Shown here: positions 1 to 40,533 of the stretch, piece by piece
Position numbering within the stretch: the stretch's first letter is position 1
Layout of the letters: each line of letters starts with the position of its first letter
Origin: Promethearchaeota archaeon
Lineage (GTDB): Archaea > Asgardarchaeota > Lokiarchaeia > Sigyniarchaeales > SOKP01
Assembly: GCA_048940925.1 (NCBI GenBank)
Contig: JBHLOC010000043.1
Span: forward strand, 1-40,533
Length of the DNA: 40,533 nucleotides
Reading direction: 5' to 3'
Program-made: the position numbers and the translations under genes
The notes under the pieces: model-generated
What the model was told of the DNA's origin: nothing
The model's database searches: none
The model's input: only the letters and a program-made list of their open reading frames with translations

Positions 1-1700
1 ATTGCTTGACCTTTAATTTTATGAGGAAAGGGGGCTACAGCAGCTTCAGCAACTTTTGGATGACTAACAAGAGCAGATTCTACTTCCATTGTTCCTATTC
101 GATGTCCTGATACTTTTATAACATCATCCAATCGTCCAAGAATCCAATAGTATCCATCTTCATCTCGACGAGCTCCATCACCAGTATAATAATAACCAGG
201 ATATCTTTCAAGATAGGTTGATTTGAATCTCTCAGTATCACCCCAGACATCTCTCAACATTCCAGGCCAAGGAGTTTGAATTGTTAAATATCCACCTTCA
301 TCTGGTTCAGTTACTTCTTCACCTTCTAAGTCAAATATAACAGGTTTTATACCTAAAAATGGCATGCAACAAGAACCAGGTTTAGTGGGGGTAGCTGTAG
401 CAATGGGGGTCAATATAAATCCCCCAGTTTCAGTCTGCCAATAAGTATCAACTATAGGACACCTGCTTTTTCCCACAACTCTATGATACCATGTCCAAGC
501 TTCCGGATTTATTGGTTCTCCAACAGTTCCTAGAACTTTTATTGAATTTAAGTCGTGTTTTTTAACCGGTTCTTCACCATATCTCATTAAAGCACGAATT
601 GCTGTAGGTGCTGTATAAAAATGGGTCACTTTATGACGTTCAACAATATCCCAAAAGCGATCTACATCTGGATATGTTGGTACCCCTTCGAACATTAAAG
701 ATGTTGCACCGTTTACTAATGGTCCATATACAATATAGGAATGTCCTGTTATCCATCCAATATCAGCAGTGCAATACCATATATCTCCCTCATGATAATT
801 AAAAACGACTCGATGAGTGAATGATGTATAGAGCATATACCCTGCAGTAGTATGTTTTACTCCTTTAGGTTTTCCTGTTGTCCCGCTTGTATATAAGATA
901 AATAGAGTGTCTTCTGAATCCATTACTTCTGATTCACATTCCTCACTCATCCCCTCAATAAAGTCATGGTACCAAATGTCTTTATTGGTATGAGGAATAT
1001 CCCTTCCAGAATGTTGTACAACAATAACATGTTCTATGGTTGGGACATCGTCAATTATTTGGACGACATCCGCCATTTTTGGATAAAATTTTCCAGCTCT
1101 TACTGTTTCATCACTAGTAAAAAGAAGACGCGAATCAGAATCTTCAATTCTATCTTTAACAGCTTCTTTTGAGAATCCTCCAAAAACAATTGAATGTATG
1201 ATGCCAATTCGGGCACATGCCAACATAATTATAGCTAGTTCAGGGATCATGGGTAACCAAATAGTTACTCGATCACCTTTTTTTAAGCCTAAATTCTTCA
1301 TTCCATTTGCCACTTTGCTTACTTCTTTTAGCAGTTTATTGTAGGTGAATTTTCTTACATTTCCCGGTTCATCTGCTTCCCATATCAGAGCGATTTTATC
1401 TCCTTTTCCTGCTTTAACATGTCTGTCTAAAGCATTATAACTTACATTAAGTTTTCCCCCAACAAACCATCTACCAGGAAATAGATCAGTTTTTTCCCAA
1501 ACTTTATCATATAGTTTGAACCAATCTAAAGATTTTGCTTGTTCATCCCAAAAACCTTCTATATCTTCTATTGATTGTTTGTAGAGTTTTTGATATTGTT
1601 CCATTGACATTCCAGTCTTTGCAAATTCTGGATTGAGATCAACTGGATTAAAAATACGATTTTCAGTTAGAATACTTTCCATTCTTTCTTCTTTTGACAT
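1..1700 (-). CDS. acs: AMP-forming acetyl-CoA synthetase (3' end runs off the window)
   Basis: Absent from the ORF track because it has no stop in the window. Manual translation from ATG at 1700 gives MSKEERMESILTENRIF...FWDEQAKSLDW...GGKLNVSYNALDRH...LFILYTSGTTGKPKG, then TVGEPINPEAW, WQTETGG, TGDGARRDEDGYYWILGRLDDVIKVSGHRIG. These are Acs signature motifs. Confidence 0.95.
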   Translation of the reverse strand, partial: MSKEERMESILTENRIFNPVDLNPEFAKTGMSMEQYQKLYKQSIEDIEGFWDEQAKSLDWFKLYDKVWEKTDLFPGRWFVGGKLNVSYNALDRHVKAGKGDKIALIWEADEPGNVRKFTYNKLLKEVSKVANGMKNLGLKKGDRVTIWLPMIPELAIIMLACARIGIIHSIVFGGFSKEAVKDRIEDSDSRLLFTSDETVRAGKFYPKMADVVQIIDDVPTIEHVIVVQHSGRDIPHTNKDIWYHDFIEGMSEECESEVMDSEDTLFILYTSGTTGKPKGVKHTTAGYMLYTSFTHRVVFNYHEGDIWYCTADIGWITGHSYIVYGPLVNGATSLMFEGVPTYPDVDRFWDIVERHKVTHFYTAPTAIRALMRYGEEPVKKHDLNSIKVLGTVGEPINPEAWTWYHRVVGKSRCPIVDTYWQTETGGFILTPIATATPTKPGSCCMPFLGIKPVIFDLEGEEVTEPDEGGYLTIQTPWPGMLRDVWGDTERFKSTYLERYPGYYYTGDGARRDEDGYYWILGRLDDVIKVSGHRIGTMEVESALVSHPKVAEAAVAPFPHKIKGQA

Positions 1701-1947
1701 TATGTTTCACAATTTTGAATTACTTCTTTTTTTGTATCGGTTAATCTTTTTTTTAGTACAAATTTTTTATTTTTTAGACAGGAACTTCTAAGTCAAAAAA
1801 GAATTAAATGAAATTTAAACATTTTATTTATATTTCCAAAATTATTATATGATAGAAAATAGAAATAATAATGGTATTCAATATAAGATATTATGAATAA
1901 TAATTTCTGATAATAATTTATAAATTTATAATGGAGAATATATCTCA

Positions 1948-3840
1948 ATGGATTTTGAATGGAAAGAAAAATGGAAGGAAAAAGAAATTACTGCTAAAGA
2001 AGCAATACAAAAAATAATTTTAGGTAATAGTGTTTTTATAGACTCAGGGTGCTCAGAGCCACAATTATTAACTTCTGAATTAATCAAACAATCGAATACA
2101 TTAATCGATACAGAAATCCTTCATTTTTTAACTATTGGGCCTGAAAAATACTTCAAAGATAAAGCAGAAGATCTTTTTAGACATAATGCTTTTTTTATTG
2201 GAAGAACTCTTCGTGAGGAAATCAATAAAGGACAAGCAGATTATACTCCTATATACGCCAGTGAAATTCCTTCATTAATTTTATCAGGTCGAAAGCATAT
2301 TGACATTGCTTTTATACAAGTAACTCCCCCAGATCCCTATGGTTTCTGCTCATTAGGAATTAATGTAGATATAGCAAAACCAATAGCCCAATCAGCTTAC
2401 CTTACTATTGCTGAGATTAATCCTCAAATGCCTCGTACTTTAGGAAGTAGTTTTATTCATATGAAAGAAATAGATCATTTTGTATATAATGACACACCAT
2501 TATTAGAATTTCATTTTGAGGAACCTGATGAGATTGCTGAACGAATTGGGCAAAATTTAGAAAATTTAGTTGAGAATAATTCAACAATACATATTGGTTT
2601 TGGAGATCTACCAAATGCTATGCTTAAATATCTAGGAGATAAAAAAAATCTTGGAATGCATTCTCATTATATTACTGATAATATTATTCCTCTTATTGAG
2701 GATGGAGTTTTAACTTGTAGGAAAAAGAATTTCCACCCAGAGAAAATTATTACTAGTTTTGCGTTAGGAACTAAAAAACTATATGATTTTGTTGATAACA
2801 ATCCTTACATTGAATTTTATCCTTCTGATTATGTATGTAATCCTAGGTATATTGGTATGAACAAAAGTATGATTTCAATTAATTCTGCTCGTCAAATTGA
2901 TCTGACTGGTCAAGTTAATGCTGCAACAGAAGGTTATAGATTTTATTCTGGTTTTGGGGAGACCATTGATTTTATGAGAGGATCTGCATTTTCTAAGGGT
3001 GGAAAGCCGATTATAATTATGCCTTCAACATCTAGAGACGGTAAAAAATCGCGAATTGTACCTCATTTAGATGAAGGAGCGGGAGTAATGTTATCGCGAG
3101 GGGATGTCTATTATGTCGTCACAGAATGGGGTGTGGCATATCTCCATGGTAAATCAATCAGAGAAAGGGTACTTGAATTGATATGCATAGCACATCCAAA
3201 ATTCCAACAATGGTTATTAGAAGAAGCAAAAAAATTGAATTATGTCTATTCTGACCAGATGCTTGCATGTGACGAGAATGGTAGAATTTGTATTTATCCC
3301 TCTGAATATGAAACTATTTATAAAACCGTAGATAAAGAAAAAATAAGAATTCGCCCCGTAAAAACAACAGATGAGCCTTTATTGAGAGAGTTATATTACT
3401 CATTAAGTGAAAGAGACAGATATTTAAGATTTTTTGGATTAAAAAAGGAATTTACACACTCCAAAACTCAGTTTGAGGTAAATATCGATTATAATAATGT
3501 TTTTTCTATAGGCGCATTTATAGGTGAAATTGGAAATGAAGAAATGATTGGAAATGCGACCTATTATCTAAATCCAAAATTAAACATGGGAGAATATAGT
3601 TTCCTTGTGAGAGAAGATTATCGAGGTAAAGGAGTCGGCGGGTTTCTTTATAAACATATTATTATTATCGCAAGAGAAAAAGGATTAAAAGGACTTTACG
3701 GAAATATCCATATTCAGAATAAAAGTGCCGTAAGAATAATTCAGACAGGTGGATATACTAAAATCACTCCTCCAAGTGATCCTAGTGAAAAAGAACTGTT
3801 TTATGAAGTTTTTTTTGATAAAGAAAATTCTATGGAATAA
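1948..3840 (+). CDS. Acetyl-CoA hydrolase/4-hydroxybutyrate CoA-transferase-like domain fused to a C-terminal Pat-type GNAT acetyltransferase
   Basis: Family I CoA-transferase motifs PPDPYGFCSLG, AEINPQMPRTLG, INSARQIDLTGQV, DFMRG, YVVTEWG. C-terminal IRPVKTTDEPLLRELYYSLSERDRYLRFF...IDY...VREDYRGKGVG is a GNAT domain. Confidence 0.88.
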   Translation: MDFEWKEKWKEKEITAKEAIQKIILGNSVFIDSGCSEPQLLTSELIKQSNTLIDTEILHFLTIGPEKYFKDKAEDLFRHNAFFIGRTLREEINKGQADYTPIYASEIPSLILSGRKHIDIAFIQVTPPDPYGFCSLGINVDIAKPIAQSAYLTIAEINPQMPRTLGSSFIHMKEIDHFVYNDTPLLEFHFEEPDEIAERIGQNLENLVENNSTIHIGFGDLPNAMLKYLGDKKNLGMHSHYITDNIIPLIEDGVLTCRKKNFHPEKIITSFALGTKKLYDFVDNNPYIEFYPSDYVCNPRYIGMNKSMISINSARQIDLTGQVNAATEGYRFYSGFGETIDFMRGSAFSKGGKPIIIMPSTSRDGKKSRIVPHLDEGAGVMLSRGDVYYVVTEWGVAYLHGKSIRERVLELICIAHPKFQQWLLEEAKKLNYVYSDQMLACDENGRICIYPSEYETIYKTVDKEKIRIRPVKTTDEPLLRELYYSLSERDRYLRFFGLKKEFTHSKTQFEVNIDYNNVFSIGAFIGEIGNEEMIGNATYYLNPKLNMGEYSFLVREDYRGKGVGGFLYKHIIIIAREKGLKGLYGNIHIQNKSAVRIIQTGGYTKITPPSDPSEKELFYEVFFDKENSME

Positions 3841-3889
3841 ATAATCAATATTTTTATCTTTTTTCTATAATTACCAAATATGTTGATGT

Positions 3890-4684
3890 ATGAGGTTTAA
3901 GATTACAGACTATCATGTGCATACTAGGCTATATAGTGTAGATGTAGCAGAAGATGGTCCAACTTTTGAAGATTACATAGAAGTTGCTGAAGAACAACAG
4001 ATAAATATTTGTTTTCTTGAGCATTTTGAGCTTTATTATGTCGAAAATGATAAATTCAATCCTTTTTATGATGGAAAAGTTCAGGATTACTTAGAAAAAA
4101 TCGATCAAATAAAAGAAACTTATGATTTTGTATTGGCCGGTTTAGAAGTTGAATATTATAAAGACAAAGAGATTGAGTTATTAGAATTTATGGATGATTA
4201 TGAGAAAGAGTTAGATTTTATCGCGGGGTCTGTCCATGAATGGATTATTGGGTATCCTGTTACTACAAGGGATAGTCTTTTAAATTTCTTGGAGAGAAAA
4301 TCAATGAAGAAGATTATTGATGAATATTTTGAGATATATAAGATGATGATTGACTCAAATATTTTTAAAAATGTATGTCATATCGATACTATCTTTCGCT
4401 ATATTAATGATAATGATTTGAAACCTGAAAATAATTGTGATATTTCAGAAGATCGTGTGATAGAACTTGGTAACCTTTGTATAAATAATAAAATTAAGAT
4501 CGAATACAATTTATCTGGATTGAAATTCCCGATTAAGCGTCCATTTCCTTCAAGAAATGTTGTATCTTCTTTAAAAAAAAATGGAGCTAAATTTTTTGTA
4601 GGGTCTGATTCACACTCTATTGATTATTTTGAAAACCAAATCAATAAGCTTAAAGAAGCCTATAATTTTTTAGGTTTAATTTAA
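3890..4684 (+). CDS. PHP-family phosphatase (histidinol-phosphatase-like)
   Basis: Metal-binding motifs DYHVHT, LEH, GLEVEY, GSVH, HID, GSDSH. Confidence 0.85.
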   Translation: MRFKITDYHVHTRLYSVDVAEDGPTFEDYIEVAEEQQINICFLEHFELYYVENDKFNPFYDGKVQDYLEKIDQIKETYDFVLAGLEVEYYKDKEIELLEFMDDYEKELDFIAGSVHEWIIGYPVTTRDSLLNFLERKSMKKIIDEYFEIYKMMIDSNIFKNVCHIDTIFRYINDNDLKPENNCDISEDRVIELGNLCINNKIKIEYNLSGLKFPIKRPFPSRNVVSSLKKNGAKFFVGSDSHSIDYFENQINKLKEAYNFLGLI

Positions 4685-4707
4685 AATAAGATTGAAATAA
4701 GATTTTA

Positions 4708-5439
4708 ATGGAACTAAAAGAATTTTCACACAAGATAGACAGATGGGATAAGAGAATTATTTTAAGATTTAATGGTATAGGTGGAAAACCTATACTCTAC
4801 ATATTAAAATTTTTCTCATTTTTTGGAAGAGAAACATTATGGATTTTTCTGATTTTTTTTTATTTATTCATCTGGTATGACCCATTTTTATTTTCATATA
4901 TATCTTCTACATTTTTGATTGGATTGTTAATTATCTTAGTGATTAAACAGATTGTAAAAAGAGCAAGACCCTTTGAAAGCTTTAAACAAAATGAACTTAT
5001 TGTTCTTGAAAGAAAACCAACCTCAAGGAGTTTTCCTTCATGGCATTCATACAATATAGTAGCTCATGGACTTTTATTTGGGTTGTTTTTTTTGAGATCT
5101 CCATTAATAACTGTAATAATTATCATAGTTTCTATTATAGTCTCATTTTCTAGGATATATTTAGGTGTTCATTATCCGAGTGATGTGATAGTTGGTTTTT
5201 TCATTGGTATATTTGGATTTTTATTATCAATTTATGTTATTTCTCCAATACTATTAACATTTATCACAAAATTGGAACAATTAATAACATATACTATTCA
5301 ATATCAGAAAATAAATTCTTTATTATATGAAAATATTTGGTATTTCCTCTTATCTTTACTTATTTTCTGTATCATACTTCTTAGTGCAGTGTATAAAAGA
5401 GTATATGAAAGTATTAAAAATAAGTTTCAGAATAATTAA
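4708..5439 (+). CDS. PAP2-family membrane phosphatase
   Basis: KQIVKRARP, SFPSWHS and SRIYLGVHYPSDV motifs; several TM segments. Confidence 0.9.
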   Translation: MELKEFSHKIDRWDKRIILRFNGIGGKPILYILKFFSFFGRETLWIFLIFFYLFIWYDPFLFSYISSTFLIGLLIILVIKQIVKRARPFESFKQNELIVLERKPTSRSFPSWHSYNIVAHGLLFGLFFLRSPLITVIIIIVSIIVSFSRIYLGVHYPSDVIVGFFIGIFGFLLSIYVISPILLTFITKLEQLITYTIQYQKINSLLYENIWYFLLSLLIFCIILLSAVYKRVYESIKNKFQNN

Positions 5440-6677
5440 AGTTTTAAGCTTTTTCTCTTACTAAATAAATCTTTTAACTCATTAAGAACTTGCAGTCTAG
5501 TATTTTGCTGACCTCTTACAGGACTTTGAGCAGGATTAGAAATTTCTAGAGGTAAGCCACTTTGAGCTGCTTGAAATGCTCCCGCTTCTATAGCTCGAAG
5601 TCGATTATCAAGATCATTTAGTTGTGTAGATATACTCTCTGATAGCCGAATTACTGCGTTCATTACTTGTTCTAGTATTTTTCCAAGTCCTTCTACTTTC
5701 CTAACTGTTGGATCAGTTAACGAATAATGCGTACTCATCATATTTTTAATATACTTAGCAAATTGAGGTTCTCTAGAAATTAAGGAATATATGGAAGTAA
5801 GATAGATTTCAACATCGAAATCATAATTCTTACTTTTAAAAAGCTCATTCAAATTATCTTTTAAAAGTTCAATGTTTAAAAGGATTTCTGTATCATCTAC
5901 TATATCCGGATCTACTTTATGAATAAATAAGAGTATGTAAGGCTTTTCCTCTAACATTATAATTGAGTCTAAAATCTTATTTAAGTACTCAAGAGATTCA
6001 TCAAATCTATCAGGATCTTGGACATCAATCACATAAATAAGTAAATCTAGTTCGATAAAATATTGCTCTGGAGTGCTTAAATACCTCTCTCTATACTCTT
6101 CTTGACCTCCAAGGTCCCAGATGAATAATGACAAATTAGAACTTCCAAATTTCATCCTAACTACTCCTTTAGTCGGATGAGTTGCTATAGTTTCGCTAAT
6201 TCCTAAACGTCCTCCAAATTTAGACAAAGTAGCACTTTTTCCTGCGTTGTCCAATCCTGCACATAGTATTTTCTGTTTACCAATCTCGATTCCTTCTTTC
6301 TCTTCTTTAACACTAGCTATAAGTGAGCTTATTGTTATTGTCTTTTTTAATTTACTCTCTAAATCGGGGAATTTATTCTTGAATTCTTCGATTTTATCTT
6401 TTAAACTTTCAGTTAATTCTAAAGATTCGTCTGATTCTTCTATTTGAGTTAAACTTTCAAAAGGGTCCTCTTTATTTAAAGTAGAAGCGTCTTCTATGGT
6501 AGAAACTTCAAATAATTGTTTTATTATTGTTGATTCTTCTTTATCTATAAATTTGAAATCGTGTATTGGTAATTTCAAAACTTCATCTATTGTTTTCAAT
6601 TTATCAATTTTTGTAGATTTAAGGTCTAAAAATTTAGAAACCACTTTGATAAAATTAGAAATCGCATTTGAGGACAT
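5436..6677 (-). CDS. Multidomain small GTPase (Arf/Rag-like) with N-terminal extension and C-terminal coiled coil
   Basis: G1 GLDNAGKS, G2 PTKG, G3 WDLGGQ, G4 HKVD, G5 TSIY; helical tail LSESISTQLNDLDNRLRAIE. Confidence 0.85.
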   Translation of the reverse strand: MSSNAISNFIKVVSKFLDLKSTKIDKLKTIDEVLKLPIHDFKFIDKEESTIIKQLFEVSTIEDASTLNKEDPFESLTQIEESDESLELTESLKDKIEEFKNKFPDLESKLKKTITISSLIASVKEEKEGIEIGKQKILCAGLDNAGKSATLSKFGGRLGISETIATHPTKGVVRMKFGSSNLSLFIWDLGGQEEYRERYLSTPEQYFIELDLLIYVIDVQDPDRFDESLEYLNKILDSIIMLEEKPYILLFIHKVDPDIVDDTEILLNIELLKDNLNELFKSKNYDFDVEIYLTSIYSLISREPQFAKYIKNMMSTHYSLTDPTVRKVEGLGKILEQVMNAVIRLSESISTQLNDLDNRLRAIEAGAFQAAQSGLPLEISNPAQSPVRGQQNTRLQVLNELKDLFSKRKSLKL

Positions 6678-6793
6678 AGTAATTAATGATTTTTCTTTAT
6701 TATTAATAGATACATAATAATTTTTATTATTATTTATTAAACTTTTAAGATCCTAATTAAAAAGATTAAGATTTAAATTTTCACAAGTGAATG

Positions 6794-6841
6794 TTATATA
6801 AACTTAAATATGAAGTATTTTATGTATTTCATACATAAAAT
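6794..6841 (+). promoter_or_regulatory. Putative TATA box and inverted repeat upstream of tfb
   Basis: TTATATAAA at 6794-6802, followed by ATTTTATGTAT-ttc-ATACATAAAAT (6817-6841) with perfect 11-bp arms. Confidence 0.5.
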
Positions 6842-6880
6842 TAACAATTCCAAATTTCTTTCTTCACTATCTTTATAATT

Positions 6881-7804
6881 ATGCCAGCACAGTTCGAAAA
6901 TGATAACTTTTTTGATGAAAATGGAGAAACAGGTTCTCCTTGTTGTGATAATCCTAAGATTAGTGAAGAAGACGGATTTTATGTTTGTTTAAATTGTGGA
7001 TTTGTTCATTCTAGAATACTTGATGATAGTCCTCGCAGAGCTTTTACTCAGGAGGAAATACAAAAAAGAAAGAGTAGTGAAAGAGTGTATAGTCCTATTG
7101 GTCCCAGAACTATTATTCGAGGATCAAGAGATGCTCGTGGTACTTTATTAAGCCCAAAATATAAATCGAAATTTAATCGTTTAGCTAAAATACATCGATC
7201 TTTAACTACTAGTTATGAACGAAATTTATGGATTGCGTTGCCAAACCTACAACGTTTGCAGAAAAGGTTAAGTATCCCTGATGCTGTTGCAGAAGATGCA
7301 CTTCGTATTTATACTCAAACAGTTAAAAAAAAATTAACTATGGGCAGAAGCATCGATACATTATTATCTGCATCTATTTTTGCTGCTTTAAGAGTTCATG
7401 GAATTCCTAGAACTGCTGAAGAAATAACAAAAGTAGCTCAAATTCCAAAAAAGAAGGTCATTAAGAGTTATCGATTAATATTAATGGAAGTTTTACCTAA
7501 ATTAGGCATGAAAGTGAAACATTTCACTGCTGATCGTTATGTTGATAAATTTAATGAAGAATTAAAACTTTCAATGAAATGTCGAAATATAGCTGTTAAA
7601 CTGATTGAAAAAGCTAGAGAAAGTGGATTTAACTCAGCGGGTAAGGATCCAAAAGGTATTGCTGCTGCTGCTATCTATATTGGATCAAAAATCTGCAATG
7701 AAAGCAGAACTCAGAAGGAAATAAGCAAGCTTGCTCAAGTAACCGAGGTAACTCTCCGAATGCGTGTAAAAGACTTACAGAAATATGCCAATGTTGTTGA
7801 ATAA
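6881..7804 (+). CDS. tfb: Transcription initiation factor IIB (TFB) family protein
   Basis: N-terminal Zn ribbon (CC...CLNCG), ERNL, two cyclin repeats, GRS, GKDPKGIAAAAIY, RTQKEI...VTEVTLR. Confidence 0.92.
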   Translation: MPAQFENDNFFDENGETGSPCCDNPKISEEDGFYVCLNCGFVHSRILDDSPRRAFTQEEIQKRKSSERVYSPIGPRTIIRGSRDARGTLLSPKYKSKFNRLAKIHRSLTTSYERNLWIALPNLQRLQKRLSIPDAVAEDALRIYTQTVKKKLTMGRSIDTLLSASIFAALRVHGIPRTAEEITKVAQIPKKKVIKSYRLILMEVLPKLGMKVKHFTADRYVDKFNEELKLSMKCRNIAVKLIEKARESGFNSAGKDPKGIAAAAIYIGSKICNESRTQKEISKLAQVTEVTLRMRVKDLQKYANVVE

Positions 7805-7869
7805 TATATTAAAAAAATATTATATTAATCAGAATAAAACTGACATTAAAATAAAGTTTTAGATACTAA

Positions 7870-10800
7870 TTAATCTTCAATTTCAATTAATCTTTTTTCT
7901 TCTTCAAATAAGGGTAAAATTTCTAGCATTTCTCGAATCTTTGATAAATATATTTCTAATTTATATGTTTTAACATCGAACAGGAATAAGATTAACATAA
8001 TGTAAAAAGTATCTTTAACCAATTCTTTTTTTATACCTAAACTATTGAGAAAATTATCAGTATTAGATTTGACAATTTTTAATGACACTCCTGCTTTCAA
8101 TAATGAGAGTCCATGTAAAAGTATAAGAAGAGAACCTGTGCTTAAATCTTTTCTTTTAGCGAGTGTTTCGGCTAATCTGAGATACTCTAAACCAGCTTCT
8201 TTGTACGTTTTTGAATTTAAAAGATCTAGGATATTTCTGTAGTACCTATTTTTCATTACGTTTCGCTTATTAAAAATATCATCTTTTTCTTGTCTAATAT
8301 CCCCCATTTTTGATTGTATTTTTCCAAAGATTTGATCCATTTCAATTCGAAGTGTTGACAATTTAACAATTTGTTTTCGAGATAACTCCTCTTTTTCTAT
8401 TTCCTCCTTATGCGCTTCTTCGCTTAAAATAGATTTTAAAATTTTAATTTCTGGATCAAATAGTACTAGCTTCTCAATAAGCGAATCTATTATTAAATTT
8501 TTAATAACTAAATCATCTTTTTTTATTGCAGAGAATAAAAATTTCATTATTTGAATTTCTTGGAGAGATCTAAAATCAGTGCCGCTTTTTTTAAGATGCT
8601 TTTCAAAAGTTTCCTCAGCAACTTCGACATTCTTTTCATTAATAAGAATTAATGAACCCATTATTAAGGAAATAGCAGCTTGCTTTAAAAATTTCTTATC
8701 TACTAGTTTTGTAATTGTATCAAGATAGGAGAGAGAAACATTAGTCAATTTATTTTTGGAAATATTTTCTAAAGCAAGTTTCCAATATTGATTCTTCATC
8801 AATTTTCTTCTTGCAACATCTTCTTTTTCTTTTTCAATTGAATCTGCAATTTTTTTAATTTCTCGTTTAATATTTTCAATCTCAGCTATAGTTTCAATTG
8901 TCTTTTCAGGTTTTAATTCCGCTTTATATTCTTTACCTAAAAGGTCATAGAGTACTATTAATTCTTCTTCAAATAAGGGGAGATTTTCAAAATAATGAAG
9001 TGACTCTTTAAATTTAGATTCATCTTGATATTCTTTCACATCACTGATATATTCAATTAAAGTAACTGGATACGTGTCAACAAATAATCTACCCAAACTT
9101 GATAATTCCTTTTTTGTATCATTTAAGAATTTCTTTATATCTATAAACCGGTTTTCTTTTATAAGTAATAAACTAGCTATTGCCAAGCATACACTCGCTA
9201 ATTTATATTTTTTAGTTCTATTGAATTGTATAACTAGTTTCTTATATATTTCTATGGCCTTTTCATAATCCTCATTTTTAATTAATAATAATGCTCCTTC
9301 AAAATATGCTTTTTTTAATGCCTTTCTTTCCTTTAATTCATTATTTTTGTCTAAAAGTGCTTCACGTCCCCGATTTTCAATAATGGATAATTCTTCTTTT
9401 AATGTTTCACCTTTACGCGATTCCTCTACCTTTTTTAATCGAGCAGCTCTTTCTTTTTCTTCAAGGATGGCAATTTTTTCGTGAATTTCTGTTTTATATT
9501 CCTTGTTTGTTATTCTATCATTATAAGATTGAGCATTGGGTAAATCCCCCATTTCAATGTATATTTCTGCAATTTTTTTATATATTTTATTAAATGATAC
9601 TTTTATTTTTTGTTCTTTTTCTAAATAAGAGCTTGAGATTTCTAATACATTTTTTACTAATTCTGTAGCTTTATTGATTCCTGAAATATCTTCTTCTTCC
9701 TCTAAAATTCTAAGTGCTTCCTGTTTAATTACTTTAATAAAAAGCTGACTAATTTCTCTTGATTCATCATAAAACATTAAATTTCTGAAAATTCTATTAG
9801 AATTTTTGAATATTTCTTTATTTCTTTCAAATTTATCTGATTCTTTAATCTCCTTTAAACTTTCTATATAAATCGGGTAAATCCTAATTAAATAGTTTCT
9901 TTTCATAGATATTGATAATTCCTCAAAATAAGTAAAAAATTCTTCAAAATTCTTTCCTTCGAGCAATATATCCAACGATCTTGTTAAAATCTGATCTCTT
10001 ATCTCATCTTTCCCTATCTTTTTAAGGTAATCTGCTTGATGTTTTAAATGTATAGCAGCTTTAATATGACCTTTTTGTTCTATAAGCTTATTAGCTTCTT
10101 TGATTATTTTAGTATTTAATTCAGCAATAATATCTCTCTCAGAATTAGCATAATCTCTTAAAATGTTAATACCCTTGTTTATAATTTCCTCAGTTTCTTT
10201 CTTAAGTTGTTTTTTATATTCATCTTCATATTTAGAACTTAACTTCGTTAAATCTTGTTTTAATTTCAGCGAATCTAGTTTATTTATAAAAACTGTAGCC
10301 ATACCAAAATTGTTTTCCTCTAAAAAAGTGTTAATTAGGGTCTTTAAAGTTGAGTCCAAATTTTTTTTTTCTACTTTATATGACTGCCACATGTTTTCAA
10401 GTTCATCATAAGTGTTTTTAGCTGCAGTTGAATCTTTTTGTTTTACTTGATTTTTAAAAATTTTAATCAAGATATTAGTTAAGCTAAGGGTTAATTTTTT
10501 TAATTCCTCAAAAAGATCTTCTCGCTGATATCTATTTATCGCTCGATATAACTGTTCTCTAGCTAATTCGAAATTATCACTACTTATTAAATACTCTCCT
10601 TCTGCTACAATTTTATCTACAATCTCCCGAAGGATCATGATAATTGTTTTATGTGGTAAGCTTTCAAGAATTCTAAATGCATCCTCCACTTTACATGCAG
10701 AAATCCACGAAGAAACTGATAATCTAAAAGCTTCATCAATAAGAGAATTTTCAATTGATTCAATACTAGACCATTGGGCAGCTTGTTCATACATTCTAGC

Positions 10801-11604
10801 CGCTTTTTCATATTTATTTTTATTAAACAAGCGATTCCCATCAGTAATCATGGCTTCAGCATATAATTTCTTGTAGTTATAGGACTTTTTCTTATCTATA
10901 TTTTCTAAAATCTTACTAGCTTCTAAGTACAAGTTAATTTTAGAATAAAGGAAAGCTGTTTGTTCAGTGATGATATAAAATTCTTCCTTCTTATAAATTT
11001 CAGCAATTAAAGCTGCCTTTCTTATAGCTTGAGCTGCATAATAGTAATTTTTATTTTCAAAATAGATATTTGCCATCTCTATAAAGATTGGAAATCTCAT
11101 CCACGCATTTTCTAAATTTATAGGATTATCTCCATTAATTATCGCCTGACATAAGGAGCGTAATGCTTGATAGAATTCTTTAGGACCAAGATTTACGAAA
11201 GCCTCTAAACTGGGATAATTTATCCAGACATTTTCGAGTAATTCATTGACACTAAAAGGTAAGATCCCATTCTGATCATAGAAAATAATTATAGTCGGGA
11301 GATCACGTTTAACAGCAAAAATATCTGGGAGTATCATTTGGAAAAATTCAAATTCTTCTTTTATCGATGGATTTAAAAAATAAATAATACCATCGACCTG
11401 TTCAATTATCTCATCCAAATTAGCTGAGAAACTTTCAACCACATCTATTTCTAAATCGCAAACATTGTCTACGACCTTTACCTGACGTAACCATGAAAAA
11501 TAAGATTCTTTCTCCTCTCCAGGTTCTTCAAAAGCTCTTGAAACATAAAAATGAATAGTTTCAGGATCACCAAGAATTAAGATGTGAAAGTAAAATAATG
11601 ACAT
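7870..11604 (-). CDS. Large alpha-solenoid (TPR/SNAP-like) protein with a degenerate small-GTPase-like N-terminal domain
   Basis: 1244 aa with repeated helical units (YYYAAQAIRKAA, YEKAARMYEQAA). N-terminus FHILILGD...VDGIIYFLN...PTIIIFYD follows the strand order of a Ras-fold. Confidence 0.7.
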   Translation of the reverse strand: MSLFYFHILILGDPETIHFYVSRAFEEPGEEKESYFSWLRQVKVVDNVCDLEIDVVESFSANLDEIIEQVDGIIYFLNPSIKEEFEFFQMILPDIFAVKRDLPTIIIFYDQNGILPFSVNELLENVWINYPSLEAFVNLGPKEFYQALRSLCQAIINGDNPINLENAWMRFPIFIEMANIYFENKNYYYAAQAIRKAALIAEIYKKEEFYIITEQTAFLYSKINLYLEASKILENIDKKKSYNYKKLYAEAMITDGNRLFNKNKYEKAARMYEQAAQWSSIESIENSLIDEAFRLSVSSWISACKVEDAFRILESLPHKTIIMILREIVDKIVAEGEYLISSDNFELAREQLYRAINRYQREDLFEELKKLTLSLTNILIKIFKNQVKQKDSTAAKNTYDELENMWQSYKVEKKNLDSTLKTLINTFLEENNFGMATVFINKLDSLKLKQDLTKLSSKYEDEYKKQLKKETEEIINKGINILRDYANSERDIIAELNTKIIKEANKLIEQKGHIKAAIHLKHQADYLKKIGKDEIRDQILTRSLDILLEGKNFEEFFTYFEELSISMKRNYLIRIYPIYIESLKEIKESDKFERNKEIFKNSNRIFRNLMFYDESREISQLFIKVIKQEALRILEEEEDISGINKATELVKNVLEISSSYLEKEQKIKVSFNKIYKKIAEIYIEMGDLPNAQSYNDRITNKEYKTEIHEKIAILEEKERAARLKKVEESRKGETLKEELSIIENRGREALLDKNNELKERKALKKAYFEGALLLIKNEDYEKAIEIYKKLVIQFNRTKKYKLASVCLAIASLLLIKENRFIDIKKFLNDTKKELSSLGRLFVDTYPVTLIEYISDVKEYQDESKFKESLHYFENLPLFEEELIVLYDLLGKEYKAELKPEKTIETIAEIENIKREIKKIADSIEKEKEDVARRKLMKNQYWKLALENISKNKLTNVSLSYLDTITKLVDKKFLKQAAISLIMGSLILINEKNVEVAEETFEKHLKKSGTDFRSLQEIQIMKFLFSAIKKDDLVIKNLIIDSLIEKLVLFDPEIKILKSILSEEAHKEEIEKEELSRKQIVKLSTLRIEMDQIFGKIQSKMGDIRQEKDDIFNKRNVMKNRYYRNILDLLNSKTYKEAGLEYLRLAETLAKRKDLSTGSLLILLHGLSLLKAGVSLKIVKSNTDNFLNSLGIKKELVKDTFYIMLILFLFDVKTYKLEIYLSKIREMLEILPLFEEEKRLIEIED

Positions 11605-11641
11605 TTCTTATTTTTTTTTAATTTCTATTGATTTTATTTTG

Positions 11642-11674
11642 TCAAACTTATGAAATTCTCAAACTTATGAAATT
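11642..11674. repeat. Tandem 16-bp direct repeat in a divergent intergenic region
   Basis: TCAAACTTATGAAATT at 11642-11657 and 11659-11674. Confidence 0.8.
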
Positions 11675-11755
11675 ATTTTAAAAGTATAATATTCTTTTAA
11701 GTATAATTAATTGAGATTGAGAATTTATATTTTTGTTTTTAAGGGAGTTTAACAA

Positions 11756-12418
11756 TTGAATAACGTTGAAAGGAATTATCGCATTATACAACAGCGAATG
11801 ATTGAACAAATGGAAAATTCCATCACATTGGGAAAAAAGATAATAGATACAGAATTAGACACAGGTCTTTTAAACTTCATTGTTAAGCCAATTATTAAAA
11901 CTTTTTACGATTGGTGGGCTCAAAATGAAGCTCGAGTCGGAACCTTAGAACAAATTAAAGTTACTTTAGACACTGGAAAATTGCTCTTAAAAAATGGAGA
12001 ATTAGATCAAAATTTTGATAAAATTGTTGATGAAAACTTTCCAAAATATTTTGCTGGAGATCAAACGTCACGACAATGTTCCCACTCCCACAAGAATTAT
12101 GAAAGGTTAAAACAGGTAGTTAAAGATACTTTTATAAATTATTTAAAGAGAGTAGTCAAACTCTTGGAGGTAAATGATACCATAGATGATTATGGGGATT
12201 TATGTAGAGCAGCATTTAAAACGAAAGAATTAGCAGAGGAAAACTTAATGAAGCAGCTAAGCTTTACAGAAAAAGCGATTATTATTATTGAAGAAGATCC
12301 TTCTATACTGAAAATTCCTATGGGAAAGAAGATTTTACTTAAAGCTTTAAGAAAAGGATTTGAACAAACTAAAATTGAATTTGAAAATGCGCTGGAAGAT
12401 ACCTATAATCGAAAATAA
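11756..12418 (+). CDS. Hypothetical helical protein, paralog of the downstream gene
   Basis: TTG start after GGGAG; aligns end to end with 12509..13168. Confidence 0.8.
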   Translation: MNNVERNYRIIQQRMIEQMENSITLGKKIIDTELDTGLLNFIVKPIIKTFYDWWAQNEARVGTLEQIKVTLDTGKLLLKNGELDQNFDKIVDENFPKYFAGDQTSRQCSHSHKNYERLKQVVKDTFINYLKRVVKLLEVNDTIDDYGDLCRAAFKTKELAEENLMKQLSFTEKAIIIIEEDPSILKIPMGKKILLKALRKGFEQTKIEFENALEDTYNRK

Positions 12419-12508
12419 TTAATAATTAATCGAATAAAAAATTTCAAGATCTAAAACAGCTTGCTGAAATGAAGTTAACTGAATGTAAAAAAATTTCTTA
12501 GGGAAATC

Positions 12509-13168
12509 ATGAAGTTCTTAGAGAAAAACTATAAAATCTTGGAAAAAAAAATGAAAGATCAGATGGAAATCTCACTTAATGATGGAAAATCTTTGATAGA
12601 TTCTGAGTTAGACGCAGGGGTTTTAAATGTTTTAGTGAAACCTATCATAAAATCTTTTTATAAATACTGGGCTGATAAAGATGCTCGTACAGGGATTATC
12701 GAACAAATTCGAGTGACTCTAGATTCTGCTAAAGATTTTTTATTAAATGGAGATGGCTCAAAAGAACAATTTGATAGTATTATTAACAGAAATTTTCCTG
12801 TATACCTTGAAAATGATCAAACAGACAAACAATGTAAGAAGGATCATCGTAATTACAACAAACTAAGGGAGGTAACAAAACAATGCTTTATTACACAGGT
12901 CGAAGAGAGTATTTTATTTTTGAAGGTTAATGATGATATTAAAAATTACAGTGAATTATCAAGAGCAGCATTTAAAACAAAAGAAAAAGCCTTTCAAGCT
13001 TTGAAACGTCAATTGGATTATAATGAAGAAGGGATATCAGTTGTAGAGCAAGATGATTCGATATTAAATGTGCCTGCGGGAAAAAAAGTTATCTTAAAAG
13101 TACTTAGGAAGGGATTCGAGTTAACTAAACAAAAATTGCTTGAGGAACTCGATGAAATTTTTGCTTAA
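12509..13168 (+). CDS. Hypothetical helical protein, paralog of the upstream gene
   Basis: Shared motifs IDxELDxGxLN, VKPIIKxFY, EQIxVTLD, DQTxxQCxxxHxNY, RAAFKTKE, LRKGFE. Confidence 0.8.
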   Translation: MKFLEKNYKILEKKMKDQMEISLNDGKSLIDSELDAGVLNVLVKPIIKSFYKYWADKDARTGIIEQIRVTLDSAKDFLLNGDGSKEQFDSIINRNFPVYLENDQTDKQCKKDHRNYNKLREVTKQCFITQVEESILFLKVNDDIKNYSELSRAAFKTKEKAFQALKRQLDYNEEGISVVEQDDSILNVPAGKKVILKVLRKGFELTKQKLLEELDEIFA

Positions 13169-13217
13169 TAATAATTAGTAGAATTGTAAATACATAATAA
13201 GTGAGTCTGGAATTTCT

Positions 13218-14285
13218 TTGAAAGATTCTATTCAAAACAATGAGCCAAAAAATTATTTAAGAGCCATTTTTTTGAACTTATTTATTTCTGCTTTTATTAT
13301 AATCACTTATGTATATATTTCTGAAGCATTTGGCTCAATTTCTACGACTTTTATAAGAAATCCGAACTTTTCTATTAATTTTAGCATCACTTTATTACTA
13401 TTTACTTTTTTCTCCATATTGGCAGGACCTTTCCATGGTTTATTCGATGGGTTTATAAGCGAACTTCTTTTTCAGCTAGCGGTTTATGATTCATTATACG
13501 TAGAATGGTGTATACTGGTAGCTATTTTTGGATTTCTTGTAGGTATGTATAGATATAAACCTCTAAAATACCATGATCCAATGAAAGTTTATTATTCCTT
13601 TTTATCATTAATTATCATTTCATTTGCCATTTCAGGGATTCTTATTTTATTTCAATATACTTTTTATCCCGGACAGTATTCCTTAGAATCTTTAATAGTT
13701 AATTATGGATTCACATTCTTTATTCAGGCACTATTATCAATAATTTTTTTAATTCCATTAATGTTATGGGTATATGATAGAATTTTTGCTTCAGAGGAAA
13801 AACATTTATATTATATGATTTTAACACATCATCCAATTTCGGCAAGTGATCACACCTTTTTTCTTACTTTCGGTAGAACCAAGGTTTATCTCTGTTCAAG
13901 ATGTTCTGGTGTAATTATTGGGGGATTAATAGCAATGTTCTTTACTCATTTACTGGAAAAAATCTACAATACTGAGTTTAGCGGAGAAATTGCTCTATTG
14001 CTATGTGTCCTATTTCCAATTCCAGGATTGATTGATTGGGGCACTCAAAGGCTTTTATTAAGAAAAAGCACTACGGAATCTCGATTATTAACCGGATTTC
14101 TTATAGGAAATGCGTTGCATTTTATGTCATTTACCTATAAATACTATTACTTCACATTATTATTACTTTTTGTATATTTTAGTATATTTGGGCTACTCGT
14201 TTTTCTTGGTCATAAAAAGGAAATGAAATTGCTGAAATCGGAACTAAATGGATTATCTTCTAAAGAAGAAAGTGAAGAATTTTAA
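13218..14285 (+). CDS. Membrane protein: ECF S-component-like N-terminal half plus DUF2085-like C-terminal half
   Basis: SILAGPFHGLFDGFISELL resembles S-component helices. HH...HTF...LCSRCSG and IDWGTQ...RLLTGFLIG resemble DUF2085. Confidence 0.65.
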   Translation: MKDSIQNNEPKNYLRAIFLNLFISAFIIITYVYISEAFGSISTTFIRNPNFSINFSITLLLFTFFSILAGPFHGLFDGFISELLFQLAVYDSLYVEWCILVAIFGFLVGMYRYKPLKYHDPMKVYYSFLSLIIISFAISGILILFQYTFYPGQYSLESLIVNYGFTFFIQALLSIIFLIPLMLWVYDRIFASEEKHLYYMILTHHPISASDHTFFLTFGRTKVYLCSRCSGVIIGGLIAMFFTHLLEKIYNTEFSGEIALLLCVLFPIPGLIDWGTQRLLLRKSTTESRLLTGFLIGNALHFMSFTYKYYYFTLLLLFVYFSIFGLLVFLGHKKEMKLLKSELNGLSSKEESEEF

Positions 14286-14332
14286 CAGATTATATGAATT
14301 ATGAGATGAATCTTAAATAGAGAGTATTAGAA

Positions 14333-14839
14333 ATGAAAAATATCATTTTTATACACGGTCTTGAAAGTTCAAGTCAAGGATTCAAAAGTCAATTATTACG
14401 GAAAATCTTCCCTGAATGTTTGACTCCCAATTTTGAACAATATACTCCTCACTTTTCCATCAAATTATTATTAGAAAAAAGAATGAGTCAGCTCTCAAAG
14501 ATTTTAGACAAAAAAAATTCATGGACAATTATTGGTTCAAGTTTTGGAGGTCTAATGGGTGTACTATATACGTGTAATCACCCTCAAAGAGTCAAAAAGT
14601 TAATTCTACTAGCTCCCTATTTATCCACTCCACTATTGAATCCGAAAAAAGTTATTCCTACTTATGTACCGGTCATAATTTATCATGGAACACTTGATAA
14701 TGTAGTCTCTATGAAAAAATCGCGTATGCGAGCTCAAAAACTCTTTAAAAATCTTACATATAATATAGTAGATGATGATCATAAGCTTCAAAAAACAACT
14801 AAAAATATTAACTGGAAAAAAATAGTTTTAAATTCATAA
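14333..14839 (+). CDS. YqiA-like alpha/beta hydrolase (esterase)
   Basis: FIHGLESS, nucleophile elbow GSSFGG, HGTLDNVV, DDH. Confidence 0.85.
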   Translation: MKNIIFIHGLESSSQGFKSQLLRKIFPECLTPNFEQYTPHFSIKLLLEKRMSQLSKILDKKNSWTIIGSSFGGLMGVLYTCNHPQRVKKLILLAPYLSTPLLNPKKVIPTYVPVIIYHGTLDNVVSMKKSRMRAQKLFKNLTYNIVDDDHKLQKTTKNINWKKIVLNS

Positions 14840-14972
14840 TGCTGATAGAAAAGACCACTTTATTCTAACTATATCTAAATTAATGTCTATAAAAATTGGA
14901 CCCCATTTTTTTTAATATTGACTAGAGATATCATTAAATTGATATTAAAAAAAAAAGAAATGTGTTATAAAA

Positions 14973-15449
14973 ATGGATTGGAGCAATATTTTTGAAAATA
15001 TATATGTATGGTATAATGAATTTGTTAATTGGTATATTCTTCAACCTATATATGTTCAAATTCTTTCAGTTATTGGAATCCTCACACTTTTAAGTTTAGC
15101 AATAGTATTAATATTTTATCTTATAAAAGGTATTGCATATTTGATATATTACATATTAAAAGGAATCTATTATCTTCTAAAAGGAATTGGATATGGTTTT
15201 TTCAAGTTATCTAAAGGTTTCTATAATTTAATTTCAGGAAAATCTAATTCCAAACAACAAAAAGAAGATGATTCTTTCCCAAGAGAAGAGTCAAATAGAA
15301 AAACTATAATGTATTGCCCTGAATGTGGTAAATCTTTTTCAGAAAAAATGATTATGAAATTAAAGAGTAATGAATTAATCTTCTGTGTAAATTGTGGAAA
15401 ACAGTTTAAATTAATAGAGCCTATTAGAGCTCCAATCATAACTAAATAA
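14973..15449 (+). CDS. Membrane protein with C-terminal zinc ribbon
   Basis: TM helix, repeated KGIxY units, CPECG...CVNCG. Confidence 0.7.
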   Translation: MDWSNIFENIYVWYNEFVNWYILQPIYVQILSVIGILTLLSLAIVLIFYLIKGIAYLIYYILKGIYYLLKGIGYGFFKLSKGFYNLISGKSNSKQQKEDDSFPREESNRKTIMYCPECGKSFSEKMIMKLKSNELIFCVNCGKQFKLIEPIRAPIITK

Positions 15450-15524
15450 ATATAAAAAAATTGTTTTAAATAAAAAAAAATTAAAGAAAAAAATAATAAT
15501 AATAATAAAGGAGTAGTAAATAAA

Positions 15525-17075
15525 ATGTCAAAAAAAATGCTCTACTTTTGTAGAGAATGTGGATATGAATTCCCTACTGAACTTTCAAATCTAATAAGTC
15601 AAAAAATTCAAGTTTATTGTGAAAGATGTGGTTCTCCTTTTGTGTTAGAAGGTGTGCAGTTTAAACCAGCAACACCTTATGCAACCCAAAAAATAAAACC
15701 TTCTTATGCTTTATCTAAAAAGAAATCTTCAAGTTTAGATAAATTTATACAATTTCTGAATAAAATTTCATTTATTCCTATTTTTATTTTTACAATAATT
15801 TCATTTGGGCTAATTGCTGAAATTGCAATTGAGCCAAGTAATTGGTTTTTTGTTCTTACGAACCGATTTCTACAAGGATTAATAGGTTTAGTGCTTGTGA
15901 TATATGATAGAGCATATATTGCTCCTAAAGTAAAAGAAAAAAAATATAATGACATATTTTTGGATTCATTTTGCTGGGGTATATTAGGCTGCATCTTATA
16001 CGGAACAGGAGTAATAATTTTAATAAAGGGAATTTTCATAATTTTCTATGTGTTTAGCGCTTCTGAAAATAAAGATTTACATTCCTATGATTATGGATTG
16101 CTAGCAAAAAATTCAATAAATTATTTTTCTGCTAAAGCAGGCTTTTTAATTATTTTATTTGCAATATATGGAGTATTTTCAGATAGGCTTTATTTAGGTA
16201 TCGATTTTTACAATTATTTTCCTTTTATTAGCTTTCCAGAAATTATAATAGTTTTTGTTGTTTTATTTTGGATTTCCGTTATAGCATTATTTATTGATAG
16301 TAGGTTAAAGGGTGGGATTAAAGAGAAAAATAAATTTGAATTAAATGACTCGATTAAAATATTTTTCCTCGGAATTTTAGGCACATTATTTTATGCTGCG
16401 GGTATTTTTGTATTGTTAAAAGGAATCCTACTGTTTTTCCTATTTCTAGGGAAACCTTCCGAACCAATCCAAATTAAAGCATTAGAAGAGAAACCTGAAT
16501 ATGTCCCTCCTGTATATAAACAACATAGGGAACTTCCCCCTCAGCCAGAAAAAACAGAAATAAAAGAAATTACTAAGCCAATAGTGAGTCAAGCACCACT
16601 AGATGAAAGAAGTAGACCAGAAAGAGAGAAAGTACCAATAATAGAATTGGAAAAAAAAGAGGAAATAGAAGTTATAGAAAAGAAAAGAGAAGAAGTAGAT
16701 TTCAAATTAAAATTACATGAGTCTCTTTTACCTGTAAAAGACGAAAAAGATAAAAAATTAGTCAAACAATATTTTACTAAAATATTTACAGTATTATCAA
16801 AGGATTTGAGAAAGCAAATACTTGATCTCAAAATTTCTAAAAAAGAAAGAAAGGAACTACTTGAAGAGCTTGCTTTTTTAACTAAGGAAGAGCAAACAAA
16901 ATATGTAGGAGCATTAATAAATTTGTATAGAGAAATACCTAAGAAACTTATAGCAAGAATCAGGAAACTTCCAAATGTTAAACCAGAGCACTATTCTAAG
17001 ATAATAAATCAATTAAAATATATGGATTATGAAGAACAAATTCAATTTGTACAATTTTTAGAGGAAAACGCCTAG
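15525..17075 (+). CDS. Multi-TM protein with N-terminal zinc ribbon and charged C-terminal helical domain
   Basis: CRECG...CERCG; duplicated TM motif GILGxxxYxxGxxxLxKGI; GGAG upstream of ATG. Confidence 0.75.
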   Translation: MSKKMLYFCRECGYEFPTELSNLISQKIQVYCERCGSPFVLEGVQFKPATPYATQKIKPSYALSKKKSSSLDKFIQFLNKISFIPIFIFTIISFGLIAEIAIEPSNWFFVLTNRFLQGLIGLVLVIYDRAYIAPKVKEKKYNDIFLDSFCWGILGCILYGTGVIILIKGIFIIFYVFSASENKDLHSYDYGLLAKNSINYFSAKAGFLIILFAIYGVFSDRLYLGIDFYNYFPFISFPEIIIVFVVLFWISVIALFIDSRLKGGIKEKNKFELNDSIKIFFLGILGTLFYAAGIFVLLKGILLFFLFLGKPSEPIQIKALEEKPEYVPPVYKQHRELPPQPEKTEIKEITKPIVSQAPLDERSRPEREKVPIIELEKKEEIEVIEKKREEVDFKLKLHESLLPVKDEKDKKLVKQYFTKIFTVLSKDLRKQILDLKISKKERKELLEELAFLTKEEQTKYVGALINLYREIPKKLIARIRKLPNVKPEHYSKIINQLKYMDYEEQIQFVQFLEENA

Positions 17076-17077
17076 AA

Positions 17078-17971
17078 ATGTCACTTGAAAGAAGAAGAGA
17101 AGTTGAAAGAACAAAAGATAAAGAAGTTCTTGAGGAAAGTTCATTTAGGCGTGAAGATTTTAGACCATTACAGGAAGTTAGAGAAGTAAAAGAAAAAGAG
17201 ATAAAAAAAGAAAAAGTAATCGAAGAATTAACTGAAATTGAAAAGGATGTTCTAAATGTCGCTAAAGAGATTTTAAAATTAAAACGTTATGATGCTGAAT
17301 TTGAGATTGAGTCAGAAAGTCAAATACAAAAATATCCAATAATTGAAAAACTCTATGCTAAATCTATAGCAAAACTTTCTTATAAAAAAGGATATAGTAA
17401 AGAAGAAATCTTTCTTGCGATTAGGACTTTAGAAGAAAAAAATTGGATTGTAACAAATGAGAGGCGCACTAAATTAGAAATTTTAAGTAATAAAAAATTA
17501 ATGAAAATCTTGAAATTTATTGAAAATAATCCTGGAATTCACGCTAGGGACGAAAGTATAGAAGATGGATTAAAAATCACTCGAACACCCTTTTTAAAAC
17601 ATGTTATGACTCTTGAGAGATTTGAACTTATAAGATCTAAGAAAATCGGGAAAACACTTCATTATTTTATATCAGATGTACCTGATGAATATGACCGATA
17701 TAAGGTTATATTCTTAAATCCTTTAATCCCTAAGATTTTAGAAGAAATCTTTAAAGATGAGACTATTAAAATTTCAAAAATTGGGGATTCACTTGATATT
17801 TATCCAGGAACAATATTATACCATGTAAAAAAGTTGAAAGAGTTAAATCTAGTGAGATCTGCAAAGAATCAGGATGGTAAAAAAATATTTTTAGTAAATT
17901 TTGAATTATTAAAGAAATATAACGAGTTTTTTGATGAACCAGATTTTAGTGATTTACTTAAAGCTCTATAA
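17078..17971 (+). CDS. Multi-winged-helix DNA-binding protein (ArsR/HTH-like)
   Basis: ILKFIENNPGIH...HVMTLERFELIRSKKIGK and ISKIGDSLDIYPGTILYHVKKLKELNLV. Confidence 0.75.
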   Translation: MSLERRREVERTKDKEVLEESSFRREDFRPLQEVREVKEKEIKKEKVIEELTEIEKDVLNVAKEILKLKRYDAEFEIESESQIQKYPIIEKLYAKSIAKLSYKKGYSKEEIFLAIRTLEEKNWIVTNERRTKLEILSNKKLMKILKFIENNPGIHARDESIEDGLKITRTPFLKHVMTLERFELIRSKKIGKTLHYFISDVPDEYDRYKVIFLNPLIPKILEEIFKDETIKISKIGDSLDIYPGTILYHVKKLKELNLVRSAKNQDGKKIFLVNFELLKKYNEFFDEPDFSDLLKAL

Positions 17972-18847
17972 TAAATTATATTTTATTTTTGGTAAAGCCT
18001 TAATTAAGACCTTGATAGAGTTATCAATCCCATTTTCCATTTCTGGATGAATTTCTTTTGAATTAAGTAAATCATACTTTTGATCTCCTGGTAAATCTGT
18101 TACTGAAAGAATTGAAGCCGTTTTTAAATTGTATAAGGTACCTAACAAGAATAATATTGCAGACTCCATATCTATCCCATGAATATTTATTGATTGGAGT
18201 GCTCTAACAAAATCTAAAGACTCACAAAAAAGGGCATCTGATGTCCATAAATTCACATTATTTTTAACCTTATTTGAAAGGAGTGAAGTTCCATTATCTG
18301 ATAATATTTCCTTTAATATAGGATTTGGACGAGAAATAAAAATCGTTTGATTTCCTGTTAAAAGGTTCTGAAATCTAGCAAATGGAGTCTGTATTGAGTC
18401 CAAATCATTTGCTAAAGAGGGATGCTCTCGTATATATTGGGGACTCGTTCCATCATCACAGTATGCTAATTCTGGGATTAATATGTCCCCAATATTGATT
18501 TTTGTTTCGTAGTTTTCAATTCCACCACATACATCTAACCTTATTATGATTTTTGTTTTACATCTCTTTAAACATTCAACAGCAATCGCACAGTTGGGAG
18601 CTCCTATTAATGAGCGGATAATGCTTACCTTCACATTGTTTAACTCTCCATTATAACACCTGCCATAAGTTCTCTTATTCTGAAGTTTTTTTAAAATTTT
18701 CTGCATTACCATTTTTACAGCAGGGAGAATAACTATTTCATTTACATTTGACGGGCTTGTTTCTAGAATCATTCGAACAATTTTCTCATCAACGCTGATG
18801 AATTTTAATCCAAGATTTAGTAATTCACTTTTAATTCGATTTAACAT
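17966..18847 (-). CDS. Nucleoside phosphorylase (PNP/UDP family)
   Basis: IGAPNCAIAVECL, IIRLDVCGG, GDILIP...DDGTS, WTSDALF, DMESA, ILSVTD. Confidence 0.8.
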   Translation of the reverse strand: MLNRIKSELLNLGLKFISVDEKIVRMILETSPSNVNEIVILPAVKMVMQKILKKLQNKRTYGRCYNGELNNVKVSIIRSLIGAPNCAIAVECLKRCKTKIIIRLDVCGGIENYETKINIGDILIPELAYCDDGTSPQYIREHPSLANDLDSIQTPFARFQNLLTGNQTIFISRPNPILKEILSDNGTSLLSNKVKNNVNLWTSDALFCESLDFVRALQSINIHGIDMESAILFLLGTLYNLKTASILSVTDLPGDQKYDLLNSKEIHPEMENGIDNSIKVLIKALPKIKYNLL

Positions 18848-19217
18848 TTTGACTACAAAGAATTATTAATGAAATATGAATAATCTTATATCCTATTATA
18901 TTTAAAATTATTATTAAAAACAGTAATTTTCTTGATAGAGAGAAAATAGATTTTTAATATAATAAAGTATATAGAATTAAAATTTTTTTAATTAATTACT
19001 ATTTTCTTATTTCTTATCCTGTCAAACCATATAAAATGATAATTTAATTATTTACTGATTATCATATCTAATTCATTATAGAATTTAAATTATAATTCAA
19101 AAGTAGCAGACTAATTATTTACACACTTATAATTATTAATAATATAATTTAATATCTCACATAAATACAATTATTTATACCAATTAGAGAGAATTTTGTA
19201 TACGTAGTGTACCTTCA

Positions 19218-20510
19218 ATGAAGAATCGATACATCATTGATAACAAAATTACAAATGAATTTGTTGAAGCTTATACTAAAACAACATATCGTATTATAGG
19301 TGAAAATAAACATACATCTATTAAACCTTGTCATTGGCTTGAACAAAAACTATTGACCGGAAGAAATAATCGTAATTGCTATAAAGGTATTTTTGGAATT
19401 CAGAGTCACAGATGCCTACAAAATACTCCGTCATTACCGTTTTGTAATCATCAGTGTGTGTTTTGTTGGCGAGATATCGAATTTGGTTCTCTTGGTAGCG
19501 AATTTATTGTTGAACCTGATGATCCAAAGTTTTTAGTAGATGAGATGGTTCGCCATCATCAAGATATTATTAAAAATCATCTTCCTTTAAGGCGATATCT
19601 AGATAATTATGAAATAATGATTGATATTTTGTATTATATTCTTTTAAATGGGGAGCAACATCATAGCATAAATTCTTTAAGTCAGAAAATTCACGTCTCT
19701 AAGAATAAATTAGAACGTGCTATTAATCTATTAAAAAATCAAAACTTCTTAAAATTGAAAAGTCATACCTCAAATGAATTTGGTTTAGATTATGATATTA
19801 AGTACTGTATCGATTGTAGAGAGGAAATTGAGGTTTTGATTAATAGAGAATTAACTACTCCAGATGAAATTATGCAAACACATAGTGAAGCTTTATATCC
19901 TAATCATGCGGCTATTTCTCTCGATGGAGAACCTTTATTATATCCGAAAATATCTGAACTTATTCAGGAGTTCAGAAAACGAAATATGACTACCTTTATA
20001 GTTTCAAATGGGACATTACCAGAAAAAATTAAAAATTTAGATCCATTGCCTTCTCAACTTTATATTACACTTCCTGCTCCAAATGAACAATTATATAAAA
20101 CTATTTGTCGTCCCATGATAAAAAATGGATGGAATAGAATTAAGGAAAGTTTAGAATCATTAAACACTCTTTCTTGTAGAACTGTAGTGCGACTAACTGG
20201 ATTAAAAAATCTGAACTTAAATGACCAATATATTCAAGATTATATTGAAATAATAAAGAAAGCCAATCCAAATTTTTTTGAAATTAAGGGATTTACATTA
20301 CAAGCTAAGGCTCTGCAAATAAAAGAACGTCTGAAGAGTGATAAATCCTTACAATATTATTTTCCTGATTATGAATTTTTGGAGGATTTTGCTTTGAAAT
20401 TTGAAAAAATAAGTGGTTTTCCCCTTATTTATAAAAATAAAGCTAGCAGAGATTTTTTATTTACTATAAATTGGGATAAGGATAAAGATCCTAAAATTAC
20501 TAGACCTTAA
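19218..20510 (+). CDS. taw1: 4-demethylwyosine synthase Taw1/TYW1 (radical SAM) with an internal insertion
   Basis: HTSIKPCHW, CYKGIFGIQSHRCLQNTP, CNHQCVFCWR, HAAISLDGEP, TFIVSNGT. Confidence 0.9.
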   Translation: MKNRYIIDNKITNEFVEAYTKTTYRIIGENKHTSIKPCHWLEQKLLTGRNNRNCYKGIFGIQSHRCLQNTPSLPFCNHQCVFCWRDIEFGSLGSEFIVEPDDPKFLVDEMVRHHQDIIKNHLPLRRYLDNYEIMIDILYYILLNGEQHHSINSLSQKIHVSKNKLERAINLLKNQNFLKLKSHTSNEFGLDYDIKYCIDCREEIEVLINRELTTPDEIMQTHSEALYPNHAAISLDGEPLLYPKISELIQEFRKRNMTTFIVSNGTLPEKIKNLDPLPSQLYITLPAPNEQLYKTICRPMIKNGWNRIKESLESLNTLSCRTVVRLTGLKNLNLNDQYIQDYIEIIKKANPNFFEIKGFTLQAKALQIKERLKSDKSLQYYFPDYEFLEDFALKFEKISGFPLIYKNKASRDFLFTINWDKDKDPKITRP

Positions 20511-20534
20511 TAATATTTTAAAAAAAAAAAATAA

Positions 20535-21170
20535 TTAATCCTGAGTTTTACTTATCATCTTTTTTATTACTTTATTATATTGTTCCTCGAAATTTCCAAT
20601 TTGATCAACCATCTCCCGAAAATATTCTAACCACTTAATTTCTGCCTCGTTATGAAATCTCCAATGTTTTAAAGGAAGAATATAGAAAGGACTTAATTTA
20701 TAAAGAAAATGAGATTCAACTAGCTTTTCTCCCTCATCAGCATGCTGGAACATCTTTTTTCTTTCATTAATTTGTTTATCAATAGAATCTAATATAAATT
20801 GCTTTCCTTTACCCATACCAAAAAGTAATATAAAGGGAGTTACGGCATCAATATCAAAATATATTTCCTGAACTTGATTTAGATAATAAGAAATCTGTTC
20901 CTGAAATTCTTGTTTTCCTTTATTTAATAGTTTATAAATAATTTGTTCAGGACGATTACCTTCTTGTTTCGATCCTACTTCTTTGATGAAATTTTCCCTT
21001 TCAAGTTGCTTTAATGTATAATAAAAAGATGCATTAGTTGCTTTGATATAATGATCATATCTCCATTCTTTTGCCAAAGAAATTAGTTCATAACCACTCA
21101 TAGGTTTAGGAATTGTACTCATTACACCCAATATGAATGATTTCAATGGCGTATATCTTTTTTTTGGCAT
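20535..21170 (-). CDS. PadR-family transcriptional regulator
   Basis: PMSGYEL, SFYYTLKQLE, RPEQIIYKLLNKGKQ; C-terminal EAEIKWLE. Confidence 0.85.
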   Translation of the reverse strand: MPKKRYTPLKSFILGVMSTIPKPMSGYELISLAKEWRYDHYIKATNASFYYTLKQLERENFIKEVGSKQEGNRPEQIIYKLLNKGKQEFQEQISYYLNQVQEIYFDIDAVTPFILLFGMGKGKQFILDSIDKQINERKKMFQHADEGEKLVESHFLYKLSPFYILPLKHWRFHNEAEIKWLEYFREMVDQIGNFEEQYNKVIKKMISKTQD

Positions 21171-21227
21171 TTTATCCCCTCAATTCCTTATATGTGCCCA
21201 AATAATTTCATTTTTCATTTTTTAAAA

Positions 21228-21271
21228 TATTCAAATTTGAATAGTTAAATTTAAATATTCAACTTTAATTA
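21228..21271. promoter_or_regulatory. Putative PadR operator pair
   Basis: Perfect 16-bp palindrome TATTCAAATTTGAATA (21228-21243) and a degenerate copy TATTCAACTTTAATTA (21256-21271) between padR and the divergent genes. Confidence 0.55.
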
Positions 21272-21318
21272 TATAATAGTAACTCTCAATTTATAAAATT
21301 TTGGGTGATGTTTGAAAA

Positions 21319-21888
21319 ATGTTGAAAAATGAAATAATAAATAATGAAAATATCAATAACATAGACACGCAAAAAAATGAGACTATTCAATTAAAATCTT
21401 CTTGGAAAGATTTAATTCCTTCAATGTTCTATTGGTCGACTATAATCCTTCAAGTTATTTTTGTATTTCTTACTTATAATTATCTTCATCTTGACTTTCT
21501 TAATTGGATAGGTTGGAGTTTATTTAGCTTCTTTATTTTATTTGGAGGCTTGCCAAGAAAAGCATTTAGAAAATATGGAGAAATAGAAAAAGGAAAAAGT
21601 CATGTATATACTACCAAGTTAGTAGATAAGGGTATATATGCTGTTATCAGGCATCCATATTGGTTATCATGGATATTATTGAGCTTATCCCTGACATTAA
21701 TATCTCAACATTGGATCATGTTTTTCTTAGGTATCCCAGCTTGGATTGTTATTTATCTGGAAACTTATCTGCTTGATATAAAATTAATTAAAAAATTTGG
21801 AGAAAATTATAAAGTATATAAAAAACAGGTGCCAAGATTAAATTTAATCTTAGGAGTTATAAAATATCTTAAAAAAGCGCAGAAATAA
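21319..21888 (+). CDS. ICMT/PEMT-family membrane methyltransferase
   Basis: TTKLVDKGIYAVIRHPYW, KKFGENYKVYKKQVPR. Confidence 0.85.
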   Translation: MLKNEIINNENINNIDTQKNETIQLKSSWKDLIPSMFYWSTIILQVIFVFLTYNYLHLDFLNWIGWSLFSFFILFGGLPRKAFRKYGEIEKGKSHVYTTKLVDKGIYAVIRHPYWLSWILLSLSLTLISQHWIMFFLGIPAWIVIYLETYLLDIKLIKKFGENYKVYKKQVPRLNLILGVIKYLKKAQK

Positions 21889-21919
21889 ACATGATACACA
21901 TTCTCTTTTATAAAATTGA

Positions 21920-22471
21920 ATGAAAGGAGGGAAAAACGTGAATATTGCAAAAGTTGTTGAGAAGGATGGGAAGAAGTTCAATTTACGAGATATAGTATTT
22001 ACTACACTATTTACAGTATCATTTATAATTCAAATCATCTTAATGTTCTTGTTTTCTAATGAATTGGGTATTATCATTTTAGTATATATAGGATATATAA
22101 TTTGGGGATTTAGCCTTTATTTTGGATTAATTACTTTTTGGACTTTTAAAAAAAAGGGTGGTGTAGAAAAAGGAAAGAGTTATGTGTATACCACAAAATT
22201 AGTAGAAAATGGACCATATGCTATAGTTCGTCATCCACAATATTTAGGGGGTATGCTATTCAGTATTAGTATTACATTCTGGACTCAAATTTTCTTAAGT
22301 TTGTTTCTTAGTATTATCATCATTATATTAACATATCAATGGACATATGTAGAGGATAAAAATCTAATTGAAAAGTTTGGTGAAGATTATAAAAAGTACA
22401 AATTAAAGGTACCTCGACTTAACCCTATTCTAGGAACAATTCGATATTTTATTCGGAGAAAAAGAGATTAA
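21920..22471 (+). CDS. ICMT/PEMT-family membrane methyltransferase (tandem paralog; true start probably GTG at 21938)
   Basis: TTKLVENGPYAIVRHPQY, EDKNLIEKFGEDYKKYKLKVPR; GGAGG precedes the GTG at 21938. Confidence 0.85.
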   Translation: MKGGKNVNIAKVVEKDGKKFNLRDIVFTTLFTVSFIIQIILMFLFSNELGIIILVYIGYIIWGFSLYFGLITFWTFKKKGGVEKGKSYVYTTKLVENGPYAIVRHPQYLGGMLFSISITFWTQIFLSLFLSIIIIILTYQWTYVEDKNLIEKFGEDYKKYKLKVPRLNPILGTIRYFIRRKRD

Positions 22472-22533
22472 GAGATTTTATACAAATTTTATATTTTTAT
22501 ATATTGATTCAAATATTAAGTTTCTAGGTTATT

Positions 22534-23172
22534 TCAATTCTCTGATCTTCTCAAAAATAATCGAATTGCTTTTTTTAATTTGTCTAAATTTATTTTTTTC
22601 AAAGCGGAAAATTCTAAATATGGTATTTCTTCTTGGTTTTCGAGTTTGTACTTGTCAAAATGAACTAATTTTAAACCATATTCTTTTGCTGATTCAACAA
22701 ATAAGCTTATAATTTTGATTCTATCCAATTTAGATATTTTATCAATTTTATTGATAATAACCATTATTGGAATATAGCACTCTCGTAAAAAATCAATTAA
22801 CTCAAAACTTAATGGAATTGTCATTTTATTTTTGATAAAAAATTTATTAATCTCGTCCATAATTCTTAAAATATTGATAACAATAAGTGCAAAGAAATAA
22901 TCTTCATTTTTTTTTTCAATATGGATTACAATTTGCTTTTTAATGTGTTCCTCTCTACGGTGACTTGCAGTTTTCATATATCCAAAACCAGGCAAATCAT
23001 TTATTCGATATGGCAATCTTGGATGAGAAAATGATTTTATTAATAAAGAACTGCCAGGCTTTTTACCTGTTTTCCCTTTAAAATTCCTAGGATTAGGTAT
23101 TAATAATTTTGTTATTGAACTCTTCCCAACATTTGAATTACCTATAATTAGCAATGAGGGTTTTTCATTCAT
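22534..23172 (-). CDS. engB: EngB/YihA-family GTP-binding protein
   Basis: GNSNVGKSS, GKKPG, DLPGFG, NKIDK, FSA. Confidence 0.8.
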   Translation of the reverse strand: MNEKPSLLIIGNSNVGKSSITKLLIPNPRNFKGKTGKKPGSSLLIKSFSHPRLPYRINDLPGFGYMKTASHRREEHIKKQIVIHIEKKNEDYFFALIVINILRIMDEINKFFIKNKMTIPLSFELIDFLRECYIPIMVIINKIDKISKLDRIKIISLFVESAKEYGLKLVHFDKYKLENQEEIPYLEFSALKKINLDKLKKAIRLFLRRSEN

Positions 23173-23221
23173 TTTATATAATTCTTAATAAGTAAAAATT
23201 TGGATATTTAAATAACTAATT

Positions 23222-24136
23222 TTATAATATATCACTAAAATCTTCTTTAAGAAAATCTTGAAACATTTGCTTTTTTTCTTCTTCTTTAATAATTGGTCTA
23301 GTACTTATAGGCTCACCAGCTTTTTGAAGCATCACTTTTAGATTATCAACATTAATACTTATTTTAAACTTACCATCTTTTAAAAAACGTACAACTTGTT
23401 TCTCGTTTAAAGTCAGTCTTAAAATATATCCTAGTCCAAAGTAGAATTGATGTTCGGGAATGGGATCAATAGGAGATTTGCTAGTAACTTCTTTTAAGAC
23501 ATCATATAATAATACTTTAGAAGCTATATGATCTTCTACATTAAAAGCTAAATAATATAGAGCATGATACCAAATTTTATCACGCTTTTCTTTAATATAA
23601 TCTAGAAATTTATCTGGTGTTATTATTTCCTTCTCTTCAGTCTCTTTTCTTTTGAGAAGTTCTTGCTTGATTCTTTCTTCTAGTTCTTTTGAAATTTCGC
23701 CAGTTGGTTGGATTTCTCTATCTTCTTCAGGTAACACAGCCAATTCTTCTTGTTTTACCGTCTCAATTGCTTCTTGCATTTCTTTTAATTCATCAAAATC
23801 AATTTCATCGATATCTGAAAAGTCCGAAATCATTGTTTCTTTAAGGTCATGTTCTTCTTTAATGTCCTCAATTTCATTGTAGTTTATTAATTCAGATTTG
23901 ATACCACTTGAGTTATTTTCAATCATTAATTCATCCCCTAATACTTCTTCACTTTCCTTAACTTTAGCAATAGCATCTTGTATTTCTTGAAGTTCTTCCA
24001 TATCTAAATCTTCTAAATCTGAAAAATCTGTCTCTAACATCTCCATCTCCTTCATATATTCTTGTAAATCATCCTGTTCTGATTTCTCTTCCTCTTTCTC
24101 TTGTTCTTCAATCTCTCCTTCTTGATTTTCGGTCAT
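23222..24136 (-). CDS. Hypothetical protein with highly acidic repeated N-terminus and folded C-terminal domain
   Basis: 304-aa ORF, E/D-rich first 170 aa with an internal repeat. Confidence 0.75.
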   Translation of the reverse strand: MTENQEGEIEEQEKEEEKSEQDDLQEYMKEMEMLETDFSDLEDLDMEELQEIQDAIAKVKESEEVLGDELMIENNSSGIKSELINYNEIEDIKEEHDLKETMISDFSDIDEIDFDELKEMQEAIETVKQEELAVLPEEDREIQPTGEISKELEERIKQELLKRKETEEKEIITPDKFLDYIKEKRDKIWYHALYYLAFNVEDHIASKVLLYDVLKEVTSKSPIDPIPEHQFYFGLGYILRLTLNEKQVVRFLKDGKFKISINVDNLKVMLQKAGEPISTRPIIKEEEKKQMFQDFLKEDFSDIL

Positions 24137-24261
24137 TTTTCAATCAATTAGAATTAATTAGAGTCAAACTTCATTCTACTAATATAAATAATAGTTGTTT
24201 GATTCTATAAATTTTGATATACGAATAGTTAAAATTATTCTAAACATTATCACATCTTATT

Positions 24262-24975
24262 ATGGATGAACTTAGCTTAGATAATTGTAAAGGAATTATT
24301 TGGGACCTTGACGGCACTATTTATGATATAACGGAAGTAATTAAGAAAGCAGTTGATGATGGAATAGAAAAATATAATTTGACTGTTAACCGTGATGCTA
24401 TTATGGAAGAAGTGGCTCATTTAATAGAAGAAATCCAAAATTATCCTGTTCCTAAAATTCTTCTAAATTCGTTTGAATTGTTAAAAGTAGATTTTTTAGA
24501 GGGAATTAGCTTTTTCAAAAAACTGAGAATAGCAATTTTTTTGTTTAATCAATTTAATAAATATAAAGATGCAGAAGCTACAATTTTTGAAGGAATAGAT
24601 ACCTTAATTGATAAGCTTTTTAATAAAAATTTGAAATTAGCAATTTTTACAAATAATAAAAGTGCTTATGCTGAAGAAATCTTAGATAAATTTAACCTTA
24701 CAAAGTATTTCGGTACAATCGTTGGTTTTAATGATGTAACAGAAGTTAAACCAAATCCTGAAGGAATTATAAAAATACTTGATGTATGGAATATTAAACC
24801 ATCAGAAGCCATATTTATTGGAGATATGACAACTGATATCGAAGCAGGTAAAGCATCTAAGGTTAAAATGATTTGTGTTGCAAGTGGTCTTGCTCAGAAA
24901 GAAACTTTATTGCAACATGAACCAGATATTCTAGTTAATAACACAAAAGAATTAATAGACCTATTTAACTTCTAA
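24262..24975 (+). CDS. HAD-superfamily hydrolase (phosphoglycolate phosphatase-like)
   Basis: WDLDGT, FTNN, KPNPEG, IGDMTTDIEAG. Confidence 0.9.
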   Translation: MDELSLDNCKGIIWDLDGTIYDITEVIKKAVDDGIEKYNLTVNRDAIMEEVAHLIEEIQNYPVPKILLNSFELLKVDFLEGISFFKKLRIAIFLFNQFNKYKDAEATIFEGIDTLIDKLFNKNLKLAIFTNNKSAYAEEILDKFNLTKYFGTIVGFNDVTEVKPNPEGIIKILDVWNIKPSEAIFIGDMTTDIEAGKASKVKMICVASGLAQKETLLQHEPDILVNNTKELIDLFNF

Positions 24976-25199
24976 ATCTGATAAAGAATTACGCTCAATT
25001 AATTTTTAATTTATTTCAATGAAGCAACACCATGCTATTTTTTTACAATATAAATTATGGTGATAATATATAACCTTTAATTAGACAAAACCAATTAGAA
25101 TCTTCAGGATTAATGATATGTAATTTATTGTAAAAGTTTAAAATATCTTATTTTTACTAGTTAAAAAACAGATCTAGATATAAATTGGTAAATTAAATT

Positions 25200-25772
25200 A
25201 TGGGTGCTGATGACAAGGGATTTGGATTTAAAATTACTGTAATTGGTGATGCTGCCGTAGGAAAAACCTCCTTAATTAAAAATTACACTCAAGGTTCGTT
25301 TCAAAAAGATTATATATCAACATTAGGTACACAATTTTCTAAATATGAAGAAATTATTGATGGGGAAAAAATAGAATTATACTTATGGGATATTGCAGGT
25401 CAGGACTCGTTTGAAGCTTTACGTCAAAGATTTTATACCGGAAGTAGCGGAGCAATTATTGTTTTTTCACATTCTCCTGAGCAAATAGAAAGCTTTAATC
25501 ATGTAAATAGATGGCTTTCTGATATTAAAAAACATTGTGGAAATATACCAACTATTCTTTTTGGTAACAAGGTTGATTTGGTTAATGATGGAGAATTAGC
25601 ATCAAATCCAAATATCCCTACCTCTGATGCTAATGTTGATAATTTTGCCAAAGAATCTAAATTTGTAGGATATTATAAAACAAGTGCTTTAACAGGACAG
25701 GGTGTGACTGATGCATTTAAAGCACTAGTTCAGAAATTGTATATGATAGCTAAAATTTCAAGCTTTGGTTAA
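25200..25772 (+). CDS. Rab/Ras-like small GTPase
   Basis: GDAAVGKTS, YISTLG, WDIAGQ, NKVD, TSAL; no C-terminal Cys motif. Confidence 0.92.
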   Translation: MGADDKGFGFKITVIGDAAVGKTSLIKNYTQGSFQKDYISTLGTQFSKYEEIIDGEKIELYLWDIAGQDSFEALRQRFYTGSSGAIIVFSHSPEQIESFNHVNRWLSDIKKHCGNIPTILFGNKVDLVNDGELASNPNIPTSDANVDNFAKESKFVGYYKTSALTGQGVTDAFKALVQKLYMIAKISSFG

Positions 25773-25830
25773 CAGAATCTAGATTTTAAAAAAGATTTTA
25801 TTTATTTTAAGAGAGAAGGTGTCTTTTATT

Positions 25831-28113
25831 TTACGTGCGTTTATAAATAAAACGATCCCAGCTTTTTCTGTTCGGCAGTTCTAAAGGCATTTCCTTTCTT
25901 TTACGTATTTCTATTATTAAATCTTCTTCTAAAGAGGGAGGAACACGAGAAAAACCTTCAAATTCATATCCGAAAAAGGCACGGCCCTGAGTTGAACCTC
26001 TTATATCATCAGCAAGCCCAATAGTTTCAGCAGCAGGAATTTGACCTTGGATTCGTACATATTCACCTTCAGGGATGACATTAGTAATTCTACCTCTTCG
26101 TTTAGTTATGGTAGCAGTTACACTCCCTTCCGTGCCTTGCGGTGATTTTATGTCAATTCGTTGGATTGGTTCATAAAGGTGAGGATCTGCATCCAGCATC
26201 GCTAAGGACATAGCTGAGAAGATCATTCCTGCAATCTGCCCATATTGTGTATGTCGAGGGTCTTCATGTACTACAAGATCTGTAAATACAATTTTAAATC
26301 CAGTAGCAGGCTCTTTTGCTATAATACAATTACCAAGCCAATCCCTAAACGCTGCTGACATATAAGATTTAACTCTATCAAATCTTTGTAACCCAGCTGC
26401 TCCATTTACAAGCACACTTCCATGATATACATCCACCACACGTCTGGCTTCTTTTGCATCCCATCCCGCTTCTTCTCTAAGAATCATTGCTCTTTCCTTT
26501 TCATTTTGTAAATCATTAACTTTACCGATATTTATTAAATGTTCAGTAGTTTCATCTAATGGTTCAACATATAAGAGGATTCGATTGTGTGTATTCGCTG
26601 ATTTGGTATGATATTCTGGACTTCTTCGAGTGATTTTTTCTCTATAAATAATTATAGGTTCTCCTATTTTAATTTGAACTTGATTATTAATTCGTTTAGT
26701 AAGGATTTCTATTTGGAGAGGATCGATACCACTTAATATGAATTCACCGGATTCATCATCTCTTCGATATTCTGCTTCTGGATTTGCCTTAAGCCATTTT
26801 CCTACAACTTCATCTAATTTATCAATTTCATGGGGATCAGTGGGTTTGATACTTCGTGATACTACTGCCTCACAGGCATATTGAATTTTTTCGAAAGGAT
26901 GTAACAATTTCTTTTCTTCTTTATCCTTAGGGACCTCATTAGTCAACATAAATGTTTCACCAGCAGGGCAAACAAATCCAAATAATGCAAATAGATTTCC
27001 TGCAGGTATCTTAGGAATATCTAAAATATCAGTTATCTCCATTACTCCAAGTCTCTTCACTCGATTGCTTGAATCACTATTAATTAAATAAATAGAATCA
27101 GTTTGATCAAAAGTGCCTGAAAAAACACGACCTATAAGGGTAGCTTGGTAATTTCTTTTAGGATCCAAAAAGATCTTAGTAATCATCCCATAAAGTGGTC
27201 CATTTGGGTCGCTCTTCTGCAAAGATTGCCCAATTTCTGAGTTTAAATCACCACCCCAGATATGAGGGATTCTATATTTAGAAGCACTCACTGGATCTGG
27301 AAGATGGTCAACAATCATTCTTAACATAGGTTCATCTAATGGGAGATTATCTCTTAACCATTGAACATCTCCTTCATCATATTTTTCAAAAACATCTTGA
27401 GGTTTTAAATCCTTTTCAAGCAAGATCTCATATGTAAAACCCCATCCATGTTTTGCTGAACCCACGGCTACAGAATTTTTTGCAAAATCAATTCCCCAAT
27501 CCGATCCTTCGGGTCGCACCTTTTTTATAAGATCGTTTACTTCCCGTGTTATTTTATCTATTTTAGCAAAGGTATCCTGAGGGCTAAGTTTTAATTCACT
27601 TATTAATCTATCAACTTTATTAATGAACAAAACAGGTTTACACAATTCTTCTCCTACCGCTAAACGAATATTTGTTTCAGTTTGTGTCATTACTCCCTCG
27701 AGAGCGTCAACTAATATGATAGCACCGTCGCTTCCCCTAAGTGCTCTAGAAACTTCCCCTGTAAAGCTTATGTGACCAGGAGTGTCATTAAGTTGAATTA
27801 TATAGGGTTCATCATCTTCCGGGTGTCTAGGATCTTTAAATGCAAGAAGAACTACACTCGTGAATATAGTGATGCCGCGCTCCTGTTCCTCATCATTCAG
27901 TAGATTAAGGAAAACTTAATCTAAATCTGAATCAGTCATTTGGAGCTGACCAGCATCCTCAGGTCGCATTAGTCCCGCTCTACGAAGAAGGTAATCTGTA
28001 GCTGTGGTTTTTCCATGGTCGATGTGGGCTGTGATTGAAAACAAGCGCTTTTTTTCATAGGAACCGGTAGTTACCAGCTTAGCTATTTCTTCAGCATTTT
28101 TTACTTTAACCAT
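25831..28113 (-). CDS. fusA: Elongation factor 2 family GTPase (probably the aEF-2 paralog); join of exon 1 (27925..28113) and exon 2 (25831..27894), 750 aa after splicing
   Basis: Exon 1 carries G1 AHIDHGKTT. The same frame continues past a single TAA with EEQERGITI, DTPGHISFTGEVSRALRGSDGAIILVDALEGVMTQTE, NKVD, GSAKHGW, HLPDP, KSANTHNR, HEDPRH, EPIQ, IRKRK. The two ORF-track entries are parts of one gene. Confidence 0.93.
27895..27924 (-). other. 30-nt bulge-helix-bulge (archaeal tRNA-type) intron in the EF-2 coding sequence
   Basis: Minus strand reads UCAG[AU^U]UAGAUUAAG-UUUUC-CUUAAUCUA-CUGA[AU^G]AUGAG. It has a 4-bp central helix UCAG/CUGA, two 3-nt bulges and a perfect 9-bp intron stem, and contains an in-frame UAA. 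Excision restores the conserved motif spacing. Confidence 0.87.
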
Positions 28114-28321
28114 AGCAAGTCACTTTGATATAATTTTGATTAATTGAATTATTATATTTTAGGAAGAAAATATAGGAAATCATAAAAATTTTATTAATTT
28201 AAGCTATAAATCGCTATTTTTATTAGAATTTCTTAAGCTAATAAACTAGAAAACATTATTAGTATAGTTGCTTTTCAATGATTTGATTAAAATTTATTTT
28301 ATAATCCTCCTTTGAAATTAT

Positions 28322-28990
28322 ATGATTAATCCATTAAATTTAGCTAGAATTATTGAGAGACAAGTTTGTAAGAGAGATACTAAAAAATTTTATAGATTTC
28401 GAAAAACACGATTTTATGGGGGATGTGCGACTGCAGATTGTGTGGGATGCAATTTGAGATGTGCTTATTGCTGGGCTCAAAACAAGGTATGGTACCCTAG
28501 AAAATTTGGTAAATTTTACACAACAAAGACAGTAAGTGAAAAATTAATTAAAATGAATTTATCTTTAATGAGAGTTAGTGGGGGAGAGCCAACAATCTGT
28601 AGGGAATATTTGATGGAGTTGATACGTTCAATCCCAGAAGATAAATTATTCATTCTTGAAACTAATGGTATACTTTTAGACGAAGATTTTATTAAAGATT
28701 TAAGCATATTCGGAAATTTATTCGTAAGAGTTTCTTTAAAAGGTGTTGATGAAAGAACTTTTGAAAAAATTACGGGAGCTGAAGGTAAATTTTTTAATAC
28801 TCAAATAAGGGCTTTAGATCTACTAAAAAAATATAAAATTGAGTATAGAGCTGCAATCTTATCTGATTTATTTACTGATGCACAGATTAATAGTTTGGAA
28901 ATTCCAGGAATAGAATATGAGAAGCTAATAGATTATCCTTTTGTTAAGAAAAATCTAAATAAAAGAGGGATTAAGATAATAAGAAGATAG
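28322..28990 (+). CDS. Archaeal radical SAM protein of unknown function
   Basis: RFYGGCATADCVGCNLRCAYCW (CxxxCxxC), RVSGGEP, ILETNG, VRVSLKG. Confidence 0.85.
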   Translation: MINPLNLARIIERQVCKRDTKKFYRFRKTRFYGGCATADCVGCNLRCAYCWAQNKVWYPRKFGKFYTTKTVSEKLIKMNLSLMRVSGGEPTICREYLMELIRSIPEDKLFILETNGILLDEDFIKDLSIFGNLFVRVSLKGVDERTFEKITGAEGKFFNTQIRALDLLKKYKIEYRAAILSDLFTDAQINSLEIPGIEYEKLIDYPFVKKNLNKRGIKIIRR

Positions 28991-29046
28991 TATTATTTAG
29001 TATATACTGTAAAATCTTTAGAAAATGAATATAAAATCATTGAATT

Positions 29047-30504
29047 TTAAAGATAAAATGGTAATACCATATTTATAAGAATGTATAGAGTTTTTCTTGC
29101 TAATCTACTTTGGCTATTAAATGAACTAGCAATATTTAGGACTTTTAAGTTCTTTGGAATTTTATTTTTAACGAAATTTTGTAAAAAATCTAAGAATTCT
29201 GTATAGCTTCGTTTACTTTCTATCCATAAATATCCCTCTTTTTCAAAATATTTTGGATTCTTCTTTCTAAATTTAGAAGCATGAAATTGCTCGCTTATTG
29301 GAGGACCTCTCCGAATATAACTTTCTGAAATGATTGGTTTTTCACAATAAAATGCAAGATTATATTCATTTACATCATCCTCAAAATAAACTTCATATAA
29401 TATTTTCCCAAATCTTTCTGCATGTGAAAATTCATTTTCAGCATTAGCTTTTATGCTTTCTCCAAGTGAATATAATTTATCTCTATTTATAGTATAATGA
29501 ATTTCTTGATCTTCATTTTTTAATTCTAAAATAAAGATTTTTGTAAGTAAAGGATCTGTTAAATTAGATAAATCAATTTCTGGAATGGGATTGATTTCGA
29601 AAAACTTTATATTAGGCACTCTTAAAAATTCACTAATTCTGTGATTACAGTATTTATAAGCTCGTTCTGATATTGCAGATGCTACATTCCTGTTTTTATC
29701 AATAGGATCCACTATAATAAGATAATCATTCTGGAAATGTGTAATTTTATTCAACTCCTCTCTGGTCCTGCTATAACAATCAAGCGGCTTATCTTTCAAA
29801 TCGTTAAAATTTGTAAAAAGATTTACGATATCATCAAAATAATAAATTAAAAGTTCAGAGCTATATCCTATGAATCCTACTTTTCCTACAGCACTTTTAT
29901 CACCATAGCAATGATTAGCTTTGAAAAATTGCTTTAAAATTCTTACATCATTTTTTTGCTCTTCTGTTAAATTTTCTTTTACGAAACGTCCATGCCAAGG
30001 AGATCTATCAACAGCAGTTATTGGACCGTGTTCTTTTACTCTTTCCAAACTTAATGAAAAGTAAAGAACAATATCAATTTTAATTTGAATATCATCAACC
30101 AAATAGTCTACAGTAACATATGGATGTTCAGCATAGAGAAGTCTGGGATTATGAAATTTATCTGATGTTAAACTTTGAATAATCCAATTTTTACAAAGCC
30201 ACAAAAAATCTTTTTTAGATTCTTTTTTTAATTGATTCTTGCTTAAATCCCTATATTTTACTTCATACTCCTTATAATCCAATCCAATAAAAAGATCAAT
30301 ATCAAAATCATCTTTTAATTGGGTCTGTTTAATACCAGTTGAACCTTGAGGCTCGATATGAAATTTTTTAATGTTTAATTCTTTAGCTTTTGAGTTTAAC
30401 AATTTTTTTAGTTTATTTGTTATGTTCTCAATTAAACTTATCTCCCGAGAACTGGGTGTAATCTTTTTTAAAACTTCGGTTAGAATCTCTCTAATAGATT
30501 GCAT
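29047..30504 (-). CDS. cca: Archaeal class I CCA-adding enzyme
   Basis: QGS...TQL...DIDLF, YAEHPYV, TAVDRSPWH, VRILKQF, GFIGYSSELL, DPIDKNRNVASA. Confidence 0.93.
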   Translation of the reverse strand: MQSIREILTEVLKKITPSSREISLIENITNKLKKLLNSKAKELNIKKFHIEPQGSTGIKQTQLKDDFDIDLFIGLDYKEYEVKYRDLSKNQLKKESKKDFLWLCKNWIIQSLTSDKFHNPRLLYAEHPYVTVDYLVDDIQIKIDIVLYFSLSLERVKEHGPITAVDRSPWHGRFVKENLTEEQKNDVRILKQFFKANHCYGDKSAVGKVGFIGYSSELLIYYFDDIVNLFTNFNDLKDKPLDCYSRTREELNKITHFQNDYLIIVDPIDKNRNVASAISERAYKYCNHRISEFLRVPNIKFFEINPIPEIDLSNLTDPLLTKIFILELKNEDQEIHYTINRDKLYSLGESIKANAENEFSHAERFGKILYEVYFEDDVNEYNLAFYCEKPIISESYIRRGPPISEQFHASKFRKKNPKYFEKEGYLWIESKRSYTEFLDFLQNFVKNKIPKNLKVLNIASSFNSQSRLARKTLYILINMVLPFYL

Positions 30505-30638
30505 AGAATTGAAATTTAATTTAGTAAAAATTAAGTTTTCTATATAATTAAATTACTTCATACTTTTAAAAATCGATATAAAAAATGTTTAAGCATCGAT
30601 TCGTATTATACATTAAATGTTTACTCAATATAAAGGAT

Positions 30639-32444
30639 TTACATCCCCCACCAATGGTGTTCAACAGTTCTTTTTAATTTAATGAATTCTCTTAATGCGA
30701 GTTTTTGATCTGAAGTTAATTCATCAAGAAATTTCCCCATTAATTGCCTTACGTGAGATTCTGGGATATTTACATAGAACACCTCATCTTTTCCTATATC
30801 TTTTCCTATTTCAATCCCCCGAATGGAAATTGCGACTTCATAATCTTTAGTTGCTTTCTCAATTGTTTGCCCTTTATCTTGAATTTGATGAACTCTTTTG
30901 ACTCTCTTGCCATTTTCAGTTATTAATGGAACTTTCGGATATAATGTACCTGCTAATATTTTGACTCCAAAAACTGCGGGATCTGAATTCCTAAATATAA
31001 AATCTGGAATCATTTTAAACTTTGCAGGTAAAATTAATTCACTTAATCCTTTCGCAGTATCTTCTGCTTTTCTGGTTTCAGCATATTCTATATAATCTTC
31101 CAATAATCGATATATAACATTATTTGTAAAAATTCTTATATTATCATTATAAGCTTGTTCTTCCCCATCAGGTAAAACAGGGACATTGAAACCCAAAACT
31201 ACGGCGTAATAAGGATCAAAATCTCTTACGATGCTTGCATTTATAATGTCTTCCTTCTTAATAGGTCCTACATCTGCTACACTTATTTTTACTCCTTCTT
31301 TAGTAAAGAAATTATTTAAAGCTTCAAGAGAACCTAAAGTATCTGCTTTCAATACAACCCCAGCTTTTTCTGTTTTCATTCGAATGCTATCTACTTCAGA
31401 TTCTATATCTTTATATACAATATCTTCTTCTGATGGATCTGAAATACCTCTAAATGGAGAACCTGCTACAACATCTTCAATATTAGGAGCTAAGATTTTA
31501 ATGCCTGCTGCAGCACTAACAGAGTCAACTGAATCAAATCTTTGTCTTGGATCCCTTATTTCATCTAACGGTTTGGGTGTTAATAATGCTCTTACTTTTG
31601 ACTTAATAGGATGTTCTAAACCCCCTACAATAAATACATCCCCTTTATTAATTATCCCATCATATATTAATACGTCCATTGTTTTACCTTGTCCCTTTTC
31701 CTTTTTAACTTCTAGAACAACTCCTTTAGCAGCACCTTCTGAAAATTTAAGACTTGTTGTTAGATATTGCTGAATTAATCCCATTAAAATTAATAACAAA
31801 GTTGATATACCTTCTCCTGTTTTTCCACTTGTAGGGACAATTGCTACTTTTTTCGTGAAATCTTTTATTTTATCGTATCTATCAATCCCTTTAAAACCCT
31901 CCTCTAAGAAATTACCCATTATTTGAAATATTTTTTCATCTAAAAAGTCTTTTACATGAGGTTTTTGAGTTTTATAAGAATCTAAAAAATCAGCATCAGT
32001 TTTAGATTTCCAACCAGATATTCTATCAATTTTATTTGCAGCAATTACAAACGGCGTTTTTCTTTCTCTTAAAATTCTTACAGATTCCCATGTTATGGGC
32101 ATCGTTCCCGCTGTAACATCAATTACGAGAATTGCTATATCTGCAACAGCACCCCCTCGCTTTCTTAAATTCAAAAATGCTGCGTGACCGGGAGTATCTA
32201 CCACTAATATACCAGGAAGTCTTAAATCCATTTCAGCAAATTCTTGTTTTGATTTCCTTAAAAAATCTTTAATATCTCCAGTTGGGAAATAAGATGCTCC
32301 GATATGCTGAGTAATACCCGCCGCTTCTCTTTTTTGGACTACTGTTCCTCTTATATAATCTAATATAGTGGTTTTTCCGTGGTCAATATGGCCTAAAACA
32401 CAAATAATTGGAGCTCTAATAGACTTACTCTCAACTTCAGTCAT
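30639..32444 (-). CDS. infB: Translation initiation factor aIF5B (IF-2)
   Basis: RAPIICVLGHIDHGKTT, GITQHIGA, DTPGH, NKID, KADTLGSLEAL, FRNSDPAVFGV. Confidence 0.97.
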   Translation of the reverse strand: MTEVESKSIRAPIICVLGHIDHGKTTILDYIRGTVVQKREAAGITQHIGASYFPTGDIKDFLRKSKQEFAEMDLRLPGILVVDTPGHAAFLNLRKRGGAVADIAILVIDVTAGTMPITWESVRILRERKTPFVIAANKIDRISGWKSKTDADFLDSYKTQKPHVKDFLDEKIFQIMGNFLEEGFKGIDRYDKIKDFTKKVAIVPTSGKTGEGISTLLLILMGLIQQYLTTSLKFSEGAAKGVVLEVKKEKGQGKTMDVLIYDGIINKGDVFIVGGLEHPIKSKVRALLTPKPLDEIRDPRQRFDSVDSVSAAAGIKILAPNIEDVVAGSPFRGISDPSEEDIVYKDIESEVDSIRMKTEKAGVVLKADTLGSLEALNNFFTKEGVKISVADVGPIKKEDIINASIVRDFDPYYAVVLGFNVPVLPDGEEQAYNDNIRIFTNNVIYRLLEDYIEYAETRKAEDTAKGLSELILPAKFKMIPDFIFRNSDPAVFGVKILAGTLYPKVPLITENGKRVKRVHQIQDKGQTIEKATKDYEVAISIRGIEIGKDIGKDEVFYVNIPESHVRQLMGKFLDELTSDQKLALREFIKLKRTVEHHWWGM

Positions 32445-32610
32445 TTTACATCACGATTCTCACTCGATTTCTTTAATAGAGTAATTATACTACTTCTTGT
32501 ATAAAATTATTATTCATAGATTTAGAATTTTACTCTAAATTTTAAGAAAAATTTGACAATTAATTTAGGTAATATATCTAATTCCTAAATTCTTAATGAT
32601 TAAACCCATT

Positions 32611-33078
32611 CTACTCTTTTTCTAAAAATAAAACATGCATATAATCTTTAAAACCATGTTTTTTCCAAAAAGAATATCCAATTGGATTGTTTACAGATAC
32701 TCGTAATTCTATTCTGTTTAAATTATGATAGTTAAACCATTCATATATTCTCGATAAAAGTTGCCCTCCTATTCCACGCCTCCTATGAGTTTCCTTTATT
32801 GCCATATCATTAATTAGTCCATAAACTCTTTGTTTAAATACGGGTGGATAATACTGCATTAATGCAATAGAATACCCTACAACATTTCCCTCATCCAAAG
32901 CAACCAAAACCAGTGCTTCTTTTGATTTAATTAATTCACTAACATAATTTTTAAAATTTAGATGCCCATCATCCCTTCTACTGAAGAAAGAATCCAAGTT
33001 TTTATGATAATCCATGAACTCCTTCCATACTTCTATTATTTGAGGAATATGGGATTCATTTGCCAAGATTATTGACAT
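32611..33078 (-). CDS. GNAT-family N-acetyltransferase
   Basis: HRRRGIGGQL motif A, NPIGYSFWKKHGF. Confidence 0.88.
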   Translation of the reverse strand: MSIILANESHIPQIIEVWKEFMDYHKNLDSFFSRRDDGHLNFKNYVSELIKSKEALVLVALDEGNVVGYSIALMQYYPPVFKQRVYGLINDMAIKETHRRRGIGGQLLSRIYEWFNYHNLNRIELRVSVNNPIGYSFWKKHGFKDYMHVLFLEKE

Positions 33079-33116
33079 TTAATTTAACCTGTTTAATTTT
33101 ATTAATGTTTTAAAAA

Positions 33117-35987
33117 TTAAATGTGATTAAGATATTTTTTTAAATATTGGGCTGTATAAGAGTGATTACTTCTAATAATTTTTTCTGGGGATCCCGACAC
33201 TACAATATTTCCTCCTTTTTCTCCACCTTCAGGTCCAAGATCAATAATATAATCGACTGATTTAACAATATCCATATTATGTTCAATTATAATTACAGTA
33301 TTACCTTTATCTACTAATTTTTGAAGTACTTTTAGCAGGTAATTAATATCAAAAGAACTTAGTCCAGTTGTAGGTTCATCTAAGATATAAAGTGTATTTC
33401 CAGTGCTAGTTTTTCTTAATTCTCTAGCAATTTTAAGGCGTTGAGATTCTCCTCCGCTAAGAGTGGTGGAAGATTGACCTAATTCCAAATAACCTAATCC
33501 AACGTCTACTACTGTCTTTATTGTTCTTTTCAATTTTGGAAAATTATCAAAGAACTCTAAAGCTTGATGGAAGGTCATTTTTAAAACATCAAATATTGAT
33601 TTCCCCCGATACTTAATCACTAAAGTTTCAGCATTATATCTTTTTCCTTTACATAAATCACATTTTATATACACATCAGGTAAGAAATACATCTCTTTAA
33701 GTATATAACCAGTACCTTTACATTTTTTACAATGTCCAACCTTTGTATTAAAACTAAATCTACCTTTTTTGTATCCTCTCTCCTTTGATTCTGGCAATTC
33801 AGCAAAAATTTCTCTAATATAATCTAATGCTTTTGTATAAGTTGAGGGAACCGATCTTGGAGTTCTTCCAATAGGAGACTGATCTATATTAATAATTTTA
33901 TCAATTCTCTCAAAACCATCTATCGAATCAAACTTGCCTTGATTCACTTTTGAACTTCGTGTATTTACTAAATTATGAAGTCCTTTATATAAACAATCAA
34001 TTATTAAACTAGTTTTCCCCGCACCTGAGACTCCTGTTATACAAGTAAATACACCCAAAGGGATCCTAACATCAATACTCTTTAAATTGTTTTCTGCTGC
34101 TCCCCTTATTTCAATAAATTCTTTGCTTACTTTTCTTCTATTTTTTGGAATTTCGATTTTCTTTTTCCCTGACAAATAATCTCCCGTTAATGTACTTGAA
34201 TTCATAATTGTATCTATAGAACCTTCAGCTACAACTTTACCACCTCGCTCACCTGCCAATGGACCTAAATCGATAATATAATCTGCACTACGTATTATCG
34301 CATCGTCATGTTCTACAACAATAACTGTATTTCCTAAGTCCCTTAGTTTTTTTAGCATACTAATGAGACGATTGATGTCTCTTTGATGTAAACCTATACT
34401 AGGTTCATCTAAGACATAAAGGACTCCTACTAAACTGGAACCTAATTGAGTAGCTAATCTAATTCTTTCTGCTTCGCCTACTGATAAAGTATCTGAACGA
34501 CGGTTTAATGAGATATAATCTAATCCCACATTTTCTAGAAAAGATAATCTATTCAATATCTCTTTTAATACTTCTTTAACAATTGTTTTCTCTGTTTCAT
34601 TTAATTCTAATTTTTTAAAGAATTTTAAAGAATCTTTAACAGATAACATAGTCAGTTCTGAAATATTAAGTTCATTTACAGTAACCGATAAACTTTCTGG
34701 TTTTAATCTTTTACCATTACATTGAGGGCAATCTATTCGGTTCATAAAACTTTCGTATGTTTCACGAGCCCATTCTGAACGAGTTTCCATGTACCTTCTA
34801 TGCAGAATTGGAATTATCCCTTCAAAAGGTCTTACTACTTGCCAAGATGATTTAAAATCACTATTATGGTTCCTATAGTCATTATTATCACTTTCAAAAT
34901 GAAATGAAATTGATTCATTTTCAGAACCGAATAGTATTTTATGAAGTTTTTTTGGGTCTATCTCTTTAATCGAAGTCTTATTTGTATCAAATCCATAATG
35001 TTTGGCTACTTGAACAATTGTTTGCCAAGAATAGCCATTATCAGCCCCAAAACCAGGAATATCTCTAATCGGAGAGTCTCGTAGAGGAATATCTAAATCA
35101 TCTCCTAATAGCAATGCATAATCAAATTCCATTACTGTACCTAAACCACTACAATATTTACAACTACCATGGGGTATATTAAATGAAAACATCTTATGAT
35201 CTAATGGAGGAAACGAGATACCACAATCAACACATGCAAGATGTTCAGAATAGATTTGTTCTCCTTGATCAATAACCTCAATAATTACAATTCCTTCGGT
35301 AAGATCTAAAGCAGTCTCAATTGAATCGGCAAGACGTGTTCTTATGTCTTTTTTCATTACTAATCGGTCAATAATAACATTGATATTATGCTTGACATTT
35401 TTATCCATTGAAATATCTTCATCAAGAGTATATTGAATCCCATCAACCTCAACTCTAACATAACCCTGTTTTTTAAGATCTTGTAAAAGTTCTTTATATT
35501 GTCCTTTTCTATCCCTTATTACAGGGGCTTTAATTATAAATTTCTGGGTTTCTTTTATTGAGTCTAAAATTAATTGGATTATTTGTTGTGGAGTTTGAGG
35601 TTTTATTTCTTTTCCACAGTTTGGACAATGGGGAATTCCAACATTAGCATATAATAGTCGATAATAGTCATATATCTCTGTGACAGTCCCTACAGTGCTT
35701 CTCGGATTTTTTGAAAGCGGTTTTTGTTCAATAGCGATTGCGGGGGATAATCCCTCTATTGAATCTACATCGGGCTTATCCATCTCTCCTAAAAATTGTC
35801 TTGCATAACTTGATAATGATTCTAAAAACCTTCGCTGCCCTTCTGCATATAATGTATCCATAGCTAAACTAGATTTACCACTTCCACTTATTCCTGTGAT
35901 AACCACGAGTTTATTACGAGGGATTTTTACGTCAATATCTTTTAAATTGTTCTCTCTGGCACCTTTAATGACAATAAATTCATTCAT
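33117..35987 (-). CDS. uvrA: Excinuclease ABC subunit A
   Basis: GARENNLK, GISGSGKSS, zinc fingers, LDEPSIGLH, GVSGAGKTS, LSGGESQR, DEPTTGL. Confidence 0.98.
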   Translation of the reverse strand: MNEFIVIKGARENNLKDIDVKIPRNKLVVITGISGSGKSSLAMDTLYAEGQRRFLESLSSYARQFLGEMDKPDVDSIEGLSPAIAIEQKPLSKNPRSTVGTVTEIYDYYRLLYANVGIPHCPNCGKEIKPQTPQQIIQLILDSIKETQKFIIKAPVIRDRKGQYKELLQDLKKQGYVRVEVDGIQYTLDEDISMDKNVKHNINVIIDRLVMKKDIRTRLADSIETALDLTEGIVIIEVIDQGEQIYSEHLACVDCGISFPPLDHKMFSFNIPHGSCKYCSGLGTVMEFDYALLLGDDLDIPLRDSPIRDIPGFGADNGYSWQTIVQVAKHYGFDTNKTSIKEIDPKKLHKILFGSENESISFHFESDNNDYRNHNSDFKSSWQVVRPFEGIIPILHRRYMETRSEWARETYESFMNRIDCPQCNGKRLKPESLSVTVNELNISELTMLSVKDSLKFFKKLELNETEKTIVKEVLKEILNRLSFLENVGLDYISLNRRSDTLSVGEAERIRLATQLGSSLVGVLYVLDEPSIGLHQRDINRLISMLKKLRDLGNTVIVVEHDDAIIRSADYIIDLGPLAGERGGKVVAEGSIDTIMNSSTLTGDYLSGKKKIEIPKNRRKVSKEFIEIRGAAENNLKSIDVRIPLGVFTCITGVSGAGKTSLIIDCLYKGLHNLVNTRSSKVNQGKFDSIDGFERIDKIINIDQSPIGRTPRSVPSTYTKALDYIREIFAELPESKERGYKKGRFSFNTKVGHCKKCKGTGYILKEMYFLPDVYIKCDLCKGKRYNAETLVIKYRGKSIFDVLKMTFHQALEFFDNFPKLKRTIKTVVDVGLGYLELGQSSTTLSGGESQRLKIARELRKTSTGNTLYILDEPTTGLSSFDINYLLKVLQKLVDKGNTVIIIEHNMDIVKSVDYIIDLGPEGGEKGGNIVVSGSPEKIIRSNHSYTAQYLKKYLNHI

Positions 35988-36206
35988 GTTTTACTATTTC
36001 TTTTTAATTCTGGAAATCAAAAAAATTTTACTCTGATATTATAAAACTTTATACTGGTATTAATACCTTTAAAAAAAAATACAGAATCTGGGTATACAAT
36101 TTATGAATTATTAACACCTTAATCAATGATTTCAACTTCATGATGAAATTATAAATACTCATATTTCAGAAATACTTGAAAAAACTTCGATTTTAAGCAT
36201 AAGCTC

Positions 36207-36950
36207 TTATTTATATTCAGTTTCATCAAGAACTAAATTGAGATCTGTTAATCCTTTTTCGATTTTTTTTAATACATATTTCCGAAATTCCTTACTCGTG
36301 AATTTCTGTGATGCAAATTGCATACGTTCCTCTACTTCCTTTCCTATTTTATTATGGGTCTCTTCAATATCCCGCATAGCGTATTCCACCATAGCTGATC
36401 CTAGTAAAAGACTAAATAGAAAGAACGAGAGTAAAGCAGCATTTTTTTCCTTGATCTCTCCTTTATCAATTGCCTTTTGAATTTCGCGAGTAGTTCCGTC
36501 TAAAAAGCTAAATTGTTTATATTCTTTTTCAAATGGTCCTACTTTTTCGGATGGAGGGGAACGGATAATGTGCATCATTCGAAAAGCAGCATAATCTTTT
36601 TCTGCAAATTCAAAAAAGTGTTCAAAAATTTTTAATAATAAGTCAACGATTGAACCGCTAAAATTCTTAATGATCTCTCTATTTTCATTCCTGTATTGTT
36701 CATAAAACTTTTTCCTTATCGCAATCCATAGTTCTCGTTTGCTTTCTACATAATTATAGAGATTATTTTGGCTCATATCTAATTTTTTTGCTAATCCACG
36801 CAGTGTAAAACCATCTCGTCCTTGTTCTTGAAATAGTTGTTTCCCTACTTCTATAATTTCATCAAATTGTTGAGCTTTCTTCTCAGGAGATCTACTTCTT
36901 GTTTGTTTTTTACCCTCATTATTGCTTTTTTCATTAATCATTGATTTCAC
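36207..36950 (-). CDS. TetR/AcrR-family transcriptional regulator
   Basis: LFQEQGRDGFTLRGLAKKLDMSQNNLYNYVESKREL; the true start may be the ATG at 36941. Confidence 0.9.
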   Translation of the reverse strand: MKSMINEKSNNEGKKQTRSRSPEKKAQQFDEIIEVGKQLFQEQGRDGFTLRGLAKKLDMSQNNLYNYVESKRELWIAIRKKFYEQYRNENREIIKNFSGSIVDLLLKIFEHFFEFAEKDYAAFRMMHIIRSPPSEKVGPFEKEYKQFSFLDGTTREIQKAIDKGEIKEKNAALLSFFLFSLLLGSAMVEYAMRDIEETHNKIGKEVEERMQFASQKFTSKEFRKYVLKKIEKGLTDLNLVLDETEYK

Positions 36951-37062
36951 AGAATTTTAAAATGAGTTTAAATTCACATAATTAATTTAAAATGTTTTAT
37001 TGTTCAAGTACTTTACTAAATTTTATTCAATTTGGTTTTAACAAAAAAGATGGTGTCTTGTT

Positions 37063-38007
37063 ATAGCATCAAGATCTAAAGGATTAATCTTTAAAATTGA
37101 GAGAATGGCCACTGACGATGGTCCTGGTATTCGTACAACCATTTTTTTTAATTATTGTCCCTTACATTGTGTTTGGTGTCACAATCCGGAATCAATTCCA
37201 AAAAAACCTCAACTTCAGTGGATAGATCGGAAATGTATTGGTTGCAATAGTTGTATAGACTCATGTCAAGAGGCTGCTTTATTTTTTGAAGAAGATGGTT
37301 TACATATCAATAGAGAGAAATGTAATAGTTGCGGAGATTGTGTAGAAGCCTGTCCTAGTACAGCATTAACTATGCTTGGCAAGTTGTGGGATCTAGAAAT
37401 TCTTTTTCGCGAAATAGAGAAAGAAAAAATATTTTTTGATAAAACAAAAGGAGGTATAACCGTTTCTGGTGGTGAACCTACATTTCAACCAGATTTTCTC
37501 TTACAACTTTTAAGATTATGTAAGGAAAATGACATTACTACTGCTTTAGATACCTGTGGATATTCAAGTAAAAAAGTTTATCAAGATTTATTACCCTACG
37601 TTGATATAATCCTTTTAGATATAAAGGTTATTGATCCTAAAAAACATGAAGAATATACAGGCGTTTCAAATAACACAATTTTAAAAAATGCTAAATGGAT
37701 TTCACGTTATATCAAAGAAAATGGAAAAATAATGTGGATAAGGACACCAATAATACCTAACTATACCGCTACAAAGGAGAATGTTAAAGGAATTGGAGAT
37801 TTTATTGTAAATGAATTAAATAATATTCCTGATCAATGGGATCTATTAAGTTTTAATAAACTCTGCGAAATTAAATATTCAAGATTAGGCAAGTCATGGC
37901 CTTTAAAAGATGAGCCATTAATGACAAAAGAGGAGATGGAAAATTTTCTTGAAATTGCCAAAAGTACAGGTGTTAAAAACGTCAAGTGGTCTGGTTTAAC
38001 TCGTTAA
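37063..38007 (+). CDS. Glycyl-radical enzyme activating enzyme (radical SAM with ferredoxin insertion); start extended upstream of the ORF-track ATG at 37105
   Basis: DGPGIRTTIF, CPLHCVWCHNPE, two CxxCxxCxxxC motifs, GGITVSGGEP, DTCG. The conserved KGLIFKIER lies in frame upstream of the first ATG. Confidence 0.9.
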   Translation: MASRSKGLIFKIERMATDDGPGIRTTIFFNYCPLHCVWCHNPESIPKKPQLQWIDRKCIGCNSCIDSCQEAALFFEEDGLHINREKCNSCGDCVEACPSTALTMLGKLWDLEILFREIEKEKIFFDKTKGGITVSGGEPTFQPDFLLQLLRLCKENDITTALDTCGYSSKKVYQDLLPYVDIILLDIKVIDPKKHEEYTGVSNNTILKNAKWISRYIKENGKIMWIRTPIIPNYTATKENVKGIGDFIVNELNNIPDQWDLLSFNKLCEIKYSRLGKSWPLKDEPLMTKEEMENFLEIAKSTGVKNVKWSGLTR

Positions 38008-38217
38008 ACAGAAAAAACAATTTACGTATATTAACTTAATTTACAAAATTCTCTTTTTCTTAAATGTTATACATAAATCTCAACTTCAGATATCACATTT
38101 TAAACAATGATATTAACCTAAGTAGTAGATTTTAAAGATTTAAGTAATGAAAGGAAAAAAAAGAATATCTGAATTCAAAAAAAATAAAAATTTTATTTAT
38201 TAAATTTAGAGTACAGT

Positions 38218-40533
38218 TTATAATTCACTGAACACTGTTCTCGCGATAATATCATCCTGAAGCTCTTTTGTTAAATCTATGAATCGAGCAGAATAACCAG
38301 AAACTTTAACTGACAAGTCTGGATATTTTTCTGGATGAGCTTGTGCATCTCTTAGCGTTTCTGTACTTATTGGATTTATTTGAAGTTCTCTACCCCCTAT
38401 CTCTAAATAAGCTTCCACTATAGAAGTTAAATGTTCGAGTCCTTCGTCTGTTTCTAGTATACTCGGATTGATTCTAATATTCATAGTTGCTCCATTAGTT
38501 AAATGAGGTTCACCGGTTGCATAAGCTACTGATCGGAGTGCCATGGTAAGCCCATTTTTTTCCATACCGTTTCCAGGAGAAATACCGTTTGCTACAGGTT
38601 CATAGGCTAATCTTCCGTCTGCAGTCGCCCCCAATGCTTTACCTTCCATAACTTGTGTTCCAGAAGATACAAGGCAATTATGATATATACCATCACCGCC
38701 TCTTGCTTTATATTTTCTTGTAATGTCACATAGGGTAGATGCAACCCATTTTGCTAGGTCATCTGTCCGCTCATCACCATTTCCATATTTGGGAGCTTTA
38801 TTTCGTAATTTTTCTCGAAGTTCTTCTGCCCCTCTGAAATTATTATTCATGTGGTTAACTAATTCTTCCATTGTCACTAATTTCTCTTCAAATACTGCCC
38901 AACGAATTGCTGCTAAGGAATCGGTAACAGTTGCTAATCCTTGTGAACCCATAGGATTATTATTATATTTAGCTCCGTTTCGAGTTGCGTCCATTCCACT
39001 TTCGAGACATCCTTCTATTGTAGATGAAAGCAATGGGGAAGGTAGATGATCAGCAAATGCTTTATCCTTTAACTCTGCTTTTTTCACAGTGAGATCTATC
39101 GCAAATTTAAGCTGGTCTACAAAAGCTTTCTTTACATCTTCAAAAGATTTAAAAGTTTTAGCTGGGGGTGTTTTCGCTCCAACAGTTTTATTTCTTGAAA
39201 AAATAGTACGTCCTTCGTTTAATGCCATGTTAAGAAGGATTGAAATCTGAACGGCATTACCTGCAGTATAAGAGAAATCATTACCAGTACCATGGGGTTC
39301 CACACATCCTACAAGTGAATAATCTCTAGCATCCTCTAATGAATATCCCGTATTATGAAGCTGTGGCACTAACACTTCATCATTATGAATGCCCATTCCA
39401 GCAGTATATTTAAAAGCTTCAATAGTTCTTTTCACAAAATTATGAGGTGTTTTGGAAGAAATTCGTATCGATATTGTATTCAATAAGCTTTTTACATTTG
39501 CAACAGCTTCAAGAAACATGTATGAAACATCATTAGTTGCATCATTTCCATCCTTGTCTAGTCCACCGATAGTTACATTATTCTGTCCTGCGATAACGAC
39601 AGAAGCAAGTTTAACTAAATATTCCTCAATGAGTTCTAAAGCTTCATCATATGTAATACGACCTTCAGCTAAATCAGCGGCATAGTATGGGTAAAGATAT
39701 TGGTCTACCCGTCCTTGAGAAAATATATTTCCTTCACCATAGCTCATTTCCATGACGACATTAGTCATCCATATTGATTGAAGTGCTTCCATGAACGTTC
39801 TTGGTGAGAGGGCAGGTACTCTTCTTGTACGTTCAGCAATCTCTAAAAGTTCAGCCTTTCTTGTTTCTGGCGCATTTTCTGCCATTTCGATTGCGAGATC
39901 GGCATAGCGATTGGAATAATCGCAAACTGCTCTTGCTGCTACCACAACCGATTCATAAAAATCCTTGCGTTGGTCATATTTTTCATCTGTCTCCTTGAGT
40001 TTCGCAAGTCCTTCTTCTGCCATTTTTTCAATTCCTCTAAATCCCATTTTGAGAACTCGTCTATATCCGGGAATGACATGTCCTTGACCGCTAGCTCCCG
40101 CAAATATATCAGTACCGCTCCGAGACCTACCTCTAGGACTTAATGCAGCCCCTGCTTCAATTAAACCTGCTTTTTTCCAATATTCTCGCTTTCGAGCTGC
40201 TACTGTTCTTTCTTTCCAGAAGGGGACGATTTCATTTTTCAACTCATCCATTTCTTCCTTTGGTAAGGGAAGATATCGGTTTATAAATGTAAAACTTTTA
40301 CTGAAACCATCTCTTATTTTTTTATCTATTGAATCATTAAAGATAAACCCAAAAATGCTAGCACGCATTCCACGTTCTATTTCTATTGGATCGGCTCTTA
40401 TTTTACTAGATTTTACGCCTACAAGAAGCTCATCTTCTTCAATCCTAATAGGTAAGCAGCGTAAGAATTCCTCTAATGCTTTGACATTTTTCATACAGGG
40501 CGGAGCATCTTCCATTTGTTTATATATTCTTGT
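38218..40533 (-). CDS. Glycyl-radical enzyme, non-PFL type (5' end beyond the window)
   Basis: GRVDQYLYPYY, single-Cys loop GCVEP, APKYGN, GATADGR, Gly-radical motif VKVSGYS. The frame is open to the window edge (TRIYKQMED). Confidence 0.93.
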   Translation of the reverse strand, partial: TRIYKQMEDAPPCMKNVKALEEFLRCLPIRIEEDELLVGVKSSKIRADPIEIERGMRASIFGFIFNDSIDKKIRDGFSKSFTFINRYLPLPKEEMDELKNEIVPFWKERTVAARKREYWKKAGLIEAGAALSPRGRSRSGTDIFAGASGQGHVIPGYRRVLKMGFRGIEKMAEEGLAKLKETDEKYDQRKDFYESVVVAARAVCDYSNRYADLAIEMAENAPETRKAELLEIAERTRRVPALSPRTFMEALQSIWMTNVVMEMSYGEGNIFSQGRVDQYLYPYYAADLAEGRITYDEALELIEEYLVKLASVVIAGQNNVTIGGLDKDGNDATNDVSYMFLEAVANVKSLLNTISIRISSKTPHNFVKRTIEAFKYTAGMGIHNDEVLVPQLHNTGYSLEDARDYSLVGCVEPHGTGNDFSYTAGNAVQISILLNMALNEGRTIFSRNKTVGAKTPPAKTFKSFEDVKKAFVDQLKFAIDLTVKKAELKDKAFADHLPSPLLSSTIEGCLESGMDATRNGAKYNNNPMGSQGLATVTDSLAAIRWAVFEEKLVTMEELVNHMNNNFRGAEELREKLRNKAPKYGNGDERTDDLAKWVASTLCDITRKYKARGGDGIYHNCLVSSGTQVMEGKALGATADGRLAYEPVANGISPGNGMEKNGLTMALRSVAYATGEPHLTNGATMNIRINPSILETDEGLEHLTSIVEAYLEIGGRELQINPISTETLRDAQAHPEKYPDLSVKVSGYSARFIDLTKELQDDIIARTVFSEL

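What the first reader, a model, noticed from the sequence alone, without database searches (positions are those of the whole stretch)
27895..27924. Candidate tRNA-type (bulge-helix-bulge) intron in the mRNA of an EF-2 family gene
Seen: the gene reads ...M T D S D [L D * V F L N L L N] D E E Q E R G I T I..., a 30-nt in-frame insert with a UAA stop inside switch I. The RNA folds as UCAG[AUU]UAGAUUAAG(UUUUC)CUUAAUCUA CUGA[AUG]: a perfect 9-bp stem, a 4-bp central helix, and a 3-nt bulge on each strand. Established: the archaeal splicing endonuclease EndA cuts BHB motifs after the second nucleotide of each bulge and RtcB ligates; EF-2/EF-G have D-x4-EQERGITI spacing (e.g. DWMEQEQERGITI). Applying the cut rule (AU^U and AU^G) removes exactly 27924..27895 and gives D-SDDE-EQERGITI and an intact 750-aa protein. 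Structure and protein conservation therefore predict the same junction independently. Inference: this translation factor needs EndA/RtcB-type mRNA splicing to be expressed. The well-characterised archaeal mRNA intron I know of is in crenarchaeal cbf5; I know of none in an Asgard EF-2, but this needs a literature check. It would parallel eukaryotic non-spliceosomal HAC1/XBP1 splicing, in the lineage closest to eukaryotes.
Basis: partly seen in the sequence, partly recalled or inferred. Interest (0 to 1): 0.96.

Follow-up and report, generated by a model that had tools for sequence, protein, structure and literature searches.

The report
tRNA-type mini-intron in Asgard EF-2 paralog
A second-copy elongation-factor gene of an Asgard (Promethearchaeota) archaeon is interrupted by a conserved 30-base hairpin shaped like an archaeal tRNA intron, so its mRNA almost certainly has to be cut and rejoined by the tRNA-splicing enzymes, something the papers I could search confirm for only one archaeal protein gene (cbf5).

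Summary
Window 27895-27924 (minus strand) is a 30-nt insert with an in-frame UAA, just upstream of the RGITI motif of an EF-2 paralog. The canonical EF-2 lies on another contig.

The insert sits at the identical site in 12 species-level genomes of one Promethearchaeota genus and in 10 metagenome contigs. About 30 sister genomes read TDSD|DEEQERGITI, exactly the junction that the bulge-helix-bulge (BHB) cut rule predicts.

- **Host gene:** under strong purifying selection (dN/dS 0.02-0.09, dS near saturation).
- **Insert:** far more conserved than neutral sites (21 of 30 columns invariant, against 0.6% of four-fold sites).
- **Structure:** the 4-bp central helix pairs in all 21 sequences. The 9-bp intron hairpin shows two compensatory pairs.
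- **Exons:** synonymous sites are frozen only at the exon bases that pair.
- **Machinery:** the genome has a catalytic EndA subunit, a second non-catalytic EndA paralogue and RtcB.

My own genome scan found at least four more 30-31-nt inserts of the same shape that split single protein domains. One relative has a second intron of the same design in the same gene.

No RNA data were available, so splicing itself is inferred. Pseudogene and assembly artefact are rejected.

This scan has already reported the same phenomenon on other DNA, including this genome. I found no publication of it.

The parts
27925..28113 (-). Exon 1 of the EF-2 paralog (63 codons, M...MTDSD), containing the P-loop AHIDHGKT
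   Evidence: GTP_EFTU profile positions 3-37. It is intact in all intron-bearing relatives whose contig reaches it.
27895..27924 (-). 30-nt BHB-type mini-intron, with predicted cuts between 27925|27924 and 27895|27894
   Evidence: It is absent at exactly these borders in about 30 orthologues, and 21 of 30 columns are invariant among 12 species.
25831..27894 (-). Exon 2 (687 codons plus stop), DEEQERGITI... through domains II-V. The domain IV loop reads HEDPRHTQYGQ.
   Evidence: aEF-2 TIGR00490 scores 560 bits, below the 738 cut-off. dN/dS is 0.02-0.09.
27927..27930 (-). H5: exon half of the 4-bp central helix (UCAG)
   Evidence: pairs with H3 in 21 of 21 sequences. The Ser codon is frozen as UCA only in intron-bearing alleles.
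27924..27926 (-). 5' bulge A-U^U (two exon bases plus the first intron base)
   Evidence: predicted unpaired in both the single-sequence and the alignment fold. The third base is U or A in relatives.
27915..27923 (-). h' 5' arm UAGAUUAAG, which contains the in-frame UAA (27916-27918)
27910..27914 (-). Hairpin loop UUUUC, the most variable part of the intron
27901..27909 (-). h' 3' arm CUUAAUCUA
   Evidence: 93.7% of cells paired, G-C to A-U three times, U-A to A-U twice, and four pairs with wobble changes.
27897..27900 (-). H3: intron half of the central helix (CUGA)
   Evidence: 100% paired, with one A-to-G change that keeps a U-G pair.
27894..27896 (-). 3' bulge A-U^G (AAG in 19 of the other 20 sequences, UAG in one)
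   Evidence: In the window alone these AU bases can instead pair with 27931-27932.
27942..27946 (-). GCUCC, the 5' strand of a distal exon-exon helix
   Evidence: Predicted by RNAalifold. Synonymous sites of codons -8 to -6 are frozen only in intron-bearing alleles.
27879..27889 (-). 3' partner of the distal helix. GGAAC (27885-27889) is the consensus register and gives 4 of 5 pairs in the window. GGAGC (27879-27883) is a shifted perfect match.
   Evidence: The helix is not universal: one metagenome contig (mg091) lacks it.

Best explanation
The 30 nt at 27895-27924 are an archaeal bulge-helix-bulge (tRNA-type) intron inside the coding sequence of an EF-2 paralog.

Proposed mechanism:
1. The pre-mRNA folds so that four exon bases (UCAG) pair with four intron bases (CUGA).
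2. This helix is flanked by a 3-nt bulge on each strand and closed by a 9-bp intron hairpin.
3. A GC-rich exon-exon helix further out probably helps hold the two exons together.
4. The two-subunit EndA endonuclease cuts after the second base of each bulge.
5. RtcB joins the exons, giving ...TDSD-DEEQERGITI... and a 750-aa GTPase. The intron is released, probably as a circle.
6. Unspliced mRNA ends at the conserved in-frame UAA after 65 codons, so no factor with a 10-residue insert in switch I can be made.

Shown here: the anatomy, the conservation, the exact junction, selection on the pairing bases, the presence of the enzymes, and the recurrence of the design in other genes.

Inferred: cleavage and ligation in the cell, circularisation, and any regulatory use.
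For: 1. **Junction.** 12 species-level genomes carry a 30-nt insert at the identical site. About 30 others of the same genus and order read TCAGAT|GAYGAR with nothing between. In 11 of the 12 the borders are unambiguous and equal the BHB cut sites.
2. **Not a pseudogene.** All 12 have intact 687-codon second exons. Pairwise dN/dS is 0.02-0.09 at dS 0.4 to above 2.
3. **The insert is constrained.** 21 of 30 columns are invariant, against 0.6% of four-fold degenerate sites in the same genes. Mean diversity is 0.11 against 0.49.
4. **Structure.** In 21 sequences the central helix is paired in 100% of cells and h' in 93.7%. Two pairs show compensatory changes and four more (three in h', one in H) change through G-U wobble. 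None of 500 shuffles reaches the observed covariation score. Slid controls pair in 24-46% of cells. RNAalifold recovers H, the 5' bulge, h' and a distal exon helix.
5. **Exon constraint.** Synonymous sites are frozen in intron-bearing alleles only at codons -8 to -6, -3 to -1, +1 and +2, which are the pairing bases. Codon -4, codon 0 and all more distant codons vary freely. The same sites vary in intron-less alleles.
6. **Retargeting.** A second 30-nt insert in the P-loop of the same gene in genome G018 has the same 1+9+5+9+4+2 layout. Its H3 (GCGU) is complementary to the new local exon (GCGC).
7. **Generality.** A genome-wide scan found the same design splitting single Pfam domains in a Ras-like GTPase and methylmalonyl-CoA mutase. 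It also splits a thymidine-phosphorylase-like gene and Elp3.
8. **Machinery.** The genome encodes an EndA catalytic subunit closest to the crenarchaeal alpha chains, a second EndA paralogue without the Tyr/His catalytic residues, and RtcB. ARAGORN calls introns in 22 of 34 tRNAs. PMC5829648 reports that Asgard archaea have the (alpha-beta)2 EndA with the L1 loop that allows relaxed motifs.
9. **DNA reality.** Contigs from three further studies bridge the insert with no gap or joint.
Against: - There is no RNA evidence for this locus, because no RNA run was listed.
- The outer helix next to the bulges is only 1-2 bp.
- The window's own lowest-energy fold absorbs the 3' bulge into a 6-bp helix. 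Its stability is not unusual against shuffles (z = -1.72).
- Covariation is modest. Most pairs never vary, and mismatches accumulate at the two middle pairs of the hairpin.
- One strain variant (27921 C>G in run X11) would give a C-C mismatch.
- The structure tested was derived from these same sequences, which favours it in the slid controls.
- Intron-bearing genes are scattered in the gene tree. The conservation of the insert could therefore be partly due to recent lateral spread rather than long constraint, although the freely varying flanking sites argue against that.
Confidence: 0.85

Rival explanations
1. Recent pseudogene: a small palindromic DNA insertion has inactivated a dispensable EF-2 paralog.
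For: The insert carries an in-frame UAA. A canonical EF-2 exists elsewhere in the genome, so loss might be tolerated. The distribution among species is patchy.
Against: 12 species keep the insert and perfectly open exons. dN/dS is 0.02-0.09 while synonymous sites are near saturation. The insert is far more conserved than neutral sites. There are no secondary lesions in any copy.
Confidence: 0.03
2. Programmed translational bypassing (as in T4 gene 60 or the yeast mitochondrial byp elements): the ribosome takes off at the GAU before the hairpin and lands on the GAU/GAC after it, without any RNA processing.
For: Matching Asp codons flank the insert. A stop codon and a hairpin follow the take-off site closely.
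Against: - Hopping would give a protein one Asp shorter than all intron-less orthologues, whereas the BHB cut reproduces them exactly.
- The second insert in G018 has no matching landing codon that would keep the AHIDHGKT P-loop.
- The intron bases complementary to the upstream exon (CUGA here, GCGU there) and the frozen exon bases are explained by a BHB, not by hopping.
- Similar inserts elsewhere in the genome include 31-nt ones and sit in all three codon phases.
- Bypassing is not known in archaea (my own knowledge).
Confidence: 0.04
3. Assembly or binning artefact: the 30 nt are not in the organism's DNA.
For: The genome is a metagenome-assembled draft of 90 contigs with 8.4% estimated contamination.
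Against: The same insert is present in 12 independently assembled genomes, including a closed chromosome (CP070805.1). It is also in 10 metagenome contigs and in contigs of three other studies that bridge it without gaps or joints.
Confidence: 0.01
4. A BHB-like element is cut by EndA but not religated efficiently. Under this reading it acts mainly as an mRNA-destabilising or translation-gating switch that keeps the paralog off, rather than as a constitutive intron.
For: - All copies keep an early stop.
- The window sequence can slip between a BHB register and a 6-bp helix without the 3' bulge.
- The cbf5 authors also discussed a down-regulation role (PMC2738675).
Against: Strong purifying selection on the whole 750-codon frame requires that full-length protein is made. 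Many housekeeping genes in the genome carry the same kind of insert.
Confidence: 0.07

Closest known systems
BHB intron in the cbf5 (pseudouridine synthase) pre-mRNA of Crenarchaeota (Watanabe 2002; Yoshinari 2006; Yokobori 2009, PMC2738675)
   Same: - Both are short introns inside a coding sequence with an unconventional (relaxed) BHB.
- Cuts are predicted between the second and third base of each bulge.
- The host has a hetero-oligomeric EndA.
- Presence among related species is patchy, with inferred precise losses.
- Annotation pipelines miss both.
   Different: - The phylum differs (Asgard/Promethearchaeota).
- The gene differs (EF-2 paralog, between the P-loop and the G2 motif).
- This intron has a fixed 30-nt size with a conserved in-frame stop.
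- It is one of many such introns in the same genome rather than a single case.
- The cbf5 intron has cDNA and in-vitro cleavage evidence; this one has none.
Non-canonical tRNA introns of Asgard archaea and Thermoproteales (Marck and Grosjean 2003; bioRxiv 10.64898/2026.10.13.758758)
   Same: The motif grammar is the same: four exon bases pair with intron bases upstream of the 3' bulge, with 3-nt bulges and an h' hairpin. The size range is similar and the enzymes are the same. This genome's tRNA genes are also intron-rich.
   Different: The host RNA is an mRNA, so the exon half of the motif has to be written in codons. Here that is visible as frozen synonymous sites. The 2026 preprint covers tRNA genes only and does not mention mRNA.
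HAC1/XBP1 unconventional cytoplasmic mRNA splicing in eukaryotes (Ire1 plus tRNA ligase or RtcB)
   Same: It is non-spliceosomal. Endonuclease cuts at paired stem-loop sites in an mRNA are followed by tRNA-ligase or RtcB joining, and the small intron changes the reading frame or its outcome.
   Different: The nuclease (Ire1) and its recognition motif are unrelated to EndA and the BHB. HAC1/XBP1 splicing is stress-regulated, and no regulation is shown here. This is an analogy of logic, not membership (my own knowledge).
BHB element in a 5' UTR of a Haloferax volcanii mRNA (Schwarz et al. 2020, PMC7714728)
   Same: It is a BHB substrate of the splicing endonuclease in an mRNA of an archaeon outside the Crenarchaeota.
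   Different: It lies in an untranslated region, not in the coding sequence.

Membership tests
Archaeal BHB (EndA/RtcB-spliced) intron | [quoted passage not shown] | tested here: met
   UCAG/CUGA is paired in 21 of 21 sequences, with one U-A to U-G change.
Archaeal BHB (EndA/RtcB-spliced) intron | Two 3-nt bulges on opposite strands, where cutting after the second base of each reproduces the true exon junction | tested here: met
   The cuts AU^U and AA^G (AU^G in the window) remove exactly the 30 nt that about 30 intron-less orthologues lack. The 3' bulge can be partly absorbed in the window's own lowest-energy fold.
Archaeal BHB (EndA/RtcB-spliced) intron | At least one flanking helix of 2 or more pairs (h from exon, or h' from intron) | tested here: met
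   h' is 9 bp with 93.7% of cells paired and two compensatory pairs. The adjacent h is only 1-2 bp. A distal 5-bp exon helix is present in most copies but not all. The class is therefore HBh'.
Archaeal BHB (EndA/RtcB-spliced) intron | The host encodes a splicing endonuclease able to cut relaxed motifs, and an RtcB ligase | tested here: met
   There are two PF01974 genes. The 198-aa product has Tyr/His/Lys and matches crenarchaeal alpha chains 3p1z_B and 3ajv_B. The 200-aa paralogue lacks the Tyr and His. One RtcB gene is present. [quoted passage not shown]
Archaeal BHB (EndA/RtcB-spliced) intron | Spliced junction or circular intron seen in RNA, or cleavage by EndA in vitro | not testable with these tools
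   No RNA run was listed for this DNA, and the laid runs were DNA contigs.
Archaeal EF-2 paralog (second EF-2 family protein of Asgard archaea; Narrowe et al. 2018, PMC6143161) | Five-domain EF-2 architecture, distinct from the genome's bona fide EF-2, with an altered diphthamide loop | tested here: met
   GTP_EFTU, EF-G_D2, EFG_III, EFG_IV and EFG_C all match. aEF-2 scores 560 bits, below the 738 cut-off. A second copy with 33% identity lies on contig C86. The loop reads HEDPRHTQYGQ, with the His kept and Arg-Gly replaced.
Programmed translational bypass element | Matched take-off and landing codons whose use gives the conserved protein | tested here: not met
   Asp codons match at this site, but hopping would drop one conserved Asp. 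The second insert in G018 has no landing codon that preserves AHIDHGKT.
Pseudogene | Relaxed selection or secondary lesions | tested here: not met
   dN/dS is 0.02-0.09. There are no frameshifts or stops outside the insert in the 12 copies.

The most novel reading that the evidence does not exclude
The 30-nt introns are a proliferating family that spreads at the RNA level, by reverse splicing or retargeting, within and between protein genes of Asgard archaea.

Under this reading, the second EF-2p intron in genome G018 is a copy of the first. Its hairpin and loop are 19 of 23 bases identical to the window's. Its four 'guide' bases have been rewritten to pair with a new exon site. That would make these archaea a living model of intron gain, loss and exon-encoded splice signals in the closest relatives of eukaryotes.
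Probability: 0.2. Interest if true: 0.9.

Novelty: new member of a known kind. Interest (0 to 1): 0.7.

Why it matters
In the papers I could search, endonuclease-type splicing of an archaeal coding sequence is confirmed only for cbf5 in Crenarchaeota. Here a translation GTPase of an Asgard archaeon carries such an intron, kept for a long time, alongside several other protein genes in the same genome.

If RNA data confirm it, three things follow:
- **Annotation:** gene callers systematically mis-annotate these genomes. This gene is called as 65-aa and 619-aa fragments.
- **Enzyme role:** the tRNA-splicing machinery has a routine role in mRNA maturation in the lineage closest to eukaryotes.
- **Codon choice:** coding sequences there carry a second layer of selection, visible as synonymous sites frozen to form the splice motif.

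It also offers a tractable system for studying intron gain and precise loss, given 12 intron-bearing species against about 30 intron-less ones in one genus. Only small RNAs and two or three recombinant proteins would be needed.

Tried and rejected
- **RNA evidence.** No RNA holder was listed for the gene. The four runs laid were DNA contigs and showed no insert-less joint.
- **Single-sequence folding.** It was not decisive. For the window, z = -1.72 and the fold has a 6-bp register without the 3' bulge. For the second intron in G018, z = -1.03.
- **tRNA check.** ARAGORN finds no tRNA in the window, so the element is not part of a tRNA gene.
- **Gene tree.** The careful search did not finish in the time allowed. 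I used the quick tree, so the number of gains and losses (at least 5 changes forced by well-supported branches) is rough.
- **Lateral spread by recombination.** I considered recent transfer of the intron with flanking DNA. It does not fit, because codons -4 and 0 and everything beyond codon -9 or +3 are as variable among intron-bearing alleles as elsewhere.
- **Distal GCUCC/GGAGC helix.** It is not universal. It is shifted in the window and in mg090, and absent in mg091, so I do not treat it as a defining part.
- **Genome-wide BHB scan.** It gave 118 unique hits, and most are adjacent genes joined by chance. I count only those with Pfam continuity. The C30 (AIR-synthase-like) candidate has no Pfam match for exon 1, and I did not test the C77 thiolase-like candidate.
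- **Conserved stop.** The scan required an interrupted frame, so the fact that all its 30-nt hits contain stops is not evidence for a 'fail-safe stop'.
Full report
**1. What is in the sequence**

On the minus strand an ATG at 28113 opens a frame that reads MVKVK...AHIDHGKTT...MTDSD. It then runs into LD*VFLNLLN and continues in the same frame with DEEQERGITI... for 687 codons to a stop at 25831. The interrupting 30 nt are 27924 down to 27895, and the UAA is at 27918-27916.

The two halves match consecutive parts of the GTP_EFTU domain: profile 3-37 for the first and profile 49 onward for the second. The second half also carries EF-G domains II, III, IV and C.

The best NCBIfam model is aEF-2, at 560 bits, below its 738-bit equivalog cut-off. 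The genome has a second EF-2 family gene on contig C86, only 33% identical. The domain IV loop reads HEDPRHTQYGQ. This is therefore the divergent second EF-2 family protein described for Asgard archaea (PMC6143161, which mentions no intron in it). Close relatives are deposited as Promethearchaeota/Promethearchaeia MAGs.

**2. The fold**

The RNA reads UCAG-AUU-UAGAUUAAG-UUUUC-CUUAAUCUA-CUGA-AUG.

The order is central-helix strand in the exon, then a 3-nt bulge, the intron hairpin h', the central-helix strand in the intron, and a second 3-nt bulge. This is the order defined for archaeal BHB motifs. I confirmed that definition against the methods of a 2026 preprint on Asgard tRNA introns.

The outer exon helix next to the bulges is only U-A plus A-U, so the motif is of the relaxed HBh' class. 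In the window's own sequence the minimum-energy fold prefers a 6-bp AUUCAG/CUGAAU helix with only the 5' bulge. Its energy is unremarkable against shuffles (z = -1.72). The single sequence alone therefore gives a suggestive fold, not a proof.

**3. Comparative evidence**

A search of 60 related genomes found the orthologue in nearly all of them. Reading the DNA shows two groups:
- 12 species-level genomes of the same genus carry a 30-nt insert at exactly this site, always with the UAA.
- About 30 others read ...ACNGAYTCNGAT|GAYGARGAR..., that is TDSD|DEEQERGITI, with nothing in between.

In 11 of the 12 intron-bearing genomes the borders are unambiguous. In the window an AU repeat allows a 2-nt slide. 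In every case the borders coincide with cuts after the second base of each bulge.

A pattern scan of metagenome contigs added 10 more copies. Contigs from three further studies bridge the insert in DNA with no gap and no insert-less joint. One of the 12 genomes is a closed chromosome. An assembly artefact is excluded.

**4. Selection**

All 12 intron-bearing genes keep a 687-codon second exon. Exon 1 is intact wherever the contig reaches it. Pairwise dN/dS is 0.02-0.09, with dS from 0.4 to above 2. The gene has therefore been under strong purifying selection for as long as the insert has been there.

The insert is much more conserved than neutral sites. 21 of 30 columns are invariant among the 12 species, against 0.6% of 154 four-fold degenerate sites in the same genes. 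Mean diversity is 0.11 against 0.49. A pseudogene is excluded.

**5. Structure support**

I tested a 21-sequence alignment with the structure written in advance.
- The central helix is paired in 100% of cells, with one U-A to U-G change.
- h' is paired in 93.7% of cells.
- Two pairs show compensatory changes: G-C to A-U three times, and U-A to A-U twice.
- Four further pairs (three in h', one in the central helix) change through G-U wobble.
- None of 500 column shuffles reaches the observed covariation score or the number of double changes.
- With one strand slid by 1-3 columns, only 24-46% of cells pair.

There are limits. Most pairs never vary. Mismatches collect at the two middle pairs of the hairpin. 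The structure was derived from these same sequences.

RNAalifold independently predicts the central helix, the 5' bulge, h' and a distal exon-exon helix GCUCC/GGAGC.

**6. Exon constraint**

This is the most telling result. Among intron-bearing alleles the synonymous third positions are invariant at:
- codons -8 to -6 (CAG CUC CAA);
- codons -3 to -1 (GAU UCA GAU);
- codon +1, and nearly so at +2 (GAG GAG).

Codon -4, codon 0 and everything further out vary as freely as elsewhere (diversity 0.5-0.7). In intron-less alleles the same sites vary.

The frozen bases are those of the central helix, the bulge and the distal helix. This is what selection on an RNA structure written into codons predicts. 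It is not what a recent transfer of the intron with flanking DNA would leave, because that would give a continuous tract of identity.

**7. The design recurs**

In genome G018 the same gene has a second 30-nt insert inside the P-loop (AH|...|IDHGKT). It has the same layout: 1 + 9 + 5 + 9 + 4 + 2 bases. Its hairpin and loop are 19 of 23 bases identical to the window's intron. Its four bases before the 3' bulge are GCGU, complementary to the new upstream exon GCGC rather than to UCAG. The part of the intron that must pair with the exon has therefore changed to fit the new site.

In the window's own genome, I scanned for this geometry combined with the requirement that only the spliced frame is open on both sides. 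The scan returned the EF-2p site and further 30-31-nt inserts. The two halves match consecutive parts of one Pfam domain, or of one known domain order, in four genes:
- a Ras-like GTPase (WDIAGQ|PQF; Ras profile 1-58 and 60-157);
- methylmalonyl-CoA mutase (profile 2-54 and 58-512);
- a thymidine-phosphorylase-like gene (DKHS|TGG);
- Elp3 (GHKVD|KIELIIMGGTF).

The mutase intron folds into a strong full hBHBh' (z = -5.2).

**8. Machinery**

The genome encodes two EndA-family proteins and one RtcB.
- The 198-aa protein has the Tyr/His/Lys catalytic residues. It is closest to the catalytic chains of the Aeropyrum and Sulfolobus enzymes.
- The 200-aa paralogue lacks the Tyr and His. This fits a two-subunit enzyme.

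PMC5829648 reports that Asgard archaea have the (alpha-beta)2 type with the loop that confers broad, relaxed-motif specificity. ARAGORN calls introns in 22 of its 34 tRNA predictions.

**9. History**

In a quick maximum-likelihood tree of the protein, the 12 intron-bearing genes are scattered. Well-supported branches force at least five changes of state. Together with the saturated flanks, this reads best as an old intron lost precisely several times, as proposed for cbf5 (PMC2738675). The tree is only partly resolved and is a gene tree, so repeated gain is not excluded.

**10. Rivals**

- **Translational hopping.** A hop from GAU to the downstream Asp codon would give a protein one Asp short of all orthologues. 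It cannot explain the second insert in G018, the exon-complementary intron bases or the frozen exon sites.
- **Gating or decay role.** A mainly regulatory role for the element is possible on top of splicing. It cannot be the whole story, given selection on the full frame.

**11. Literature and earlier notes**

Full-text searches found no report of a BHB intron in an Asgard protein-coding gene. The 2009 cbf5 paper states that no other archaeal pre-mRNA splicing was confirmed. A 2025 EndA structure paper cites only the cbf5 work for mRNA. The October 2026 preprint on Asgard tRNA introns does not treat mRNA.

Within this scan, however, the phenomenon has been noted many times:
- in this same genome, for aIF2-gamma, purA, mvk, elp3 and rpoN;
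- in relatives' copies of this EF-2 paralog;
- in other Asgard classes, in some cases reportedly with RNA contigs lacking the intron.

I did not check those claims.

**12. Verdict**

It is a new member of a known kind (the cbf5-type mRNA BHB intron) in a new phylum and gene, and part of what looks like a genome-wide habit.

Noticed in passing
L003:3664-3735 (minus strand; genome G018, closest relative): A second 30-nt insert lies in the same EF-2 paralog, inside the P-loop (SITAH|...|IDHGKT). It has the same 1+9+5+9+4+2 layout and the same UUUUC loop. Its H3 (GCGU) matches the local exon GCGC, and an outer exon helix UCCAU/AUGGA forms. It is absent from the sister genome (L074), so it is probably a recent gain.
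   Followed up: partly
G000 contigs: C78:59767-59796(-), C71:54629-54659(+), C64:13177-13206(-), C40:183124-183154(-); also C77:31160-31189(-), C30:66095-66124(+): Further 30-31-nt BHB-shaped inserts split protein genes of the same genome. The first four (Ras-like GTPase, methylmalonyl-CoA mutase, thymidine-phosphorylase-like, Elp3) are confirmed by Pfam continuity. The thiolase-like and AIR-synthase-like candidates are not confirmed.
   Followed up: partly
G000 C62:7927-7991 (minus strand), locus L087: The RNA polymerase subunit A' gene is interrupted right after the GHFGH motif by about 65 nt containing two hairpins, and the frame resumes at IKLARPVIHVGY. This may be two adjacent mini-introns or one composite intron.
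   Followed up: partly
window 27942-27946 with 27879-27889: Synonymous sites of codons -8 to -6 and +1 to +2 are frozen only in intron-bearing alleles, forming a GCUCC/GGAGC exon-exon helix. The 3' partner sits 6 nt further downstream in the window and in one metagenome contig, and is missing in another.
   Followed up: yes
window 27921: A strain variant in run X11 (C>G on the plus strand, one contig at depth about 5.6) would turn the third pair of the intron hairpin into a C-C mismatch. The same pair is the one that shows G-C to A-U and G-A in other species.
   Followed up: no
G000 C63:72116-72144 (+): A leucyl-tRNA synthetase fragment (AGAVMAVPAHDQRDFEFA...) starts right after a BHB-like hit, but the upstream frame looks non-coding. 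The gene may be interrupted in some other way.
   Followed up: no
It is not in the usual S12-S7-EF-2 ribosomal cluster. In another genome of the genus, a note reports that the neighbouring GTPase also carries a mini-intron.
   Followed up: no

Follow-up and report, generated by a model that had tools for sequence, protein, structure and literature searches.

A Probable Exon–Exon Clamp Built on Silent Positions around a Predicted Short tRNA-Type Intron in an Asgard Elongation Factor 2 Gene

Introduction

A close counterpart of the locus considered here is the hBHBh' motif (Marck and Grosjean 2003, as cited in PMC2738675), which occurs in the pre-tRNA and pre-rRNA of archaea. The predicted bulge-helix-bulge (BHB) of the archaeal elongation factor 2 (aEF-2) pre-mRNA is like it in having two 3-nt bulges, a 4-bp helix, cuts after the second bulge nucleotide and EndA plus RtcB as the enzymes. 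In the hBHBh' motif an outer helix h is formed by the sequences that become joined, for which aEF-2 has a candidate with 4 of 5 pairs, and the 16S and 23S rRNA precursors also have long processing stems flanking the BHB. Unlike those of the hBHBh' motif, the outer helices of aEF-2 are protein-coding on both strands and can be built from silent positions only; moreover, the conserved element of aEF-2 is a distal 5-bp clamp beyond an asymmetric loop, not the helix that adjoins the bulges.

Within archaeal coding sequences, the literature searched records tRNA-type introns in essentially a single gene, cbf5, whose pre-mRNA carries a BHB intron in Crenarchaeota (Watanabe 2002; Yoshinari 2006; Yokobori 2009; PMC2738675). 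The passages of PMC2738675 reached by a term search put the conservation of its flanks down only to base-pairing that maintains the cleavage motif, and the word 'synonymous' is absent from them. The aEF-2 intron resembles that of cbf5 as a tRNA-type intron in an archaeal coding sequence, associated with a hetero-oligomeric EndA, a relaxed or canonical BHB and patchy gain and loss; it differs in gene, phylum and size, and its distribution is much more scattered, with at least 16 changes within a single family. The literature searched yielded no description of a BHB intron in a protein-coding gene of an Asgard archaeon, and the Asgard intron papers there concerned tRNA genes only.

A likeness in working, with no homology, is offered by XBP1/HAC1 mRNA, in which a conformational RNA zipper is described as promoting intron ejection (Peschek et al. 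2015, PMC4687415). As in the reading proposed below, a short intron of a coding mRNA is cut by a non-spliceosomal endonuclease and RtcB joins the exons (human XBP1), whereas neither IRE1 nor the twin stem-loop on which it acts is related to the present system, and the pathway is a regulated eukaryotic stress response. The zipper reportedly acts through exon–exon pairing that holds the halves together for ligation. The parallel deserves notice because that pathway also uses RtcB.

Host Gene and Predicted Intron

The window, i.e., the whole stretch of DNA analysed, comprises 40,533 nt of contig JBHLOC010000043.1 from Promethearchaeota archaeon, a Loki-type Asgard; the elements described lie on its minus strand. 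The gene, the intron and the BHB core are as follows.

25831–28113, minus strand: aEF-2 host gene (archaeal elongation factor 2), 750 aa after removal of 27895–27924
27895–27924, minus strand: predicted 30-nt BHB mini-intron, made up of inner helix h' (27923–27915 with 27909–27901), its loop (27914–27910), the 3' strand of helix H and two bulge nucleotides
27927–27930, minus strand: central helix H, 5' strand UCAG (exon 1), 4 bp
27897–27900, minus strand: central helix H, 3' strand CUGA (intron)
27924–27926, minus strand: bulge 1, AUU, predicted cut between 27925 and 27924
27894–27896, minus strand: bulge 2, AUG, predicted cut between 27895 and 27894; exon 2 starts GAU GAG

The Pfam domains of aEF-2 are GTP_EFTU, EFG_III, EFG_IV and EFG_C. 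The unspliced frame ends at an in-frame TAA (27918–27916, minus strand), while removal of 27924–27895 gives ...QMTDSD/DEEQERGITI (the slash marks the junction), identical in intron-less orthologs of the same genus; the predicted exon join is the exact sequence of the intron-less orthologs. The remaining gene is intact, its protein being 85–93% identical to those of relatives, and the other EF-2-like gene in the genome is a single paralog (31% identical) devoid of the diphthamide-loop His. An essential Asgard translation factor could, if so, be made only after splicing of this kind.

The intron is present in independent DNA assemblies (contigs of four runs, independent samples), and none of the DNA contigs of the same organism from the four runs is joined across it. 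No further copy of the intron core was found in the genome within 3 mismatches, so it is not a multi-copy repeat here. A search of Rfam over 27600–28250 gave no match at E ≤ 1.

The BHB is canonical, with the two 3-nt bulges on opposite strands around the 4-bp helix (UCAG/CUGA). Both predicted cuts were placed by BHB geometry with the rule that cleavage follows the second bulge nucleotide, as given in PMC2738675. Among 32 carriers of the intron, helix H is invariant and 100% paired; the 9-bp helix h' is paired in 92.4% of cells. The intron loops and h' arms have diverged among carriers with compensatory changes in h', namely double changes at two pairs (G-C to A-U in 5 sequences and U-A to A-U in 8). 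The enzymes needed are encoded in the genome: two EndA paralogs (PF01974/PF02778; 198 and 200 aa) and one RtcB. As read from their sequences, one EndA paralog retains the catalytic Tyr/His/Lys positions and the other is without Tyr and His.

Exon–Exon Stems in the Focal Genome

Outside the BHB core, exon 1 can pair with exon 2 in the following segments.

27931–27935, minus strand: outer BHB helix h, 5' strand CUGAU, pairs 4/5 with 27893–27889, one G·G mismatch
27889–27893, minus strand: outer BHB helix h, 3' strand AUGAG
27942–27946, minus strand: inner stem (clamp), 5' strand GCUCC, codons CAG CUC C-, 5 bp
27879–27883, minus strand: inner stem (clamp), 3' strand GGAGC, codons CAG GAG C-
27951–27957, minus strand: outer stem, 5' strand GAUGCUG, codons GAU GCU G-, 7 bp with one G·U
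27871–27877, minus strand: outer stem, 3' strand CGGCAUC, codons -C GGC AUC

A preliminary description of this DNA had claimed these three pairings, namely GCUCC/GGAGC, GAUGCUG/CGGCAUC with one GU and CUGAU/AUGAG at 4 of 5 positions, and all of them lie on the minus strand where it had placed them, some 17 exon–exon pairs in total. Minimum free energy (MFE) structures computed by RNAfold for a 93-nt piece and for the 146-nt piece 27840–27985, the one singled out in that description, include both the inner and the outer stem. The pair probabilities of the stems are 0.88–0.99 in 6 of 7 flank lengths (45 to 189 nt; the outer stem reaches 0.88–0.95 in most contexts), while with flanks of ±120 nt a competing fold cuts them to 0.12–0.17.

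The CUGAU/AUGAG helix is particular to the focal genome and is not kept in other carriers, most of which have at most 1–2 pairs in the helix h adjoining the bulges (the ACN codon is variable, and GAC is preferred after the splice site). The distal clamp may be a stand-in for the outer helix h. GGAGC of the focal genome lies 6 nt farther from the intron than in every other carrier: sister lineages have GAG GAG CAA GAA where the focal genome has GAG GAA CAG GAG, and these three silent changes shift the complement. The focal genome has re-created GGAGC 6 nt away after loss of the usual copy. The internal loop between clamp and BHB is asymmetric, 11 x 4 nt in most carriers and 6 x 5 nt in the focal genome. 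A clamp shifted 6 nt outward would stack on the 7-bp outer helix, leaving room for the 4-of-5 helix h.

Other readings of these motifs were discarded. A K-turn formed by GCUCC-AAA-UGA with GA-GGAGC was rejected by eye: the 3-nt loop is followed by U instead of the G-A required in a K-turn, and the protein dictates the letters concerned. The view of GAGGAG as an internal Shine-Dalgarno-like site was dismissed because there is no start codon after it and the matching GCUCC would be left unexplained.

Pairing Compared with Synonymous Sequences

The proper null for this locus is the same protein with codons drawn from the aEF-2 gene's own usage. A synonymous test of this type, which the preliminary description had called for, bore out its expectation: the exon–exon duplex has an energy of -19.0 kcal/mol compared with -5.3 +/- 2.4 kcal/mol in the codon resamples, 0/3000 of which were as good. 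The same null gives p=0.011 for the MFE of a 114-nt piece and p=0.015 for the exon–exon pair count in the MFE. Dinucleotide shuffles, a poor null for coding sequence for which synonymous resampling was substituted, give z=-3.4 for the 93-nt piece and an unremarkable z=-1.3 for the 146-nt piece. Applied to carriers across the family, the resampling test yields p<=0.05 in 18/19 and p<=0.01 in 15/19.

By exact enumeration with the gene's own codon usage, GCUCC has a probability of 0.019, GGAGC at any place in D-E-E-Q-E-R one of 0.038 and the whole inner stem one of 7e-4; for the outer stem, P(7/7)=0.029. The stem codons had also been said to end conspicuously in G or C, and the count agrees: GC3 is 0.70 over the 10 stem codons and 0.23 across the 750-codon gene. 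The GC3 of the 20-codon region (0.45) is only within the top 6% of sliding windows.

The pairing also bears on the predicted BHB itself. With flanks of ±60, 99 and 150 nt, the native sequence is predicted to adopt the canonical BHB with a probability of ~0.13 compared with ~0.02 for synonymous variants (p<=0.008); over such variants, the clamp raises the predicted occupancy ~6-8 fold. The gain is small at ±120 nt (p=0.043) because that cut favours the competing fold.

The Inner Stem and the Intron in Related Genes

In total, 129 EF-2 orthologs of the family were fetched, and 124 could be scored at both stems. The intron is scattered among them, requiring at least 16-17 state changes on a gene tree built without the region. 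Both GCUCC and GGAGC are present in 18/20 carriers and in 4/103 non-carriers with the same peptide, and the mean duplex energy is -15.6 kcal/mol in carriers and -7.8 kcal/mol in non-carriers. In 16 independent carrier/non-carrier contrasts, the clamp follows the intron in ~13 and opposes it in 0 (p ~2e-4), with the limitation that the contrasts rest on the tree of a gene with local recombination and their independence is imperfect. GCUCC alone gives p ~0.001 in the independent contrasts, where the control silent sites ACN and GGN have no intron association.

The constraint is specific to particular silent sites. Codon CAG occurs in 30/32 carriers and 22/100 non-carriers, and CUC in 31/32 and 26/100, respectively. 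Third-position entropy (carriers/non-carriers) is 0.34/0.97 for CAG, 0.20/1.72 for CUC, and 0.45/0.87 and 0.34/0.99 for the two GAG codons, compared with 1.57/1.88 for ACN, which sits between GCUCC and the intron. At these two four-fold sites the major allele is held by 31/32 carriers (CUC) and 17/32 carriers (ACC), Fisher p=8e-5. Silent positions held to an exon–exon helix almost only in the presence of the intron constitute sequence-level evidence of a functional, established intron.

When RNAalifold was applied to the 32 carriers, its consensus contained H, h' and the inner stem, the G+C-rich 5-bp helix that makes up the conserved core of the exon pairing; the inner stem is paired at 95.6%. 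Among these carriers no pair of the exon–exon stems has a change on both sides, and the inner stem is almost invariant; true covariation is undemonstrable because the protein fixes one side of nearly every exon pair. Compensation in the exon stems is seen only in the 6-nt register shift of GGAGC and in the differing clamps at a second intron site. The comparison of orthologs proposed at the outset bears out the association of the inner stem with the intron and yields no two-sided changes in the exon stems.

The outer 7-bp stem behaves differently. It is complete in 5/21 carriers, and the mean number of its 7 pairs is 5.5 in carriers and 4.75 in non-carriers (uncontrolled p=0.01). As a family-wide intron-linked feature it was rejected: p is ~0.45 in the independent contrasts, and silent-site variation is not reduced. 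Together with CUGAU/AUGAG, it is a lineage-specific, local embellishment. The preliminary description had held that silent sites were selected to build an extended hairpin presenting the BHB; this most likely applies to the inner clamp, which is real and appears selected at silent sites, and is not supported for the outer stem and the genome-specific CUGAU/AUGAG helix.

Alternative Explanations

The association between clamp and intron may be due in part to an intron that spreads laterally and brings short stretches of exon along. The intron of L056 matches those of L017 and L050 at 30/30 positions despite ~75% identity of the host genes; L024, a sister 90.6% identical to L056, has no intron and differs at four silent sites within the four codons that follow the splice site. 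In most carriers only 5-9 nt separate GGAGC from the splice site, and in L056 at least it looks as if it had been brought in together with the intron. L061, which has a 96.6%-identical intron-less sister, carries the Ser codon UCA beside the intron where the rest of its clade has AGC; the exchange needs several substitutions and so points to import. These sequences, like the number of state changes on the tree, indicate lateral intron gain in some carriers. It is nonetheless unlikely that homologous recombination, spreading the intron with its flanks among related Asgard lineages as a cassette of shared descent, explains the whole association in place of selection on pairing. A tract that carries GCUCC, 17-21 nt upstream, must include ACN, 9 nt upstream; the variability of ACN in carriers comes close to that in non-carriers, whereas CUC stands at 31/32. 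The intron loops and h' arms have diverged with compensation, so that divergence would be expected at neutral sites of the flanks too. Furthermore, the clamp is absent from L061 and L159, which acquired or retained the intron nonetheless, GGAGC was rebuilt at a new position in the focal genome, and the clamps at the second intron site differ in sequence. Slightly less probable is a stem selected for another role, such as slowing or blocking ribosomes on the unspliced message (a 65-residue stub), serving as a splicing switch for EF-2 production or protecting the site from nucleases. Such roles would fit the in-frame UAA of the intron, invariant in 32/32 aligned carriers, and an exon–exon stem located at nt 150-240 of the ORF; that archaea can couple translation to transcription is also in their favour. 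However, no result favours them over a role in splicing, with which they are not mutually exclusive, and the BHB-hugging position, the persistence of the clamp under a 6-nt slide of the intron and the gain in BHB occupancy fit splicing more directly.

The peptide D-A-G-Q-L ... E-Q-E-R-G-I could by coincidence encode a self-complementary RNA, the G/C-ending codons being ordinary local bias. For the outer stem this is viable: the stem is mostly set by conserved residues, non-carriers already have 4.75 of its 7 pairs on average, its chance of being complete is 0.029, and the regional GC3 is not extreme. For the inner stem it is largely refuted by the enumerated chance of 7e-4, the rarity of the stem in intron-less orthologs with the same peptide, the resampling results in carriers and the independent contrasts; as an account of the pairing in general, coincidence is highly improbable. 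Still more improbable is an insert that is not spliced, for instance one that has inactivated a gene in decay, or that marks a site of translational recoding, with the pairing having no splicing role. Splicing is here deduced from DNA, which leaves room for this reading, yet the BHB has the canonical arrangement of 3-nt bulge, 4-bp helix and 3-nt bulge with a covarying inner helix, and the predicted cuts restore exactly the intron-less protein in an otherwise intact gene. Besides, the divergent paralog lacking the diphthamide-loop His is the only other EF-2-like gene, and both EndA and RtcB are encoded. The claim of the preliminary description that the intron is established and functional rather than a recent accident is favoured through the selection on the inner stem, while splicing remains a prediction from sequence.

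Proposed Working and Distribution of the Clamp

It is probable that the aEF-2 pre-mRNA contains a 30-nt tRNA-type intron in a canonical BHB, that silent positions have been shaped for pairing of exon 1 with exon 2 outside it, and that this clamp aids splicing. The analysis establishes that the complementarity exists and exceeds synonymous nulls, that it goes with the intron, that particular silent sites are constrained and that the enzymes are encoded; we infer that the stem forms in vivo, that the intron is spliced and that the clamp helps cleavage or ligation. The clamp would close the otherwise weak outer side of the BHB, whereby both 3-nt bulges would be presented to the splicing endonuclease EndA of (alpha-beta)2 type. 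After cleavage, it would keep the two parts of the mRNA from separating, a task that falls to the tRNA body in the case of tRNA halves, and RtcB would then join the exon halves. Such a working points to what EndA and RtcB may require of an mRNA, namely the holding of exons and presentation of the BHB, and means that codon usage in these genomes would be under selection at a second level.

A broader proposition can be put forward tentatively, with somewhat less than even confidence: wherever a tRNA-type intron interrupts an Asgard coding gene, an exon–exon clamp may as a rule accompany it, built on silent sites after the arrival of the intron, so that unclamped introns would be young and clamps in intron-less genes would be footprints of recent loss. 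The presence of a clamp or its relic could then serve as a marker for reading intron gain and loss, and codon choice would record the history of mobile mRNA introns in the closest prokaryotic relatives of eukaryotes. L061 and L159 carry the intron without either clamp half and L058 keeps 4/5 pairs, so the clamp is not indispensable; the clampless L061 and L159 are consistent with unclamped introns being young, in L061 with the support of the imported immediate flanks. Clamps also occur in the intron-less L087, L095/L096 and L053. In L066 and L118 the intron lies 6 nt upstream and the same clamp is kept. At the second intron site in the same gene (AH/IDHGK), exon–exon helices of other sequence are present in 3/4 carriers, with energies of -11.6 to -15.5 kcal/mol compared with -5.4 +/- 2.7 kcal/mol.

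The EF-2 Intron and Its Splicing Enzymes

The intron interrupts the archaeal EF-2 gene of a 4.8 Mb genome with a G+C content of ~28%. The unspliced frame is stopped by TAA at 27918-27916, and the RNA surrounding this stop is, judged from its sequence, a textbook bulge-helix-bulge (BHB). The elements discussed below are all on the minus strand:

28113 to 25831, minus strand: archaeal EF-2 gene (Pfam GTP_EFTU, EFG_III, EFG_IV, EFG_C)
27930-27927 (UCAG) with 27900-27897 (CUGA), minus strand: central helix H of the BHB core around TAA
27926-27924 (AUU) and 27896-27894 (AUG), minus strand: bulges of the BHB
27923-27915 with 27909-27901, minus strand: inner helix h', 9 bp, with loop UUUUC
27946-27942 (GCUCC) with 27883-27879 (GGAGC), minus strand: inner exon-exon stem (clamp)
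27957-27951 (GAUGCUG) with 27877-27871 (CGGCAUC), minus strand: outer exon-exon stem, 7 bp

Under the rule that the cut follows the second bulge nucleotide (restated in PMC2738675), the 30 nt at 27924-27895 are predicted to be excised. The predicted joined message (...QMTDSD followed by DEEQERGITI) exactly matches the intron-less orthologs of the same genus. In another sample, a contig from a related organism lacks the intron, its two exons meeting precisely at 27925. In an independent assembly of the window's own organism, C>G on the plus strand at 27921 breaks one h' pair, its partner being unchanged.

Two EndA paralogs and RtcB are encoded in the genome. When the EndA sequences were read by eye, the catalytic Tyr/His/Lys positions were found to be kept in one paralog, and the other was without Tyr and His. 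This pair fits the putative (alpha-beta)2 arrangement, with which the two EndA paralogs of most Asgard genomes are consistent (2026 preprint, 10.64898/2026.10.13.758758).

A second EF-2-like gene of the same genome (G000:C86:42547-44739; L170:248-2440) encodes 730 aa, is 31% identical and lacks the diphthamide-loop His motif altogether. In the intron host (window 26233-26268), the His is kept, but HEDPRHTQYGQ is found instead of the usual HxDxxHRG. On sequence grounds, this host appears to be the principal EF-2 of a lineage whose diphthamide site is altered.

Exon-Exon Pairing in the Window

All pairings across the intron proposed in the preliminary description were found at their coordinates. 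Both exon-exon stems are present in the RNAfold MFE structure, with pair probabilities of 0.88-0.99 at flanks of 45, 60, 80, 100, 150 and 189 nt. At 120-nt flanks, a competing fold replaces them, which may be an artefact of the cut point or a genuine alternative. At exactly this length, CACUCCUGGU, ~100 nt downstream, becomes the predicted partner of the clamp's 3' strand (window 27880-27771 region).

For the 146-nt piece chosen in the preliminary description, the stems appear in the MFE structure, but the energy compared with dinucleotide shuffles is weak (z=-1.3); a 93-nt piece gives z=-3.4. The preferred null model keeps the protein fixed and redraws codons from the EF-2 gene's own usage. 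The exon-exon duplex reaches -19.0 kcal/mol versus -5.3 +/- 2.4 kcal/mol in the redraws (0/3000 as good), the 114-nt MFE differs with p=0.011, and 17 exon-exon pairs occur within the MFE structure versus 3.2 (p=0.015). Exact enumeration under the same usage gives probabilities of 0.019 for GCUCC, 0.038 for GGAGC and 0.029 for the complete outer stem. Folding is therefore better than in codon-shuffled controls. The stem codons do prefer G or C endings, as had been claimed: GC3 is 0.70 in the ten stem codons versus 0.23 gene-wide.

Clamp and Intron across the Family

For comparison, 129 family orthologs were fetched and aligned. Of the 124 rows retained for the gene tree, 21, belonging to three genera, have the 30-nt insert at the window's site; the genome L009, whose contig stops just upstream of the intron, also carries it. 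With the intron region left out of the gene tree, the intron state requires at least 16-17 gains or losses, and this scattering allows many independent comparisons.

Among 123 cleanly scorable orthologs (20 carriers and 103 non-carriers), GCUCC and GGAGC occur together in 18/20 carriers and 4/103 non-carriers; the inner-stem codons are thus not generally shared by intron-less orthologs. Mean exon-flank duplex energy is -15.6 kcal/mol in carriers and -7.8 kcal/mol in non-carriers. In 16 phylogenetically independent pairs, clamp and intron change together in ~13, in opposition in 0, and the clamp is unchanged in ~3 (sign test p ~2e-4); for the single halves, p is ~0.001 (GCUCC) and ~0.006 (GGAGC). 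Control silent sites (ACN, upstream GGN) show no association with the intron.

Genome and metagenome collections, scanned by pattern, brought the distinct carriers with both flanks to 32, 29 of them with both clamp halves at the usual register. RNAalifold found the inner stem independently, together with H and h', paired cells amounting to 95.6%, 100% and 92.4%, respectively, with two compensatory pairs in h'. Two further codon preferences lie outside what the proposed helices explain. CAA follows CUC (window 27940-27942; alignment column 18) in 27/32 carriers versus 57/100 non-carriers. GAC is the first codon of exon 2 (alignment column 66; the window reads GAU at 27892-27894) in 18/32 versus 10/100, a choice that makes the adjoining helix h weaker.

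The outer stem behaves otherwise. Its complete 7-bp form occurs in 5/21 carriers versus 1/103 non-carriers, with a mean of 5.5 versus 4.75 pairs, and independent contrasts with the intron are not significant (p ~0.45). It is missing from the RNAalifold consensus of the 32 carriers, 24 of which lack its outermost pair; conserved residues (D-A-G and R-G-I) set much of it. The outer helix h (CUGAU/AUGAG, four of five pairs) needs ACU and GAU; in most carriers, a different ACN codon and GAC stand at these places. The proposal that silent sites were selected for an extended hairpin is supported for the inner 5-bp core but not, across the family, for the outer stem. Since neither outer element is general, the long near-continuous hairpin of the window is a local elaboration of the conserved core.

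Other Intron Sites in EF-2

A second 30-nt BHB mini-intron lies between AH and IDHGK (G1 GTP-binding motif) in L002 (3700-3810, minus strand), the closest relative of the window genome, and in L046, L053 and L057. It has the same 1+9+5+9+4+2 architecture, with H formed by GCGC/GCGU and bulges AU|C and AA|A. Inserts in the G1 P-loop also occur at about codon 32 (31 nt in L084, similar length in L114) and about codon 34 (30 nt in L124), and L084 has two introns. Inserts at these two further positions therefore bring the family to at least four EF-2 intron sites within 35 codons.

In L066 and L118, the homologous intron follows ACA GAU, not UCA GAU, with H formed by ACAG/CUGU; on sequence grounds, it has apparently slid along the GAU-UCA-GAU repeat. 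In L058, a 177-nt insertion at about codon 212 in the G domain splits the tblastn match; it may stem from faulty assembly or be an intron or some other element.

Probable Selection and Intron Transfer

The intron is clearly mobile among the family genomes, and part of its association with the clamp, GGAGC above all, could be donor exon sequence transferred along with it. GGAGC is only 5-9 nt away from the splice site. The L056 intron is identical (30/30) to those of L017 and L050, the host genes being ~75% identical, and L024, a sister 90.6% identical to L056, is without the intron. L061 has an intron-less sister, L063 (96.6% identical), whose flank is locally mosaic, and UCA beside the L061 intron, versus AGC in its clade, suggests an imported immediate flank. 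The L061 intron has its loop and 3' arm in common with the window's intron (27895-27924), in host genes 73% identical. Both cases show signs of lateral spread, which with the imported flank makes donor sequence a possible part of the association.

Five findings, however, argue that the clamp is still maintained by selection. The ACN four-fold site, between GCUCC and the intron, is variable in carriers and non-carriers (1.57 versus 1.88 bits), whereas the CUC four-fold site, farther from the intron, is C in 31/32 carriers (0.20 versus 1.72 bits; Fisher p=8e-5 for the CUC versus ACN major allele). The CAG, GAG and GAG silent sites are similarly frozen in carriers. Within the intron itself, both loop and arms show divergence with compensatory changes, so there was enough time for neutral flank sites to diverge. 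In the window genome, three silent changes relative to the sisters L002, L044 and L156 removed the usual GGAGC (GAG GAG to GAG GAA) and created another 6 nt downstream (CAA GAA to CAG GAG). L066 and L118, with the intron 6 nt upstream, retain the GCUCC/GGAGC clamp, with loop sizes that are mirror images of the usual ones. At the AH/IDHGK site, 3/4 carriers have their own exon-exon helices of 7-9 bp, each of different sequence (-11.6 to -15.5 versus -5.4 +/- 2.7 kcal/mol in non-carriers).

Carriers L061 and L159 are without both clamp halves, which shows that the clamp is not indispensable. These two fit the earlier suggestion that the clamp marks an established intron, recent arrival being backed by imported flanks for L061.

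Possible Role of the Clamp

In most carriers, no more than one or two pairs form the helix due beside bulge 2, and the clamp could close the open side of the BHB from a distance. At three flank lengths, the canonical BHB probability from the partition function is ~0.13 for the native sequence versus ~0.02 for synonymous variants (p<=0.008), the gain being smaller at the unfavourable 120-nt length. After cleavage by EndA, base pairing alone would hold the two mRNA halves, and the ~12-17 exon-exon pairs could serve the mRNA as the tRNA body serves tRNA halves. An exon-exon zipper reportedly holds the halves in XBP1 mRNA (Peschek et al. 2015). The clamp probably acts both in BHB closure and in holding the mRNA halves.

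BHB introns in Asgard protein genes were not found in any paper in our literature searches. Among known systems, the clamp most resembles the hBHBh' motif's outer helix, rRNA processing stems and the cbf5 pre-mRNA intron of Crenarchaeota (PMC2738675). Unlike in these systems, both strands of the EF-2 clamp are protein-coding, the conserved part is the distal clamp and not the adjoining helix, and dependence on the intron can be demonstrated through many independent contrasts.
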